From IMG/VR virus record IMGVR_UViG_3300012942_000004, positions 1 to 58,954 of that record: a stretch of DNA of 58,954 nt; one strand, 5' to 3'. Positions 1-58,954 of the stretch are shown piece by piece. Source of the stretch: a virus (Duplodnaviria > Caudoviricetes). Below the pieces are notes generated by a model. It saw nothing but the letters and a program-made list of their open reading frames with translations. It was not told where the DNA came from and made no database searches. The position numbers and the translations under genes were made by a program. Within the stretch, counting starts at the first letter, position 1. The number at the start of each line of letters is the position of its first letter.

Positions 1-123
1 ACGACGTGGACATGGGCACACGGTTTCATGCAAGAAAATCCACGCGGTTTCAGCGCCTCGTGGGAAAATACAAAACCAAAGGACTTTGCACTCATAGACA
101 GTTCGGGTGTTCGTTATGTAGAG
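1..123. repeat. Terminal direct repeat (copy 1), probable assembly circularisation overlap
   Basis: 1-123 is identical to 58832-58954; an ORF starting at 58532 reads through the junction to TGA at 154-156. Confidence 0.95.
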
Positions 124-163
124 AGGGTTGGTGATTTCCTTGAGTGGATCGCGTGACGCAAAG

Positions 164-325
164 ATGGTCGTCAAATCGGTGAAGGATGCCGTAGAGTGGC
201 ACCTGCCTTATAATTCGGAGATCGACGCAGATGGTGATCTTCACTACCATGCTTACGGGTACGACTGGCTCGTAGAGGTGAAGGTATATAGATTGGATAA
301 ATGTGACCGGTGTAACAAAAGCTGA
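164..325 (+). CDS. hypothetical protein
   Basis: Part of ORF 128..325; ATG at 164 follows the stop of the junction-spanning gene. Confidence 0.5.
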   Translation: MVVKSVKDAVEWHLPYNSEIDADGDLHYHAYGYDWLVEVKVYRLDKCDRCNKS

Positions 326-566
326 CAGGGATCGTATCAACCAGCGTCTTCTTGAAGAGGGGATCGATCCACATGACGTTGCGCTGGATGGACTCACCCT
401 GGACGGCTACTACGCGATGCCGCGAAACGAGAAGGGCGAAATTGTAAGGCTATCTGACAGCGAACCGTTCAAGCGGTGGATGGAGTGGCCAAATCGTAAG
501 ATTGCCCTGGAGGCGTACTGGTACGCAAGTCACTTTGGCTACGGCGTAGAGGAGCAGGAGGAGTGA
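303..566 (+). CDS. hypothetical protein
   Basis: 87-aa ORF whose stop overlaps the next start (GTGA). Confidence 0.75.
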   Translation: MTGVTKADRDRINQRLLEEGIDPHDVALDGLTLDGYYAMPRNEKGEIVRLSDSEPFKRWMEWPNRKIALEAYWYASHFGYGVEEQEE

Positions 567-1093
567 ACTATATCCTCTCCATTGACCCCGGCGTGGAGAC
601 TGGATGGGCGCTCGGGGCGTATGGGCAATCTCAGCCGTATGAACTCCGAGCCAGTGGACAGATCATAGGGGGCTTGGCTGGTTTTCGCAGGTGGTTTTCG
701 TGTCGCCCCGATGATAGAGTCTGGAATGCGGCGCTTCAAGACCTTATCTGTGAGAAGTTCGTTCCACTTGCGGGTGAGTTCAGCTTCACCCTCGACTCAT
801 TAGAGCCATTGCGCATTGAGGGATACCTGATTGGAACCGGAAGGATGCCCGACTACCCGGCCGTGTGCTGGCAGCGCGCATCATGCCAGGTGCTCATGGG
901 GGGCAAAAACCTAGCAGAACGCAAACGCAACTCTGATGACTTGCTCAAGGAGCACGGACTGTGGCAAACTGGCGCAAACCTTGAGCGGCCAAACGCTAAT
1001 GACGCCAATTCGGCCATCAAGCACGCACTGTGGTACCTGAAGAACACCCTTGCGCACGAACCGACACTAGACGAGTATTGGGGAGAAGATTGA
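563..1093 (+). CDS. RuvC-like Holliday junction resolvase
   Basis: N-terminal ILSIDPGVETGWA, central ICEKF and C-terminal DANSAIKHAL give the RuvC/RNase H acidic pattern; AGGAGGA SD. Confidence 0.8.
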   Translation: MNYILSIDPGVETGWALGAYGQSQPYELRASGQIIGGLAGFRRWFSCRPDDRVWNAALQDLICEKFVPLAGEFSFTLDSLEPLRIEGYLIGTGRMPDYPAVCWQRASCQVLMGGKNLAERKRNSDDLLKEHGLWQTGANLERPNANDANSAIKHALWYLKNTLAHEPTLDEYWGED

Positions 1094-1305
1094 GCTACCC
1101 ATCCATATTTCACATTGAGGAGATTCGCGACGATGATGATCAGAAGTTTGATATCCGAAGATTGAGATTCACCGTGGACCTGAAACTCGACCTGGCCATC
1201 ACCGAAGAGAGTGCGCACGATGACGAGTATTTGCAAAACACGATCCGGTATGGTTATACCGAGTTCGCAAGACAATTGATCGATAGATTGGAGGATTTCG
1301 TATGA
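1090..1305 (+). CDS. hypothetical protein
   Basis: TTG start overlapping the upstream TGA; in frame with ORF 1030..1305. Confidence 0.6.
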   Translation: MSYPSIFHIEEIRDDDDQKFDIRRLRFTVDLKLDLAITEESAHDDEYLQNTIRYGYTEFARQLIDRLEDFV

Positions 1306-1886
1306 GGTGGTTTACCTCAGACCTGCACATCGGGCACAGACTGGTCGCCGGAATCCGCGGATTCACAGGTGCGGACGGCGAGCCAGACACCAGTGCACAT
1401 AACGCCAGCTTGGCAGACATGTGGGACGGGACCGTAAATGCCCAGGACATTGTGTACATCCTAGGCGACATTGCCCTTCGTGCGACCGAGGAGACCTTCA
1501 ACTGGATCGACGCAAGAGCAGGTCGGAAGATTCTCGTTGCGGGAAACCATGACGCCGTAGCCGGTTTTCATTCAAGTGCAAGTCGGGAGCAGCGTAGGTG
1601 GCTTGAGCACTTCGAATCAATCCACGACTTCCTCAACCTCAAGATCAACGGACGCAGAGTTGCACTGTCGCATTACCCGTACGCGGGTGAGGGGGCGCGT
1701 GAAGGTGTTGAGCGCTACAGCCAGTGGAGGCTGAAGGACCTAGGACAACCCCTGCTCCACGGCCATACGCACGGAAACGAGGTTGCGCATGGACACCAGT
1801 ACCATGTCGGGCTGGACGCCCACGGTCTGAACTTCGTGCCGGAGAGTGCAATTGCTCTCTGGCTGAACACGCTTGAGGAGGAATAA
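1302..1886 (+). CDS. calcineurin-like metallophosphoesterase
   Basis: SDLHIGH, LGD, GNHD, SHYP and LLHGHTH motifs. Confidence 0.92.
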   Translation: MRWFTSDLHIGHRLVAGIRGFTGADGEPDTSAHNASLADMWDGTVNAQDIVYILGDIALRATEETFNWIDARAGRKILVAGNHDAVAGFHSSASREQRRWLEHFESIHDFLNLKINGRRVALSHYPYAGEGAREGVERYSQWRLKDLGQPLLHGHTHGNEVAHGHQYHVGLDAHGLNFVPESAIALWLNTLEEE

Positions 1887-1887
1887 G

Positions 1888-2286
1888 ATGCTATACAGGA
1901 TTCTCGTCACAGGGTCAAGGGCCTGGACGGAGGACATGGTGATTTGGCACGCGCTGGCGGCTGAGGTTCGTGTTGCATTCGCAAACGGGTTTGATCTTGA
2001 GGACATTGTTCAGGTGAATGGTGCCTGCCCCGATGGTGCAGATGCACGCTGTGCCGGGATTGCGACTGTGCTCGGGATTAAAGTTGAGGAACACCCGGCC
2101 GATTGGGCAACCCACGGTAAGCGCGCTGGTTTCTTGCGCAATCAGGAGATGGTTGACCTGGGCGCCGATGTCTGTCTGGCATTCATTCAGGATGATAGCA
2201 AGGGTGCATCGATGACAGCGCGAATAGCGGAAGAAGCCGGGATTCCGGTCAAGCGCTACGAGATGTTGACATATCTGCCGGAGTAG
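1888..2286 (+). CDS. SLOG-superfamily (DUF2493/YspA-like) protein
   Basis: RILVTGSRAW, GACPDGAD, HPADW..HGKRAGFLRNQEMV and SKGA motifs; GAGGAGG SD. Confidence 0.85.
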   Translation: MLYRILVTGSRAWTEDMVIWHALAAEVRVAFANGFDLEDIVQVNGACPDGADARCAGIATVLGIKVEEHPADWATHGKRAGFLRNQEMVDLGADVCLAFIQDDSKGASMTARIAEEAGIPVKRYEMLTYLPE

Positions 2287-2501
2287 TGATGATGTATTCT
2301 GGACCTTCTGCTAATTTTGGCATTTCCTGGCAAGAGTCTGCTTGGGACAATAGGGTAACCGTAGACCTTGAACCTTATATTCGGGAGATGAACGAACGCC
2401 TACAGGGAATCGAGGATCGGATCACCATCGAGAAAGCCGTCAAGGTTCTGGGTGATCTCGGCTATATTGTGTTCAAGCCGGGTGAGTTTCCAGGCGACTG
2501 A
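2286..2501 (+). CDS. hypothetical protein
   Basis: 71-aa ORF, last plus-strand gene before a terminator. Confidence 0.65.
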   Translation: MMMYSGPSANFGISWQESAWDNRVTVDLEPYIREMNERLQGIEDRITIEKAVKVLGDLGYIVFKPGEFPGD

Positions 2502-2510
2502 GTGCATGAA

Positions 2511-2547
2511 AGAAGCCCCCGCTGGAAAATTAGCGGGGGCTTCTTCT
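2511..2547. terminator. bidirectional intrinsic terminator
   Basis: AGAAGCCCCCGCT-N8-AGCGGGGGCTTCT, a 13-bp stem between converging gene sets, with A/T-rich flanks. Confidence 0.85.
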
Positions 2548-2555
2548 TGTCGTTT

Positions 2556-2849
2556 TTACGTCTCGGGAACTCCGGGATCGGTTCCATTGGAATCAGCCGG
2601 GGGTGCAGTAGGTGCATCACCCTCAAGGTTCGGAGCGGTCTGCGTCGGCGCGGGTGCGTTCGTGGTTGCCCACGTCAGGCCGAAACCTCCACCAAAACCG
2701 GCAACACCCGAGGCGATGACAGCAAGCCACTGTCCCTGGGTAAGGCCCTGAAGCGTTGCGCTTCCCACCAGGACGACCGTCAGGGAGCTAATCACGCCGG
2801 TGACGGAACCCCAGATAGCGGAAACCCAAGCCTTAGCATTTGTCTGCAT
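2556..2849 (-). CDS. holin-like membrane protein
   Basis: Two hydrophobic segments (AKAWVSAIW..., QWLAVIASGV...) and a Pro-rich tail; GGAAAGG SD. Confidence 0.7.
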   Translation of the reverse strand: MQTNAKAWVSAIWGSVTGVISSLTVVLVGSATLQGLTQGQWLAVIASGVAGFGGGFGLTWATTNAPAPTQTAPNLEGDAPTAPPADSNGTDPGVPET

Positions 2850-2884
2850 TTGAAACCTTTCCTCGCGTATCTATTCTACCAATG

Positions 2885-2907
2885 AAAAAGGCCCACCTAA
2901 GCGGGCC
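2885..2907 (-). terminator. intrinsic terminator
   Basis: Minus strand GGCCCGC-TTAG-GTGGGCC-TTTTT. Confidence 0.75.
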
Positions 2908-2929
2908 AATTCCAGATAGGATCAACTCC

Positions 2930-3004
2930 TTACTGACAAGATTCGCACCAAAGCTCTTCCATGGGGTCAGCGGGGACCTCATATTCGTCTGTGTCGTAAT
3001 CCAT
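2930..3004 (-). CDS. 24-aa acidic peptide ending in CxxC (MDYDTDEYEVPADPMEELWCESCQ)
   Basis: Hand-translated; AGGAG SD just upstream of ATG; terminator downstream; below the ORF-track cutoff. Confidence 0.7.
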   Translation of the reverse strand: MDYDTDEYEVPADPMEELWCESCQ

Positions 3005-3011
3005 ATATCTC

Positions 3012-3215
3012 CTATCCATCCGAGTCCGTCTCGGAAGTATCGTCATCTAGCCACCATGGGTGCTTGAACGCCTCTAGGGCGGTGTCATCCTCCACATCCC
3101 AGTGGTTGTAGTCAAGAACGTTGTCTACCAGCTGACCGAAACGGAAGTCCGGATTCTCGTACCAGACCTTCCTCACGGCAGCCAGGAAGGGTTCAATTCT
3201 ACCAGCATCTCTCAT
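3012..3215 (-). CDS. small conserved-type protein (MRD..RI..W...PD.R.GQL, DUF1040-like)
   Basis: MRDAGRIEPFLAAVRKVWYENPDFRFGQLV; ATGA overlap with the upstream gene. Confidence 0.7.
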   Translation of the reverse strand: MRDAGRIEPFLAAVRKVWYENPDFRFGQLVDNVLDYNHWDVEDDTALEAFKHPWWLDDDTSETDSDG

Positions 3216-4108
3216 CGGATCGCCCTCGTGCCCGTAGCTTCTTGCATGCGTTTCGTTCCACGACTCCAACCACCACATGACCGGCAATTGTACATCACGT
3301 AGCTCTGCACATTTGTGTGGGCCATTCCATCTGTCGCGATCTCGCTCGATCCACAATAGGGACAAACGTCACCTTTGGCGCTGAACATGCCGATATGCGG
3401 AGAATTAGTTAGCCACGGCAGAAGGCGTAGGTACGTGCCTTCGGTGACAATGACATCCTGCCGGTTGTACTCCTCCATAAGCTTCCAGGCTTCCGGATCG
3501 CCGTTCATGCAATCGATCCACAACTGGAAACCACCATTGTCAACCTTGGCTCCGACGCCGGTACGCTGGGCGATGTAGTCGAGCTTGCGGCTAGGAAGGT
3601 CGAACCTGTTCTTGTTCGTGCGAATCAGGTCGATGCTCTTATATGGACGCGGGGGTGCCATGCCAGCAAACATGAACTCCTGATTCAGGCGTCGGATGTC
3701 ATATCTGTCGCCATTGTAGGTAACAAGGATGTCAGCCTCGCTGAGGAGTCGGTGGGCTTCCCTGACGATCTTGTCGTGGCCATCGGTAAACTCCCCGTAG
3801 AAGGCAACCTCGTCGCTCCCAAGCCACTTTGCGGCGAAGCATAGGAGGCCACCATCGTCCACGATCTGCGTCATGGAGATGTTCTGGTCCCACAGCCCCC
3901 AGTGGTAGCTGAGCATTGGTCGCCACTCGATGTCCAGGGTGAGGATTTTGACATCCTCCGCGAGATCGTCTACAATCTCATTCTGGTACATCATCCGATA
4001 CTGGTTGACAGTTGTCTTGCCACAATCAAGTGCGATTGCAGCCTGTCGGCTCGACATACCGCGAACGGATGCGATATCCTCTCGCGACAAAAAGCGCTTC
4101 TTACGCAT
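3212..4108 (-). CDS. DnaQ/RNase H-like 3'-5' exonuclease with N-terminal HTH and C-terminal Zn ribbon
   Basis: LDIE, TYNGDRYD, KLDYI and YNRQDV exonuclease motifs; CPYC..CRSC; N-terminal SRQAAIALDCGKTTV. Confidence 0.85.
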   Translation of the reverse strand: MRKKRFLSREDIASVRGMSSRQAAIALDCGKTTVNQYRMMYQNEIVDDLAEDVKILTLDIEWRPMLSYHWGLWDQNISMTQIVDDGGLLCFAAKWLGSDEVAFYGEFTDGHDKIVREAHRLLSEADILVTYNGDRYDIRRLNQEFMFAGMAPPRPYKSIDLIRTNKNRFDLPSRKLDYIAQRTGVGAKVDNGGFQLWIDCMNGDPEAWKLMEEYNRQDVIVTEGTYLRLLPWLTNSPHIGMFSAKGDVCPYCGSSEIATDGMAHTNVQSYVMYNCRSCGGWSRGTKRMQEATGTRAIR

Positions 4109-4180
4109 CTAGTCCCCTCTCTAGGGCTATATCGCAGACCAGACTACCACATGTGGTGGCAGAAACACAAGTCTACGTGA

Positions 4181-4510
4181 TTACTTGCGTTTCTTCTTAT
4201 CGGTGCTGATCGACTTCGAGCGCCAGGAAAGCCACAGAACGATCACCAGGCGCCACATCACAATGAGCACACTCGTGTACACCGCAAATCGCACGAGGGA
4301 CCGCAGGGGATAGTCCACACCGATCCAGCGCCCCAGGGCGCTCACGATGGTGATCGCGATTAGGGACAGAATGAAGTACATCAGCGAACGACCGGCGACG
4401 GTCTTGCGCCAGTTGAAGAACGCAGCGTAGGAGATGGCGAACACGACAGCACCGATACCAGCGACGAGGATTTCGACATCAGAAGTGAAGTTGAGGATGG
4501 AATCAAGCAT
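4181..4510 (-). CDS. three-TM membrane protein (putative holin), lysis cassette
   Basis: Three hydrophobic helices and a basic C-terminus; downstream of the endolysin. Confidence 0.7.
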   Translation of the reverse strand: MLDSILNFTSDVEILVAGIGAVVFAISYAAFFNWRKTVAGRSLMYFILSLIAITIVSALGRWIGVDYPLRSLVRFAVYTSVLIVMWRLVIVLWLSWRSKSISTDKKKRK

Positions 4511-4715
4511 GGTGCTCCCGGGTAAAGCTGATCTGAATCTGGTCACCGAAGTGGTTTCGTTCCCGGCGTTCGATGAGCGCCTGCGTCAATCCGTCGATGT
4601 ATGATTGCCTCGCAGCTACCTGGCGAATCTCCCCGGTCTGTTGGCTTTTCAGACCACGCGCATCTTCAATATCGGACGGAACCTGCACTGGCGGCTTCTT
4701 TTTACGCCACAGCAT
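4503..4715 (-). CDS. lysis-cassette small protein
   Basis: 70 aa with RNHFG motif, coupled between two membrane genes. Confidence 0.65.
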   Translation of the reverse strand: MLWRKKKPPVQVPSDIEDARGLKSQQTGEIRQVAARQSYIDGLTQALIERRERNHFGDQIQISFTREHHA

Positions 4716-5007
4716 CTTTCCCCCCGCTGTTCGGTGGCGCTTGCTCCATGCTGCGGAAGAAGTGGTCTGCGATGCGGTTGGCCTCGATCAAGGCGTTGAT
4801 CTGGTTCTTCTGTGCCTCGATCAACGAACGACCGCTCAGCGCGGTCTCTTTCCATTCATCCCCGCGCTTATTCGACATTGCCAGTTCCCGCTCATGTGAG
4901 TTCCGAGAGACAAGTCTTCCGGAAACCAGGAGCCAGTAGGAGAGCACAAGTACGCCGAGGAGCGCTCCTAGCGGCGAAAGTGACCACAGCCCCGGCAGGT
5001 CCGGCAT
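4702..5007 (-). CDS. single-TM membrane protein, lysis cassette
   Basis: N-terminal TM helix, SGRLV motif and coiled coil. Confidence 0.7.
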   Translation of the reverse strand: MPDLPGLWSLSPLGALLGVLVLSYWLLVSGRLVSRNSHERELAMSNKRGDEWKETALSGRSLIEAQKNQINALIEANRIADHFFRSMEQAPPNSGGKDAVA

Positions 5008-5008
5008 T

Positions 5009-5872
5009 CTAGTTGTACAGGTAGGTGTCTGAGTCGATCAGGGTAACGGTTCCGGTCCCCTTGTTCGACCTGTCAGCGGTGACCCGAATGAACACCTGGT
5101 CACCGGAGACTACCGAGTGCTTGAACTCACGCGTGGCGCGAACCTGGCCGTTGTTGTCAGCTACCAGGCGCTCCACGTAGTGATTGGAGTCCTTGGCGTG
5201 CTTCTTGTTGCGCCACACCAGAACGAGGTCTACCGCGTCCCCAGCACCGAGTCCGTCAATGTACACATGCGGCGTGAGAGAATAGGTGCCAACGCCACCA
5301 ACGATGTTCAGCAGACTCGACCCCTTCTTCATATTCACGGATGCGCCAGGGGCAAGCGGCTTGGCGACGCGATCCTGGTAGTGGTACCACTTCACGACTT
5401 TCGTTCCTTTCGTAGAAGTCTTCGTTGCGGGCTTGGCGAACTTGATCTTGTTGCCACCGAAGTCCTCTGTCCAGCCCAGGTATGGGCGCTCGATCTCCTT
5501 GGCGCGGTCCTGTAGTGTCATCACGCCGATGTACGTGTTGTGAACCCCACTCGAATCCGCGTAGTCGGTGAAGATCGCCTTGCCATCGCCAACAGAGATT
5601 CCAATGTCTCCCGCGTTCTTGTTCGTATCCGTGCGAGTTGGGGAGGCGCCGAACCAGACGGGGACACCAGCCGGAGGGTTCCAGTCGCCCGCGTGGCGTT
5701 TTGTCGTGTAGTTGTACGAGTCAACGGCTGTGGCGAAAGATCGACCGGGCTGCTTCCCGATGGTGGAGGGGAAACCATAGGCCTGCCACACGGTATACAG
5801 ACATGCCGCAAATGTGTTACGCTTCAGAGAGCGCATGCGCGCAATTGCCGCGTTTCCGTCGAGAGTAGCCAT
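5009..5872 (-). CDS. endolysin (CHAP/NlpC-P60-like peptidase plus C-terminal beta domain)
   Basis: AACLYTVWQAYG, PPAGVPVWF, G(D)IGISVGDG and YLGWTE; lies between tail-tip and membrane genes. Confidence 0.7.
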   Translation of the reverse strand: MATLDGNAAIARMRSLKRNTFAACLYTVWQAYGFPSTIGKQPGRSFATAVDSYNYTTKRHAGDWNPPAGVPVWFGASPTRTDTNKNAGDIGISVGDGKAIFTDYADSSGVHNTYIGVMTLQDRAKEIERPYLGWTEDFGGNKIKFAKPATKTSTKGTKVVKWYHYQDRVAKPLAPGASVNMKKGSSLLNIVGGVGTYSLTPHVYIDGLGAGDAVDLVLVWRNKKHAKDSNHYVERLVADNNGQVRATREFKHSVVSGDQVFIRVTADRSNKGTGTVTLIDSDTYLYN

Positions 5873-5894
5873 ACTTCTATTCTACCAATGGCAA

Positions 5895-6539
5895 CTAACC
5901 GACGCGCCCCACCTTCACGATTCCAGTGAACCCACTCAGTGCAGTGGCAGAGTTCACCCAGCAGTAGATTTTCGTGTTAGCTGCTGTCGCACGGTAGAAG
6001 GGCATCGCCGCCTGTGCAACACCGGCACCAGCCATTCCGATAACCAGGGAGGAGGTGTGAGCCGAGTCAAGGGTCATATTCAGGAAGTTGCTATTGTTCG
6101 CAGCCCAACCAGAAGAACCACCCTGGATTAGGAGCGAGTAGATGCCCGGATTTGTCAGGATGAACCCACCCGTTGTCGCCACGGCCATGTCTGTAGCGGT
6201 AGAGGCGGCGGAGTTGATCGTCACACCATTCCACGCGGTGTATGTGTTCGCAGATACGCTCATGGATGACTGAGTGAACTCGGCGTATGGAAGCGCGAGA
6301 CGCCAGGAGCCGTTGTCGTACTCCCACTGGGTCTTCGTGTCGAGTTGGTAGCCATCATCACCCTGACGCATCCCAGTCTGAGAATTGCGGGCAGAATCAT
6401 TCGCCCAGACATACGTATGTCCCTGACGGTTGTCAAGAGCCGCCTGAATGGACGAGGCCTGGGTTGCGGACTCGTTCTCGCTCGACTCGGGCTGTGGGCC
6501 AGAAGTATAGTAGATGCTATCGCCAGAAGTAACAGGCAT
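5895..6539 (-). CDS. minor tail protein
   Basis: WANDSARN...MRQGD..YQLDT..W.YD..W motif typical of actinophage tail-tip proteins; synteny. Confidence 0.7.
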   Translation of the reverse strand: MPVTSGDSIYYTSGPQPESSENESATQASSIQAALDNRQGHTYVWANDSARNSQTGMRQGDDGYQLDTKTQWEYDNGSWRLALPYAEFTQSSMSVSANTYTAWNGVTINSAASTATDMAVATTGGFILTNPGIYSLLIQGGSSGWAANNSNFLNMTLDSAHTSSLVIGMAGAGVAQAAMPFYRATAANTKIYCWVNSATALSGFTGIVKVGRVG

Positions 6540-6548
6540 TTTCGATCC

Positions 6549-7004
6549 TTACGAAGTCGGAAGAGGGTAGATGACAGACCCGGAACCATACGTTCTGGAC
6601 GCACCCGTCTGCTGAGCGATTCCGAACTGACCACTTAGTGTGATGTAGGCGATTCCGTCATAAGCGCCATTGAGGTAGCACGGGCCTCGCCGGTGAACCA
6701 CGTCCGGGAAAACGGTTGGGTCGGGAAGGGTGGCAAACACATTCGCCCCGACCGGAATCGTACCAGTGAGTTCAAAGACGAAGTAGAGGAATCCATTCGC
6801 CACCCTGTACTGACATGTTCCCGTAAGTGGAGATGCATCCACGGGGGTCCACACATCGGTCGGAGAAGTTGCACCGAGTTGGAGGTTGCGCATTTGGGTT
6901 TCAAGCGAGTCCAGGCGTCGCTGAAGGAGAATGATCTGCGCGTCACGATCACGCTGGTATTTCTCAAGATTGGTCGTACCGACCGGAATATTCGACAGAC
7001 CCAT
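6549..7004 (-). CDS. minor tail protein
   Basis: N-terminal coiled coil (RRLDSLE) and beta-rich C-domain; synteny. Confidence 0.65.
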   Translation of the reverse strand: MGLSNIPVGTTNLEKYQRDRDAQIILLQRRLDSLETQMRNLQLGATSPTDVWTPVDASPLTGTCQYRVANGFLYFVFELTGTIPVGANVFATLPDPTVFPDVVHRRGPCYLNGAYDGIAYITLSGQFGIAQQTGASRTYGSGSVIYPLPTS

Positions 7005-7007
7005 GCT

Positions 7008-7445
7008 TTACCCCAGAAGATAGCTTCCTGCCAGGGAGAACGGGTCACCAACCGCGATATTGGTGGAACCACCAACTGCCGTGACATAGAAGCCGCCACC
7101 GACATTCACGTACCCAGAAACGGTTCGTCCGGAATTGTGTGTACCGAAACCACCCTGTGTTTGTGTGAAGTTATTGAATCGCGTATCACTGACCGTAAAT
7201 ACGTTCGAGTTCGCAATATCACCAGAAGCCACAACGGTTATTGCCACATTCCAGGTTCCGAACACTCGAAAGTAAATCTCCTGGCCGATTGCACGGAATC
7301 CGTAGGAGGAAACCGTAACGGTGCCATTTGCGATACTGACACCTGAGTTCAGCCAACCGGTGTCTGCCGTGAGTGCGGTGACTGATGTCTGTACGGGCGT
7401 GAACACATCATAGGTGACAAGTCTCTGATTGTCGGGTTGAGTCAT
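7008..7445 (-). CDS. minor tail protein
   Basis: DTGW motif followed by a beta-rich domain; synteny. Confidence 0.65.
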   Translation of the reverse strand: MTQPDNQRLVTYDVFTPVQTSVTALTADTGWLNSGVSIANGTVTVSSYGFRAIGQEIYFRVFGTWNVAITVVASGDIANSNVFTVSDTRFNNFTQTQGGFGTHNSGRTVSGYVNVGGGFYVTAVGGSTNIAVGDPFSLAGSYLLG

Positions 7446-7449
7446 TCAT

Positions 7450-10011
7450 CTATCCAATCGCGTAATACGGGCGACCATCAATGTCAAGCCACGTTCCGTA
7501 AGAATCCCTCGTTGTGGAATAGTATGGTACTCCGTCTGTATCAATACTAATCCATTGCAAGGGTGTGCCAGCGTTCCCGCCGTACCAGAACGGCACAGAG
7601 TCGCTGTCCAGGCCAAGCCAGACACGTTCCGCGGGTCCAAGCGAAAGCGGGTTCCATAGGGGGCGAATCTTCTTGTCGTAGACACGATAGCCCCCACCCC
7701 ACCGTCCGTGCGCCGTGGACCAGAAGTTGTCGTACTGTGCCACTGTTGAGGTGCCCCAGATGTCTTCTGCGTCCTGCACGGTCGTGTACGGGACAGCGGT
7801 TGCAGAAACCTGACCCGACGAAACAGATGACGACATGATGCGCCAATACTGGTCACGATACCTGATACGAATCGATTCGCCAGCCAGATACCCACCAGTT
7901 TGACTCGGGGCCGTGTATGTGAGTTGAATCTGAGGACCAGCGGCATCAAAGGACGCCCATGCGCCACGGTCATATGCCTGCTCGACATTCTCGATGAAAG
8001 GGTTGGTGATTGTCTCGCCCATGTCCTGCGAGATGAACTCCTCATCGGCACCCGTGTAGAGCGTGATCGTCGTGGGATCGGTTTTCACACCCCAGCCGGT
8101 AAGAGTGAGGTTGGCATGGTTGTCGGCACCCGTCGTGAATGAGAACGGTCCAGAGGTATTCTTGATGCTGTAGATGGGACCAACGATGTACAGGTTGATA
8201 TCCTGCCCATTGTCCGCCACGGTTGCTGTAATGCTACCACCGGCGTTGTTCCAGTTCGACGCCGAAACGTTGACACCGTTTGAGTCCTGAATTGTGTAGT
8301 TCGTGCCAATGACGGGCTGATCCAACCCAACGGGCCAATGCTGCGTGTTGACCGTGACGATGGAAACCTGGGCGACATCGATAGAGATCACGTTGTTGTT
8401 GTCCACATGCGCATCATAGAATACGTCGGTATCACTGCGATCGATGTACGACGTTCCCTGTGAAACCACCTGAAGCTTACGAGACAGGCCACCGACACTC
8501 GCGCTGATTGTCGCGACCCCGGAATCACTCACCGTCTGCTCGATGTCATAGATTTCATAGCCCGCGACATCGTACACGCTGATGTAGTCGTTCTGCGCCC
8601 GAATCGACATATTCGTTGCAGAACACAGTTGCTTGATGAAGTCCCAGGCGTTCCCATTCCAACCGCCGTATACAACGTCTGGATCGGCACCAGTGAATGA
8701 AAGGCTGAAGGGTTGCTTGATAACGTTTCCCAGGTAGTAGAGAAACGCGTTTGATAGGGTGAGACCCGATGGGGTGACATATCCGGTTACCGCATTGCCG
8801 GCAGGACCTGTTGGCGAGTAGAGTGATTCTGATACCCAGACGATACCGTCTCGATATCCATTGATGCTCACACCGGTGATCCCCGATGAACCACCATAAG
8901 GATTGTCAGCAAGCGGAACGGTATTCGTCTCAACCGGCGTCAGGTCGTAAGAGGAATAGGTGGCAATCGTCTTTGAGGTGGGACCTGTCGCGGTGACCGC
9001 ACCCGTGTACCCGACGACGTATACAAGGTCTTCGTACACCGTGAAAACTGGGTTCTGGATTACGGTCTTGCCATTCGACAGCAGTGACCGTGTTGCCACG
9101 ACGGAACCGGACGATGGATCGATCTGGTAGATGTTACTCTCATCCAACCCGAACAGGTACGGAGCATATCCGTCCAGTGGGTAGCAAATCTGAGTAAGCT
9201 GGCGCGCACCCAGAGTGAATTGAGTAAGCTGTGTTCCGGTCGAGTCGAACTTTGTCACCCGGTTCCCGTGGATGACATCGCTGCCGTTGTCCAGGACGTA
9301 GATGTTCTCAGAATCATCAATAGCAATGCTGACCGGGTTTGCGAAAACACCGTTACCGAACTCCATGTCGAACTGACCATATTCGACACGAACAACCTTG
9401 TTGTTGCCCACGTCCACGAAATAGGTTCGGATCGTCCCATCACTGGGCCTTGTAAATGTCTTGGACGGTCCGACTGTTCCGCTGAATTGTCCAGTTCCGC
9501 TGCCTGTCGGCATGTCGATGATGGCACCCGTTCCGCCAGAAGGAAGATTGGCTATCTGGTGTGAACCGAAATTGGTCTGCACATTCGACCAGTAGGCGGT
9601 GTCATTGATCACGTCGAATCCGAAACGGTACAATTCGGGACCGGAGGTAACATTTGCAATACCGTGACCGTTGTTATAGGAATAGAGTTTATTCCACGCA
9701 TAGAATGGTCCGAACGAGGTATCCGTGTTCAACCGTGCGAGTATGGAGTCGATTCCGCCCTGAAGGGTTCCAGACCCCAGCGTCAGCGAGTTGATCTTGC
9801 CAGAAAGCGGGTCAACGGTTGCATCCAATGCGAACGTGAAATCCGACTCATCAGTTGAGGTGGTCGTGAAGGTTGCGCTTCCGGTTCCACCGCTGCTGTC
9901 GGCAATGGAGTGTGGTGTGGCATCCATCTGGATGCTCCACGAGCCACTTGTGACATCGCCCAGGCGCGGGAATCGATAGTCACTGCCGTACGGCTCTACT
10001 GCTATCGCCAT
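7450..10011 (-). CDS. tail tip/baseplate hub protein with inserted NHL-like beta-propeller
   Basis: 853 aa, two genes after the tape measure; FANPVSIAIDDSENIYVLD...NRVTKFD NHL-type repeat. Confidence 0.7.
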   Translation of the reverse strand: MAIAVEPYGSDYRFPRLGDVTSGSWSIQMDATPHSIADSSGGTGSATFTTTSTDESDFTFALDATVDPLSGKINSLTLGSGTLQGGIDSILARLNTDTSFGPFYAWNKLYSYNNGHGIANVTSGPELYRFGFDVINDTAYWSNVQTNFGSHQIANLPSGGTGAIIDMPTGSGTGQFSGTVGPSKTFTRPSDGTIRTYFVDVGNNKVVRVEYGQFDMEFGNGVFANPVSIAIDDSENIYVLDNGSDVIHGNRVTKFDSTGTQLTQFTLGARQLTQICYPLDGYAPYLFGLDESNIYQIDPSSGSVVATRSLLSNGKTVIQNPVFTVYEDLVYVVGYTGAVTATGPTSKTIATYSSYDLTPVETNTVPLADNPYGGSSGITGVSINGYRDGIVWVSESLYSPTGPAGNAVTGYVTPSGLTLSNAFLYYLGNVIKQPFSLSFTGADPDVVYGGWNGNAWDFIKQLCSATNMSIRAQNDYISVYDVAGYEIYDIEQTVSDSGVATISASVGGLSRKLQVVSQGTSYIDRSDTDVFYDAHVDNNNVISIDVAQVSIVTVNTQHWPVGLDQPVIGTNYTIQDSNGVNVSASNWNNAGGSITATVADNGQDINLYIVGPIYSIKNTSGPFSFTTGADNHANLTLTGWGVKTDPTTITLYTGADEEFISQDMGETITNPFIENVEQAYDRGAWASFDAAGPQIQLTYTAPSQTGGYLAGESIRIRYRDQYWRIMSSSVSSGQVSATAVPYTTVQDAEDIWGTSTVAQYDNFWSTAHGRWGGGYRVYDKKIRPLWNPLSLGPAERVWLGLDSDSVPFWYGGNAGTPLQWISIDTDGVPYYSTTRDSYGTWLDIDGRPYYAIG

Positions 10012-10012
10012 A

Positions 10013-11050
10013 CTAAACCGACCACGGTTCTACTTCAACGAATTTAGTTGACAGCCCCTTGTAGTGGCGATTCTCACCATTGATGACCTGAATGTAGGTT
10101 TCTGCGATGGCGGAGTCCGTGAACGCCAGACCCGTGTTTCCTTCGCCGTGAATGTGCAAGCCGCCTTGACCACCAGTAGGATCGGGCGTTATGCCGGTGG
10201 GCCACAGTTGCGCCATGCTAGAGGTCAGCGATACCGTTCCGGGTGTCCCTTGTGCCGACTTGGAGCCAAGGAATATGATGACGTAATCGTAGGTTGCACC
10301 ATCGGCAATCGGTGCTGCGCCCAGGCGATTCTGACCAGCCGGGTCCAGGAAGCCGAAACCGGGCTGATAAGGTCCCGCAGAGGGGTCGAGAACGTTCTGA
10401 CGATCAAACGTACCATCGGAGACCTTATGCCTGGCGATTCCGACAGTTCCGGCACCCGTTGAGCCACCCGAGAATCCGGCCCACAGGGAATGCGTCGGAG
10501 GCACGGGGATGAGCATGTACTGCAACGATGTGTTGTATTGCACATCCTCGTCGGTCGTATCGAATGTCCATGTTGCGATGGGCTGATCGTAGTTGTTCGC
10601 AACCGTTTGGTTGAGCGACGCGGTTACCTGAATCGGGGGGAAGTTTGGTGGATAACCGCAGAACATCGGAGTTGCCCACTGCGCAGCCATCAGGTTTGAC
10701 TGGAAATTGATAGGATTCGCAAAGTAGAACAAATCCTTCAGGTCATACTCACTACCATAACCGATCGGTGGCGCTGCGTAATACCCCGCCGCGTACTTCC
10801 CGTACAGGTCGAGTCCGCCTGCCTGCTGGGCCTCCCGAACCGCCCAGGACATCTCGTATTCAAGGTGGTAGCCGGAAGATCGCACGGACGTTGCACCGCC
10901 GTTCTCCAACTGGATCACGGCATCATCGAACGTCTTATTCGCCGTCATGCCGGAGGATGGCATCGGAAGCCACTGCATCTTCCACGGGTTGCCACCCCAC
11001 ATGAAACGCGAGTGAATGTTGTACTGGTTATACCCAGCCGGGTATGCCAT
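10013..11050 (-). CDS. distal tail (Dit-like) minor tail protein
   Basis: Directly after the tape measure; ends KFVEVEPW. Confidence 0.7.
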   Translation of the reverse strand: MAYPAGYNQYNIHSRFMWGGNPWKMQWLPMPSSGMTANKTFDDAVIQLENGGATSVRSSGYHLEYEMSWAVREAQQAGGLDLYGKYAAGYYAAPPIGYGSEYDLKDLFYFANPINFQSNLMAAQWATPMFCGYPPNFPPIQVTASLNQTVANNYDQPIATWTFDTTDEDVQYNTSLQYMLIPVPPTHSLWAGFSGGSTGAGTVGIARHKVSDGTFDRQNVLDPSAGPYQPGFGFLDPAGQNRLGAAPIADGATYDYVIIFLGSKSAQGTPGTVSLTSSMAQLWPTGITPDPTGGQGGLHIHGEGNTGLAFTDSAIAETYIQVINGENRHYKGLSTKFVEVEPWSV

Positions 11051-11052
11051 GC

Positions 11053-14000
11053 TTAGTACCTCCCCTGGTTGCCAGCCTTAGCCGCTCCACGACGGGATGC
11101 GTTGTAAATGGCCGTATCATCTAGCATAATATGATTCACAACCTCCCGAGACAGTGCCCGCAGTGAGGTGGGGCCGAGTTCCACGATTCCGGTTGTCCCA
11201 CCTGACGGCGCGGCAACAGCACGCGGAGTTCCACCACCGGCAAAGGTTCGCACGCGTCCGCGGTTCAGGGCGTCCATGAATCCGTCACCATACTTACGGA
11301 CGGCAGCGGCGCGAATGACCCACTCGTTTCTGGAAAGCATCGTCGGAACCGAGTCGGAGGTCTCGCTACCGGGACCGTTGATCTTACCACCTGCGGCGCG
11401 GAATCCCCAGTATGCGGAACTACCCGGCGCTGCCGTGTTGTGCTGGTTCACGTACACCTGAACCTCACGATACTGATTCCGCGCGAGGAATGCGTCCAGT
11501 TGACTCTGCGCAGCGCCGGTCGCGGCGGATACCGACATGGGAATCTTCTTGTTGGAGTAGGCGTCGAGGAAGGAGTTTATCGTCCCCATTGCGGGCTTCG
11601 TGTCAGCCTTTGGTTTGAGTGGGTTCCCCTTGAGTTGCAGGTTGAACTGCTGCATAATCGTGTCGATGGACACACCAGCCTTCATTGCTTTTGTGATCGC
11701 ATCCGCTGTCTTTCCGCCGACCTCCTGACCGCCCGCGGTCATCAAAACACCACTGGCCAGAACCTGATCGGCCATAGCCTGCCCGGCGAGATCGGCGTTC
11801 TTACGCATTGCGGCAACGTAAGCCTCGCCCTGTTTTGGTGCAGCATCGGTCAACTGCTGAAGAATGCTATTCTCCGTAGCCGAGTAACCTGCCTGAATAA
11901 ACTGCTGGGCAACATCTTCACCATACCTTGCCGCAACAATCTTCAGATTGTTGTTCCAGGTCTGGAGAGACTTGTTGTTTGTATTGTATTGTTCGGTCAG
12001 CGCGGACAGCGATACGGCCTGATCCTTGTTCTGTGCCGCTAGATACTGAGAAACACTCTGACCAGCCTTGGCCGCAGCCGTGGCGTTCGCCTGTGCCTGT
12101 TGAACCTGTTGAATTGCACTATTGAGGTCAGTAAGGGGCTGCACACTCTTGGCATACGCTGCGCCGAACTTTTCAATGTCGTCAACGCTCATTTCGGTGG
12201 CATCTGCAAGCTGGGAGATGAAGTCGCTGGTCACACCGGTTGCCTGAGCGAGTTCGCCCTGCTCTGCCTTGGCCTCCTTCAGGGCTGCTGTGTATTTGGA
12301 GAACTCGCCATTCACTGTGTCGATGCCCCGTCCGGCCTCCTTGGCACCCTTTACGGCCGTATCAAAGATGTCGGCTGCTTTGAGCGTTTGACCGTTCTTG
12401 ACCATGTTCGCCATGGCCTTGTCGAGATTCTGAACGTCCTTAGACAATGGGCTGATGTTCAGACTTCCGAACAGGTTATTGAGGTCGTTTCCAAACAGAC
12501 CAGCCATGTTTGAGTTGGCACCCAGAACGGCCTGAAGCTGCTTTGAGCCAGAAAGCTTGGAGATGTCGGGAATCTTTATTCCAACGCGACTAAGCTGTGC
12601 CATCTTGGCAAAGCCGTCAGCCCACTGCTGGATTGCACCACCAAGGTCCTTGCCGAGTGCACCGGCACCCTTCTTGGCTGCGTTCTCAAGGTCTTTGGTG
12701 GTCTTGATGACACCCTGCGCTTCATAGACCCAGCCAGCCAACCCCGAACCGATCTCAATGCCAGCGAATACGATTCCGGCGATGGTAAGGGCCTTGAGTG
12801 CCACACCAGCAGCCTTGATTCCAACCGCGGCAACCTTACCGGCGGTCCCAAGGGTCCCCAGTGCTTCAGTGAGCATCCCGCTGACGGTTGTGGAGGTAAT
12901 CTCGGCACCCGTCAGGCCGACAATGGATCGCGTGAGTGCGATGATTCCGGCAATGGCAATGGCGCTTCCGCCACCCACAAGGGAAAGTACGCCAAGAAGG
13001 CCCGTGAACCCGGCAACAACGGCGGCTATGACCTGAACAACAGGGTTGCGTGCAAGCTCATCGAAACGCTTCAGGATGTCTGTCAGCCATGAAGCAATGC
13101 CACCGGCCGCGCCCCCGGAGACGTTCCCAAGGTCGGCCAAGAGGACCTGGAAAGTATTGCTCAGAACCTTGATCTTTGCAGCGGTCGTGTCTGCGATCTT
13201 GTTGTACTGCGTATTCAACACAGCGGCAGAGCGGAATGCGTCAGCCGAGGTCTTGATCAGGGAAGACAGCAGTTTACTTGCCGCACCCAGGTTGTTGAAC
13301 ACACGCTGGTCCTGAACACCGGTCAGGCCGATGTCACGCAGAACCTGGTTGACGGCACCCGCCTGGGGCTGAATATCGTGCAGCCCCTGGATGAACTTGT
13401 CGAACACACCGGCAAACTTGTCAGTTCCAAAGGTCTTACGAACGGTATCGGCGGAGACGCCCGCGGTCTTCGCAAAGGACGACAGGCCAACGTTGGACTT
13501 GGAAATGTCCGTTTGCAGATTGGACAAGAACCGCGTGATCGAACCTGATGCTGCCTGCACCTGTCGCGCACCAGAGCCAATAGAACCCAGGGCACCAGAC
13601 AGGGCAATAAGCTGGGGAGCGGTGAAACCAGACGTTCGCGACACACCGGCAAGGGCGGATGCGATCTGGGCGATCTGCTTCTCTGTTGCGACCGAGTTGA
13701 TGCCCACAGCGAGAACGGCGGAGGCCAGGTTCTCAAACTTGCTCGCCGGAAGGTCGGTCATTTCCTGGAATCGACCCAGAAGCGTTCCGGCTTCCTCCGC
13801 AGAGAGGTTCGTGGTCGCGGTCAGCTTGGCGACGACGGACGTGAAGTCAACGATGTCACCTGATGCGATGCCCAACTGTCCACCGAGTGAGGCAATCTCA
13901 GTAATGTCCGCAAATGTTGCTGGAATCTGCGTGGAAAGGTCTTCCAGCGAGCGCATCATGTCGCCCGTTGCGCCAGTCACCGTGCGAGAGACCTGGGCAA

Positions 14001-14817
14001 AGTCAGACTGGAACGATATCGCCGCAGCAGCCGGTGCGGTTGAGAACGCGATAAGCCCGCGACCGACACTGGTCAGCGTTGATGCCACATTGTACAGCGC
14101 ATACTGTGTCGCGGCAAGACCGATCCCCATTTGATCGTTGGTCTTGTTGAATGCGCTGTTTGCAGCCGTCATTCCCGTTGTCGCGCGGGTTACACCGGTT
14201 GTCGCGTCGATGCGCTCCTGCAGGGACTGGTTTACGCCCTGGTTTGCGGCACGCAGTTTTGCAAGCTGCTGAGCATTGTGAGATAGAGCAGCATTAGCCG
14301 TGGTGTCAGACTGGGCTTTCGCCATTGCCTGAGCTTCTTGCGCGGCAACCTTCTCCGACTGAGCGAGTGCATCAGTGCGCTGCTTTGCGGTGGAAAGACC
14401 CTGCTGCATTGTCGCGAGCATGGTCGCCGTCTTCTGATCGAACGGCGATGTGTTAAAGCCAAGTGCGCTCTGCTGCAAACCCGCTGCGGCAGAAGAGTTC
14501 AGTTTCCCGCTAGAAAGGCTTGACTGAATCTTGTCAATCTGCGATAGTGTCTGTGAGAACTGTTTCGCGTTGACGGAGGAGAGTGATTGTGCCCAGCCCT
14601 TAGTTGCCTGAGCTGCCTGCTGAATGCCCTTAGCGGCCTGAGCGCCACCAGAAGCTAGCTTGGCAAGTCCCGTCTGCGCGCGCGTGAGTTCTGGGTTGGA
14701 TTTCTCCAACATGCCGTTGAGTTGCGCAATAGCGTTGGCAAGGTCAGCCGCAGCCTTCTTGGCGTCGCTGAAATCAATGGTGGCAGTAGCCTTGAAATTA
14801 GCGGTATCGCCTGCCAC
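11053..14817 (-). CDS. tail tape measure protein
   Basis: 1254 aa, Ala-rich helical; FQSDFAQVSRT and IASLGGQLGI motifs; C-terminal GG.I.GPGSETSDSVP..LS..EWVI. Confidence 0.95.
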   Translation of the reverse strand: MAGDTANFKATATIDFSDAKKAAADLANAIAQLNGMLEKSNPELTRAQTGLAKLASGGAQAAKGIQQAAQATKGWAQSLSSVNAKQFSQTLSQIDKIQSSLSSGKLNSSAAAGLQQSALGFNTSPFDQKTATMLATMQQGLSTAKQRTDALAQSEKVAAQEAQAMAKAQSDTTANAALSHNAQQLAKLRAANQGVNQSLQERIDATTGVTRATTGMTAANSAFNKTNDQMGIGLAATQYALYNVASTLTSVGRGLIAFSTAPAAAAISFQSDFAQVSRTVTGATGDMMRSLEDLSTQIPATFADITEIASLGGQLGIASGDIVDFTSVVAKLTATTNLSAEEAGTLLGRFQEMTDLPASKFENLASAVLAVGINSVATEKQIAQIASALAGVSRTSGFTAPQLIALSGALGSIGSGARQVQAASGSITRFLSNLQTDISKSNVGLSSFAKTAGVSADTVRKTFGTDKFAGVFDKFIQGLHDIQPQAGAVNQVLRDIGLTGVQDQRVFNNLGAASKLLSSLIKTSADAFRSAAVLNTQYNKIADTTAAKIKVLSNTFQVLLADLGNVSGGAAGGIASWLTDILKRFDELARNPVVQVIAAVVAGFTGLLGVLSLVGGGSAIAIAGIIALTRSIVGLTGAEITSTTVSGMLTEALGTLGTAGKVAAVGIKAAGVALKALTIAGIVFAGIEIGSGLAGWVYEAQGVIKTTKDLENAAKKGAGALGKDLGGAIQQWADGFAKMAQLSRVGIKIPDISKLSGSKQLQAVLGANSNMAGLFGNDLNNLFGSLNISPLSKDVQNLDKAMANMVKNGQTLKAADIFDTAVKGAKEAGRGIDTVNGEFSKYTAALKEAKAEQGELAQATGVTSDFISQLADATEMSVDDIEKFGAAYAKSVQPLTDLNSAIQQVQQAQANATAAAKAGQSVSQYLAAQNKDQAVSLSALTEQYNTNNKSLQTWNNNLKIVAARYGEDVAQQFIQAGYSATENSILQQLTDAAPKQGEAYVAAMRKNADLAGQAMADQVLASGVLMTAGGQEVGGKTADAITKAMKAGVSIDTIMQQFNLQLKGNPLKPKADTKPAMGTINSFLDAYSNKKIPMSVSAATGAAQSQLDAFLARNQYREVQVYVNQHNTAAPGSSAYWGFRAAGGKINGPGSETSDSVPTMLSRNEWVIRAAAVRKYGDGFMDALNRGRVRTFAGGGTPRAVAAPSGGTTGIVELGPTSLRALSREVVNHIMLDDTAIYNASRRGAAKAGNQGRY

Positions 14818-14861
14818 ACTTCACCTTACGTAGAGTACAATGTCTCTACCAATTCTACCAG

Positions 14862-15410
14862 TCAGGCCTGTTTGCGCTTCAGATCAGCAAGCTCCTGTGG
14901 CGTCGGAGGTCTTGCACCTTCGGGCGCGCCACGAGGGCGAATACGACCATTCTCCTCTTCCAGCATCTCGAACCAGGAGTTCATGGTCGGAGGCTTCTGC
15001 GGATTGTCAAACACGGGAACAGCATACAGGTCTTCGCCAGGATCGAGTTCCTTGCCACTTTCGTGCAACTCGTTGCGGCGCCGCTCCACGGCCGCATCAT
15101 GCCCAGAAAATCTCTTGCGAACTTCCCAACGAACTTCCGGGGACTGATCCCACCAGATCAACTGGCCGTTCTGTGAGTCGGTGAAGTCCTCGATCACCTG
15201 AAACGCACGGTCCAGGGCGAAATCCCAGTCCGTCCATTGCGTATCCGCAATCGGGTCCGGTTCCCAATCCTCACGCCAGTAGCACCGGTGCAGAGCGTAC
15301 GGGTCTTGCAGGATGTACGCAGACGGGCGCATACCCCTCGTGCGAGAGGCGCGGATGTCCGTTACGTAGAGTTTCTGATCAGCCCTTTCCGTCAGGGCTT
15401 GGACAAAAAA
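14862..15410 (-). CDS. tail assembly chaperone, -1 frameshift extension (gpGT-like)
   Basis: The -1 frame is open from the slippery site (VQALTERADQKLYV...) into ORF 14862..15332. Confidence 0.8.
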   Translation of the reverse strand, partial: FFVQALTERADQKLYVTDIRASRTRGMRPSAYILQDPYALHRCYWREDWEPDPIADTQWTDWDFALDRAFQVIEDFTDSQNGQLIWWDQSPEVRWEVRKRFSGHDAAVERRRNELHESGKELDPGEDLYAVPVFDNPQKPPTMNSWFEMLEEENGRIRPRGAPEGARPPTPQELADLKRKQA

Positions 15411-15991
15411 TCAGTGTCCTGCGCCGCGAAACGGAACCAGTCGGTGTTTCCAGAGACTTCCTCAATCAGACCATTGATGGCTCGCTGCGCCGCTGCCGGG
15501 AGATTCCCTCGCATATTCTCAACAACCTCAGGCGTGACTTCCTGCTTGTTCCCATGGGGGTCTTCAAGCTCATACAGGAACGCCTCCCAGAATTGAGTCA
15601 TCTGAAGATTTCCACGCTTGAACTCCTGCTCACCATCGTCGCGGCCCATCAGGTCGCGCTTGTACGGGAACTCGGCAAGGGTCTTGGACAGGATGTCCTC
15701 GCGGTTTCGCTGGGAAATGCCGCGCGCACGGGCAATGTACTTGTGGGCGCGCAACTGCTTCTGAAGCTTCTCGAACTCCTTCTCGGCCTTGTTGTACTCG
15801 TCAACGCGCTCAAGGGTGAGGAGCTTGTCCAGGTTCTCGCTCATCTTCTCAAGTTGGTAACCCAGGTCCTCGTCAAGATAGAAGTCGATCTCGTCAGACG
15901 GGTATCCCCGATCGGCAAGAGCGTCCCGAATGTCGAACACACCGGGAGCAAGATCGTCAGCCGGGTCGTATTCCTTTTTAGCAGTAGCCAT
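15392..15991 (-). CDS. tail assembly chaperone (gpG-like)
   Basis: Upstream of the tape measure; slippery site at 3' end; AGGAGG SD. Confidence 0.85.
   Translation of the reverse strand: MATAKKEYDPADDLAPGVFDIRDALADRGYPSDEIDFYLDEDLGYQLEKMSENLDKLLTLERVDEYNKAEKEFEKLQKQLRAHKYIARARGISQRNREDILSKTLAEFPYKRDLMGRDDGEQEFKRGNLQMTQFWEAFLYELEDPHGNKQEVTPEVVENMRGNLPAAAQRAINGLIEEVSGNTDWFRFAAQDTDFLSKP
15404..15410 (-). other. programmed -1 frameshift slippery site T TTT TTG
   Basis: GAT TTT TTG just before the chaperone stop, followed by hairpin AGCCCT-GACGGAA-AGGGCT. Confidence 0.8.
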
Positions 15992-16028
15992 GTAAGTATT
16001 TCCTCCTGGCTACAATACTAGCAGAAAC

Positions 16029-17588
16029 CTAGTGCAGGTTCGGGTTGTACTGGCCCGTTGTGCCACGCAATGACGAGAATCTGTAGTAGACCCATTCGTC
16101 TTTATAGGGTGTCGCAGAAACGGCAACGGGGGACGTTACAGATGCAACCTGAGTTCCAGAGCGCGACGCCGACGCGGAGACCGAACCAACAGCAAGCGGG
16201 AAAGTCTGCACATATTCGCCAGCGGGTGCGGTGTACGTGTGGTTGGTCCCGGCGATAGTCACGGTCACATCCGCAGATGCCGTCAGGTAGGTGACACACT
16301 CTACAATGTCGGCAACTGCCGACATTCCCGTTCCGCGCGCCCAGTGTGACATAAACGTCGTCTCACCATCGGCACTGGAGGAGAACGATGCGGTAGACAG
16401 GTGCGACCGGTGTGACAGGTAGATGGCGTCACGTAGGATCGTCGGGTAACCACCAGTCTTCCACTTCGTAATGTAGTACGATGAGATGTCTAGATTTACG
16501 TTACCCGAGTTAACCGAGTTTTGGACCGAACCCGATTCAGAGTAGTCGCTCCACGTCACAAGCTGAACATAGTCGGAGTTGTTTCGAATCGCGCGCTGCC
16601 ACCATCCGCGCAGTGACGCGGTTCCCATCGCCTCGTCGTAGACGTGCTGGTTGGGGCGCACGTTCTCGCCCTGTACCGGCTGCATCCACGTGAGGCCAGC
16701 CGCATGTGGCGCCGTCGAGTGCTCGGAAGCTCCCGTAGTCGCCGCAATGCCGGGGTCGGCGCCGTCGCCCCAGTCGCCGCATCCATAGCTCCAGGCGTAA
16801 CCCTGGTAGTTCGTCCAGTTACCGATGGCGAGAAGTCCCGTGAGGAACGCGGCATTCAACCCGTGACGCGTTTTCAGATTAGTGAACAGCGTGTCCCACC
16901 AGGTTGCGTTGTATGTCTCCGCCTTGAACGATGAGACGACATAGCGACCGTCATCCAGGAACCACGCAGAAGGCCCTGCGGCAAAAAGCGCAATTCTATC
17001 GGAAAGCTGGTCTGTTGTCAAGCCCGTGGTCAGGCTTGCGGTCGTGTCAACCATGGGAATAACCTTGAACGAACCATCGGTAACATATGAGTTCGCCGTA
17101 TTGATCAGAAGCGCCTCACGCGTCGTATTGGTCGAGGATGAGCTAGCAGAGAGCATGTCTACGACAAAACCATCCAGGCCAGCCTTGCGGGCATTGTCAA
17201 TATCGTTCTTCACGTCCTGCGTGGCGTAATCACCGCTGATCGGAGCGCGCCCCATGGGCCGATTGCGCAGGTAACCGCCGTATGTCGCGTGTGATCCGGA
17301 CTCGCCATTCAGTGCCAGGTATCCAGTGGTGTAGTAGTCTGACGCCGGGTCTTTGTTGTCCATCGAGATTGGGAAGGGCGGGAAGTAATGCGCGAATACT
17401 TTCCGCGGGCTGGATGACATGTCCGGAAGGGCAAATGCCAAGCCTTCTGTCGGCGTGAGGGGAACGGCGTCTGTTGCAATGACCTGAGCCGTTTCCTGCT
17501 CGGCTGAACCATCCCAGGTGAATGTGTCAACTGGTCTTTCGGCGTGTCCATCCCAAACGGTTACTGTTGCCGGTTGAGTGTCTGGCAC
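16029..17588 (-). CDS. glycoside hydrolase, GH71 (alpha-1,3-glucanase)-like
   Basis: RKVFAHYF, ARKAGLDGFVVD and VQLVTWSDYSES motifs; GGAGG SD. Confidence 0.8.
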   Translation of the reverse strand: MPDTQPATVTVWDGHAERPVDTFTWDGSAEQETAQVIATDAVPLTPTEGLAFALPDMSSSPRKVFAHYFPPFPISMDNKDPASDYYTTGYLALNGESGSHATYGGYLRNRPMGRAPISGDYATQDVKNDIDNARKAGLDGFVVDMLSASSSSTNTTREALLINTANSYVTDGSFKVIPMVDTTASLTTGLTTDQLSDRIALFAAGPSAWFLDDGRYVVSSFKAETYNATWWDTLFTNLKTRHGLNAAFLTGLLAIGNWTNYQGYAWSYGCGDWGDGADPGIAATTGASEHSTAPHAAGLTWMQPVQGENVRPNQHVYDEAMGTASLRGWWQRAIRNNSDYVQLVTWSDYSESGSVQNSVNSGNVNLDISSYYITKWKTGGYPTILRDAIYLSHRSHLSTASFSSSADGETTFMSHWARGTGMSAVADIVECVTYLTASADVTVTIAGTNHTYTAPAGEYVQTFPLAVGSVSASASRSGTQVASVTSPVAVSATPYKDEWVYYRFSSLRGTTGQYNPNLH

Positions 17589-17597
17589 AGAAACCTC

Positions 17598-19322
17598 CTA
17601 GGAAATCGGTGGGATTCCGAATTGGACTCCAGCTCCGTTGTAATTAGGTGAAGTTGACGCATTCGGGTAGACAATGGTAACATCGCCTGTTGCACCCGCG
17701 GTGTCCATTTCTTTCGTTGCGGTGACGAGCGTGTGGATTTCGGGCGACGTTCCCTGCTGAACAAAGAACCATTCGGTTGCCCCGGTCAGAGACGTTACAT
17801 CGGTCTCCGTCCCAGTTGTCGCCTCGAAGCCAATTGTCAGTGCAACAGAACTGTCATTGGTAGTGGTCACGCTTGGCGCAATAGTGGTTGCCGGTGCGGC
17901 GGAAGTACGCAGCCCCACGGTACCAATATCCCACGTAGAAACGTTAGCACCAGTTCCCCAGATCAGGTTTGTCTGGGAACCGTTTGTTGCAGAGTCGATT
18001 GCGAACGTGTAGGTCGAGTCACCAGACTCTCGCATCTTACCCCACACGATTGCGTAACGCGTTCCAAAGTGGCCAGCGTCAGCCATCACGGTCCAGCCAG
18101 AAGGCGTTGCCGGTGCTGCTCCAATTGCGCCCATGAATGTCATGAGCATCCAGTCACCGGTCTGAAGCGCGGTACCGCCAGAAGGCGTCGTCGGGTCAAC
18201 TGTCACAGACGAAACGCTCGCGCCATTGCGAACCGTAACCCAACCGTCAGTGGTCGGAAGCGTCGGTCCAGGCGGTGTGGAGGAAAGGCGGATCACCCGG
18301 TCACCGAGAACGATGTCAGACGGCGTTGACGTACCGGTGCCAGTGGTGTCCTCCCAGTCAACGAACACATCCGTGCGAGTAGTGGGACGAGAAGGCCAGC
18401 CAGAGTTGTACAGAACAGTGAACCGCGTTCCCGCGACAGCACCGGCGTACCCCGAGTCAAGCTTACCTGCGAGTTCTGCGGTCGTCTCAGCGGCATCCGC
18501 AGCCGTTCCAGCCGTAGTTCCGATCACAAGGGTGGACGCACCAACATCCGCAGCAGTAAGGGTCACGTCAGAAGACAGCGGCTTTCCGTTCACGCTCCTA
18601 GTCGTAGGAACCGCAGACACATCAGCAGCAGCAAGGGTTACATTACCCGTAAGTGGCTTACTGTTGATCGTGGTTGAAGTGGGAACCGCAGAGAGGTCAG
18701 ATGCCGTCAGGGTAATATCGGCCGAGAGCGCCTTCCCGTTAATCGCACGGGAGTCGGGGACAGCGCCCAGGTCGGCAGCGGCGATTGTCACATCCGAACT
18801 CAGCGCCTTACCGTTGACGGTACGCGAAGTCGGGACCGCGGAAAGATCGGCTGCTGCAAGAGTTACGTCAGAAGAAAGAGCTTTGCCGTTCACTTTACGG
18901 GTGTTCGGAACAACATCAGCAGTATTGGCCTTTGCCGCAAGGGCCGAAGAGTCAGCCTTGTTGCCCAGGGCTGATGATACGGCAGCAGCGTCTGCTGCGG
19001 TACCAGCGGTGGTTCCAATGACAAGCGTCGATGCACCCACGTCAGAGGCACTGAGGTTCACATCAGCAGAAAGCGGTTTCCCATTCACTGTGCGAGTTAC
19101 CGGAACCGCGTTGTCGGCCTTGGTGCCCTGAGCGCTTGTAGCCGCCCCAACATCAGAAGCAGTAAGGTTTACTGCACCCGTCTTGCCGTTGACAGAATCG
19201 ACAGCGCCACCACCCCCGCCTCCACCGGGAATCGGTCCAATGACGACATACGGCTTCGGGTCGGCACCCTGGTAGTCATCCGCGTCAACCTGGGTCAGCT
19301 TGATCGGTTTGGGCGCGACCAT
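17598..19322 (-). CDS. virion fibre protein
   Basis: VDSVNGKTG plus six VP..R.VNGK.L..D.TL.A.D repeats; C-terminal beta domain (GDWMLM, TPSGWT). Confidence 0.8.
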   Translation of the reverse strand: MVAPKPIKLTQVDADDYQGADPKPYVVIGPIPGGGGGGGAVDSVNGKTGAVNLTASDVGAATSAQGTKADNAVPVTRTVNGKPLSADVNLSASDVGASTLVIGTTAGTAADAAAVSSALGNKADSSALAAKANTADVVPNTRKVNGKALSSDVTLAAADLSAVPTSRTVNGKALSSDVTIAAADLGAVPDSRAINGKALSADITLTASDLSAVPTSTTINSKPLTGNVTLAAADVSAVPTTRSVNGKPLSSDVTLTAADVGASTLVIGTTAGTAADAAETTAELAGKLDSGYAGAVAGTRFTVLYNSGWPSRPTTRTDVFVDWEDTTGTGTSTPSDIVLGDRVIRLSSTPPGPTLPTTDGWVTVRNGASVSSVTVDPTTPSGGTALQTGDWMLMTFMGAIGAAPATPSGWTVMADAGHFGTRYAIVWGKMRESGDSTYTFAIDSATNGSQTNLIWGTGANVSTWDIGTVGLRTSAAPATTIAPSVTTTNDSSVALTIGFEATTGTETDVTSLTGATEWFFVQQGTSPEIHTLVTATKEMDTAGATGDVTIVYPNASTSPNYNGAGVQFGIPPIS

Positions 19323-19325
19323 GGG

Positions 19326-19541
19326 CTACTTCTTCCGCGAGGTTGACCTCTTGTTCTTGTTCAACTGAGGGTAGCGCTTGTACACGGCGGCGCGAACCTG
19401 GGCTTCATATTTCGTGCCGCTTGCGCGAGAAAGGGCATTTCGGGCGTGGCTCAGGTCGTTGATGGGAAACTTGCGCTCGGCCGGAACCGCGAAAACACTC
19501 TTTGGGAGTGCCTTGCGCTTCTTCGTGGTGAGAACGGCCAT
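19326..19541 (-). CDS. small basic protein (RK.LP...FA.P..RKFPI.D..HARNAL.R type)
   Basis: 71 aa, strongly basic; motif recurs in phage morphogenesis regions. Confidence 0.75.
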   Translation of the reverse strand: MAVLTTKKRKALPKSVFAVPAERKFPINDLSHARNALSRASGTKYEAQVRAAVYKRYPQLNKNKRSTSRKK

Positions 19542-19543
19542 GA

Positions 19544-20347
19544 TTAGGACGTAACCGTGATCGCGAGAGCCGTGGACGAAACCAGCGAGTACTTCTCGGT
19601 TGCCGTGATGTTCGCGGTACCGGCAGCGAGCGCGGTCACAACACCATTGGCGTCAACCGAAGCAATATCCGGAGCACTCGAAGTCCACGAGAACCAACCC
19701 GGGTAACCAGTGAACTCGGCCGGAACATCATACAGCTTGCGACCCGTGACATACGTGGACAGCGGCGTCTTGCCACCGACCGCATAATCAGCGGTTCCCA
19801 CCGGAGCCGGGGTCGTGACGGTTGCCACACCGACGATCAGGTCAGCGTAGATGTCACCCTGGGGCTGGAAGGTGATCGCGTATTTGAAGTTGTTCTCACC
19901 GGTGACCGAATCAGCCCAGCCGTCCGAGATGACCTTGTATACCTGCCAGAACTCGCCAGCAGCGGCATTGTGGTTCGTCTCGGGAGTAAGCTCGCCGTCA
20001 ACCTTCAGAAGCAGGTAACCCAGCGTCAGCGGCTCCTCGAAAGCCTGGAAGGTGATCAGGTTTCCGTCAGTCGTGTCGGTGTAGTTGCTCGGGTAGAAGA
20101 GTGAGATCGCGCCACCGAACTGAGCGAAGCCACGAGCCTGAACGTTGCCCTTGTCGGCAATCGACGGGTCGGAGTTCGTATTCGAGGCCTGGGTTCCGAA
20201 GCCAAACGAGTCCCATGCCACAGAGCGCGTCACATCGACAGTCGCGTTGATCTCAGCGGGGGTCGGGTTCGCGGGGTTCGCAGCGAAGTTAGGGAGACCC
20301 CAGCGGATTACAAAATTACCAGCAGCGTAAAGCTTATTCTCAGCCAT
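19544..20347 (-). CDS. major tail (tube) protein with C-terminal Ig-like domain
   Basis: P.NPTPAEINA N-terminal motif; WTSSAPDIASVDANGVVTA Big_2-type domain. Confidence 0.85.
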   Translation of the reverse strand: MAENKLYAAGNFVIRWGLPNFAANPANPTPAEINATVDVTRSVAWDSFGFGTQASNTNSDPSIADKGNVQARGFAQFGGAISLFYPSNYTDTTDGNLITFQAFEEPLTLGYLLLKVDGELTPETNHNAAAGEFWQVYKVISDGWADSVTGENNFKYAITFQPQGDIYADLIVGVATVTTPAPVGTADYAVGGKTPLSTYVTGRKLYDVPAEFTGYPGWFSWTSSAPDIASVDANGVVTALAAGTANITATEKYSLVSSTALAITVTS

Positions 20348-20357
20348 CTATCTTCTC

Positions 20358-20903
20358 CTACGCGCTCGGGTGAATGTTCCAGGCAATCGCGCCTCCGGCA
20401 TAGAGAAGCGTGCTACTGATCTGAGCCGGTGCACTCTGGTCGGTGACCAGGACCGGGTTGTCCGTGTTGAACTGCACCATCTTGATCACGTGATCAGTCG
20501 TGAAGTCAACATCCTGACTCAGGTCCGGACCGGTACGGGAAATCAGGTAATACGGAATGTCGGGACGACCGATGAACGCCACAAGCTTGTTGTACAGCGA
20601 CGTGTAGTCTGGCGTGGAGCCGCTACCACCCGAGTTCTTCTCAAGAAGCCCCTGAAGCTGGGCGGTTGGGTTCTGGAAGGTCGGAGTGGACTCGTTGCCT
20701 CGCGAACAGAACGTCACCGTGTTGTCGGTGTCCGAGTCGCCAAGGGTGAGGGTCGTATTATCCTCGGTCAGCGCGCACGAGAACAGGTGGACCATTCGAC
20801 GGTCGTTCAGTTCATCGACCTTCGGGTCCAGCGGGTCATCAAACGCCGCCTGGTAGGCGAGCGCCCAGGTCTGATTCGGGCGACTAAGACGAGTGTACGC
20901 CAC
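20358..20903 (-). CDS. second tail tube-like protein
   Basis: DPLDPKVDELN..FSCAL..LGDSDTD...FC pattern of actinophage tube proteins; AAGGAG SD. Confidence 0.75.
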   Translation of the reverse strand: MAYTRLSRPNQTWALAYQAAFDDPLDPKVDELNDRRMVHLFSCALTEDNTTLTLGDSDTDNTVTFCSRGNESTPTFQNPTAQLQGLLEKNSGGSGSTPDYTSLYNKLVAFIGRPDIPYYLISRTGPDLSQDVDFTTDHVIKMVQFNTDNPVLVTDQSAPAQISSTLLYAGGAIAWNIHPSA

Positions 20904-20906
20904 CGC

Positions 20907-21119
20907 TTACTCCTTTTCCTCTGATTCGGGGGCCGGAGTATCCACCGGCTGACGGTTACCGTCGCTATCGACGGTATAAGGCTGAGACAAAACCTCTGGC
21001 TTGTCTGACTTGACTTCCACCAGGTGATCCCTGTACACTGGGTGATGAAGGTAGCGAGCCGGGAGAAGTGCGGTGATGCCACTGATGGTATTCCGCAGAA
21101 GCTTGAGTTCTTTAGCCAT
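20907..21119 (-). CDS. hypothetical virion-region protein
   Basis: MAKELKLLRNTISG..., downstream of a TAGAAT -10 box. Confidence 0.65.
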   Translation of the reverse strand: MAKELKLLRNTISGITALLPARYLHHPVYRDHLVEVKSDKPEVLSQPYTVDSDGNRQPVDTPAPESEEKE

Positions 21120-21140
21120 AATCACTTCCAATTCTATCAG

Positions 21141-21614
21141 TTAGGAAACATTCCCGACATCATCCACATTCGTGTTGAAGCGGAATGAACAGATGCCCAG
21201 AAACGCCAGCGGAACAGAGTTGTTCTGCGGCAGAACAAAGACGCCCCCCCCAAAAGCTTTCGACAATTGACCGGTGTTGGGGAACCTCTTTCCAAGAAGC
21301 AGCCGGTTCACGCGAGACATCAGACCCCGGGCATCCCCATCGGAGTCTTCCTTATCTGGGCCACTGACGCAGATTGCATCCAGGTACGAGTAGTAGCCGT
21401 CGTAAAGCGCGCCGCCGACATTACCATCCTTGCTCGCTGGCATCTCATCAGAGAACCGCAGCACTACGTACGGGTCAACCACACCATTGCGCTGAATGAC
21501 CGTCGTCGCATCCGGAACGCCTCCCGTGAGGACATTCCAGTTCAGGTTTGCCCTCAGATAGTCCCTGATACCGTTCTGCGTGTCAACAAGATCGTGGCCT
21601 ACAGGATCACTCAT
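21141..21614 (-). CDS. tail terminator-like protein
   Basis: PYVVLRF motif; position before the tube genes. Confidence 0.7.
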   Translation of the reverse strand: MSDPVGHDLVDTQNGIRDYLRANLNWNVLTGGVPDATTVIQRNGVVDPYVVLRFSDEMPASKDGNVGGALYDGYYSYLDAICVSGPDKEDSDGDARGLMSRVNRLLLGKRFPNTGQLSKAFGGGVFVLPQNNSVPLAFLGICSFRFNTNVDDVGNVS

Positions 21615-21970
21615 GCCCAGTCCCTCAACACTTCCTCAGCCTCATCCAGGGACGCGCGGAGGGAGAACATGCCCTCGATGTGCTTACCGCCGATGTGATC
21701 GAAGCCGTACTCCTGGTAGTAGAAGTAGTCTTCTGGTGTGTCCAACCATCCCCACTCGCCGGTAATGGTCTTCTCCGTGCGAGTAGTCTTGCCGCTGATC
21801 TCTGCGCGCATATGACCGGTTTCCACACGCTGCTGGCGAATCATGGAAGACTGAGCAACGGAAACAGCCTGCTCCATGGTCTGCTCCCAGCCGTCCTCAA
21901 GGTCTTCAATCCACTCCTGAACCTCACCGACAAGCTGGTTGATGTTGCGATTCCAGACTATCCCAGCCAT
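21611..21970 (-). CDS. neck/tail completion protein (HK97 gp10-like)
   Basis: RVETGHMR and YFYYQEYGF motifs. Confidence 0.75.
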   Translation of the reverse strand: MAGIVWNRNINQLVGEVQEWIEDLEDGWEQTMEQAVSVAQSSMIRQQRVETGHMRAEISGKTTRTEKTITGEWGWLDTPEDYFYYQEYGFDHIGGKHIEGMFSLRASLDEAEEVLRDWA

Positions 21971-22458
21971 GTACTCAAGTCCCAATTCCCCCAGTCATAG
22001 TCGGGTCTGTTCTCCATGTTGACGCGACACTTGATCGTCCGTTGCCACCCCATAGACGAGTTCATGGCACCGGTGACGATGTACTGGTAGTTCACCAGTT
22101 GCGGATCGTTGTAGCCGTCAATGCAGACTAGTTCAAGACCCGGCTTCAGGTCGATGGTGAAGTCGTCTTCCAGCCAGTATGGCCACACCTGCACCGTTCG
22201 CACGGTAGTGTCGTTCAGCGTCGTCTTCAGGTCCAGAACATCCTTGATCGGCTGAATCCTGCACCTGCCAGCCCACAGGGGTGTCACAGTCACTGTCGTG
22301 GTCCCCGCGTCGATGTCACGTTCCACATCATTCTGGCTCGGGTCAAGAAGAACCATCGTCGCCTGCTGAAGCCACGGAGTCACCAACGGGCGCATGAAAT
22401 CGGCATAGCCCTTTACGTCGGCATATGCTACATTCGCAATGGTGGGAAAGTCTACCAA
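21958..22458 (-). CDS. head-to-tail stopper-like protein
   Basis: LWAGRCRIQP motif; synteny; start uncertain (TTG 22458 chosen). Confidence 0.65.
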   Translation of the reverse strand: MVDFPTIANVAYADVKGYADFMRPLVTPWLQQATMVLLDPSQNDVERDIDAGTTTVTVTPLWAGRCRIQPIKDVLDLKTTLNDTTVRTVQVWPYWLEDDFTIDLKPGLELVCIDGYNDPQLVNYQYIVTGAMNSSMGWQRTIKCRVNMENRPDYDWGNWDLSTWLG

Positions 22459-22901
22459 CAGGTTGTTCCCCGGAATCTGCGCTGGGCAAGCTCTGGATCG
22501 CAATCCCAGTCGTACGGGTTTCCGAACGGGTACACCACGTCGAAGCCATCAGATGCCGCAGAGGCATCATCGTCGTCCGCGCGGGAGAACCAGAAGTTCG
22601 CCAGGTCTGTCAGGTATTTTGCCCGGTTGTCCGTGATCGCCAGATCGTCGGACTTCCAGGAGACACTACTTGCGGCAACAGCGGCGGCAAGTGTGAGGTA
22701 AGAATAGCCAGCGGCTCGAACAATGGACCCGTCGCTTTGCGTGATGAACGCCTCAAGCTGATCATCCGAGAAATTGGTGTAGTTTCCGTACCCAGCTTCC
22801 GGAGGATCAAGTTCAGTGTACTGCGTGTCACCAATAAGGAAGCGCAGTTCACCAACGGGGGTTTCGGGGTCCGGCGGCGCTACGCCTCTATTCACGCTCA
22901 T
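22452..22901 (-). CDS. head-to-tail adaptor
   Basis: TPVGELRFLIGD and FSDDQLEAF motifs; downstream of the capsid gene. Confidence 0.8.
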   Translation of the reverse strand: MSVNRGVAPPDPETPVGELRFLIGDTQYTELDPPEAGYGNYTNFSDDQLEAFITQSDGSIVRAAGYSYLTLAAAVAASSVSWKSDDLAITDNRAKYLTDLANFWFSRADDDDASAASDGFDVVYPFGNPYDWDCDPELAQRRFRGTTCW

Positions 22902-22929
22902 TACTCTATTCTACCGTAAGCAAGTTTGC

Positions 22930-22994
22930 GACCGGGGGAGCATGGGCCGTCGAGAGGAGGGAGAGAAACGGCCGTGAACGCTACAACCCCGGTC
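22930..22994 (-). ncRNA. candidate hairpin sRNA with CU-rich anti-SD loop
   Basis: TAGACT -10 (23001-23006) 6 nt upstream; stems GACCGGGG/CCCCGGTC, AGCGT/ATGCT and GGCCGT/ACGGCC; loop TTCTCTCCCTCCTCTCG. Confidence 0.6.
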
Positions 22995-23007
22995 TCATCC
23001 AGTCTAC

Positions 23008-23044
23008 AAGAAAGACCCCCAACCCAAACGGATCGGAGGCCTTT
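23008..23044 (-). terminator. intrinsic terminator after the capsid operon
   Basis: GGCCTCCGATCC-GTTT-GGGTTGGGGGTC-TTTCTT; G:U pairs fix the minus orientation. Confidence 0.7.
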
Positions 23045-23058
23045 ACTTGAGGTGAATG

Positions 23059-23286
23059 CTAGGCGATGATTCCAGCAGCCTGCAACGCCGCATACAGGCC
23101 AGCGAAGTCCTGCGTGCCGGGCGCTGCGGCCTTCTTCACGCCCCCAAGGGTGGAAGTTGTCGCAGCGGGAAGCGTGTAGCCACTACCGCCAGGAATGTCA
23201 CCCACAACCTTGTACGGCTTCGGCGTCGGACCAGCATAGTCGTCTGCGTCAACCTGAACGAGGCTAATCGGCTTCGGCTCAGCCAT
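23059..23286 (-). CDS. head fibre/decoration protein
   Basis: YTLPAATTSTLGGVK and L.AALQAAGII head-fibre motifs; directly after the capsid gene. Confidence 0.75.
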   Translation of the reverse strand: MAEPKPISLVQVDADDYAGPTPKPYKVVGDIPGGSGYTLPAATTSTLGGVKKAAAPGTQDFAGLYAALQAAGIIA

Positions 23287-23296
23287 TTACCACTCC

Positions 23297-24460
23297 TTAC
23301 GGGGTAACGGTACCGGTACCGTCCGACCACACAACAGCGTCCTCCGAGAAGAGGCCAGCGTTCGTGAACTGGCGGAACTTCAGGTCAATCGCGTCGTTAT
23401 CGAACGAGTACGCCTGGAACGGGTTCGCGGACGAGCCGCCGCCAAGCGGAGCACCGTTGAAGTTCGACACGTACACCTCGGGGGAAGTGTAACCGGTAAG
23501 CTGAACGCGGATCAGCGCGGGCTTATCGGTCGTGCCGGATTCCGGAACCAGGTACCACGCGTCGTCATCGATCCACTCGGTCTCGATCACGCCGGTGATG
23601 CGGCTCAGCGGGTCAGCGACGGCACCCGGACGGTACTGGATCGCGCCATCGTCAACCGAGAACAGGCCACGAGCAAGCGCCAGGTTCCAGTTGATCGAGT
23701 CTGCGGCACCCTGGGCGACAACCAGACGGAAGCGAGCCGGAACCGGAACGCGGCGACCCCGAGAGTCGGTGCGCTGGCCGATCTGACGCAGGGCCACACG
23801 CAGCGCAGCCGGGCTGGCCGGAGCGTCTGCGGGAACATCCTCGCCGGTCACAATGTCAGTACCAGCGGCAAGCTCGCTAGCGGCGGTGACCCCCTTGGTC
23901 AGTGCGCGGAACACGACGTATGCGTCGGTCTTCACACCCACCTTGAGCATCGCGCCCGGGAAGCTGGAAACAAACGAGAACACATTGTTCAGGCCCTTTT
24001 CCAGCGACCAGCCGACCTTGAAGCCTCGCTTCTCGACGGCGATGTCCGTGGACTCCTGAGTGTAGCCAAACGCGTACTGGTACGTGTCAAGCTCGGCAAC
24101 CTTCGGAGCGATGCCAAGCTGGCCGTCGTTGTCCTTGCCGTACTTCAGGTTGTCGAAGTTCGCCTCAATGGCGAAGAACGTCGCAGGCTCGAAGTCCGGA
24201 ACAAGCTCATCCGTGACAATCGGGCTGAAGTCGGGGATGATCTCGTCGTACTGGGGCAGGTTCCGCAGGTTCACCAGGTGAGTGAACGCGAACGGAGCAT
24301 CGGACGTGGAAAGGGTCTCCTTCAGGTCCGTGCGAGCGCGCTCGCCAGCATAACCGCCAAGCTTTGCCCCCTTGACCATCTCGGACATCCGCAGCAGACC
24401 ACGTTCGGTAACGCGAGGGTCAACGGTCAGGCGACCATCAGCGGTAAGGTCGATAGCCAT
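23297..24460 (-). CDS. major capsid protein
   Basis: 387 aa after scaffold and decoration genes; ETLSTSD, VPDF, KVAELDTY and SFDNDAIDLK Mu-gpT/HK97-fold pattern. Confidence 0.88.
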   Translation of the reverse strand: MAIDLTADGRLTVDPRVTERGLLRMSEMVKGAKLGGYAGERARTDLKETLSTSDAPFAFTHLVNLRNLPQYDEIIPDFSPIVTDELVPDFEPATFFAIEANFDNLKYGKDNDGQLGIAPKVAELDTYQYAFGYTQESTDIAVEKRGFKVGWSLEKGLNNVFSFVSSFPGAMLKVGVKTDAYVVFRALTKGVTAASELAAGTDIVTGEDVPADAPASPAALRVALRQIGQRTDSRGRRVPVPARFRLVVAQGAADSINWNLALARGLFSVDDGAIQYRPGAVADPLSRITGVIETEWIDDDAWYLVPESGTTDKPALIRVQLTGYTSPEVYVSNFNGAPLGGGSSANPFQAYSFDNDAIDLKFRQFTNAGLFSEDAVVWSDGTGTVTP

Positions 24461-24906
24461 TAGAGGTTCGCTCCAATCAGAACCGGGGTGACCGTGCCGA
24501 CGATAACACCGTCATCCACAACACCAATCTTCGTATTGCCCGAAGCCGTCAGCGTGTAGCTGCCATCCGACGCGGACTTGTAAACCGCAGTACCCGCAGC
24601 GGTACCAGCAGTGCCGCTCTCCGGGTTCGTGTCACCAGCGGTAACACCAGCAACAGTCAGAAGCCACGAGCCGTCCACGGCAACAGTTGCCGAGTTCGCC
24701 TTGTTGCCCGCTCCACCGTTCGGGATAGTCCCACCAGTAACGCCGGGAATCCCGGCAGCGGCAGTGGAATCACCACGGGCGGTCAGCGTGATACCAACCT
24801 GGTTCGACACCGGATGGATCACAACCGTACCCGCCTGCGTGCCGGAAGCGACCGGCCACTCGCGCGTCTTGGACTCGGTGTACTTCTTGTACATGTTCGT
24901 AGCCAT
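24460..24906 (-). CDS. capsid decoration/cement protein
   Basis: MATN start, Gly/Thr-rich, LTASGNTKIG; between scaffold and capsid genes. Confidence 0.75.
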   Translation of the reverse strand: MATNMYKKYTESKTREWPVASGTQAGTVVIHPVSNQVGITLTARGDSTAAAGIPGVTGGTIPNGGAGNKANSATVAVDGSWLLTVAGVTAGDTNPESGTAGTAAGTAVYKSASDGSYTLTASGNTKIGVVDDGVIVGTVTPVLIGANL

Positions 24907-25853
24907 TAGAACACCTTCCCAAGGTCAACGGCGTTCACCGTGACACCGGACTCACGAATGTATCCGTTGTCGCCAGCGATGGACTCCTTCAGCGACTCGA
25001 TGAGATCACTCTTGTCCTTGATGGACTCCTTGACATCGGCCTCGGGGTTGGCCCGGACCTCAGCCACAACAGCCTTGACGAGCTTCCGGGGAAGACCGGC
25101 CTCAATGGCCTCGTCGTAAGCTGCCTCAACCGCAGCCGCAACATCTACCTCAGGCTTCTCGGCAGGCTTGAGGGATTCCGCGATAGGGGTGAGCGCATCG
25201 GTCAGAGTCTGAACAGACTTCGCGATGGTATCCACCTTCTCCGCAAGTTCCTCAATCTCCATGTGAGATTTCCTTTCGTTTTTCTTATCGGTGTCAGCGG
25301 CTGGCGCTGTACCCTTTTCATCGGGAGCATCCCTGAAGGATTCCCGCAAAGCTTCAACAATCGCACCCTCAGCACCGGCGACCGTTACCAGGTCAACCGA
25401 GTTCACCGGAGAGGGAATCAGAGATGTGATCTCATTGACGAACTCACCGTCACGCTCAGACTCGGCAACCTCACCCTTGGCGTGGATTGACATTCCCAGG
25501 ATTTCCCGGTACTCTTCAACCAGCGTGCGTGCATCCCCGTAGTTTCCAAACTGCGCATCTGCATATGCACCGTCCGACTCCATTACCGGGTCTGTGGCAA
25601 GGTACCCCGCGATCTTTCGCACGGAGCGTTCGGGAAGCTGGGAAATCTCGTCCTCGGTCGGGTGGTCGAAGTAAATCTTCGTGCCCTTCGGGAAGGCCTT
25701 CGCAACATCGCGAGCAACCGTCTCCCGAGCGTAGAAACCACTAGAACCCTGCACATCGGAGCCGATGATCTTGATGCGATAACGGCCCGGAGTTCCCTCA
25801 ACGGGTGCCGGAAGCGCTGCAAGCGACTCATGCAGGATGATGGGCTTAGTCAT
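24906..25853 (-). CDS. prohead protease/scaffold protein
   Basis: GSSGFY, YFDHPT, GMSI and SVDLVTVAGAEG protease-like N-domain with charged helical C-domain. Confidence 0.82.
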   Translation of the reverse strand: MTKPIILHESLAALPAPVEGTPGRYRIKIIGSDVQGSSGFYARETVARDVAKAFPKGTKIYFDHPTEDEISQLPERSVRKIAGYLATDPVMESDGAYADAQFGNYGDARTLVEEYREILGMSIHAKGEVAESERDGEFVNEITSLIPSPVNSVDLVTVAGAEGAIVEALRESFRDAPDEKGTAPAADTDKKNERKSHMEIEELAEKVDTIAKSVQTLTDALTPIAESLKPAEKPEVDVAAAVEAAYDEAIEAGLPRKLVKAVVAEVRANPEADVKESIKDKSDLIESLKESIAGDNGYIRESGVTVNAVDLGKVF

Positions 25854-25887
25854 AACTGCTTCCCAGTCTACCAAAGCGCAGGCAGAC

Positions 25888-25903
25888 CCGAACAAATGTT
25901 CTA
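25888..25903. promoter_or_regulatory. LexA/SOS-box-like palindrome
   Basis: CCGAACAAATGTTCTA between divergent promoters. Confidence 0.55.
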
Positions 25904-25904
25904 G

Positions 25905-25934
25905 TTGACTCATCCCGTTTCAGTGTGTTACTGT
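25905..25934 (+). promoter_or_regulatory. SigA-type promoter
   Basis: TTGACT-N18-TACTGT upstream of the small ORF at 25973. Confidence 0.55.
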
Positions 25935-25972
25935 CAAAACCTACCCGTTTTTGACCAAAGGAGTCATAGTTG

Positions 25973-26122
25973 ATGACAAACAAGCATCACCAAAAGGTGA
26001 ACACTTTTGTTGGCGGCGGTTTTCTCGCCCCGCTTCTGGCGACTTTCGGAATCGGAGTTCTCTACACGGCAACCTGGGTTGTCGAAAAACTCAACCTCGC
26101 GAACAGGTGGTTTCCGAGATGA
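25973..26122 (+). CDS. 49-aa membrane protein, counter-oriented moron
   Basis: Hand-translated MTNKHHQKVNTFVGGGFLAPLLATFGIGVLYTATWVVEKLNLANRWFPR; AAAGGAG SD; stop abuts the portal stop. Confidence 0.65.
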   Translation: MTNKHHQKVNTFVGGGFLAPLLATFGIGVLYTATWVVEKLNLANRWFPR

Positions 26123-27694
26123 TTACTTCTTGTCCATGTCCCTCAGGTCGTTGGAATCACCAAGAGTGTTACCGATTCCTAGTGAGTCTCGGCCTTGTCC
26201 GTTCGCCTGAGAGTTTGAACCGTCCGTGGCTTGAGAAGGAACAGGCTCGCCGTTCTTGATCGACGCCTGCATCGTCGCAGCCGGATCGATAGACGACAAC
26301 TGCCACGAGTGCGAGTTGTTCGGCAACAGGTAGCCGTCCGGAACGCTCTTCGCCGTCAGGTCGATGTCCAGCATCGCAGCCAAGTGGTCGCGCAGTTCAT
26401 CACCCTCAAACAGGCCCGAGCCGAGTGCACCCAGGACACTCTGGGTCTGCCGGTACAGTGGGTCGTCGGACAGTTTCGGCCACACAATCGTGACCTTCTT
26501 CTGCCCCAGAAGTCGTAGGATGCGTCGCAGGAACAACTCGAAAGACTGACGCCTAGCCTGCACCATGCGCGTTGTCGGGTCGTCCAGTGCCGTAGCCGCG
26601 CCGTACGCCGCACCGGTCGCTCCCGGGTCCGCAAGGGCCGTCACGACAGAGATGCCCGCAGCAGACGCCGCAGCAGACGCCATCGGCCTGCCGTTGTCGA
26701 ACGACACGTCAGAGGCGCCTTTCTGCGCCACAATGTCGAAATCGCTACCGGTGACCGAGTTGCCCGCGGCTCCCGGGTTTCGGACAATCGACTTCGCCGT
26801 CGCCTGACCCTTTTCCGTTGCGGCCTTGTACTGTACCGCGATCATGCTCAACGACTGGGCGAACTTGTGCTGGAACTTCAGGTACGTACCATACCGCTCG
26901 GCCCACTGCAAAGATGCCAGGAGGTCTGGGACACCCCACGTCCAGCCAACCTGGGAGTTCACCTTGTCGATCACGACAATGGAATCCCTGTCGATTGCCA
27001 CGTTGTCGTTGAACTGTCCCCGCAGTGTGGCCTTGGTGAAACCGGCAGGAGCCATGTCCGTCTTATACCAGCGTTCCATCGGCTTCGCATTCGTGTCACC
27101 GGGTGTAGTCGTCGCCCAGGCGCGTCGCACGGCCCAGATGTCCTCGTTGTCCTCCGGGTTGGCGTAGTGTGCGGTGATCTCGAAGATCGGAATGCGGAAC
27201 AGGCGCTTGTTCTTCGTGTTGACGCCCATCACAATGTTCCCGTCCGAACAGTGGGCTGCGTTCAACTCCTTCAGCGCCTTCACCGAGAACAGGCAATCCT
27301 GGTTCTTCGGGTCTTCCAACACACTCGTGCGAAAAGTAGTCGGAACCTGCTTGAACTTGATCCCATCGCCGTAGATGTAATCGCCACGCACCTCGGAAAG
27401 CCGCTTCATCAGAGCACCTGCAACGATATGCGACCTCAGGTCGTCCGAGATGGACTTGATCGTGTCGAGTTCCAGGCCGTCAGCATCGTAGTCGTTGCCA
27501 CCATTGCCGTACAGAAGCATCCAGTTCGGCCCGAATTGGCGACCGTAGGACGCGTTCAACTCGCGCATTCCCTCGGTAAGCTGCGCGATCTCCTCGGTTC
27601 TGGTCTGGTTCACGTTAACCAGATTGAGCAATTTCTCCTCAAGGTCAACGATTTTTGCCTCTTTTTCAGAGATTTCTGCCCTTTTCGTAGCCAT
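26123..27694 (-). CDS. portal protein
   Basis: About 523 aa after terL; WGVPDL motif; ATG 27694 lies 7 nt from TAGAAT. Confidence 0.88.
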   Translation of the reverse strand: MATKRAEISEKEAKIVDLEEKLLNLVNVNQTRTEEIAQLTEGMRELNASYGRQFGPNWMLLYGNGGNDYDADGLELDTIKSISDDLRSHIVAGALMKRLSEVRGDYIYGDGIKFKQVPTTFRTSVLEDPKNQDCLFSVKALKELNAAHCSDGNIVMGVNTKNKRLFRIPIFEITAHYANPEDNEDIWAVRRAWATTTPGDTNAKPMERWYKTDMAPAGFTKATLRGQFNDNVAIDRDSIVVIDKVNSQVGWTWGVPDLLASLQWAERYGTYLKFQHKFAQSLSMIAVQYKAATEKGQATAKSIVRNPGAAGNSVTGSDFDIVAQKGASDVSFDNGRPMASAAASAAGISVVTALADPGATGAAYGAATALDDPTTRMVQARRQSFELFLRRILRLLGQKKVTIVWPKLSDDPLYRQTQSVLGALGSGLFEGDELRDHLAAMLDIDLTAKSVPDGYLLPNNSHSWQLSSIDPAATMQASIKNGEPVPSQATDGSNSQANGQGRDSLGIGNTLGDSNDLRDMDKK

Positions 27695-27704
27695 GGGAAC
27701 AATT

Positions 27705-29276
27705 CTACCAAGGGAAGTCGTCGTCCACGGCGTACTCGGGAAGCCTGTCCAGCACCTCCTCGGGTGCAATCACCTTACTCGCTCCCGGAAGTGGTCCGTC
27801 CAACCACGACAGGTCCATCGTCGCGTAGATCACTGCATCAAGGTGGTCAGGGGACTTCAGCCCCTCCTTACGCATCTGCCTCTTCGGTGTGATCTGCAAT
27901 GCGTTGCGGTTGTTGTAGTCGTATGTCTGTGCGATCAACTCCTTGCGCAGTTCATCTCCACACTCGTCGCCGTAGAAGTCCAGGTCGATCAACCCGGCGC
28001 TCATCTGTCTCAGGAAGTCGTCGTATGACCACGACTTCAGCCTATTCCAGCGCGTCTCGTCGGGAGAAGACCATGCACCCTTCACCATGACGAAATCGTA
28101 CGGCTTGGATGCGAACTCGTCCATAAAGCGCAGATTCTGGGCGACGCCACCACCCTCACCGGATGCGTCGATACGCATCTCAGCGGCACCGGTCTCTAGT
28201 GCCAACTGGTGAATCGCACGGGCACCATCCACCACGTTCATCTCGCCCCACGACTTCAGAAAGCGCACTCGGCCACCACGGTTGCCGTACACAATCGTCT
28301 CGTCGGTACCGCTGAGCGCAATGTCCACGCCCAGGATCAGCGGCTCGAACGGGTCGTCCTCGATCTCCGTCTCCATCGCCGTGTTGATCGCAACCTGAGA
28401 GAAGAACGTGTTGTCTGCTGCGTCCGGGAACTCCCCCAGCACTTTCGATTGCCACCGGGCGGAATCCTCGCCCCACTGCGCCCGCCACGACTCCACCGTC
28501 TCCGGGTCCTGCATGCCCGAGTGCAACATCGCGTACTGTCGCTCCGGCTCGTCAGGGTAGACGGCCTCGCCGGTGAACGTCGGCAGGTCGAATGCGGAGA
28601 TCGTGTGGAGCTTCCAGAACTTCTCGTTTTCCGGATTCAGCCACAGGTCGTGGAAGAATGTGCCGCGTAGGTCGGGATTTCCGATAGCCATGATCTTATG
28701 GTCACCACTACCGGTCGTCACAGCCTCCGCCGCAGTGAACAGGTCTCGGGGCACCGATCCGGCTTCATCGATGAACACCGCCGTACCACCGTCACGACGA
28801 ACACCCTGGAATGAGCCGACGATATCCTTGTCCTGTGGCTTGCGACCCACGGCGAGCGTCTGGCCACCGGGGTCTTTCCACTCAAGATTCTGGTTGATGT
28901 TCCCGGGCAGAATCAGGTCACGAGCCTTTGCCGCCGAATAGTTCATCTGCAAATAGGCGAACACCACAAGCTTGATGTGCTGCAATGTAGGCGCTGAGAT
29001 GATCGCAATGACCTCGCCGGGGTCGTGCACCGACACCCAGTGGCTCACCAGGTCTGCAACAAGGTACGACTTGCCCGTACCGTTCGCGCTCCGCACCGCA
29101 GTGCGCGGGTTCGAGATGTAGTCATGTGCGATCTCCGCCTGCTTAGACCACCACTTCTTTCCCAGGACATCGTTGACCCACGCCTCCGGGTCACGCTTGT
29201 ACAACACCGACCTGGACTTGCTGGCCCACTCATCCAGGACATCCGGAAGGATATCTGTTAGGAAGTTACTGCTCAA
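27705..29276 (-). CDS. terL: terminase large subunit
   Basis: Walker A SANGTGKS, Walker B FIDEA, IGNP, nuclease LGVDIA and SPDHLDA. Confidence 0.96.
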   Translation of the reverse strand: MSSNFLTDILPDVLDEWASKSRSVLYKRDPEAWVNDVLGKKWWSKQAEIAHDYISNPRTAVRSANGTGKSYLVADLVSHWVSVHDPGEVIAIISAPTLQHIKLVVFAYLQMNYSAAKARDLILPGNINQNLEWKDPGGQTLAVGRKPQDKDIVGSFQGVRRDGGTAVFIDEAGSVPRDLFTAAEAVTTGSGDHKIMAIGNPDLRGTFFHDLWLNPENEKFWKLHTISAFDLPTFTGEAVYPDEPERQYAMLHSGMQDPETVESWRAQWGEDSARWQSKVLGEFPDAADNTFFSQVAINTAMETEIEDDPFEPLILGVDIALSGTDETIVYGNRGGRVRFLKSWGEMNVVDGARAIHQLALETGAAEMRIDASGEGGGVAQNLRFMDEFASKPYDFVMVKGAWSSPDETRWNRLKSWSYDDFLRQMSAGLIDLDFYGDECGDELRKELIAQTYDYNNRNALQITPKRQMRKEGLKSPDHLDAVIYATMDLSWLDGPLPGASKVIAPEEVLDRLPEYAVDDDFPW

Positions 29277-29790
29277 TTGCGGCCCTAGAGTTCAGCCGCT
29301 CCGTCACCATCGGCAGCGCCTGCGCAATATACTCACGGAACTGCGCCTCATCGAACTCTGGATGTGAGCGAGAGTATTCCAGGATCGCACGCTCGTTAGA
29401 CAACGACAACGACTCCACGACCAGCACCGCCTGCGCCTTCGTCAGGAGCCGCATGTGCTCCTCGATGTTCGGCAACTCCATCTTCAGCATGGACTCCATG
29501 TTGTCCAGCAGCTTCGCCAGGGGTCCTGCGGCCTTCAGTCCGTCGAAACCGTCCAGCATCGAGTAAAGCTTGTTGTGCAGTTTGTTGATCTTGTACACCA
29601 GCATCGCGCGCTGCTCAATCGGGTTGTACTGCTGGGACGCCTCCGCCAAATACTTGCGAACACGGCGTTCCACCTCCTTCGGAGACAGAACATTGTTGAT
29701 GTCATCGGAGATTTCACCCCACGAAAGACCCTCCGCGGCCAAATCCATGATGCGGCGCTGAATATTTGAAAGGTTTATCTCCTCGCTCAT
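29266..29790 (-). CDS. terminase small subunit (putative)
   Basis: N-terminal HTH-like (GLSWGEISD), helical; overlaps the terL start. Confidence 0.7.
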   Translation of the reverse strand: MSEEINLSNIQRRIMDLAAEGLSWGEISDDINNVLSPKEVERRVRKYLAEASQQYNPIEQRAMLVYKINKLHNKLYSMLDGFDGLKAAGPLAKLLDNMESMLKMELPNIEEHMRLLTKAQAVLVVESLSLSNERAILEYSRSHPEFDEAQFREYIAQALPMVTERLNSRAAIEQ

Positions 29791-29844
29791 ACCAAAATTC
29801 TAACATTTTCGCTAGAATGCCCTAGAAAACGCTAGATTCCAGGC

Positions 29845-29927
29845 AAAGGAAAACCCCCAAGTGCGCATCAAATGAGAGGCGTGGGGGTTATGGGAAATGC
29901 CCCAACTCATCAGCATTGGGGCATTTC
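29845..29927 (-). ncRNA. candidate two-hairpin sRNA or double terminator
   Basis: TACTGT (29934-29939) 6 nt upstream; perfect 12-bp and 8-bp stems, then TTTTCCTTT. Confidence 0.45.
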
Positions 29928-29939
29928 TACTCTACAGTA

Positions 29940-30218
29940 TCAGAACTTGATCTTCTTGTCAATAATCACGACGTTCGCCATGTCATTGCTCGCCTTTATC
30001 GTCGGAGTCACCGTGGACGGGTCATTTTTGACCACCCCACCACTGGCAAGCTTTGTCCCAGGCTTGTCCTTGAACTTGAACTTCAGTCCACTGGACCGCT
30101 CAACCACACACACCTCGTGCGCATCCAGGTCGCCCTTGTAGAGTGCCACCATCGCCCTATTTGTCGCGTCCCCGATGTTCGGCGCCTCAATGGCGAACGT
30201 CACCTCGTACTCACTCAT
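29940..30218 (-). CDS. hypothetical protein
   Basis: Coupled small-gene run; GAGG upstream. Confidence 0.65.
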   Translation of the reverse strand: MSEYEVTFAIEAPNIGDATNRAMVALYKGDLDAHEVCVVERSSGLKFKFKDKPGTKLASGGVVKNDPSTVTPTIKASNDMANVVIIDKKIKF

Positions 30219-30468
30219 CCTCAATCCTCTTCTCTAGCTTTCGCTGCAACTTCTTCTGCCGCTTCTTCAACCACTTCAACTCCTTCAGAAGGTCCTCGTT
30301 TGACTCCTGCGCCTTATCGCGATACGGAATGGAGTTTCCGAAGTGTGGAATCGTCTCGTAGTCATTGCTACCCTCGTACGGGTGCGCACTCGCCGACGCG
30401 TTCACCCTCGGCTTGTACGTTCCGTAACCGTCCCAGTCGCCCCAATGACGCTGCGGATCAATCTCCAT
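30211..30468 (-). CDS. hypothetical protein
   Basis: Coupled small-gene run; basic coiled-coil end. Confidence 0.65.
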   Translation of the reverse strand: MEIDPQRHWGDWDGYGTYKPRVNASASAHPYEGSNDYETIPHFGNSIPYRDKAQESNEDLLKELKWLKKRQKKLQRKLEKRIEDE

Positions 30469-30613
30469 CAATCCACGCTCCGTCCTCTAGAAGTTCAATG
30501 TGAATACTCCGGTTCGGCCCCACTTTCACGAACACCACAAGGTTGTCCGGAATGTGCCGCTCAGCCAAGTACTCCTGAACCGCTGCAATCAGCTTCTGCG
30601 CTGCCGTGGTCAT
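30458..30613 (-). CDS. hypothetical protein (51 aa)
   Basis: Hand-translated MTTAAQKLIAAVQEYLAERHIPD...; fills the gap with an ATGA overlap. Confidence 0.55.
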   Translation of the reverse strand: MTTAAQKLIAAVQEYLAERHIPDNLVVFVKVGPNRSIHIELLEDGAWIDGD

Positions 30614-30918
30614 GCTTCCAGCCACAGGTCGTCAGCATCCGTCTTGTACTCGATCACACCAGAGTTCAGTCCTCGCACGGCAATGCCGGGATGCTCGCCG
30701 TTGTCCAGGTAGAACTTCCACGCCTCCTCGGCAAGCGTGTTCGCCCACCAGATCACCACGTCGGCACCTTCTACGCGACCCGGAATCAGGTCAGGAATGT
30801 CCGTCACAGAAACCCTCCTACGGTCGGCTGGTCGAACGTTCTGCTGCAGAATGTGCTTGGTCTCGGGATCGAACTCGACAACCACCGTCCCGATAACGCC
30901 CACCGCCCCGCTAGCCAT
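30610..30918 (-). CDS. hypothetical protein
   Basis: Part of ORF 30610..30960; start uncertain. Confidence 0.6.
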   Translation of the reverse strand: MASGAVGVIGTVVVEFDPETKHILQQNVRPADRRRVSVTDIPDLIPGRVEGADVVIWWANTLAEEAWKFYLDNGEHPGIAVRGLNSGVIEYKTDADDLWLEA

Positions 30919-31120
30919 CTTCGCCGTCCTCCTTCGTGTCCTCAAGGTCAACCGGCGCAAGCGGTGGCAACAGCACCGAGAACCCTCCCGCGGCGATCAG
31001 CGTGCCGCGCACCATCCCTGCGATCTCGTCGGCAATCGTCGGAAGCTTGCTCTCCTCCACCTGAAACGCCACGCCCCGCGTCACTCCGTCAACTGTAACT
31101 GAAACCTGAACTTCGCTCAT
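30911..31120 (-). CDS. hypothetical protein
   Basis: GAGGGAG SD, 69 aa. Confidence 0.6.
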   Translation of the reverse strand: MSEVQVSVTVDGVTRGVAFQVEESKLPTIADEIAGMVRGTLIAAGGFSVLLPPLAPVDLEDTKEDGEDG

Positions 31121-31313
31121 CTATCTCCCTCTCCGCAATATCGAACCCCCTCACAATCGCGTCCAACAAATGAGCGTCATGCTCGACCTCGAAAAAGCCG
31201 AACGGTTCCTCATCTCGCACGGACACTGACCAAACATCCGAATCCTTCGCGGACTCGAACACCCCCATCGTCAGTTCGTACGACTTGTACCCACGATTGA
31301 TCAGAAACAGCAT
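31089..31313 (-). CDS. hypothetical protein
   Basis: AAAAGGAG SD; first gene of the leftward arm. Confidence 0.7.
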   Translation of the reverse strand: MLFLINRGYKSYELTMGVFESAKDSDVWSVSVRDEEPFGFFEVEHDAHLLDAIVRGFDIAEREIDERSSGFSYS

Positions 31314-31341
31314 CGCGACTCCTTTTACAGAATCACTCTAC

Positions 31342-31758
31342 TCGAACAAATGTACCACTGACACATCGGAAAGCGCTTACCCTCGATGGAACACGTGTTC
31401 GGAAAAAAATTGCGAGGATGGAAACCCTCCACGTGGGACAGCTTGGAAAAATCTTGGCTCCCAATGTAGGGCGAAATGGAAAAATCTTGCGGATGCAGCC
31501 AATCCCGATCCGTGCGTTTCCTGGGAGTTTCAAATGAACTCTTTCACTACTTGCAAAGTTTTTCCCTTGCTTTCCTCAAATGCGTTTCGCACCCCCGTGC
31601 CGCGCACTGTCGAACACTTGTTCGATCATTTGTTCTATTGTCATTACATACGTATATATGCAACACACTCATACATCCGATCTTTGTGCACTGTGCACAA
31701 CTACGCATGTGCCACAGCCACGTGTGTGTAGTAACACTACATTAGAACATATGTTCGA
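31342..31758. promoter_or_regulatory. cluster of LexA/SOS-box-like palindromes
   Basis: TCGAACACTTGTTCGA 31610-31625 (perfect), TAGAACATATGTTCGA 31743-31758, TGGAACACGTGTTCGG 31387-31402, TCGATCATTTGTTCTA 31622-31637, TCGAACAAATGTACCA 31342-31357. Confidence 0.7.
31444..31489. repeat. 13-bp direct repeat TGGAAAAATCTTG x2
   Basis: Copies at 31444-31456 and 31477-31489, with a degenerate copy near 31401. Confidence 0.7.
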
Positions 31759-31938
31759 TTGGTAGCACCCGGCATGCAAGCGCTTACATCGTGCGAGCTG
31801 ACGCGCAGGAACGCGGTGGTGAGCGTGTGTGAGCTAAAGGGACGCCGCAAACACGCTTGGCTACCCACAACCATCGCACTGCGAACCGCGTGTGTATCGG
31901 TGTGAACCCCGCAATGTCTCGACACGCCGATACGTCGA

Positions 31939-31967
31939 TTGCTCTCGTGCTCAACTATGTGTACTGT
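31939..31967 (+). promoter_or_regulatory. SigA-type promoter for a leaderless ORF
   Basis: TTGCTC-N17-TACTGT, ATG 7 nt downstream. Confidence 0.5.
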
Positions 31968-31974
31968 CTGCTAT

Positions 31975-32088
31975 ATGGAACATTCACGCTTGTATCGCAT
32001 CATCCGTACTGCTGCGCGCGCGCTCGTGTACACGCTGCTTGCCGCGCTCATCTGTGCACTGCTCTCAATCGCCTCAATCACCCTGTAA
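31975..32088 (+). CDS. 37-aa membrane peptide
   Basis: Hand-translated MEHSRLYRIIRTAARALVYTLLAALICALLSIASITL. Confidence 0.5.
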   Translation: MEHSRLYRIIRTAARALVYTLLAALICALLSIASITL

Positions 32089-32097
32089 GGACACGAC

Positions 32098-32325
32098 ATG
32101 CTCAAGACACGTGTAACCATCGCCGCGCTCGCTACTGCCGTAATAGGGGCTACAGTGCTGGCGTGCACTACTACCGTGACGACACCTAGCGATGGAACGC
32201 CGGGCATCATCGTCACAACTCCGATATCTTCCGGTGTGGTCGACACGGCGGGATACGCGGCATCGATCGGTCCCGTGACCGTTGGAATCGACACGCGGGG
32301 CGCATGGCTTGACATTGCTCACTAG
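32098..32325 (+). CDS. secreted/lipoprotein-like small protein
   Basis: Signal-like N-terminus ending VLAC; AAGGA SD. Confidence 0.6.
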   Translation: MLKTRVTIAALATAVIGATVLACTTTVTTPSDGTPGIIVTTPISSGVVDTAGYAASIGPVTVGIDTRGAWLDIAH

Positions 32326-32367
32326 ATGCGAGACGATAGCAGGGTAGTAATCACAACCTAGACAAGG

Positions 32368-32766
32368 ATGGAAATCATGAACGTCGTCACACGCCCGACC
32401 GCCGCAAGCGCATTCGTGCCGCTGGCAGAGCGTAAAGTCTGGATCGATCTTCCCGTTTATCTAGCGGTTCGGATCGCCGATCTTCCCGATGGAACGTACA
32501 ACTTCAACGGGCAGACCGTTGTGGATGCCAACTACCGCAGCGGATACATTGTCGCCACCCAAAAACTCACCCGTGACTACATCCAGTGCCACATTTCCGG
32601 CGGTTTCACGTTCGGAGTGTGGCATGACAGCGAGGACGACGACCGCCCCTATCTCGACGTTGTGACGCGCGTGGAACGCGAGAGCACGGCGATTGCGCTC
32701 GCTCGTGAGCTTGGCGAGCTTGCAATCTGGGACGTGGCCAGCGCGTGCGAGATTCGGGTGTCGTGA
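32368..32766 (+). CDS. hypothetical protein
   Basis: FGVWHD..YLDV..AIALARELGELAIWD phage early-protein-like pattern. Confidence 0.75.
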   Translation: MEIMNVVTRPTAASAFVPLAERKVWIDLPVYLAVRIADLPDGTYNFNGQTVVDANYRSGYIVATQKLTRDYIQCHISGGFTFGVWHDSEDDDRPYLDVVTRVERESTAIALARELGELAIWDVASACEIRVS

Positions 32767-32978
32767 TGGGCGCCATAAGGATGTTTCACTTCTCGTGCGA
32801 TGCCGACATCCGCGGATTCTACGACTGTGAGATAGACACGGGAGACGAATGGTACGCGTCCGCCGCGCGTCAACAGGCCCTCAGCGACGGTTGGCACCTT
32901 AGCGGTAGCGAGATTGCCATCTGCCCGGCATGCTGGGAGCACGGGGCGCGGTTCAAGAACCTTAACCCCGACAACTAG
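32766..32978 (+). CDS. small Cys-containing protein
   Basis: CD...C and GW...ICPAC motifs. Confidence 0.65.
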   Translation: MGAIRMFHFSCDADIRGFYDCEIDTGDEWYASAARQQALSDGWHLSGSEIAICPACWEHGARFKNLNPDN

Positions 32979-33047
32979 TCGAAACGCCCGCTAGTCGGGC
33001 GTCGCGTACGGATTGACCACCTACGTCTGATGAGACAGGTCACAATC
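32978..33047 (+). ncRNA. type II hammerhead ribozyme
   Basis: GTC-GAAA-CGCCCG/CGGGCG-TC(cut after 33003)-GCGTA/TACGT-CTGATGA-GAC; loop I TGACC can pair with 3' GGTCA; intergenic. Confidence 0.85.
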
Positions 33048-33059
33048 AAGGGAGACACA

Positions 33060-33389
33060 ATGAAACTCAAGGCAACCGTACTCGCCGGATTCGTCGGCGT
33101 GGCAATCGGAATCTCTGCCGTAGCGGGTGTGGCGGCATGCTCGCCGGACGCGCCAGCGCCTACGCCCGCAAAGACGACCACTCCTGTCACGCATGACGGC
33201 GTAACCCAAGGCGGCGGAATCGGGGCGACGTACGACCCCAAAGAGGGACTTTGGTCGTACAGTGTCGGTCCCTGCCGGGATGAGTCTGACCAAGGTTGCT
33301 ACTGGGACGCGTCGATCATGGGCGGCGACAAGGGTCGCTCATTCGTCAATCTCGGCGGCGTCAAGTTCTACGCGGACGGAGGAAAGTGA
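33060..33389 (+). CDS. putative lipoprotein/secreted protein
   Basis: Signal peptide with VAAC lipobox-like site; PC..E....CYWDA..MG..KGRSF motif; AAGGGAG SD. Confidence 0.75.
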   Translation: MKLKATVLAGFVGVAIGISAVAGVAACSPDAPAPTPAKTTTPVTHDGVTQGGGIGATYDPKEGLWSYSVGPCRDESDQGCYWDASIMGGDKGRSFVNLGGVKFYADGGK

Positions 33390-33391
33390 CC

Positions 33392-33916
33392 ATGTACTAC
33401 TCAAGCAAGTACGGCGCAGGCCTTACCAACACACTGAACGCAATCCGGACCCTCCGCTCGTTCCGGGCGGCGAATCTGTCGGGTGAGAAATGGCCCCCGG
33501 GGGCGTCCGCGGCGTTCTACTACCTTTCGCCGCGAGAGCAGGACGCGTTCTACAATGACGCTCCGACCGTGGACTACGTTGTCTTCTCATACGGGACACC
33601 GATCGCGTGGCACACCAAGGATGGCGTATGGCACACGGTGGAACGCCGTTTCTCTCAGAGCACGACTTCTCACCAATCTACGGTCCGCAAAGCACTTGAG
33701 GGTAGGGGCGTGGATGTCGTCTCATTCCGCCCGCACGTGACGGAGCCGCAGGCTCTTCTGCTTTGGGCCGTCCAGCGCACCGGTGAGCGCGGCTATTTCG
33801 CGGCATCGCGGGAGTTGCCGATTCTCCGCAGGCTCGCCGCCAAGAGTCTTGTCGTAGACCCGGGCGGATACGGACCGTTCATCACAACGGAGTTGGGAGA
33901 CAGGGCACATGTCTAG
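33392..33916 (+). CDS. hypothetical protein
   Basis: YVVFSYGTPIAW...FSQSTTSHQ phage early-protein-like motif; GGAGG SD. Confidence 0.8.
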   Translation: MYYSSKYGAGLTNTLNAIRTLRSFRAANLSGEKWPPGASAAFYYLSPREQDAFYNDAPTVDYVVFSYGTPIAWHTKDGVWHTVERRFSQSTTSHQSTVRKALEGRGVDVVSFRPHVTEPQALLLWAVQRTGERGYFAASRELPILRRLAAKSLVVDPGGYGPFITTELGDRAHV

Positions 33917-34088
33917 CAAGTCGAAATTCGTCACTCTGACGCGCCGCCAGTCGCGTTCCGCAAAGTACGCGGCGGAATCCCTCGCGCTGGCACGTGTGAC
34001 CCGCGCGGGTCGAATCGTCAAGGCAATCGAGGCACATGAGGACATGCAAGAGCGCGTGACCGTCGAGACGCTGAGGGGAAGAATCTAA
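33909..34088 (+). CDS. hypothetical basic protein (59 aa)
   Basis: Hand-translated MSSKSKFVTLTRRQSRSAK...; coupled to both neighbours. Confidence 0.6.
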   Translation: MSSKSKFVTLTRRQSRSAKYAAESLALARVTRAGRIVKAIEAHEDMQERVTVETLRGRI

Positions 34089-34462
34089 TGCTCGACTCAA
34101 AGGACATCGGAGAAGTTGATGGTTTTTCCATCACCCTCTCGCTCGACTACGACCCGGACTTTCGTCCCACCGATTTCGATTGCTATACGCCCCGTCAGAT
34201 TGAGGCGTGGATGCAAGATTCATGGTGGTACGTCTACGCCCTTGTCACGGCATCTAAAGAGGGCATCGAGCTGGGGCATGCCGGTATGGGTGGCACCGAA
34301 TGCGGCTATTTCACCATCACTGACCTGGACGACAATTTCATCGATGCAATCCGTATCGATATCGATTCCATGGTCCGTGACAGACTAGACGGATACTTGG
34401 ACGACATGATCAAAGAGGCGATTGCGGAGGGCCGGGCGACCCTGGCAAAACTGACAGCCTAG
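34088..34462 (+). CDS. hypothetical protein
   Basis: 124 aa; TAATG coupling. Confidence 0.75.
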   Translation: MLDSKDIGEVDGFSITLSLDYDPDFRPTDFDCYTPRQIEAWMQDSWWYVYALVTASKEGIELGHAGMGGTECGYFTITDLDDNFIDAIRIDIDSMVRDRLDGYLDDMIKEAIAEGRATLAKLTA

Positions 34463-34547
34463 CGCCGTTGTAGGGGTGCCTATCGGTGAGCGCCATATCC
34501 CGGTAGGAATCCTGGCAATTACGCCACACAATTGAGAGGAAACTCAC

Positions 34548-34616
34548 ATGAAATTCACAAAGGACGCGCTAGCCGCGGTGGCTGAGCATTCGGATTTGGA
34601 TGGGGTGAGCGCATGA
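34548..34616 (+). CDS. 22-aa peptide
   Basis: GAGAGGA SD; MKFTKDALAAVAEHSDLDGVSA; ATGA overlap with the next gene. Confidence 0.45.
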   Translation: MKFTKDALAAVAEHSDLDGVSA

Positions 34617-34963
34617 CCATGTTCACCAGCGGCACGCAAGCTCGCGATGGCCGTACCGTCAATCACGACCCGGAGCCGTGGACGTGCGAGCACTGCGGAA
34701 AGCGGAGTGCCGTCGAGTGGGGACTAGACAGGTATGGCCGGACCTACGATCCGCGCCCCGAGTTCGCCGTGCTCGACAACCCGATTCTGGCGGCGTTCCG
34801 CAAGCGCGTCGCCTTATATTACTACGAGGAAATGTCTGTGCTTGCCGCGGCATGGCTCCGAGGCTCAGTGCTTACGAGAGTCGCCTATAACGCCGGAGCG
34901 ACACTGGAGCAGATCGACCACGCCCGCCGCGTCCTGTCCAAAATTGCGGGTATGTACGCATGA
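34613..34963 (+). CDS. hypothetical protein
   Basis: 116 aa with CEHC; coupled. Confidence 0.7.
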   Translation: MTMFTSGTQARDGRTVNHDPEPWTCEHCGKRSAVEWGLDRYGRTYDPRPEFAVLDNPILAAFRKRVALYYYEEMSVLAAAWLRGSVLTRVAYNAGATLEQIDHARRVLSKIAGMYA

Positions 34964-35241
34964 CCTACAACTCTCCGGGCGCAAAGGCGCTCAAGTCTGT
35001 CTGTGACGCCGTGGCAGAGCGCGACAGTGATGCACGTGTGCCGCTCCTGCCGCGATCCTGGCGCTTTATGTCGCAGCACAACATTGCTCAAGTTTGCGAA
35101 AACCCGCGCCCGGCTCTGGTTCCGTACCGTGTGTACGGCCCTACCGGCTACTTTTTCGGGTACGTGCACGCGCTGAGCATCGATATGGCCCTTGATCTTG
35201 CCCGTGACTGGCAGGGTCCCACTGTGACTGTCCGCTACTGA
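34960..35241 (+). CDS. hypothetical protein
   Basis: 93 aa; ATGA overlap. Confidence 0.65.
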   Translation: MTYNSPGAKALKSVCDAVAERDSDARVPLLPRSWRFMSQHNIAQVCENPRPALVPYRVYGPTGYFFGYVHALSIDMALDLARDWQGPTVTVRY

Positions 35242-35352
35242 TTGGAGGACACTATCTCGAAACTCACCCTTACCGAGCGCCTTGTCTCTGTCGGCATCGC
35301 CGCAGAGCTTGCCGCCCTTACTGTCATGGGCATCATCATTCTTGCCCGTTGA
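35242..35352 (+). CDS. small membrane peptide
   Basis: (MEDT)ISKLTLTERLVSVGIAAELAALTVMGIIILAR; start ambiguous (TTG 35242 or ATC 35254). Confidence 0.45.
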   Translation: MEDTISKLTLTERLVSVGIAAELAALTVMGIIILAR

Positions 35353-35355
35353 ATC

Positions 35356-35391
35356 GTCCCCCGTTGCCGTATCGGTGGCGGGGGACTTTTT
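35356..35391 (+). terminator. intrinsic terminator ending the early cassette
   Basis: GTCCCCCGTTGCCG-TAT-CGGTGGCGGGGGAC-TTTTT. Confidence 0.85.
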
Positions 35392-35939
35392 GCGTACCCA
35401 CCGTGAGCGCCCCTGTGCGCCCGTCTGACGCGTCAAGATTGGAGGGCTAGACCATCACACTACCCCTACCACCAAATCCTCTCAAACGGGCCCCTGAGGC
35501 CGTACAGGCCTATTTCCGTCCTTGCGACCCTCGCGCCCGTCGATTCCACGCGTCCTGGAAAATACAAACGTTGGTACAAAAACGCTCTGTGCGCCTCTCT
35601 AACGCGTTATACCCCCGTCCTGGCACAATCACCCTACCTAGACGTAAAAGTCGCTCAGAACGGCTCCTACGGCCGCTCAAACACGTTTCTAGCCGACTCA
35701 CCATCCCCCCGTCTCGAACGCCGAAGCTCACACCCGGTACTACAGGCAAACCCGACCGAACCCATTCGCACGATCTCGCACGGGAGTACGTCGAACCCTT
35801 AAAGGGGAGAATATCTCACACAAATTTCAAACCCTCCTGTAGCGCTAGCGCTAGGGGGCAAAAAACTTTTTCAAAAAGCGTGAAAACCACAAAACTCAAT
35901 CCTCTGCAATTCCTATGAATTTCCCAAGAACGGCAGAGA

Positions 35940-36350
35940 GAAAAACAACCTCTCCTACAAAACGAAATCCCTTTATACCACTAAAAATATACCTTACTAT
36001 TATATATTAGGTTTATTTTGGAAGTGACCGATTTCCTACTTTTGTGCACACAACCCGGCACACACCCCACGAACTTGTGTGCAAAAGTTCACATGTGTGC
36101 ACAATTCAAAGTGTAAAGTAATAACGACCACACAAATCTCAAAAATAAGATTATAGTCGTCCTTTTTTGACTGAAAGTCCACTATACGTTTGCACACAAG
36201 TGAAAATAAGCACACATGTGCGGTGGGTGTGTGCCGGGTTGTGTGCAAAGGCACACATGTGAATTGCACACAAATGACGGGGGTGTGTGCCGGATCGTGT
36301 GCACGGCCAACTCCCAGATAAGACCCCTGAATTGCACATCTGTACAACAG
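35940..36350. repeat. AT-rich tract plus GCACAC/GTGTGC repeat array (origin-like)
   Basis: 23-bp perfect inverted repeat 36045-36067/36225-36247; further inverted pairs ACTTGTGTGCAAA/TTTGCACACAAGT and CACATGTGTGC/GCACACATGTG; AT-rich 35970-36020. Confidence 0.7.
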
Positions 36351-36375
36351 GGAATAAGAAATTACAACGAGGTAC

Positions 36376-36404
36376 TTGACATTCCGTGAAAACGGCGCTA
36401 CGAT
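36376..36404 (+). promoter_or_regulatory. SigA-type promoter
   Basis: TTGACA-N17-TACGAT. Confidence 0.7.
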
Positions 36405-36526
36405 AGGGGTGTCGATTTTGACGATTTCCACGTTCAAGGGGGTCCGATTCTGGCATAAAATGCATTCACTCCCGTGCGAATCGCCGGGTAAAACGTAAGA
36501 GGAAATGAAGAGAAAGGGGTTCGATT

Positions 36527-36961
36527 GTGGAACTTGAGCAATTCGACATGCTGGTGGAAAAAGAAGATCGAAACAAGTTCGTGCACATAGAGAAGTCGAT
36601 TAGGGGTGACGAGTATGTCTACCTCGAGGCACCCCTGGTGCAACTCAGGCTTGACGAGGCGGAACTCCTGGCGCAAAAGCTGGTTCAGTTTGTTGACGCG
36701 GCCCGCACTCGCTCACTTCTGACCGAGCCGGTCGATTCTGACGTGGTTATGATTCACTACGTCACCCCTGGCGGTTCCGCGGGGAGGGTCGTTGCTCAGC
36801 GGGGAGGGTCGTTGCTCAGCGGGGAGGACTCGATTCACTGGCGCGTGGGGTTTGACTGGAAGATGGTCATTCGCACCTGGCAGGAGCTGATTGAAGAAAT
36901 CTCCGAGCGCGGCTGGAGCAACATCGAGGTCGTTGAACTGACGACAAAGAAGGGAGAATGA
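36527..36961 (+). CDS. hypothetical protein
   Basis: 144 aa; AAAGGGG SD; contains a 20-bp tandem duplication. Confidence 0.7.
   Translation: MELEQFDMLVEKEDRNKFVHIEKSIRGDEYVYLEAPLVQLRLDEAELLAQKLVQFVDAARTRSLLTEPVDSDVVMIHYVTPGGSAGRVVAQRGGSLLSGEDSIHWRVGFDWKMVIRTWQELIEEISERGWSNIEVVELTTKKGE
36781..36827 (+). repeat. 20-bp tandem repeat
   Basis: GGGGAGGGTCGTTGCTCAGC x2 plus GGGGAGG. Confidence 0.9.
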
Positions 36962-37413
36962 ATATGACGTGGGGTCCTGTTCTAGAGGTGAAACCCGCTG
37001 GGGGTTTCGACGGTGGGGTGGTGGTCTGCTCCAACTCCATTGTGGACGACAGTCACGTGTACTTGAAGGTCGCGAACGAGGAGAACTCGGGTGCAGTTCA
37101 GTTGACCGTGGCGCAGGCGCGTGAGATTGCGCAGGTCATTCTGGACAACACTGTTGCGCCCCCCGAGTGGCCTGAACCTGGAGAGAGTGTGAGTGCAGTG
37201 GTCGTTGAGACGGAAGCAGGTGACGACTTCCTTGTGCGACGTTCGAACGCCGACTGGATGTGGCACCTTATTCCCCTGGGGTTTGGTTTTGCCGACAGTG
37301 AAATGCAGGACGAAACACGGGATTGGGCATCGTGGGTCTCGTTCCTGGAATGGCGCTTCGGCGGCATTGCGTATGTCGCTAAGTTCCAGAACGTGTACGA
37401 AAAGGGGGATTGA
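36958..37413 (+). CDS. hypothetical protein
   Basis: 151 aa; coupled. Confidence 0.7.
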   Translation: MNMTWGPVLEVKPAGGFDGGVVVCSNSIVDDSHVYLKVANEENSGAVQLTVAQAREIAQVILDNTVAPPEWPEPGESVSAVVVETEAGDDFLVRRSNADWMWHLIPLGFGFADSEMQDETRDWASWVSFLEWRFGGIAYVAKFQNVYEKGD

Positions 37414-37415
37414 GA

Positions 37416-37853
37416 ATGGGAAAGATCACAGCACGACAGGTCATTGACACGCTTGAGGAGATTGTCGCCCAGTACGGAGAGGACTACACGTACAAACCTG
37501 TCAACTTTGCGTCCGAGTGTCGTTACAGCACGCCGGAAGGCGAGCCAGACTGCATTGTCGGGCAGGTTGTGTACCGTCTGGTGCCGGACGCGTTCCAGAA
37601 GATTGTCGCCATCGAACGCGAGAACAAGAATTATGGCTTTGGTGTGGCGTGGGACGACTTTCACGGTAGTTTTCCCCAGAACGAAGCTGAGGAAGACTAC
37701 CGGAGTGTCGTTTACGACGCCATGGAGCACTTTGACAGCGAAGCGAACTGCATTCTCACACACGCTCAGCGCGATCAGGATTGCTGTGAGGCATGGGGAA
37801 GTGTCCTTGATGCGGCACGTGAGGCCCTGAAGGGGATGGTCGAGAATGCCTGA
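37416..37853 (+). CDS. hypothetical protein
   Basis: CRY..GEPDCIVGQ..AQ..QD...WG pattern. Confidence 0.75.
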   Translation: MGKITARQVIDTLEEIVAQYGEDYTYKPVNFASECRYSTPEGEPDCIVGQVVYRLVPDAFQKIVAIERENKNYGFGVAWDDFHGSFPQNEAEEDYRSVVYDAMEHFDSEANCILTHAQRDQDCCEAWGSVLDAAREALKGMVENA

Positions 37854-38109
37854 GCACAACCACAGTGGCGAGCCGTCCAGAAGGCATTACAACAACGGTT
37901 GCAGGCACCCGGATTGTCGGGCTGCGGACCAGAAGTACCGCGAGGACTACAGGCGTGGTCGCACGAGGAATACCGCGGCACGAGTGTGGCGCAACCTGGA
38001 ACCGGTGGCGAAGGCGTGGAACGACGAACCGAACGAGGAGAACCAGGCTGTTCTGCTGAAGTACATTCGGCTGGCCGTGAACGGATTTCTAGGAGAGGAA
38101 AGAAAATGA
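37846..38109 (+). CDS. small His/Cys metal-binding protein
   Basis: HYNNGCRHPDCRAA motif. Confidence 0.7.
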   Translation: MPEHNHSGEPSRRHYNNGCRHPDCRAADQKYREDYRRGRTRNTAARVWRNLEPVAKAWNDEPNEENQAVLLKYIRLAVNGFLGEERK

Positions 38110-38684
38110 CGCAGAACGCAGTGTTGCTGAGAAACGTGACAGAACGCAAGCTGGAGGTGGAGCGCACCAAACTGAATGCCCGCGCGAAGGTCGAGGCTGA
38201 GATCGCGCGCGTGGTGGCCGACTACGAGGAAGCGGTCGTCGCCGCCCGGGAGGATGGTTTCGGAGGTACTGCCATTGCCCGCGCGGCTGGCGTGACACCC
38301 CCGACCATCTACGGTATTCTCTCCCGCGCATGGCCAACCTGGCGTGAGGAGACCCGGCGCGGTGAGGCGGATCGCCTGCAAGCCATTCTGGACGACGAGC
38401 ATGCCGACCGTACAAACTTCCGTGCGCAGGATGACGGGTACGCTTTCGACTGGAAGCTTGGTGGCGAGAAGCACACGTTCTTCATTCTCGCCAACCACAA
38501 CGGTTTCAAGTTCCTGGGTGCGGACGGCGAGCCAGACACCGCGTTCACTCAGGAGTTCAACACAGGAGTTCACGGTGACGTGGAGACGCTTCTGAACGAG
38601 TCGATGGAGTGGATTCGTTCACTTGACAACGAGGACGCCAGGCGGTACCTTGAAAGCATACCCACCGACGATAAGGAGGACTGA
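38106..38684 (+). CDS. HTH DNA-binding protein
   Basis: AREDGFGGTAIARAAGVTPPTIYGIL helix-turn-helix. Confidence 0.75.
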   Translation: MTQNAVLLRNVTERKLEVERTKLNARAKVEAEIARVVADYEEAVVAAREDGFGGTAIARAAGVTPPTIYGILSRAWPTWREETRRGEADRLQAILDDEHADRTNFRAQDDGYAFDWKLGGEKHTFFILANHNGFKFLGADGEPDTAFTQEFNTGVHGDVETLLNESMEWIRSLDNEDARRYLESIPTDDKED

Positions 38685-38685
38685 A

Positions 38686-39027
38686 TTGTTCACAAGCAAG
38701 AAGAACCCAGAACCCCGTGAGGAGATCGCACGGGAAGACACCCTGGCGCGTGAGTACTACGGTGAGGTTCTGAAACTTGAGGCTGTGATCGCCCAGACTC
38801 TGCGTGTTTACGCACCCGAGACGTACGCGCAGTACTTTGACGAAGGTGACGGGCCTGAGTACTTCCTCCTTGGCCTTGGAGGCCATCCCCCGCGCGACTA
38901 TTCGGTGTCCAAGTACATTGTGGACCTGAAGGCCTACCTGAAGAACCAGCAGGAGCTTGACGACGCCGTGGAACGCAACAGGCGCTTGTTCCCCGTGCCC
39001 GACTTTGGCGACGGAGAGCCGTTCTGA
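38686..39027 (+). CDS. hypothetical protein
   Basis: AAGGAGG SD before TTG 38686. Confidence 0.7.
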   Translation: MFTSKKNPEPREEIAREDTLAREYYGEVLKLEAVIAQTLRVYAPETYAQYFDEGDGPEYFLLGLGGHPPRDYSVSKYIVDLKAYLKNQQELDDAVERNRRLFPVPDFGDGEPF

Positions 39028-39281
39028 TGGCGCGATTCTTGGCCGTATTCTACGTAGCCTGGTTCGCGGTAGTGATCTTCTGCCTGGGTGGTTTCACGGG
39101 GTCAAGCCTTGCAGATAATGAGGCGAAGGAACAGAAGGCGCACTACGAGCACGTGATTTCTAACTGCCAGGACCTGCTTGAGTTGATGCGCATCTCGGCC
39201 AATGATTTCGCGTCCGGGGATGCGCACCTAGGCGACCTGGTGTACAAGGAAGTCATGGAGCACCGGGGGGATTGCAAGTGA
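39027..39281 (+). CDS. membrane protein
   Basis: N-terminal hydrophobic helix. Confidence 0.7.
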   Translation: MARFLAVFYVAWFAVVIFCLGGFTGSSLADNEAKEQKAHYEHVISNCQDLLELMRISANDFASGDAHLGDLVYKEVMEHRGDCK

Positions 39282-39424
39282 TTGTCTTGACGATCAAGGA
39301 CCCGAACGGTCTGTACCAGATGACGCCGGTTTCGACGGACGATCCTGTTCGTGCGAGACAGATCAAGGCGTTGCACGAGAGCATGGGAGATGTTGTTGAG
39401 TGGTCTGAAGACGGCGCCGGTTGA
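39278..39424 (+). CDS. hypothetical protein (48 aa)
   Basis: Hand-translated MIVLTIKDPNGLYQM...; GTGA overlap. Confidence 0.45.
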   Translation: MIVLTIKDPNGLYQMTPVSTDDPVRARQIKALHESMGDVVEWSEDGAG

Positions 39425-39710
39425 ACTTGACTCGTACACACCAGACCGCGGCGAGCCGACGAAGTGGAACCCGTTCGGTCAGGTGACGGACGGATACACG
39501 CCGTCCACACGCAAGCAACTAGATGACGTGAGACGGTTCTGTGTGCAGCAGTGTGAGGAGATCGGCTGCGATTGTGTTGCCGTGACCGTGAACTGGGTTC
39601 ACCAGTTTCCAACCCGTGTCGTGGTTGACAAGTACGGATTCCTGCGGGATAATGATGGTACGGACTTCAGTTACGACCAGTTCCTTAGGGAATCAGCAGA
39701 ACAGAAGTAG
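39390..39710 (+). CDS. hypothetical protein
   Basis: Part of ORF 39351..39710. Confidence 0.55.
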   Translation: MLLSGLKTAPVELDSYTPDRGEPTKWNPFGQVTDGYTPSTRKQLDDVRRFCVQQCEEIGCDCVAVTVNWVHQFPTRVVVDKYGFLRDNDGTDFSYDQFLRESAEQK

Positions 39711-39736
39711 AACAAAAACGAGAGGAGAGCACAAAT

Positions 39737-41377
39737 ATGCCAACATCCACAAGAGAATACATCTCTGTCAGCATCCCGGATGCGGTTCGGAGATTCAGCG
39801 ATGCGATGGAGAGCCTTTACCCTACTATTTCGACAACAGATTTTGAGCCGTACTTCGAGCCTGTCGGTCTTGCGGATAACCTGGTCGAGTTCCTGGGTGG
39901 AGCGATCACGGTCACAGAAGCTGCCGCGATCAAGAGGGAATGGTACAACGTTCGTCGCGCGCAGTTCCTTAGCTCGAACGCCGAGGAGCGCACCACGATT
40001 GGGATCAACTCTTTCGCTCGATTTCTTGCGGCGAACAGCATCCACATGGAAAGCGATATCGTGTACTGCACGTGCTGCGTGTCCCATATTCGCTTCTCTC
40101 TTATTGTCGAAGGCGGTCGTAACGCGCAGATTCTCAACCTGGGACTCAGGACGCCGGTTCGTGCACGCATTCCGCATTTCGGCCGGGCCTTTGTGGAGGG
40201 CTTCGAGGAGATTTTCGCCCCGATTCTCGGAACCCCACCCCGGGTTGTACGAGGTGGAGCAAGACTGGCTGCGGCAGCGCGCTACCAGCGGCTTCAGCGG
40301 CGCAACAACTGGGGACAGTGGTCGATTCTGGCAGAAAACCACATTCCCCGTCGCGAACTGGCCAAGCCGCGTTCTTCGACAGGGAATTTCACGGCCTTCA
40401 TTGAGGAGCGCAGTGATGTCATTGCGAAGGATACGCGGAATATCATCGACATGATGCCGATCTCCCCGCATGGTTCACTTGCCACCCGCAGGTGGGGCAT
40501 CGAGGTGGAGTGCGTTGCGTCCCAGGGGGTTGAGCGACCGTCAGGGTGGAATCGCAAGTACGACGGGTCGCTTTCCGGCGAGCATTATGTCCCCGACGAC
40601 CATGGTCCCACGAAGATGTTCACCATCGACCCTGTCAATTGCCCCGCACACGACCACTCCGCGTGGTACCGCGAATACTACTCAAGCAGATATGTCGAGC
40701 CAGAGAATTGCGAGTTCTGCGGTGAAGTGGAGTTGACGCAGCGTCAGTACGACGATATCACGAACGACAACGTGGACACGACAGATGGTGCTGCGGAGTT
40801 CGTCTCTCCGATCCTTTCCAGCTATCACTCCCGCGGACTTGAGTCGCTGTTGGAGCAGATCGCGCTACGCCCCTCGAATACGACTCCGGGCATTCACGTC
40901 CACGTCGATGCTGCCGACCTGAACGCGAAGCAGGTTGGTGCCGTGGTGTACCTGTACGGTCTCCTTGACCAGTACCTTGAGCCGCACTACCGGCGTGAAG
41001 AGCGCGAGTACTGCAACTCGTGGGACCCGGCGTGGGTCGCGGACGCCGTCAAGAGCGCCAAGAAAGTTACCCGCAAGGAGAACGTCACATACCCGACGCG
41101 GTACGCGACTGTGAACCTTCAGGCGCTGGAAGATCATGGCACGATCGAGTTCCGTGCGATGGGTCCCGTGTACGCGGAAATGAACGCGGCTGACTCGTAC
41201 CTGTACCTGGTTCGGTGGGCGTCGTTCGTTCGTGAGATCGTCCAGGTTGCATCCAGCGGCGTTCCCATGAAAGAGTTGAACCGGATCAAGAATGTGGACG
41301 ACCTGATCGACATCTTCATCAAGTACGGCAAGGAGTACAACCGGTCGCTTGAGGTCAGCAACGCATACGAAGAGTAG
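39737..41377 (+). CDS. COOH-NH2 ligase-type amidoligase (Amidoligase_2-like)
   Basis: WGIEVE, YDGSL, AEFVSPIL, GIHVHV, RYATVNL and GTIEFR motifs. Confidence 0.88.
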   Translation: MPTSTREYISVSIPDAVRRFSDAMESLYPTISTTDFEPYFEPVGLADNLVEFLGGAITVTEAAAIKREWYNVRRAQFLSSNAEERTTIGINSFARFLAANSIHMESDIVYCTCCVSHIRFSLIVEGGRNAQILNLGLRTPVRARIPHFGRAFVEGFEEIFAPILGTPPRVVRGGARLAAAARYQRLQRRNNWGQWSILAENHIPRRELAKPRSSTGNFTAFIEERSDVIAKDTRNIIDMMPISPHGSLATRRWGIEVECVASQGVERPSGWNRKYDGSLSGEHYVPDDHGPTKMFTIDPVNCPAHDHSAWYREYYSSRYVEPENCEFCGEVELTQRQYDDITNDNVDTTDGAAEFVSPILSSYHSRGLESLLEQIALRPSNTTPGIHVHVDAADLNAKQVGAVVYLYGLLDQYLEPHYRREEREYCNSWDPAWVADAVKSAKKVTRKENVTYPTRYATVNLQALEDHGTIEFRAMGPVYAEMNAADSYLYLVRWASFVREIVQVASSGVPMKELNRIKNVDDLIDIFIKYGKEYNRSLEVSNAYEE

Positions 41378-41450
41378 ACCAGAAAAGCTACAACCGAAAA
41401 GTAGATAAAGAACGTCGCCTTTGTGGTGACAGAAAAGGAGGAAACCAAAT

Positions 41451-42611
41451 ATGTGTGGACTGGGATTTCTGAGTCTGACAAGTGAGAGTACGATCAACCC
41501 GCGAGATTTCACGCACGCGTTGTTGTACGAAATGGAAGACCGCGGATACATGGCGGCTGGATACGCGTACGGTCGAGAGGACGCGGTACCGCGTTACTAC
41601 AAGGACTCGGTCCTGGGTCGTGATCTTGATCTGCGACGCATCCCGACGCATGCTCGTAGTGTGGTCATGCACACGCGGCTTGCAACACACGGTGACGTCA
41701 GCGACAACCGGAACAACCACCCGGTTCTCTCGCCGGACAAGACGATTGCGCTTGCCCACAATGGCGTCATCTGGAACCATGATGATGTTCGCAAGCAGTT
41801 GCCGTACGAACTTCCCGACGTGGACTCGGCCGTTCTTCCGGCGCTGATTCAGGACCAGGGCGTCTCGGGACTTCGGAAAGTGTCTGGGGATGCGGCAATG
41901 CTGTGGCTGGACGCGCAGACCGGCAACGTGATTCACGCGGCACGTCAGGAGCACTCACCACTGTGTCTTGCCGTTCTGGAAGACGGTTCCATGGCGGGCG
42001 CGTCTACGTGGCAGATTCTGTCGAACGCGCTGGACACGATGAGGCTGCAAGCGGTCAGCATGGACTTTCTTGAGGAGTTGCAGTACGTTCAGATTCTGAA
42101 CGGCGAGATCGTCCTGGACCAGGCGCTTGAGCGCAACGTCGGCTTCCACTACGGGTTTGCGGCGTCCACGCGTGGGGCGACTTCTGGCGGAACAGGGTTC
42201 GTCTCGACTGGTTCGTCTTTTTACGACGACTGGCCGGTCGAGGACGACGACATTCCGGACGATTTCACCGACGACCTATGGGGTCGAGAGATTCACGACA
42301 GGGGCGACACGCAGGCGAACTTTTACACCACCGACTACTACGGAAACGAGTTGGTGTTCAACGAGTTCAGCCAGTTGTGCCTGACGCTGGCTTGGTATTC
42401 CGGATTGCACTACGCGGACCCGTTCTGGGAGAACGTGGACGACGACGTGAAGTGGATTGAGCACTTCTCCGACATTGGCGAGTTGACCAAGGACGGACAT
42501 GAGTTGTCCTGGATCAACTTCCCCGACATGCTCAACGGGATCGAGAACAAACCGTCGTGGATTCACGAGGGAATTGGGTACTTGCGTCAGTTGGAAAGGG
42601 CGAGCGCGTGA
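41451..42611 (+). CDS. class II (Ntn) glutamine amidotransferase
   Basis: N-terminal MCGL, RG..AAG, HTRLATHG, NNHP, AHNGVI and VDSA. Confidence 0.92.
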   Translation: MCGLGFLSLTSESTINPRDFTHALLYEMEDRGYMAAGYAYGREDAVPRYYKDSVLGRDLDLRRIPTHARSVVMHTRLATHGDVSDNRNNHPVLSPDKTIALAHNGVIWNHDDVRKQLPYELPDVDSAVLPALIQDQGVSGLRKVSGDAAMLWLDAQTGNVIHAARQEHSPLCLAVLEDGSMAGASTWQILSNALDTMRLQAVSMDFLEELQYVQILNGEIVLDQALERNVGFHYGFAASTRGATSGGTGFVSTGSSFYDDWPVEDDDIPDDFTDDLWGREIHDRGDTQANFYTTDYYGNELVFNEFSQLCLTLAWYSGLHYADPFWENVDDDVKWIEHFSDIGELTKDGHELSWINFPDMLNGIENKPSWIHEGIGYLRQLERASA

Positions 42612-42829
42612 GGTACGCAAAGGTGATCCTCTTCAAGGATTCCGGCAGATACTACACGGAGGAAGAGTGGAGCGTTCCACCGGGCGCAGTTAGCCCATAC
42701 GACATGCGCCATTCGCTTGACTTCCGCAGGATTGGACACGGTGCCGTCCTGGTGCCGTCGCAGGAGCCTTGGGGCTACTCGCACCTTTTCCCACCCGAGC
42801 CGAACCTCCAGGCACGAAACGGATGGTGA
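42608..42829 (+). CDS. hypothetical protein
   Basis: FKDSGRYYTEE motif; GTGA overlap. Confidence 0.65.
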   Translation: MRYAKVILFKDSGRYYTEEEWSVPPGAVSPYDMRHSLDFRRIGHGAVLVPSQEPWGYSHLFPPEPNLQARNGW

Positions 42830-42831
42830 TC

Positions 42832-43014
42832 ATGAGTTACCCGCGTTACGGTTACGTCAACAAAATTGGAAAGGTCCGGGTCCTGGGCTATAGTGGGAAC
42901 GACCACTGGGATGTCCTGGACTCAAGAGACCAGGTGAGGCGAGAGCCGACATACCGAATCAACTTCTGGAAGGAGAACACAAATGCTCGCAACGGTAGCA
43001 GAAAAGACCATTGA
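42832..43014 (+). CDS. hypothetical protein
   Basis: Part of ORF 42769..43014. Confidence 0.55.
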   Translation: MSYPRYGYVNKIGKVRVLGYSGNDHWDVLDSRDQVRREPTYRINFWKENTNARNGSRKDH

Positions 43015-43288
43015 CCCCATCCTGTTCGAGTTGGATTGCGAGGCGGCGCGTCAGGCGCAGTTGTTCGAATGGGTCGTGGAGCACGGCTTCAACACAAACC
43101 AGCCGTTCAGGGTGGAAGACGATGTACTCTTCGGCCAGGAGGACACTCCGAACAAGCCCTCGTTCTTTGAGCCGTTCTCCTCGTACGACTACGCCGAGGT
43201 TGCCGAGCGCGCTGTGCACTACAACGACACGCAGATGCAGTCCGGCTACTACTTGTGGCGGTTCTTTGTGACCCCCGCGAAGTTCTGA
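42983..43288 (+). CDS. hypothetical protein
   Basis: AAGGAG SD, 101 aa. Confidence 0.7.
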   Translation: MLATVAEKTIDPILFELDCEAARQAQLFEWVVEHGFNTNQPFRVEDDVLFGQEDTPNKPSFFEPFSSYDYAEVAERAVHYNDTQMQSGYYLWRFFVTPAKF

Positions 43289-43304
43289 CAAGAAGGAGAG
43301 ACAA

Positions 43305-43754
43305 ATGACGACACCTGAGCAACTGTACACAATGACCGATGAAGAGTTCCGGACTCTGATTGGTGAGAATATTCTTCCCGCAAAACGCAACCGCGACCTG
43401 TGGACGAACATCGAGGAATACCCGCTTCTTCACGCCCCCACACTGGAAGCCCTGAAGTACATTCGGGATTCCGCATCTCGCACGCTGGGTAGGCTGGACC
43501 ACGACCAGGAGTACACCAGGATTCAGTCGTTGCGGCTGTACCTGTCGGGCATTGACAACCACGTTCTGAAGATCAAACTCGTTCAGGCCCGGGCACAGGT
43601 TCGAGAGTTTCAGGACCTCGCTCAAGACCTGTACACGGCACTTGTGGAGGGTGAGCACCCTGACGACGTGAAGGGTTGGGCCGTGTTCTACTCACCAGAG
43701 GATGTTGCAACACTCGGAGAGTGGATCGCGGAGCGCAGTAACGAAGAGGACTAG
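43305..43754 (+). CDS. hypothetical protein
   Basis: AAGGAG SD, 149 aa. Confidence 0.75.
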   Translation: MTTPEQLYTMTDEEFRTLIGENILPAKRNRDLWTNIEEYPLLHAPTLEALKYIRDSASRTLGRLDHDQEYTRIQSLRLYLSGIDNHVLKIKLVQARAQVREFQDLAQDLYTALVEGEHPDDVKGWAVFYSPEDVATLGEWIAERSNEED

Positions 43755-43756
43755 TC

Positions 43757-45166
43757 TTGGACAAGCTGACGCTGACAACTGAACAGAGGGTTGCCGCCGA
43801 CCAGATTCTCGCCCACAAGGCGACGCTGGTCGGCGCCGCCATGGGAACAGGAAAAACGGTGTTGCTCACAACAGTGATCCTAGAGTCCTGGTCTGTGCGA
43901 TCTCTGGTCATCGGGCCGAAGAACGTGTGGGATAACTGGGCGGCGACGCTGGAAGCGCAAAGCGATGGAACCGATTTCCTGAAGGTGTGCTCGAAAAAAA
44001 ACAAGGATCAGAAGCAGAACCTTGATGACCTCCTGGACGGCAAGACACCGGGACATTATTTCATAGGACGCGAACTCTTCACCTCGTTGGACTGGTACAC
44101 GAAGGAGGATAACCGCGGCAGGAAGAAGCGTGTGCAGCGGCACATTTGGAAGAGCAAGAATCTGGACGTGGCAGTTTTTGACGAGGTGCACGCTGCGGCA
44201 AGCGCCAAGTCGAGAGCGTCGAAATCGTGGGCTGACATCGTTCCACGCGACCATAAGGTCGGCCAGTCGGCAACGTGGTACGGGTCCAAGTTTGAGAACG
44301 CCTACACGGTCGTCAACGGTCTGTGGCCGGGATTCAACCCGAAGTCGTTTCCGCTGTGGGTTGAGAAGTGGTGCAATACCGAGTACGACCATTTCTCCTG
44401 GTACAAGAAGAAGGTCACCGGAGAGAGGAACCCCGGCGAGTACGTCAGGACGCTTCCGTCCTACGTGTATATCGAGTCTGATATATCGCAGCCCGAGTTC
44501 GAGTACCGCTGGGTTGACCTGAGTCGTGAGCAGCGGCGTGTGTACGACATGTTCCAGAAGAACCAGGCGGTGAAGTTGGGGAACGACTGGATGGTCGGAA
44601 AGCTTCCGGTGGAGACGCGGGTGAGGTTGCGGCAGTTGACCCTAGGCGAGGTTATCGTGCGAGGGGACGAGATCGACTTTGCTGTAGATTGCAAATCGAG
44701 CAAGTTCGATGAGCTTCTTGATATTCTGCGTAACGACTACCCGGACGAGAAGGTTTTCATCACCTGTGCATCGGCTAAGTTTGCACGAGTGGTTGCCGAG
44801 AAGCTGAACCTGCACTTCAAGAAAGAGGTTGCAGGATTGTACGCGGGCACTGAATACACCTCTGAGGCGGCACGAGCGGCCGTCAAACGTGATTTCACCG
44901 AGGGAGAACTGAAGTACTTCGTCGGCGTCATCGCGGCATGCTCAGAGGCGCTGGACGGCCTACAACGGGTATGTCGAATCGGCATCCAGCTTGAGGAGAG
45001 CGAGAACGAGACACAGAACACCCAGCTACCCGGTCGCCTCGCAAGGAGGGGACAGGAACGCGATGTTGTGTGGCTGAAGATCGGAGCGCGCGGCACCTAC
45101 GATGCGGGCGTCATCTCTAGGCTTGAGGACTTGTCCCGCGCAAACCGTGAATCACGGAAAAGATGA
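43757..45166 (+). CDS. superfamily 2 (SNF2/DEAD-like) DNA helicase
   Basis: MGTGKT, VFDEVH, SAT, EALDGLQ and Q..GRLARRGQ. Confidence 0.92.
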   Translation: MDKLTLTTEQRVAADQILAHKATLVGAAMGTGKTVLLTTVILESWSVRSLVIGPKNVWDNWAATLEAQSDGTDFLKVCSKKNKDQKQNLDDLLDGKTPGHYFIGRELFTSLDWYTKEDNRGRKKRVQRHIWKSKNLDVAVFDEVHAAASAKSRASKSWADIVPRDHKVGQSATWYGSKFENAYTVVNGLWPGFNPKSFPLWVEKWCNTEYDHFSWYKKKVTGERNPGEYVRTLPSYVYIESDISQPEFEYRWVDLSREQRRVYDMFQKNQAVKLGNDWMVGKLPVETRVRLRQLTLGEVIVRGDEIDFAVDCKSSKFDELLDILRNDYPDEKVFITCASAKFARVVAEKLNLHFKKEVAGLYAGTEYTSEAARAAVKRDFTEGELKYFVGVIAACSEALDGLQRVCRIGIQLEESENETQNTQLPGRLARRGQERDVVWLKIGARGTYDAGVISRLEDLSRANRESRKR

Positions 45167-45167
45167 C

Positions 45168-45196
45168 TTGCATACTTTTCTTGACGCTGTTACCAT
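45168..45196 (+). promoter_or_regulatory. SigA-type promoter
   Basis: TTGCAT-N17-TACCAT. Confidence 0.55.
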
Positions 45197-45228
45197 GAGT
45201 GAGAGATCAACCGAAAGGAGAACCACAA

Positions 45229-45414
45229 ATGGACGACGAGGATTTCGACGCTGAGGATGTTCAGCGCTTTCCAGTGCCTGACGCAGAGTTCGACAGTTGG
45301 ATGGACCAGCAGGTTTTCAACCGACTCTTGGAAGAGTTCAACGACAAGTACGAGAAGCTGTGGAACTTCGCCAACGACAACGGCATCGTCCACGGCTACC
45401 TGAAAGAGTTCTAG
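45229..45414 (+). CDS. small acidic protein
   Basis: GAAAGGAG SD. Confidence 0.7.
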   Translation: MDDEDFDAEDVQRFPVPDAEFDSWMDQQVFNRLLEEFNDKYEKLWNFANDNGIVHGYLKEF

Positions 45415-45575
45415 TGAGCGGCGAGGAGTGCGGTTGCCAAAGCGGGAAATACATTTGCGAGCTTCCGTTCTGGCACTCGGGTCCGCACGCAATGCACGTA
45501 GACAGTTTCGACAAGGTTTGCTGGTTGGAGGTAAATGATGATCAAATACCAGGTGATCGCTGGAACGAAGACTGA
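45414..45575 (+). CDS. small Cys/His protein
   Basis: CGC..ICEL..WHSGPH motif. Confidence 0.55.
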   Translation: MSGEECGCQSGKYICELPFWHSGPHAMHVDSFDKVCWLEVNDDQIPGDRWNED

Positions 45576-45729
45576 CCACGAGGTCGTGTCCGTGTCGGAG
45601 AACCTGTATGTCGCACGCCTGGATGCGGTGCGGCTCAACAGGCAGGCAACCGTTCCGGAGTACCGTGTTCTCGCGGTGGATTCCGAGGGCACCAAGTGGT
45701 ACGAATACGAGCCAAAGGAGGAAAAGTGA
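45535..45729 (+). CDS. hypothetical protein
   Basis: GGAGG SD, 64 aa. Confidence 0.65.
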   Translation: MMIKYQVIAGTKTDHEVVSVSENLYVARLDAVRLNRQATVPEYRVLAVDSEGTKWYEYEPKEEK

Positions 45730-46254
45730 ACGACACCGACACCACGGAAATCACGGCGAAGCTGATCGATGAGTTGCGAAACGCGGCATTCGGGAGGGGA
45801 TACCTGCTTGGGCAACCGTGCCTTGAAAACCGTGCTGCCGATCTCATCAAGTCGCAGGCCGCACGCATCGCAGAACTTGAGGGAACGCAGTGTGAACCTA
45901 CTCACGCGACAATTCGGGCATTGCAGGCCGAGCGTGACGCTCTCGTGGCGCGACTTGCTGATCGGACAGACGAGATAGTTCGTCAGAGAGTCGAGATAGG
46001 CGAGCAGCGAAGACGCGCAGAACATGCCGAAGCCGAGCGTGACGCTCTCCACGCCGCCGTTAGGAAAGCATGTGGACCGGAGGCACCTGGTGCATCAGGG
46101 TGACCTGGATGCCATCCTCTCCGGCGCACCGTCTGAAACCCTGGCCGACGTGAAGGAACAGGCATGGGATCAGGGACATCGGACCGCGTATCTCAGATAC
46201 CACGATTACGACCACATCGATGTAAATCCGTACCGGAAGAGGGCGAGCGAGTGA
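45726..46254 (+). pseudogene. coiled-coil protein split by an apparent frameshift near 46060
   Basis: 5' ORF (to 46103) and 3' ORF (46024..46254, +1 frame) together match intact paralog 50051..50710. Confidence 0.55.
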
Positions 46255-46472
46255 TGGTTAGCGACGATGAGAATCTGACCGAGCGTATCGGAAGGCAGTC
46301 TCGGCTCGCGGAGGTGCTGACTGAGCGCGGGATCGATCCGTCCTACGTTATTGCGGGGTCCGACGAATTGCATGGTGAGTTCACAAGACCCTGGCTCGTC
46401 GTGAAGCTCTCGATGCGGATTGATGAGGCTGATCGAGTTTACATCAAGCACGGGATCGGGCGAGAGGAGTAG
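46251..46472 (+). CDS. hypothetical protein
   Basis: GTGA overlap; in frame with ORF 46164..46472. Confidence 0.6.
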   Translation: MMVSDDENLTERIGRQSRLAEVLTERGIDPSYVIAGSDELHGEFTRPWLVVKLSMRIDEADRVYIKHGIGREE

Positions 46473-46476
46473 AAGG

Positions 46477-46704
46477 ATGGCCGACCTGACCGAGACCCTG
46501 GCCACGATGCGAAGAAACTTGCAACGCCACGAGGGGCCGCTCGAAGACGAATGCGACGCTCTGCTGTGTGCCGTGGAGGGTGTGGTCGCAGTGTGCGAAC
46601 CGTGCGTATCCGATACTCGTGGTCTACCTGCATTCCAGGCTGGAGAGCGGGGCATGGCGACCGCTGTTGTGAAGGCTCTGACCGATGCGCTTGGAGGTAT
46701 GTGA
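46477..46704 (+). CDS. hypothetical protein, paralog of 50703..50930
   Basis: MADLTETLA...KALTDALGG. Confidence 0.75.
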   Translation: MADLTETLATMRRNLQRHEGPLEDECDALLCAVEGVVAVCEPCVSDTRGLPAFQAGERGMATAVVKALTDALGGM

Positions 46705-46705
46705 G

Positions 46706-46915
46706 ATGAGTGAGTTGCACCGCGTCTATCGTCTTGCATGGGACGGTGAACCGTCGATGAGCGGCAAACCGCACGTCATAAGCCTGGGAAGCGAGTTCAC
46801 AACGCTTGTCCAAGCGCATGCTGCATGTGATCGCGTGCCCTCCATGAAGACGAAACCGAATCTGAGAATTGAATCGCGACTCGTTACCCCATGGGAAGTG
46901 GAGGAAACCCGATGA
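46706..46915 (+). CDS. hypothetical protein
   Basis: GGAGG SD; ends IESRLVTPWEV. Confidence 0.65.
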   Translation: MSELHRVYRLAWDGEPSMSGKPHVISLGSEFTTLVQAHAACDRVPSMKTKPNLRIESRLVTPWEVEETR

Positions 46916-47526
46916 GCAGCACTGAGGAAGCCGCACGAGCCGAAGCCTTGCGCCGGTGGCCCGTTTCTGGAAGCACCGGGCGCATGTTCCTCAACTCGCG
47001 AGCGCGCGAGCTTTTCGAGCTTGGTGCCGCCTGGCAACGCACCCAGCAGGCCGTTGGTCCTGCACGCATCGTCCAGATGCCACCCTCACCAGAGACGAAC
47101 GCACGCTACTGGGAGGTTCACTGCCCAGTGTGCACCACGCACGAGTGCATGTTCGATGGGGATGACCCGCGTCTGGTAGAGCGTCGTGACGAGCACAACC
47201 GGCGTCACGCCGAGCAGCCCCTCCCCGGATCACCGACCGCCGACACCGAAGACGACCGGGAAGCGCTGGCGGTTCTCATCTCCGAGTACATCGACGGAAC
47301 GGACGATTGTTCTGACCTGCCCAAGACGCGTGGGCTTGCGGACAAGATTCTGAGCAGGTTCCGTCGTCGCACCGTCGAGCCGTCCGAAGCCGCAGTGCGG
47401 GCCGCCGCGCGGGTGATCTTTGAGGATGAAATCACGGTCATCGAATGGGATCAGGTAGATCAAGGTGGATGGATCGACACGGCTCGTGCCGCCCTGCAAG
47501 CAGCGAAGGAGGCCGAGCATGAGTGA
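46912..47526 (+). CDS. hypothetical protein, paralog of 51088..51393
   Basis: MSSTEEAAR..RWP..FE.GAAWQR..ARAAL.AA.E. Confidence 0.75.
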   Translation: MSSTEEAARAEALRRWPVSGSTGRMFLNSRARELFELGAAWQRTQQAVGPARIVQMPPSPETNARYWEVHCPVCTTHECMFDGDDPRLVERRDEHNRRHAEQPLPGSPTADTEDDREALAVLISEYIDGTDDCSDLPKTRGLADKILSRFRRRTVEPSEAAVRAAARVIFEDEITVIEWDQVDQGGWIDTARAALQAAKEAEHE

Positions 47527-47866
47527 AGATTTCATTCCATCGGATGAAGGAGTTCGCAATGGATACGCAACAAACATACTTGATGAATACAGTGATCCAA
47601 TCGGAGCCGCGAGTAATAGACGCTTTTTCGAGCAAGCGTTTGACCGCTGGATGGATGCTCACGACGAAGAGATTGCAAAGCAGACGCGTCATAAGATTGC
47701 AAGCTTGATTTGGGAGGAAGAGCACGTTGCAGGTTCTATTCTCTACGAAACCGATCTTCCTATCGCAGACCCTCGTGTCATACACCTGAACGGTCGCGTA
47801 CTCGGCTTGCAGCGCGCGCGAGATATTGCAGAGATGGGAACACGGCGTGTTGACGAAGTAGGGTGA
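47519..47866 (+). CDS. hypothetical protein
   Basis: AAGGAGG SD; FDRWMDAHDEEI motif. Confidence 0.7.
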   Translation: MSEDFIPSDEGVRNGYATNILDEYSDPIGAASNRRFFEQAFDRWMDAHDEEIAKQTRHKIASLIWEEEHVAGSILYETDLPIADPRVIHLNGRVLGLQRARDIAEMGTRRVDEVG

Positions 47867-47879
47867 TCTCTGCTATCGT
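47850..47879 (+). promoter_or_regulatory. SigA-type promoter for the surface-protein gene
   Basis: TTGACG-N18-TATCGT with TG extension. Confidence 0.6.
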
Positions 47880-47921
47880 GTACGACGAACCAATTCAGTT
47901 CACAAACGAAGGGGAGGAAAT

Positions 47922-48965
47922 ATGAAGAAGATTTTTGCGCTCATTCTGGCAACGCTTCTGGGTGTTGCTGGGGTTGTTGCGGGATTTGCGCTTCCGGCCA
48001 ATGCCACACCGGCGAAGAGTTACGTGACGGTTGCGTGGCAGATGCCATCGTACGCTGGGGCCAATACGGCGACCTGGCCACAGACGCTGGCCACAAGCCG
48101 GAAGACAGCCGCACCGGACCTGAACGTCTTGGACTCGCAGTTCAAGTGTGGCATTGCCTACCAGGTGGACATCTACAATGACAGCAAGATCACCGACAAA
48201 CTGATCGACGGAGGAAACCTCTACGGGTCGAACAATCCCCAAGAGGACCTGATCGCCGGAGGATGGGGAACTGCGTACAAGATCGCGTACACGCCGTGTG
48301 TTGCATCCGCTGGCGCAATCATCATCACCGCTGCCACTTGTGACGCTGACGGAAGTGCGGCACTGGGTACTGTTGTGAACGCGAAGCTGGATGGTGACCT
48401 GGATCAGACTGCGGGTACACACACGGCGACGTTTACCGCCAACCCCGGTAGCGAGTTCGAGGGTTCAGGTGCCACGTTCAGTGAGGACTACACTGTTCCC
48501 GCGAAGCTGACCGGTCAGCAGTGCGTCGTCAAGCCCGAGCAGCCGAAGCCGATTGTCACGACGGAGACTTCCACCTTCACTGATTGTGACGCGAAGCTGG
48601 ACACCACCACTGTCACCACGACGACGGTGAACTACGTCTACGACGCAGACTCGAACACGTGGGTGAAGGACAAGCCGGTTGTGATGACTACGCAGAGCAC
48701 GAAGCCCGCGACCGAGCAGGAGTGTCCGACCAAGGTGGTGACCCCTCCGACGAAGCCCACCAATCCGACCCCGAAGCCGACCGTGACTCCGAAGAAGGTC
48801 GTTGCCCCAGCACCTGCGCCCAGCCAGAGCGCCACGCCAGTGAAGGCAACCCTTGCCGACACGGGTAGTGATAACACACCGTCGCTGGTTCTGGCTGCTC
48901 TGATCCTTCTGGCTGGCATTGGCGTCCTGGTTGGAATGCGAGTGGGGACGCGTGTCCGCCGATAA
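47922..48965 (+). CDS. sortase-anchored cell-surface protein (LAxTG)
   Basis: Sec signal ending ANA, Pro/Thr stalk, LADTG, TM helix and basic tail RVRR; GGAGG SD. Confidence 0.88.
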   Translation: MKKIFALILATLLGVAGVVAGFALPANATPAKSYVTVAWQMPSYAGANTATWPQTLATSRKTAAPDLNVLDSQFKCGIAYQVDIYNDSKITDKLIDGGNLYGSNNPQEDLIAGGWGTAYKIAYTPCVASAGAIIITAATCDADGSAALGTVVNAKLDGDLDQTAGTHTATFTANPGSEFEGSGATFSEDYTVPAKLTGQQCVVKPEQPKPIVTTETSTFTDCDAKLDTTTVTTTTVNYVYDADSNTWVKDKPVVMTTQSTKPATEQECPTKVVTPPTKPTNPTPKPTVTPKKVVAPAPAPSQSATPVKATLADTGSDNTPSLVLAALILLAGIGVLVGMRVGTRVRR

Positions 48966-49434
48966 CTACTGGTACGTCGGCAAGCATGGCGTGTCGTTCT
49001 ACGTGGCCATGGGGTTCGCTTCAAATGAGGCATACCCCGGGCTGCGCAGGGCGCTCGTGTTCTCTCGTGCGAATGAGGCAATCAACCATGCAGTACTTCT
49101 TGACAGTCGGGACCCGGCAGAGTACGGTGTAGTTATCAGCCAAGAAGTACTCGACATCGTACGAGAGGGGAACACAGTGAAACAGAAGTGGATTCCGGCA
49201 GAACGGGACGAGCGCCACGAGGATGTGTGGACAATTGTAGATTGCTTCAACAGATCGTTTTCCGACTACGGCTACCTGGCAATTGTGGAATACAACAACG
49301 CATCCTCCGATGAATGGAGGGTGACAATCGAGTGTTACGACGAGGAGATCGACATGGCCTACAGCTACGAAGACCTTGACTCTGCCGTAGGGAAGATTTA
49401 CACGGAAGTGGGAGAACGATATGAGCAGATATAA
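48952..49434 (+). CDS. hypothetical protein
   Basis: Part of ORF 48919..49434; a possible internal start at GTG 49177. Confidence 0.6.
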   Translation: MSADNYWYVGKHGVSFYVAMGFASNEAYPGLRRALVFSRANEAINHAVLLDSRDPAEYGVVISQEVLDIVREGNTVKQKWIPAERDERHEDVWTIVDCFNRSFSDYGYLAIVEYNNASSDEWRVTIECYDEEIDMAYSYEDLDSAVGKIYTEVGERYEQI

Positions 49435-49909
49435 GGCCGGAACCAATCTGGTCCTCGTTAATGATCAGGGTGATGTCCTCAATCGCAAAGTCATGAAAAC
49501 AACTTGGCTCCTCGGGGGGCAGCCATATGTGGAGAAAATGCCAGGTTATCTGCTTGGTATTGCGATTGACGAGCTTGAGACGAGTGGATGGAGGGTTGAG
49601 AGCGCCACCCCACCCACCCTGCCGCCGACCACGCCTGGCGCATACAAGTCAAGTTTTGTGGGAACAGCGAGTGTGTACGTTCTCGGAAACGAGGACCACT
49701 GGCGCGAGATCACCCGAAGTGGGATGGTCGTGGATCATGGAGATTGTCCACCAATGAAGTTCGCGCCCTACATCCGCCTGCTTCCCGAGACGGAGGTGGC
49801 CAAGAAGGTCATTGGCTGGATCGAGGCGAGATACAACACCGGCTTATCGAGTCCCTGGGAGATATTCCAGACCGCTCGCGAGAAGTGGGGCGTGTGGGAA
49901 CATGACTGA
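49421..49909 (+). CDS. hypothetical protein
   Basis: GGGAG SD, 162 aa; LPPTTPGAY motif. Confidence 0.7.
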   Translation: MSRYKAGTNLVLVNDQGDVLNRKVMKTTWLLGGQPYVEKMPGYLLGIAIDELETSGWRVESATPPTLPPTTPGAYKSSFVGTASVYVLGNEDHWREITRSGMVVDHGDCPPMKFAPYIRLLPETEVAKKVIGWIEARYNTGLSSPWEIFQTAREKWGVWEHD

Positions 49910-50054
49910 ACACAGGGTGGAATACTTCTACCGCGACCGTACCGCCGAGGGTACCGTCGAGGGCTACCAGTGTCCGTGTGGTTGGTTCACACTGGGCACC
50001 GACCGTCATGCACGACGCGATGCGAAGAGACACGAGAGGGTGGCAAACCGTTGA
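49902..50054 (+). CDS. small Zn-finger-like protein
   Basis: CPCGW...AKRH. Confidence 0.6.
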   Translation: MTEHRVEYFYRDRTAEGTVEGYQCPCGWFTLGTDRHARRDAKRHERVANR

Positions 50055-50710
50055 CCGAGCAGACAGACGAAACGGCGAAGTTGGTAGCCGCTCTGCGTAT
50101 CGATGCCGATGACTACGCGGTGGCTGCGCAACACGATTGGTCGGACCGGATTCTTTCATGGGACGGCCGACAGGTGCGCGCGTGGAGGGCAGCCGACCTC
50201 ATTGAGGCACAGGCCGCACGCATCGCAGAGTTGGAGGCCGAGCGCGACGCTCTCCAGGAAGAGCAGGACAATCTGGCGCAACTCATCCCAGATGCATACG
50301 ACGGTGACGAGTATCAGGGCGCTCTGGTGGAGCGCTTTGTGCGCGATGCTACTGGACATTTCACGCAGTTGGCAGCCGAGCGTGACGCCCTCGCCGCTGA
50401 GAACGCTGTCCTACGCGGGCCGGACACGGATGAGCGTGACGGACTAATCACCGATCCGCTGCTGGCACGCATCCATGCTCTCGCAGCCGTGATCGAGAAG
50501 GCGAAAGAGTCGCGTCGGCACCCTTTCTCGCCGGTCAATGACGTTGATCGCATCCTCTCCGCCGCCCCATCCGACATCCTGGCCGAGCGCGACGCCGAGA
50601 AGTGGGACGAGGGCTTCAACGCCGGATACGACCACATCTACAACGATGGAGCGATCTATCTGGACGACAACCCGTACCGCACCAAGCAGGGAGAGCAGAG
50701 CAATGAGTGA
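50051..50710 (+). CDS. coiled-coil hypothetical protein
   Basis: RAADLIEAQAARIAELEAERDAL ... AEKWDEG ... NPYR. Confidence 0.75.
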   Translation: MTEQTDETAKLVAALRIDADDYAVAAQHDWSDRILSWDGRQVRAWRAADLIEAQAARIAELEAERDALQEEQDNLAQLIPDAYDGDEYQGALVERFVRDATGHFTQLAAERDALAAENAVLRGPDTDERDGLITDPLLARIHALAAVIEKAKESRRHPFSPVNDVDRILSAAPSDILAERDAEKWDEGFNAGYDHIYNDGAIYLDDNPYRTKQGEQSNE

Positions 50711-50930
50711 CCTGACAGAAACCCTGGCCGCGATGCGCGACGAGCACGACGGCATGTATTACGACTGGTGGGAGATGCGCCGTCTGCTATCCGGCATGGA
50801 GGGCGTGCTCGCGTTGCCTGGGCGTGCCGAGAACGGTGTGCAGCCCGTGGGCAACGCATATGCAGCTGGATACAACCACGCGCTTGCCGACGTTCGCAAG
50901 GCCCTGACCGATGCGCTGGGAGGCGAGTGA
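50703..50930 (+). CDS. hypothetical protein, paralog of 46477..46704
   Basis: MSDLTETLA...KALTDALGG. Confidence 0.75.
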   Translation: MSDLTETLAAMRDEHDGMYYDWWEMRRLLSGMEGVLALPGRAENGVQPVGNAYAAGYNHALADVRKALTDALGGE

Positions 50931-51091
50931 TGAGCGCATGTCGCGCCCGCATCTACAAGCCAGAGTACGGCTCCGGGAACTGGTGGATCGAGACTTTCGG
51001 CGTCTTGCGAAAGGCGCAACTCCACGTCAGGGCGACATGGGGAGAAGCGATGAGGGTCGCGGCAGATTGGACCGAAAGGGGTACCCGATGA
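50930..51091 (+). CDS. hypothetical protein
   Basis: TGATG coupling; GGAGG SD. Confidence 0.6.
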   Translation: MSACRARIYKPEYGSGNWWIETFGVLRKAQLHVRATWGEAMRVAADWTERGTR

Positions 51092-51393
51092 GCAGCACCG
51101 AGGAAGCCGCACGAGATGCGGCGGAACAACGATGGCCGATACGCAATGTGGGACCGCAGGAGGAAACCTATCCGCGCAGCGCCGTGGCCAGCATGATGCG
51201 TGGAGCATTCGAGAGTGGTGCCGCCTGGCAACGTGAGCAGCCCTCCATAGATACTGATGACGCAGTGATGCGTGCCGCTTCGGCGCTAATGAGAGACGAC
51301 CCGGCGGCCGAGGATGGCACCTATGGTCTGGACGATTACGTCGCAATGGCTCGTGCCGCTCTGTCAGCAGCGAGGGAGGTGGGCCATGCCTGA
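51088..51393 (+). CDS. hypothetical protein, paralog of 46912..47526
   Basis: MSSTEEAAR..RWP..FESGAAWQR..ARAALSAARE. Confidence 0.75.
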   Translation: MSSTEEAARDAAEQRWPIRNVGPQEETYPRSAVASMMRGAFESGAAWQREQPSIDTDDAVMRAASALMRDDPAAEDGTYGLDDYVAMARAALSAAREVGHA

Positions 51394-51625
51394 GTACAAA
51401 TACCCCAAGCCGGACAAGTCTTCTTGGGGCCAGTTCCGTGACAGTCTCGCATATCACCTGGCGACCTTTGCATTCAAGCGGATCGCGACGCCATGGTACG
51501 CGGCGATGATCGAAGGCTCTATCCGATTCGGTCTGGAGTCTGCTCGCCGGGAAGCGTACCAGGAGCGGGCATTCAAGCTTTCCGACATTCCCGCGTTCAA
51601 AAAGGAGGCGGATCGTGGCTTATAG
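51386..51625 (+). CDS. hypothetical protein
   Basis: GGAGG SD. Confidence 0.7.
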   Translation: MPEYKYPKPDKSSWGQFRDSLAYHLATFAFKRIATPWYAAMIEGSIRFGLESARREAYQERAFKLSDIPAFKKEADRGL

Positions 51626-51749
51626 CAGGGCGACCGACCGGTGGAAGTGCCCGATCTGCGGGCATGATCTGTTACAGCCCGCAGACAGAATCCCCGTCTC
51701 GGTGTGCACGAATCCCAAATGTGATTACGCGAGAAAGTGGAAAGGATGA
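51615..51749 (+). CDS. 44-aa Zn-ribbon protein
   Basis: Hand-translated ...WKCPICGHDL...VCTNPKCDY...; AAGGAGG SD. Confidence 0.65.
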   Translation: MAYSRATDRWKCPICGHDLLQPADRIPVSVCTNPKCDYARKWKG

Positions 51750-51758
51750 TGAACCGGT

Positions 51759-51986
51759 TTGATTGACACAGCGAAGCTGGCAACTGAACTGCGCGCCCGT
51801 GCTATTGAGGTACGGGATTGGCCCGAACAAGATGGCGTCGCGGATGCTGACCGGTTCAACCACGCCGCCGATGCCATAGAGGAGCAGGCGGCGCGCATCG
51901 TAGAACTTGAAGAGCAGTTGACGCTCTACAAAATTGCCTATGATTTTCTTTCCGAGGAGGTGGTGAAGAACAGTGTCCGATATTAA
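51759..51986 (+). CDS. hypothetical protein
   Basis: HAADAIEEQAARIVELE, related to the 45726/50051 family. Confidence 0.7.
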   Translation: MIDTAKLATELRARAIEVRDWPEQDGVADADRFNHAADAIEEQAARIVELEEQLTLYKIAYDFLSEEVVKNSVRY

Positions 51987-52218
51987 TCAGATGAAGATCG
52001 CACTAGAGGATTACGAGAACTGGAAGCAGTCATTTTTCGACAGGCGTATCTGTACCGACACGTATCTTGAGGAGATAACCTCAAACAAAGCCCTGATTGC
52101 TGTTCCGAAGGTGATTGAGATTCTTGAGGAGTTGACTTTTGACGCAGAACCGAATATGATACTCAAGAGCGGAATCGCGCAGGCCCTTGAGGAGTTGAGA
52201 AAAGTGTATGAGCTATGA
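51973..52218 (+). CDS. hypothetical protein
   Basis: GAGGAGG upstream, 81 aa. Confidence 0.65.
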   Translation: MSDINQMKIALEDYENWKQSFFDRRICTDTYLEEITSNKALIAVPKVIEILEELTFDAEPNMILKSGIAQALEELRKVYEL

Positions 52219-52840
52219 GGTAGGCGGAAAGTGTGCACGCGGACACGATCTCACCGAGGAAACACTCAAGGTAAAGCCCGGTACTGGTTACAAGTACTGT
52301 AGGGTCTGTGAGCGTGAGGCGCAGAAGAAGCGCCACAAGGCACGAATGAAATCGGACCCGGAGTATCGCGACAGATACCAGAAGAAGAAAGTACAGTCCA
52401 ACAGGCGCTACCGCCAACGCAGGAAGCTTGTTGACGAACGCATTGCCAAGATGGTCCTTTCTGGCGAAATAGACCTCCGGGACGAGACGGTTGACCAGCG
52501 GGCGCTGAGAATTGTCGAGGCGCGCAGGGCTGCAAATGAACTGACAGTCGGCGCCGAGGTAGACCTGACATCCACACTCGTGCGACCATCCGCCAAAAAG
52601 CAGTGGGATGCATTTCAGAACGCCATGCGTGACTTGGAGTTCTCTGGAATCGACTGGAACTGCAAGGACCGGTGGAATGAGTTCGCGCTTTACTCGGACG
52701 AGAATGCACCAACAGCGCAGCAGGCCCAGGAAATGTGTGCCGGATGCCCGCTGCTGGAATTGTGTGACGCATACGCAACCGCACAGCGTGAGATAGACGG
52801 GGTGTGGGGCGGCAAGCAGAGACGGAAACTAGAGAAATGA
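52208..52840 (+). CDS. whiB: WhiB-family regulator with N-terminal Zn-binding and basic region
   Basis: C...CAGCPLLELC...GVWGG; N-terminal CARGH...CRVC. Confidence 0.85.
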   Translation: MSYEVGGKCARGHDLTEETLKVKPGTGYKYCRVCEREAQKKRHKARMKSDPEYRDRYQKKKVQSNRRYRQRRKLVDERIAKMVLSGEIDLRDETVDQRALRIVEARRAANELTVGAEVDLTSTLVRPSAKKQWDAFQNAMRDLEFSGIDWNCKDRWNEFALYSDENAPTAQQAQEMCAGCPLLELCDAYATAQREIDGVWGGKQRRKLEK

Positions 52841-52847
52841 GGAGTAA

Positions 52848-53507
52848 ATGAGTAGTATCTATGAGCTGATGGGCAAGATTTCGGAAGAGTCTGGCTCGCT
52901 TGCAGCGACAAAAGACCCGGCCAGTGGACTGAAGTTCGCCTTCCGTGGCGTGAATGCGGTGGTGAACCACTTCGCACCACTGCTACGCAAGTACGGGGTG
53001 ATCACGGTTCCAGAGGTTCTTGAGCGAACTACAACCGCACGGGAGCTTAGCGGCGGTAAGGCTGTCACGCAGACGGACATTCTGGTGGCTTTCCACTTCA
53101 TTGCACCGGACGGTTCTGAGGTGGTTGCGACGACGAACGGGTTGGCCCAGGACTACGCGGATCGTTCCGCGGCGCAGGCCCAGTCGGTTGCCTACCGTGT
53201 AGCACTCCTTCAGACCTTCTCGTTGCCCACGGACGACAAGGAGCCAGAGGTTGCCGGTGAGGAGACGCAGAAGTACATCGAGGGCGTAAGTTCTGCTGAA
53301 ACCAAGGCTTCACCGAAGAAGGATGCCGCGGTGGAGATCGGTGACCTGAAGGCGAAGATTTCCAAGGCGGTCAAGGCTGCTGGAATCAGTGACAGCGTGA
53401 AGGATTACGGGAACAAGTTCTTCAATGGTCGCGAGGGATGGGACCAGTCGGCTGTGGCCCTGAAGAAGCTTCTGAAGTCCCTTGAGGCGGGAGAGATCAT
53501 TGACTAA
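52848..53507 (+). CDS. erf: ERF-family single-strand annealing protein
   Basis: FRGVNAV, G.AQD.ADRSAAQAQSVAYRVALLQTFSLPTDD. Confidence 0.85.
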   Translation: MSSIYELMGKISEESGSLAATKDPASGLKFAFRGVNAVVNHFAPLLRKYGVITVPEVLERTTTARELSGGKAVTQTDILVAFHFIAPDGSEVVATTNGLAQDYADRSAAQAQSVAYRVALLQTFSLPTDDKEPEVAGEETQKYIEGVSSAETKASPKKDAAVEIGDLKAKISKAVKAAGISDSVKDYGNKFFNGREGWDQSAVALKKLLKSLEAGEIID

Positions 53508-53772
53508 GGCCGTTATTGTTGAAAGCCCTGATGGTATCCACTGGGAGATGGAACCCGAGGCGTTCGAGGAGCTTGAGGACAATCTTGTCGTCGTCAAGCC
53601 GCTGGATTCCGACTACTGGGTGAAGGGTCGCCTTTCGGACATTCTCCGCGTCGTGCGACCTCCGGGAACCGCGCTGATTGACATCGGTCAGATTTTCGGA
53701 GTCGAGAAGTTCGAGGACATCGTTCCGGACGAGGTGTTTGACCTTCCGAGCGGGATCGAGGACGACGCTTGA
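53500..53772 (+). CDS. hypothetical acidic protein
   Basis: Coupled between erf and the exonuclease. Confidence 0.65.
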   Translation: MTKAVIVESPDGIHWEMEPEAFEELEDNLVVVKPLDSDYWVKGRLSDILRVVRPPGTALIDIGQIFGVEKFEDIVPDEVFDLPSGIEDDA

Positions 53773-54626
53773 CGCAGCCACGCCTCTCGCTTTACGGAGA
53801 CGCCAAAGCGTACAGCGAGGGGAGGGCCTACCGTAAACCAACGGACGGCTCCAACCATCCTTCGGTGACGACGATCCTGAAGGCCTCTGACAAGAGCGGT
53901 CTGGTCCAGTGGGCCGTGGATCAGGCAGTTGACTGGTGTGTTCAGAACTGGATGGTTCTGGGCGAACGTAGCGACGGGGACGCGAAGAGGATCGCACGGT
54001 TTCAGCACAACAAGGTCCGTAACGATAGGGCCGAAGTTGGTGACGGAGTACACGGCTGGATTGAGGCAGACCATACTGGGACGTGGGACTATCCCGAGTT
54101 GGATGATGAGCAGCAGGCGATCATTGGCCAGTGGCAGCAGTTGAAAGCCGAGCACGACATAGAGCCGGTTCTGACGGAGTTTACCACATTCATTTCCAGC
54201 AGGGGGGGGCTTACTTGCATGGGAACTGCTGATGGTTACTGGGTTATCGACGGAGTGAAGACCCTCGTTGACGTGAAGACGTCCCGCAACACACAACGGG
54301 AGCACTTCGCCCAGCTTGCGGCACTGCGCCACGGAATCGAATGGTACGAGCAGATCAACGAGATTCCACCCGAGATCACCGACGTTCCGGCAAAGAAGCT
54401 TGTCGCGTTCCTGAACGAGTACTGGGAACCGCGTACAATGCCCACTATCGACGCGAGTGCCCTCGTCCACCTCCGTGCGGATTCTCACGAGATCGTATGG
54501 ATGAATGAGGAAGACGAGTCGGCGTACTGGGATACGTTCCAGGCGTACATGTCCATCTGGTATGCAACCGAGGAGATCAAGTCCAACGAGAAACGACGGA
54601 AAGAACTTGACAAGGAGGAGTGGTAA
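53769..54626 (+). CDS. PD-(D/E)XK exonuclease (RecB/Cas4-like)
   Basis: PSVTTIL, G..VH, GTAD, LVDVKTS and QLAAL; next to erf. Confidence 0.85.
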   Translation: MTQPRLSLYGDAKAYSEGRAYRKPTDGSNHPSVTTILKASDKSGLVQWAVDQAVDWCVQNWMVLGERSDGDAKRIARFQHNKVRNDRAEVGDGVHGWIEADHTGTWDYPELDDEQQAIIGQWQQLKAEHDIEPVLTEFTTFISSRGGLTCMGTADGYWVIDGVKTLVDVKTSRNTQREHFAQLAALRHGIEWYEQINEIPPEITDVPAKKLVAFLNEYWEPRTMPTIDASALVHLRADSHEIVWMNEEDESAYWDTFQAYMSIWYATEEIKSNEKRRKELDKEEW

Positions 54627-54802
54627 TGGGTAAACTCATGTTGGTTATCGAGGACGATCAGAGATTCGAGGTTGACAACATCGACCCGGAAGTGTATGAT
54701 AGTTCCGACGAAGAGGATTTGTTCGAGGAGTACGATTATCAGATCAGTGACTACCTGTCGAGCATTTCTGCACATCTTGAATACGAAGAGGAGATTGACT
54801 AA
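54626..54802 (+). CDS. very acidic small protein
   Basis: AAGGAGGAG SD; D/E-rich 58 aa. Confidence 0.7.
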   Translation: MGKLMLVIEDDQRFEVDNIDPEVYDSSDEEDLFEEYDYQISDYLSSISAHLEYEEEID

Positions 54803-55180
54803 ATGAGAGCAACTTTTACAGGGAACGTCATTCGCGAGCCGGAGGTATGGCACCTGGCATCGGGTTCTCGTGTCAAGGAGTTTACCGTGGCCGACAATGA
54901 GCGCCGCAAGAACTCGGACACTGGTGAATACGAGAACAGTGGCCGCACGAACTTCATCCGGGTCAGCCTGTGGAACGACAACGCCGACTTCGATGTCGTG
55001 AAGGGTGACCTTGTGTCGGTCGAGGGAACCGTGTACGAGCGCACCTACGAGAAGAACGATGGAACCACCGGACGTTCCCTTGAGACGACGTTCGTGGACG
55101 AGATTTCGATCAAGTTCCCGAGCAAGGATCGAGACCCGGCACAGTCCAAGAGTGGCTTCGAGGACGACGCTCCGTGGTAA
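54803..55180 (+). CDS. ssb: single-stranded DNA-binding protein
   Basis: GNVIREPE, FTVA, F.RVSLW, KGD.V.VEG and acidic tail DDAPW. Confidence 0.93.
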   Translation: MRATFTGNVIREPEVWHLASGSRVKEFTVADNERRKNSDTGEYENSGRTNFIRVSLWNDNADFDVVKGDLVSVEGTVYERTYEKNDGTTGRSLETTFVDEISIKFPSKDRDPAQSKSGFEDDAPW

Positions 55181-55189
55181 ACTGAAGGC

Positions 55190-55461
55190 AACCGCGTCAC
55201 CCTTCCCGCGGTATAGGAAAGTAGGCAGGGAAATTGAGGGGCATCTTTCTCCGGAACGGTGCAGTCGGTTACATCGCTGGTGTGTAACTTCCACTTCATG
55301 CGGCATATTCTAGATAAAATCCGCTAGCCGGTATCAAACAGCAACTGGGGTAGGCACTCCTTCCTTGTTTTCGATCTCGGTTGTTGACCACGGGAAATCC
55401 ATCCCGGTTTGGAAAACGGATACCCGCACCTGATCCAAGATAGGGTGGGCCGGGTGCGGGT
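55190..55461 (+). ncRNA. candidate structured RNA(s): run of hairpins, two with CU-rich loops
   Basis: GGTAAACT -10 at 55176-55183; stems 55191-55212, 55241-55262, 55268-55288, 55339-55386 and 55422-55461; G:U pairs favour the + strand. Confidence 0.5.
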
Positions 55462-55465
55462 TTGG

Positions 55466-55545
55466 GGGCCTAAATTGGTTTCGACGGTAACAAAGACCGC
55501 ATGTCGGAATGTTATCGGAGCAGAGTTCAAATCTCTGTAGGTCCA
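55466..55545 (+). ncRNA. minimal tmRNA-like RNA (tRNA-like domain only, no tag ORF)
   Basis: Acceptor GGGCCTA/TAGGTCC+A with G3:U70; stemless D-loop AATTGGTTTCGAC; P2 GGTAACA/TGTTATC; GGAG linker; T-arm CAGAG-TTCAAAT-CTCTG. Confidence 0.8.
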
Positions 55546-55548
55546 CGT

Positions 55549-55607
55549 ACTGAGGTGATTGGCATAATCAAACGGCACCGTAGCCGCGCCGGTTGCCTCA
55601 GTTTTTC
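55549..55607 (+). terminator. long G:U-rich hairpin with U-tract (terminator or further ncRNA)
   Basis: ACTGAGGTGATTGGC/GCCGGTTGCCTCAGT 15 bp, inner CGGC/GCCG hairpin, then TTTT. Confidence 0.55.
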
Positions 55608-55678
55608 TTACTAGAGTGAACGTTATACGAAACCAGGGGCGCATAGTAGACTAGAGAGATTCACAACGAGAGGGATTT

Positions 55679-57931
55679 GTGAGCACGTACGATGATTGGT
55701 TCCAGTTCGCATTCTCTGACGCCTCTGGATTCATCTATCTAGACTCCCTCAAGGGCGACATCTCGTCCTACATGTGGCCCGTCAAGCGCGCGGAACTCAT
55801 CGACCAGGTTGAGTGGACCGCAGCGGCTGGTCTCTACTTCACACCCCTCACCTACACTGACGGTCGTATTGCACACAACGATGACGGCACCGTTACCACA
55901 GGTCGCCGCAAGGAGAACGCAAAACAGGGTTGCGTGGTCTTCTGTGACGCTGATACTGCACCCCCGGACTCGTTCCGACTGAAGCCTTCCGCCATCGTCC
56001 AGTCCTCCCCGGGTCGCTGGCAACTCTACTGGAAGCTCGATGCCGCGTATCCGGCCGACGACATTCTGGAAATCGCCAAGAAGATTTCCATCGCGCACCT
56101 GAACGAGGGCGCTGATATCTCATCCAGCCAGGGCAGCAAGCTCATGCTGGTTCCCGGCTCGCGAAACGCGAAGGTGAGGGACGGCGTTTTCGTCCACAAG
56201 GACCTCCCTGTCGTCACCGTAGAGTATACGGGTGTTGTCTATTCAATGGACACGCTAGCCAAGGCATATGCCGACGTTTCGGTTGAGCGCCCACGGAGCG
56301 TCGAGTACGACTCGGTTGAGGTTCCGGACCTTCTTGAGTTTCTTCCCATCTTTGACCGTCTTCCCGAAGAATCCATGGGCGGCTCCCAATTCTCCGACCT
56401 GATCTTCACCGAGCCGTGGAACATGCGTGGCAGCCGGGTGGGCGACAGGAGTGCATACCGGTACCGCCTTCTGTGCGAGCTTTTCCGGGAGAGGCTTTCG
56501 GCACAAGAGGTTCTGTCGGTTGCGTGGAACGCGAAGAGCAACAAGTGGAAGTCCGACCCGCGCGGCATACGTGGCTTCTGGGAAACCGAAGTCCTCAAGG
56601 CCCAGGCCGAGATCAATCTAGAGTTTCAGACCGGCCAGACCGCGCAAGAGCGTGAGCTTGAGGATGGCGTCAACCTCCTCGACACCGAAGAGCGTGACCT
56701 TGCAGAGTCGGACGTGAACTTCATCGTCAGTTACCAGGACTGGGCCGCAAATCGGCTCTCCCGCGCGAACCTGCCATACCACAGGCTGAACGCGTGGATG
56801 CTTCTGTCGGCCGCATATGGCGAGCATGCCACCATTCCCGACGAGGATAAGAATGTCCCGCTGAACTTCTTCGGGATGATCGTTGGCGAGTCTGGAACGG
56901 GTAAGGGAGAGGCGAAGGCCTTGTGGGGCGAAGCCCTTGAGGAATGCCTAGACGGCGGCTGGCATAAAGAAGGGTCGGCAAACATTGGGGCGAATGCTTC
57001 AAACAACGCGTTGACCGAGGCCTTGATTGAGCGTGACGGCAAAGTCTCCGTGCTCAACAACGACGAAGCGCACGGTGTGTTGAAGATCATGGCGGAGCAG
57101 CAGTGGACCGCTGGCGGTTTGGAATTGTGGACCGACCTGTACGACGGTCAGGTTCCCTCGATGCTGCGGCGTGGCAACAAGGATGTCTCCGGCAAACACG
57201 CGACCACCTGCTTCCTGGTGTGGATGCAGGGAACGTTCATCGGCATGACGGCAGCCATGAACCCAGACATGTTCTACTCGGGCTTCCTGGGGCGCTTCAT
57301 CTGGGCAGTGGGTGAACCGCCGCTACAGACGCGTGAATCCATGATCCGGCGTCACCGCAAGGCAACCACAGCATTGCGGAAGATCGACCCGACAGTGAAG
57401 CAGTGGGCCGGAGACATGTCGCGCAATCGCGCCAGGCTGAAGTCGATGTATGGTGGCGAACGTGTTCCCATCGAGTTCACCGAAGAGGCCGAGGACCGCA
57501 TGGCTCAGGCCAACTGGGACATGTTCCAGGCCGTCCAACGGCGACAGAACTCGGCACTTCTGGTGACGGCACAACGACGTATGGCTCTCTCCCTAGACAA
57601 GGCTGCGGCCCTTTTGGCCGTACACGAAGGGGCACGAGCCGTTACGTTGCGTCATGCTATTCTCGCAATCCAAGCCGCCGAAGAGTGGTTTGCGAACCTG
57701 CTGCAAATGGCAGACTCCATCGCCCTTTCCGACTGGGCACGTGACACCGAGAAGGTCATGCAGTTCATTGAGGACGAGGGGGGTATCGTCTCGGAGGTTC
57801 GGATCAATTCGGAGTTCCGCTCGATTCGCAACGACATTCGTAGTAGACTTCTGGACGACCTGAAGGGGCAGGCCAGGATTCGAGAGACGCGCATCAATGG
57901 CAAGCAGAAGGCATGGGAAGTACCAAGGTAG
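55679..57931 (+). CDS. primase-helicase (RepB-type AEP primase plus P-loop domain)
   Basis: VFCDAD, IVQSSPGRWQLYWKL and LVPGSRNAK; Walker A GESGTGKG; Walker B NNDE. Confidence 0.85.
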   Translation: MSTYDDWFQFAFSDASGFIYLDSLKGDISSYMWPVKRAELIDQVEWTAAAGLYFTPLTYTDGRIAHNDDGTVTTGRRKENAKQGCVVFCDADTAPPDSFRLKPSAIVQSSPGRWQLYWKLDAAYPADDILEIAKKISIAHLNEGADISSSQGSKLMLVPGSRNAKVRDGVFVHKDLPVVTVEYTGVVYSMDTLAKAYADVSVERPRSVEYDSVEVPDLLEFLPIFDRLPEESMGGSQFSDLIFTEPWNMRGSRVGDRSAYRYRLLCELFRERLSAQEVLSVAWNAKSNKWKSDPRGIRGFWETEVLKAQAEINLEFQTGQTAQERELEDGVNLLDTEERDLAESDVNFIVSYQDWAANRLSRANLPYHRLNAWMLLSAAYGEHATIPDEDKNVPLNFFGMIVGESGTGKGEAKALWGEALEECLDGGWHKEGSANIGANASNNALTEALIERDGKVSVLNNDEAHGVLKIMAEQQWTAGGLELWTDLYDGQVPSMLRRGNKDVSGKHATTCFLVWMQGTFIGMTAAMNPDMFYSGFLGRFIWAVGEPPLQTRESMIRRHRKATTALRKIDPTVKQWAGDMSRNRARLKSMYGGERVPIEFTEEAEDRMAQANWDMFQAVQRRQNSALLVTAQRRMALSLDKAAALLAVHEGARAVTLRHAILAIQAAEEWFANLLQMADSIALSDWARDTEKVMQFIEDEGGIVSEVRINSEFRSIRNDIRSRLLDDLKGQARIRETRINGKQKAWEVPR

Positions 57932-57941
57932 GAGGAGCACG

Positions 57942-58169
57942 ATGACAAGCTACACAACAAGGGTTGACCCGATCTTCTCGCACGACAGTTCTCTCGTCGG
58001 TTGGCGAGTGAGGGTTGGTAAGACCAAACTGCCCAGAGAATACGACTGGGAGGCCACCACGTTTACACGTAGGGGCGCATTTCGCGTGGCACGCCGGAGG
58101 ATCAGGGCCATGGCGAACGAAGAGAAGTTCACCCGCGTGCACACCTACACAAACGTGCACGATGAGTGA
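57942..58169 (+). CDS. hypothetical basic protein
   Basis: AGGAGGAG SD. Confidence 0.7.
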   Translation: MTSYTTRVDPIFSHDSSLVGWRVRVGKTKLPREYDWEATTFTRRGAFRVARRRIRAMANEEKFTRVHTYTNVHDE

Positions 58170-58554
58170 CGTTCGCAACCTTCTGCTGTGTTCTTCTGGA
58201 AGGCCGGTGGGTCACAACCTTGAACTGCTGAAGGCGGCGAAAGAATCTCTTGACCTTCCATTCCAGGTGGTTCTGCGACGAGCGTTTCCTGGGTGTGGTC
58301 GTTTTCTTGCGGTAGGTGTCCATCCCGAATGGGTGGCCGATTATGGCTATATCGCTAACTACCAAGACCAAGAGCTTGCCCACGAGTTGAGGTGGGTATT
58401 GACAGGCGATGGCATACAGCGATACGATATGCAAAGTTGCTTGACAAGGATGATGGGTCGCACGGTAGACGAGATACCGGAGCCCGGATTCGACCCGAAC
58501 GCAGACTTTGAGGCAGAGAGGAGATTCATCAATGGCACTGATCACAGTGAGTGA
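58162..58554 (+). CDS. hypothetical protein
   Basis: Overlaps both neighbours; in frame with ORF 58015..58554. Confidence 0.65.
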   Translation: MSDVRNLLLCSSGRPVGHNLELLKAAKESLDLPFQVVLRRAFPGCGRFLAVGVHPEWVADYGYIANYQDQELAHELRWVLTGDGIQRYDMQSCLTRMMGRTVDEIPEPGFDPNADFEAERRFINGTDHSE

Positions 58555-58954
58555 GTTGCGTGACTTCTTCGCCTATGACAAGGATCGAGTGAAGGTCATC
58601 GACGGGATTCCGTACATCGAACTCTCGACGGATGACACACACACCGTGCGAATCGTGAAGGAAGCAGAACGCGTTTCCATTGATGACATCCCCAGCGCCG
58701 CCAGGAAGCTCCTACAGCCACTTTTAGAGTCCGGATGGGTGATCAACCTCACCCAGTCTCAAACCCTCTCGGGAGGGGGATTCTACGGCCCTACAGCGCA
58801 GAAAGCGGGAGAGCCGAAACCCGAGAAGCTTACGACGTGGACATGGGCACACGGTTTCATGCAAGAAAATCCACGCGGTTTCAGCGCCTCGTGGGAAAAT
58901 ACAAAACCAAAGGACTTTGCACTCATAGACAGTTCGGGTGTTCGTTATGTAGAG
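58532..58954 (+). CDS. hypothetical protein spanning the circular junction (stop at 156)
   Basis: GAGGAG SD; MALITVSELRDFF... stays open to the end and continues via the repeat to TGA 154-156. Confidence 0.7.
   Translation, partial: MALITVSELRDFFAYDKDRVKVIDGIPYIELSTDDTHTVRIVKEAERVSIDDIPSAARKLLQPLLESGWVINLTQSQTLSGGGFYGPTAQKAGEPKPEKLTTWTWAHGFMQENPRGFSASWENTKPKDFALIDSSGVRYVE
58832..58954. repeat. Terminal direct repeat (copy 2)
   Basis: Identical to 1-123. Confidence 0.95.

What the first reader, a model, noticed from the sequence alone, without database searches (positions are those of the whole stretch)
55466..55545. Tag-less 80-nt mini-tmRNA: alanine tRNA-like domain with the whole mRNA-like domain missing
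Seen: the element has tmRNA rather than tRNA hallmarks. These are a 7-bp acceptor stem with G3:U70 and discriminator A, a stemless D-loop ending GGTTTCGAC, a 7-bp P2 helix, a GGA-N linker and a canonical T arm. Only 17 nt (AAGACCGCATGTCGGAA) lie inside P2, where tmRNA has pseudoknots and the tag ORF. CCA is not encoded. Known: G3:U70 is the AlaRS identity element, SmpB binds this domain, and tag-less tmRNAs occur in some protist mitochondria. Inference: the phage RNA may be alanylated and bind host SmpB. It could then free stalled ribosomes without proteolytic tagging, titrate SmpB to block trans-translation, or decoy anti-phage tRNA nucleases. With both ends present and no integrase, it does not look like an attP fragment of ssrA.
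Basis: partly seen in the sequence, partly recalled or inferred. Interest (0 to 1): 0.88.

Follow-up and report, generated by a model that had tools for sequence, protein, structure and literature searches.

The report
Phage tag-less mini-tmRNA gene
This phage carries an 80-base gene that copies only the alanine-accepting, tRNA-like end of the bacterial ribosome-rescue RNA (tmRNA), a form already published for one phage but present here in well over a hundred phage sequences, and it likely lets the phage compete with the host's rescue-and-tag system.

Summary
Real, and a new member of a known kind. Window 55466-55545 (+) folds as a tmRNA tRNA-like domain: G3:U70 acceptor stem, A73, stemless D-loop, T arm and a capped P2 arm, with no tag frame. 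The same 80-nt architecture is in mycobacteriophage DS6A, published as 'TLD only' tmRNA. A model trained on 17 other viral copies scores the window 62.9 bits and DS6A 56, against at most 17.6 for tRNAs. Two scans gave 152 distinct copies; the 2025 curated database lists 9 standard tag-less tmRNAs. In a set chosen without acceptor or D-loop constraints, G3:U70 and A73 are kept in 70 of 70 and three SmpB-contact bases in 62-64 of 66. The SSB-primase site is shared with related actinophages. This genome has no smpB and no integrase. Most likely it is an alanylated, host-SmpB-bound competitor of tmRNA that lowers ssrA tagging (0.5); tag-less rescue or Ala-tailing is the main rival (0.22). Expression was not shown. 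This scan found the same class before on other DNA (e.g. e1-9758280).

The parts
55466..55545 (+). mini-tmRNA gene, G1 to discriminator A73 (80 nt; about 83 nt if CCA is completed)
   Evidence: 62.9 bits, E 8e-13 on a model that excluded it
55466..55472 (+). acceptor stem 5' strand; G3 at 55468
55473..55485 (+). stemless D-loop; U17 and G19 equivalents (SmpB contacts in E. coli numbering) at 55481 and 55483
55485..55517 (+). truncated P2 arm: P2a (7 bp plus closing C-G), A-rich bulge, 3-bp inner helix 55497-55499/55505-55507, loop CAUGU
55518..55520 (+). linker GAG (A334 equivalent at 55519; most family members have GAC)
55521..55537 (+). T arm, 5-bp stem and 7-nt loop
55538..55546 (+). acceptor 3' strand with U70 (55542), A73 (55545) and encoded C74 (55546); no encoded CCA
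55422..55461 (+). strong hairpin ending 4 nt before G1; role unknown
   Evidence: z -4.55
55549..55606 (+). 15-bp hairpin (55549-55602) followed by a U run; terminator-like or 3' processing trailer (inferred)
   Evidence: z -4.11; one search lists terminator-like sites within it
54803..55180 (+). upstream gene: single-stranded DNA-binding protein
   Evidence: phrog_44, E 1.5e-21
55679..57931 (+). downstream gene: DNA primase(-helicase)
   Evidence: phrog_10514, E 2.7e-139

Best explanation
The element is a phage gene for a stand-alone tmRNA tRNA-like domain of the DS6A type, which is likely charged with alanine, likely binds the host's SmpB and EF-Tu, and would then compete with host tmRNA and lower ssrA tagging during infection. 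Shown: the structure, its covariation, the family's breadth, near-invariance of the AlaRS and SmpB-contact bases, and no smpB or integrase gene in the phage. Inferred: (1) it is transcribed with the SSB-primase operon and cut out like a tRNA (RNase P at G1, 3' trimming, CCA completed by the host); (2) AlaRS charges it through G3:U70; (3) it binds host SmpB; (4) it both uses up SmpB and enters empty A sites of stalled ribosomes ahead of tmRNA, donating Ala but no tag frame. The net effect would be less tagging and degradation of proteins made on broken mRNAs.
For: DS6A has the same 80-nt layout and scores on the same model. PMC4131195 and PMC11915505 report that this form inhibits tmRNA in E. 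coli, 'perhaps by titrating SmpB' (Mao et al. 2009, seen only as cited). G1-C72, G2-C71, G3:U70 and A73 are present in 70 of 70 unbiased copies while pairs 4-7 covary, and G3:U70 and A73 in 14 of 14 copies of the window's pentaloop subtype. U17 is kept in 64, G19 in 62 and A334 in 64 of 66; these are SmpB contacts in the cryo-EM paper PMC8363625. No smpB in this genome or in 46 of 46 carrier contigs, so any SmpB partner must be the host's. A TLD fragment plus SmpB enters ribosomes and transfers Ala in vitro (PMC3929946, PMC2481249). The three bacterial genomes with a copy also keep a full ssrA.
Against: No transcript, charging or binding was shown. The published inhibition came from expression in E. 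coli and occurred whether or not the RNA was chargeable, so it does not explain why G3:U70 is invariant; that invariance fits a role inside the ribosome at least as well. No sigma-70-type promoter was found in 55000-55800. When 55420-55620 or the whole intergenic region is folded, the minimum-energy structure loses the acceptor stem and T arm, although 55466-55610 keeps them. The window departs from family consensus at position 335 (G; C in 62 of 66). The copy in the closest cultured relatives (WaterT group) has a divergent D-loop and linker. The gene is patchy: 6 of 80 primase-related loci, absent from phage Lifes. Why less tagging would help a lytic phage is not established.
Confidence: 0.5

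Rival explanations
1. Tag-less rescue or Ala-tailing. The charged RNA with SmpB would take over nascent chains on stalled ribosomes, add one or several alanines without a template, and speed recycling by drop-off or hand-over to other rescue factors. It would add rescue capacity rather than block it.
For: Template-free polyalanine synthesis by TLD plus SmpB in vitro (citing Shimizu and Ueda 2006). Invariant charging determinants. The P2 arm is 28-31 nt in 71 of 96 copies and holds an inner helix in 71 of 85 long copies against a shuffled mean of 25.6, which suggests a shape constraint; P2 crosses bridge B1a during translocation. Tag-less mitochondrial tmRNAs are thought to help with incomplete mRNAs. 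tRNA genes lie beside it in 19 of 60 loci.
Against: Without a stop codon there is no evident release step. The one in vivo result for this form is inhibition. Short copies (59-68 nt, 11 of 96) lack the inner helix.
Confidence: 0.22
2. Counter-defence decoy or back-up. The RNA would absorb, or be immune to, a host anti-phage nuclease or sensor that targets tRNA or tmRNA.
For: It often sits inside phage tRNA arrays. It has no anticodon loop to cut. Its patchy distribution is typical of accessory counter-defence genes. That phage tRNAs counter host tRNA cleavage is recalled, not from a call.
Against: No linked nuclease or defence gene among 87 neighbouring proteins. A decoy does not obviously need both AlaRS and SmpB determinants. 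No paper showing this appeared in search.
Confidence: 0.12
3. Processing signal only. The tRNA-like fold would be an RNase P and 3'-nuclease mark that cuts or stabilises the SSB-primase mRNA, and the released RNA would be a by-product.
For: It lies on the sense strand between two replication genes, flanked by hairpins. CN1A has a different small tRNA-like fold without G3:U70 at the same site.
Against: Processing does not need G3:U70 or SmpB-contact bases, yet these are the most conserved positions. Gene neighbours vary widely: head genes, replication genes, tRNA arrays.
Confidence: 0.08
4. attP remnant or decaying piece of a captured ssrA gene.
For: ssrA is a common integration site and ssrA fragments occur in prophages (PMC9004378).
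Against: Both ends are present, with compensatory pairing. No tyrosine integrase or resolvase in this genome. A tyrosine integrase occurs in only 4 of 46 carrier contigs, each more than 10 kb from the element. An attP-type case, phage Validus, has only the 3' T-arm fragment next to its integrase and no model hit.
Confidence: 0.03

Closest known systems
TLD-only (CDS-less) tmRNA of mycobacteriophage DS6A (JN698994 28478-28557; tmRNA Website tmID 11587; PMC4131195, PMC11915505)
   Same: 80 nt, G3:U70 acceptor, A73, stemless D-loop, P2a, A-rich bulge, CCG-CAYG-type capped inner helix, T arm, no tag frame, no encoded CCA.
   Different: Sequence is only about half identical (global score 40 of 80). 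Linker GAG against CAC, 5-nt against 4-nt inner loop. Here it lies between SSB and primase in a phage with no integrase; DS6A has a tyrosine integrase 9.6 kb away.
Standard one-piece tmRNA (SsrA, Rfam RF00023), including full-length phage tmRNAs such as Bxz1's
   Same: Same 5' and 3' tRNA-like domain, same D-loop and linker motifs (38 full-length genes).
   Different: About 270-290 nt missing: no pseudoknots, resume codon, tag frame or stop codon. RF00023 and ARAGORN do not detect the window's copy.
Tag-less organellar tmRNAs (jakobid and oomycete mitochondrial mt-tmRNA, RF02544; about 65-bp Mallomonadaceae plastid genes)
   Same: tRNA-like domain without a tag frame.
   Different: Those are the organelle's only tmRNA and most are permuted (72 permuted against 9 standard CDS-less entries). 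This one is one-piece and would meet a full host tmRNA. No RF02544 match.
tRNA-Ala
   Same: G3:U70, A73, acceptor stem and T arm.
   Different: No D stem and no anticodon arm. No RF00005 or ARAGORN call; tRNAs score at most 27 bits on the family model.
RqcH/RqcP Ala-tailing (ribosome-associated quality control)
   Same: A possible functional analogy only: template-free C-terminal alanines (search listing).
   Different: RqcH works on split 50S subunits with tRNA-Ala; nothing here is homologous to it.

Membership tests
DS6A-type TLD-only tmRNA | 7-bp acceptor stem with G3:U70 and A73 | tested here: met
DS6A-type TLD-only tmRNA | Stemless D-loop and short linker with SmpB-contact bases (U17, G19, A334) | tested here: met
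   position 335 is G instead of the usual C
DS6A-type TLD-only tmRNA | P2 closed into a short arm, no tag frame | tested here: met
   17 nt inside P2a
DS6A-type TLD-only tmRNA | Scores with DS6A on one covariance model trained on neither | tested here: met
   62.9 and 56.0 bits; tRNAs at most 17.6
DS6A-type TLD-only tmRNA | Discrete transcript, alanylation, SmpB binding, inhibition of tmRNA | not testable with these tools
   no RNA run was listed; biochemistry needed
Standard tmRNA (RF00023) | tRNA-like domain | tested here: met
Standard tmRNA (RF00023) | mRNA-like domain with tag frame and pseudoknots | tested here: not met
Two-piece (permuted) tmRNA | Acceptor piece encoded before the 5' piece, with an intervening sequence | tested here: not met
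   standard 5' to 3' order; no permuted-form match
mt-tmRNA (RF02544) | Match to the family model | tested here: not met
tRNA (RF00005) | D stem and anticodon stem-loop | tested here: not met
ssrA-derived attP site | One-ended ssrA fragment beside an integrase | tested here: not met
   contrast Validus

The most novel reading that the evidence does not exclude
Phage mini-tmRNAs are a widespread, unannotated class of charged A-site substrates that use host SmpB to add template-free alanine tails to stalled nascent chains on 70S ribosomes: a phage-encoded, RNA-only branch of ribosome quality control that diverts stalled products from ssrA tagging.
Probability: 0.2. Interest if true: 0.8.

Novelty: new member of a known kind. 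Interest (0 to 1): 0.45.

Why it matters
The form is published, but as a single phage curiosity: the 2025 tmRNA database holds 9 standard CDS-less entries and 79 phage entries among 97,179. Here two pattern scans alone gave 152 distinct viral copies, missed by ARAGORN in the 60 loci tested, so many phages appear to act on host ribosome rescue. The family also makes an open question testable: what a tag-less tmRNA does in a cell. Cultured phages on ordinary laboratory hosts carry it unannotated (LuckySocke on Streptomyces lividans, Tomas, Jojan60), and the WaterT group versus Lifes is a natural with-and-without pair for a longer variant.

Tried and rejected
ARAGORN at default settings found nothing; at lowered thresholds it gave only noise. 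Rfam tmRNA, tRNA and mt-tmRNA gave no match; these negatives pass through filters, and RF00023 did score three bacterial copies at 43-66 bits. blastn of the intergenic region against phages gave only chance hits, and of the element against E. coli genomes nothing. The primase as a single-protein query found no viral locus; an alignment found 293, of which 80 were kept. RNA runs: no RNA holder was listed, which is no evidence either way. The promoter scan found none. The MAFFT alignment A1 misaligned the 5' stem and was not used. A first regex test of the inner helix (21 of 85) was badly specified and was replaced by the shuffle test. The genome-collection pattern was too loose: 3 of 121 loci were minis, and most others with a T stem were 3' ends of full tmRNAs, so the 8400 estimate is not a count of minis. 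ARAGORN's one tmRNA call among 60 loci (L015) ends in the mini; I read its 5' part as not tmRNA-like. CN1A, CMP1, Amigo, Lifes, ISF9 and Yappy have no model hit at E 0.001. Mao et al. 2009 could not be opened. The one supplementary file of PMC11915505 held as text gave no hit for 'Phage', 'no CDS' or 'DS6A'; the database itself was not seen and may hold further phage TLD-only entries among its 9. Serine integrases were searched only in the window's genome.

Full report
Observation. The window is a complete 58,954-bp virus record with direct terminal repeats. At 55466-55545 (+) the sequence folds as described (z -2.55): a 7-bp acceptor stem with G3:U70 and A73, a stemless D-loop ending GGUUUCGAC, a 7-bp P2a (8 with the closing C-G), a GAG linker and a canonical T arm. 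The 17 nt inside P2a form an A-rich bulge, a 3-bp helix and a 5-nt loop. Only C74 of CCA is encoded. The pattern has 0 hits in 300 Markov resamples of the window.

Setting. The element lies on the sense strand between an SSB gene and a primase gene. The primase's best relatives are in Clavibacter, Arthrobacter, Streptomyces, Curtobacterium and Microbacterium phages. The major capsid protein is 68% identical to that of Microbacterium phages of the WaterT group. The host is therefore probably a member of the Microbacteriaceae (inference; family name recalled). The genome has no SmpB, tyrosine integrase or resolvase match. Strong hairpins flank the element: 55422-55461, and 55549-55602 with a U run. 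No sigma-70-type promoter was found. Folding 55466-55610 keeps the tRNA-like fold, but folding 55420-55620 or the whole gap does not.

Precedent. PMC4131195 (passages) lists 'Mycobacterium phage DS6A (TLD only)' and says a similar molecule, chargeable or not, strongly inhibits tmRNA, perhaps by titrating SmpB. PMC11915505 (passages; section 12 part 1) repeats this and counts 9 'standard, no CDS' and 79 phage sequences among 97,179. Mao et al. 2009 was not available. I located the DS6A element at 28478-28557: 80 nt, with the same bulge and capped inner helix.

Family. A pattern that demanded sequence motifs but no pairing returned 120 viral stretches, with about 610 estimated in the collection. 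Of these, 116 of 120 have a 7/7 acceptor and a 5/5 T stem, against 1.3% for a 7/7 acceptor with random flanks; 96 are unique, 96 of 96 have G3 and 23 of 96 encode CCA. A gap-free alignment of 17 of them shows changes on both sides in 17 of 22 pairs and in all four helices; 0 of 500 shuffles reach this, and slid controls drop to 38-50% pairing from 95.5% (the structure was derived from these sequences). A model-fitted alignment of 105 matches agrees (it leans towards the model and includes five weak non-family matches). A model from the 17 scores the held-out window at 62.9 bits, DS6A at 56.0 and Jojan60 at 79.4, with annotated tRNAs at most 17.6.

Unbiased test. A second scan demanded only the inner motif and GTTC. 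It gave 122 matches; 32 were dropped for an imperfect T stem (two of them still look like members), leaving 71 unique, 70 with a 7/7 acceptor (one is DS6A itself; some overlap the first set). G1-C72, G2-C71, G3:U70 and A73 are present in 70 of 70 while pairs 4-7 covary. In the 66 of 70 with a clear P2a register, U17 is kept in 64, G19 in 62, A334 in 64 and C335 in 62. PMC8363625 (passages) names A15, U17, G19 and A334 as SmpB contacts. Position 15 is mostly U (48 of 66), as in the two named actinobacterial tmRNAs shown. For the window's pentaloop subtype, 28 loci gave 19 unique sequences, 16 with a T stem and 14 with a full acceptor, all 14 with G3:U70 and A73. The inner helix is present in 71 of 85 long copies where it was not demanded (shuffled mean 25.6, maximum 36 in 200), and the P2 arm is 28-31 nt in 71 of 96. 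The two main sets hold 152 unique copies. A -10-like hexamer lies 11-13 nt before G1 in 16 of 148, against 1-8 in other 3-nt windows, a modest sign that some copies have their own promoter.

Context across phages. ARAGORN found tRNA genes beside the element in 19 of 60 loci and did not call the 80-nt element on its own in any. Of 133 flanking ORFs listed, 87 were scanned; they are replication, head, packaging and lysis proteins, with no integrase among the families shown. In the 46 longest carrier contigs SmpB occurs in 0 (0 of 22 near-complete) and a tyrosine integrase in 4, each more than 10 kb from the element. Phage Validus shows what an attP-type fragment looks like: the T arm and 3' end only, next to an integrase, with no model hit. 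Among 80 loci chosen by primase similarity, 6 carry the element on the same strand 0.3-0.65 kb upstream of the primase match and 26 have tRNAs there. Four of the 6 have a T loop that my patterns cannot match, so the counts above are lower bounds. Jojan60 has it at the same site. WaterT and LeeroyJenkins have a 99-nt G3:U70 variant there, with a longer P2 arm and a divergent D-loop (30 bits); Cassita and BarnCat share the stretch; Lifes lacks it. LuckySocke (81.8 bits) and Tomas (52) carry it unannotated in tRNA arrays. In bacterial genomes 3 of 121 pattern loci are minis, and each of those genomes also has a full ssrA.

Mechanism. Shown: structure, conservation, breadth and the lack of a phage smpB. 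From the literature: G3:U70 directs AlaRS; SmpB binds the D-loop and linker; a TLD fragment with SmpB makes polyalanine without mRNA in vitro (PMC3929946 and PMC2481249, passages; the original was not seen); the DS6A-like form inhibits tmRNA in E. coli. Inferred: tRNA-like processing from the operon transcript, charging, SmpB and EF-Tu binding, and competition with tmRNA for SmpB and for empty A sites. I put a net fall in ssrA tagging at 0.5. Pure titration would not need charging, so the invariant G3:U70 points either to entry into the ribosome or to stabilisation by charging; this keeps tag-less rescue or Ala-tailing at 0.22. Decoy (0.12), processing signal (0.08) and attP or relic (0.03) fit less well.

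Novelty. The window's element is a new member of a published kind. I found no paper describing the form as widespread in phages (searches, open-access library only). PMC9004378 (passages) counted phage tmRNAs with ARAGORN, which missed this form in the loci tested here. Earlier notes of this scan reached the same reading on other genomes; I had stated my reading before opening them, and they are not independent support. No note exists for this genome. Interest 0.45: real and experimentally tractable, but precedented and without functional data.

Noticed in passing
window 32977-33044 (+): Type II hammerhead ribozyme match, 37.9 bits against a gathering score of 37, between two ORFs.
   Followed up: no
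window 55181-55465: The gap upstream of the element holds several further hairpins, e.g. 55339-55386 and about 55267-55288; possibly another RNA or a replication-origin element.
   Followed up: partly
L499:2794-2892 (-), phage WaterT 42293-42391: 99-nt G3:U70 tRNA-like element with a long P2 arm and a divergent D-loop and linker at the SSB-primase site, unannotated; shared by LeeroyJenkins, Cassita and BarnCat, absent from Lifes.
   Followed up: partly
L124, about 12550-12605, phage CN1A: Very small tRNA-like fold (acceptor plus T arm, encoded CCA, G3-C70) just upstream of the primase.
   Followed up: no
L126, phage Jojan60: The record names Stenotrophomonas as host but has WhiB and actinophage-type genes; its four tRNAs are annotated on the strand opposite to the one on which they fold.
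   Followed up: no
L420, L421, L422, L475: Members with T loop UGCAA(C/U) and a D-loop with AG in place of GG.
   Followed up: no
L265, L312, L328: Minis in bacterial genome assemblies (a Spirochaetaceae MAG, an Actinomycetota MAG and one more), each with a separate full ssrA; prophage or chromosomal origin not checked.
   Followed up: partly
L380:1453-1523, Roseobacter phage DSS3P8: Unannotated 71-nt G3:U70 element in a tRNA array, 27 bits on the model; possibly a short, divergent member.
   Followed up: no
window 39737-42611: Amidoligase and glutamine amidotransferase gene pair.
   Followed up: no
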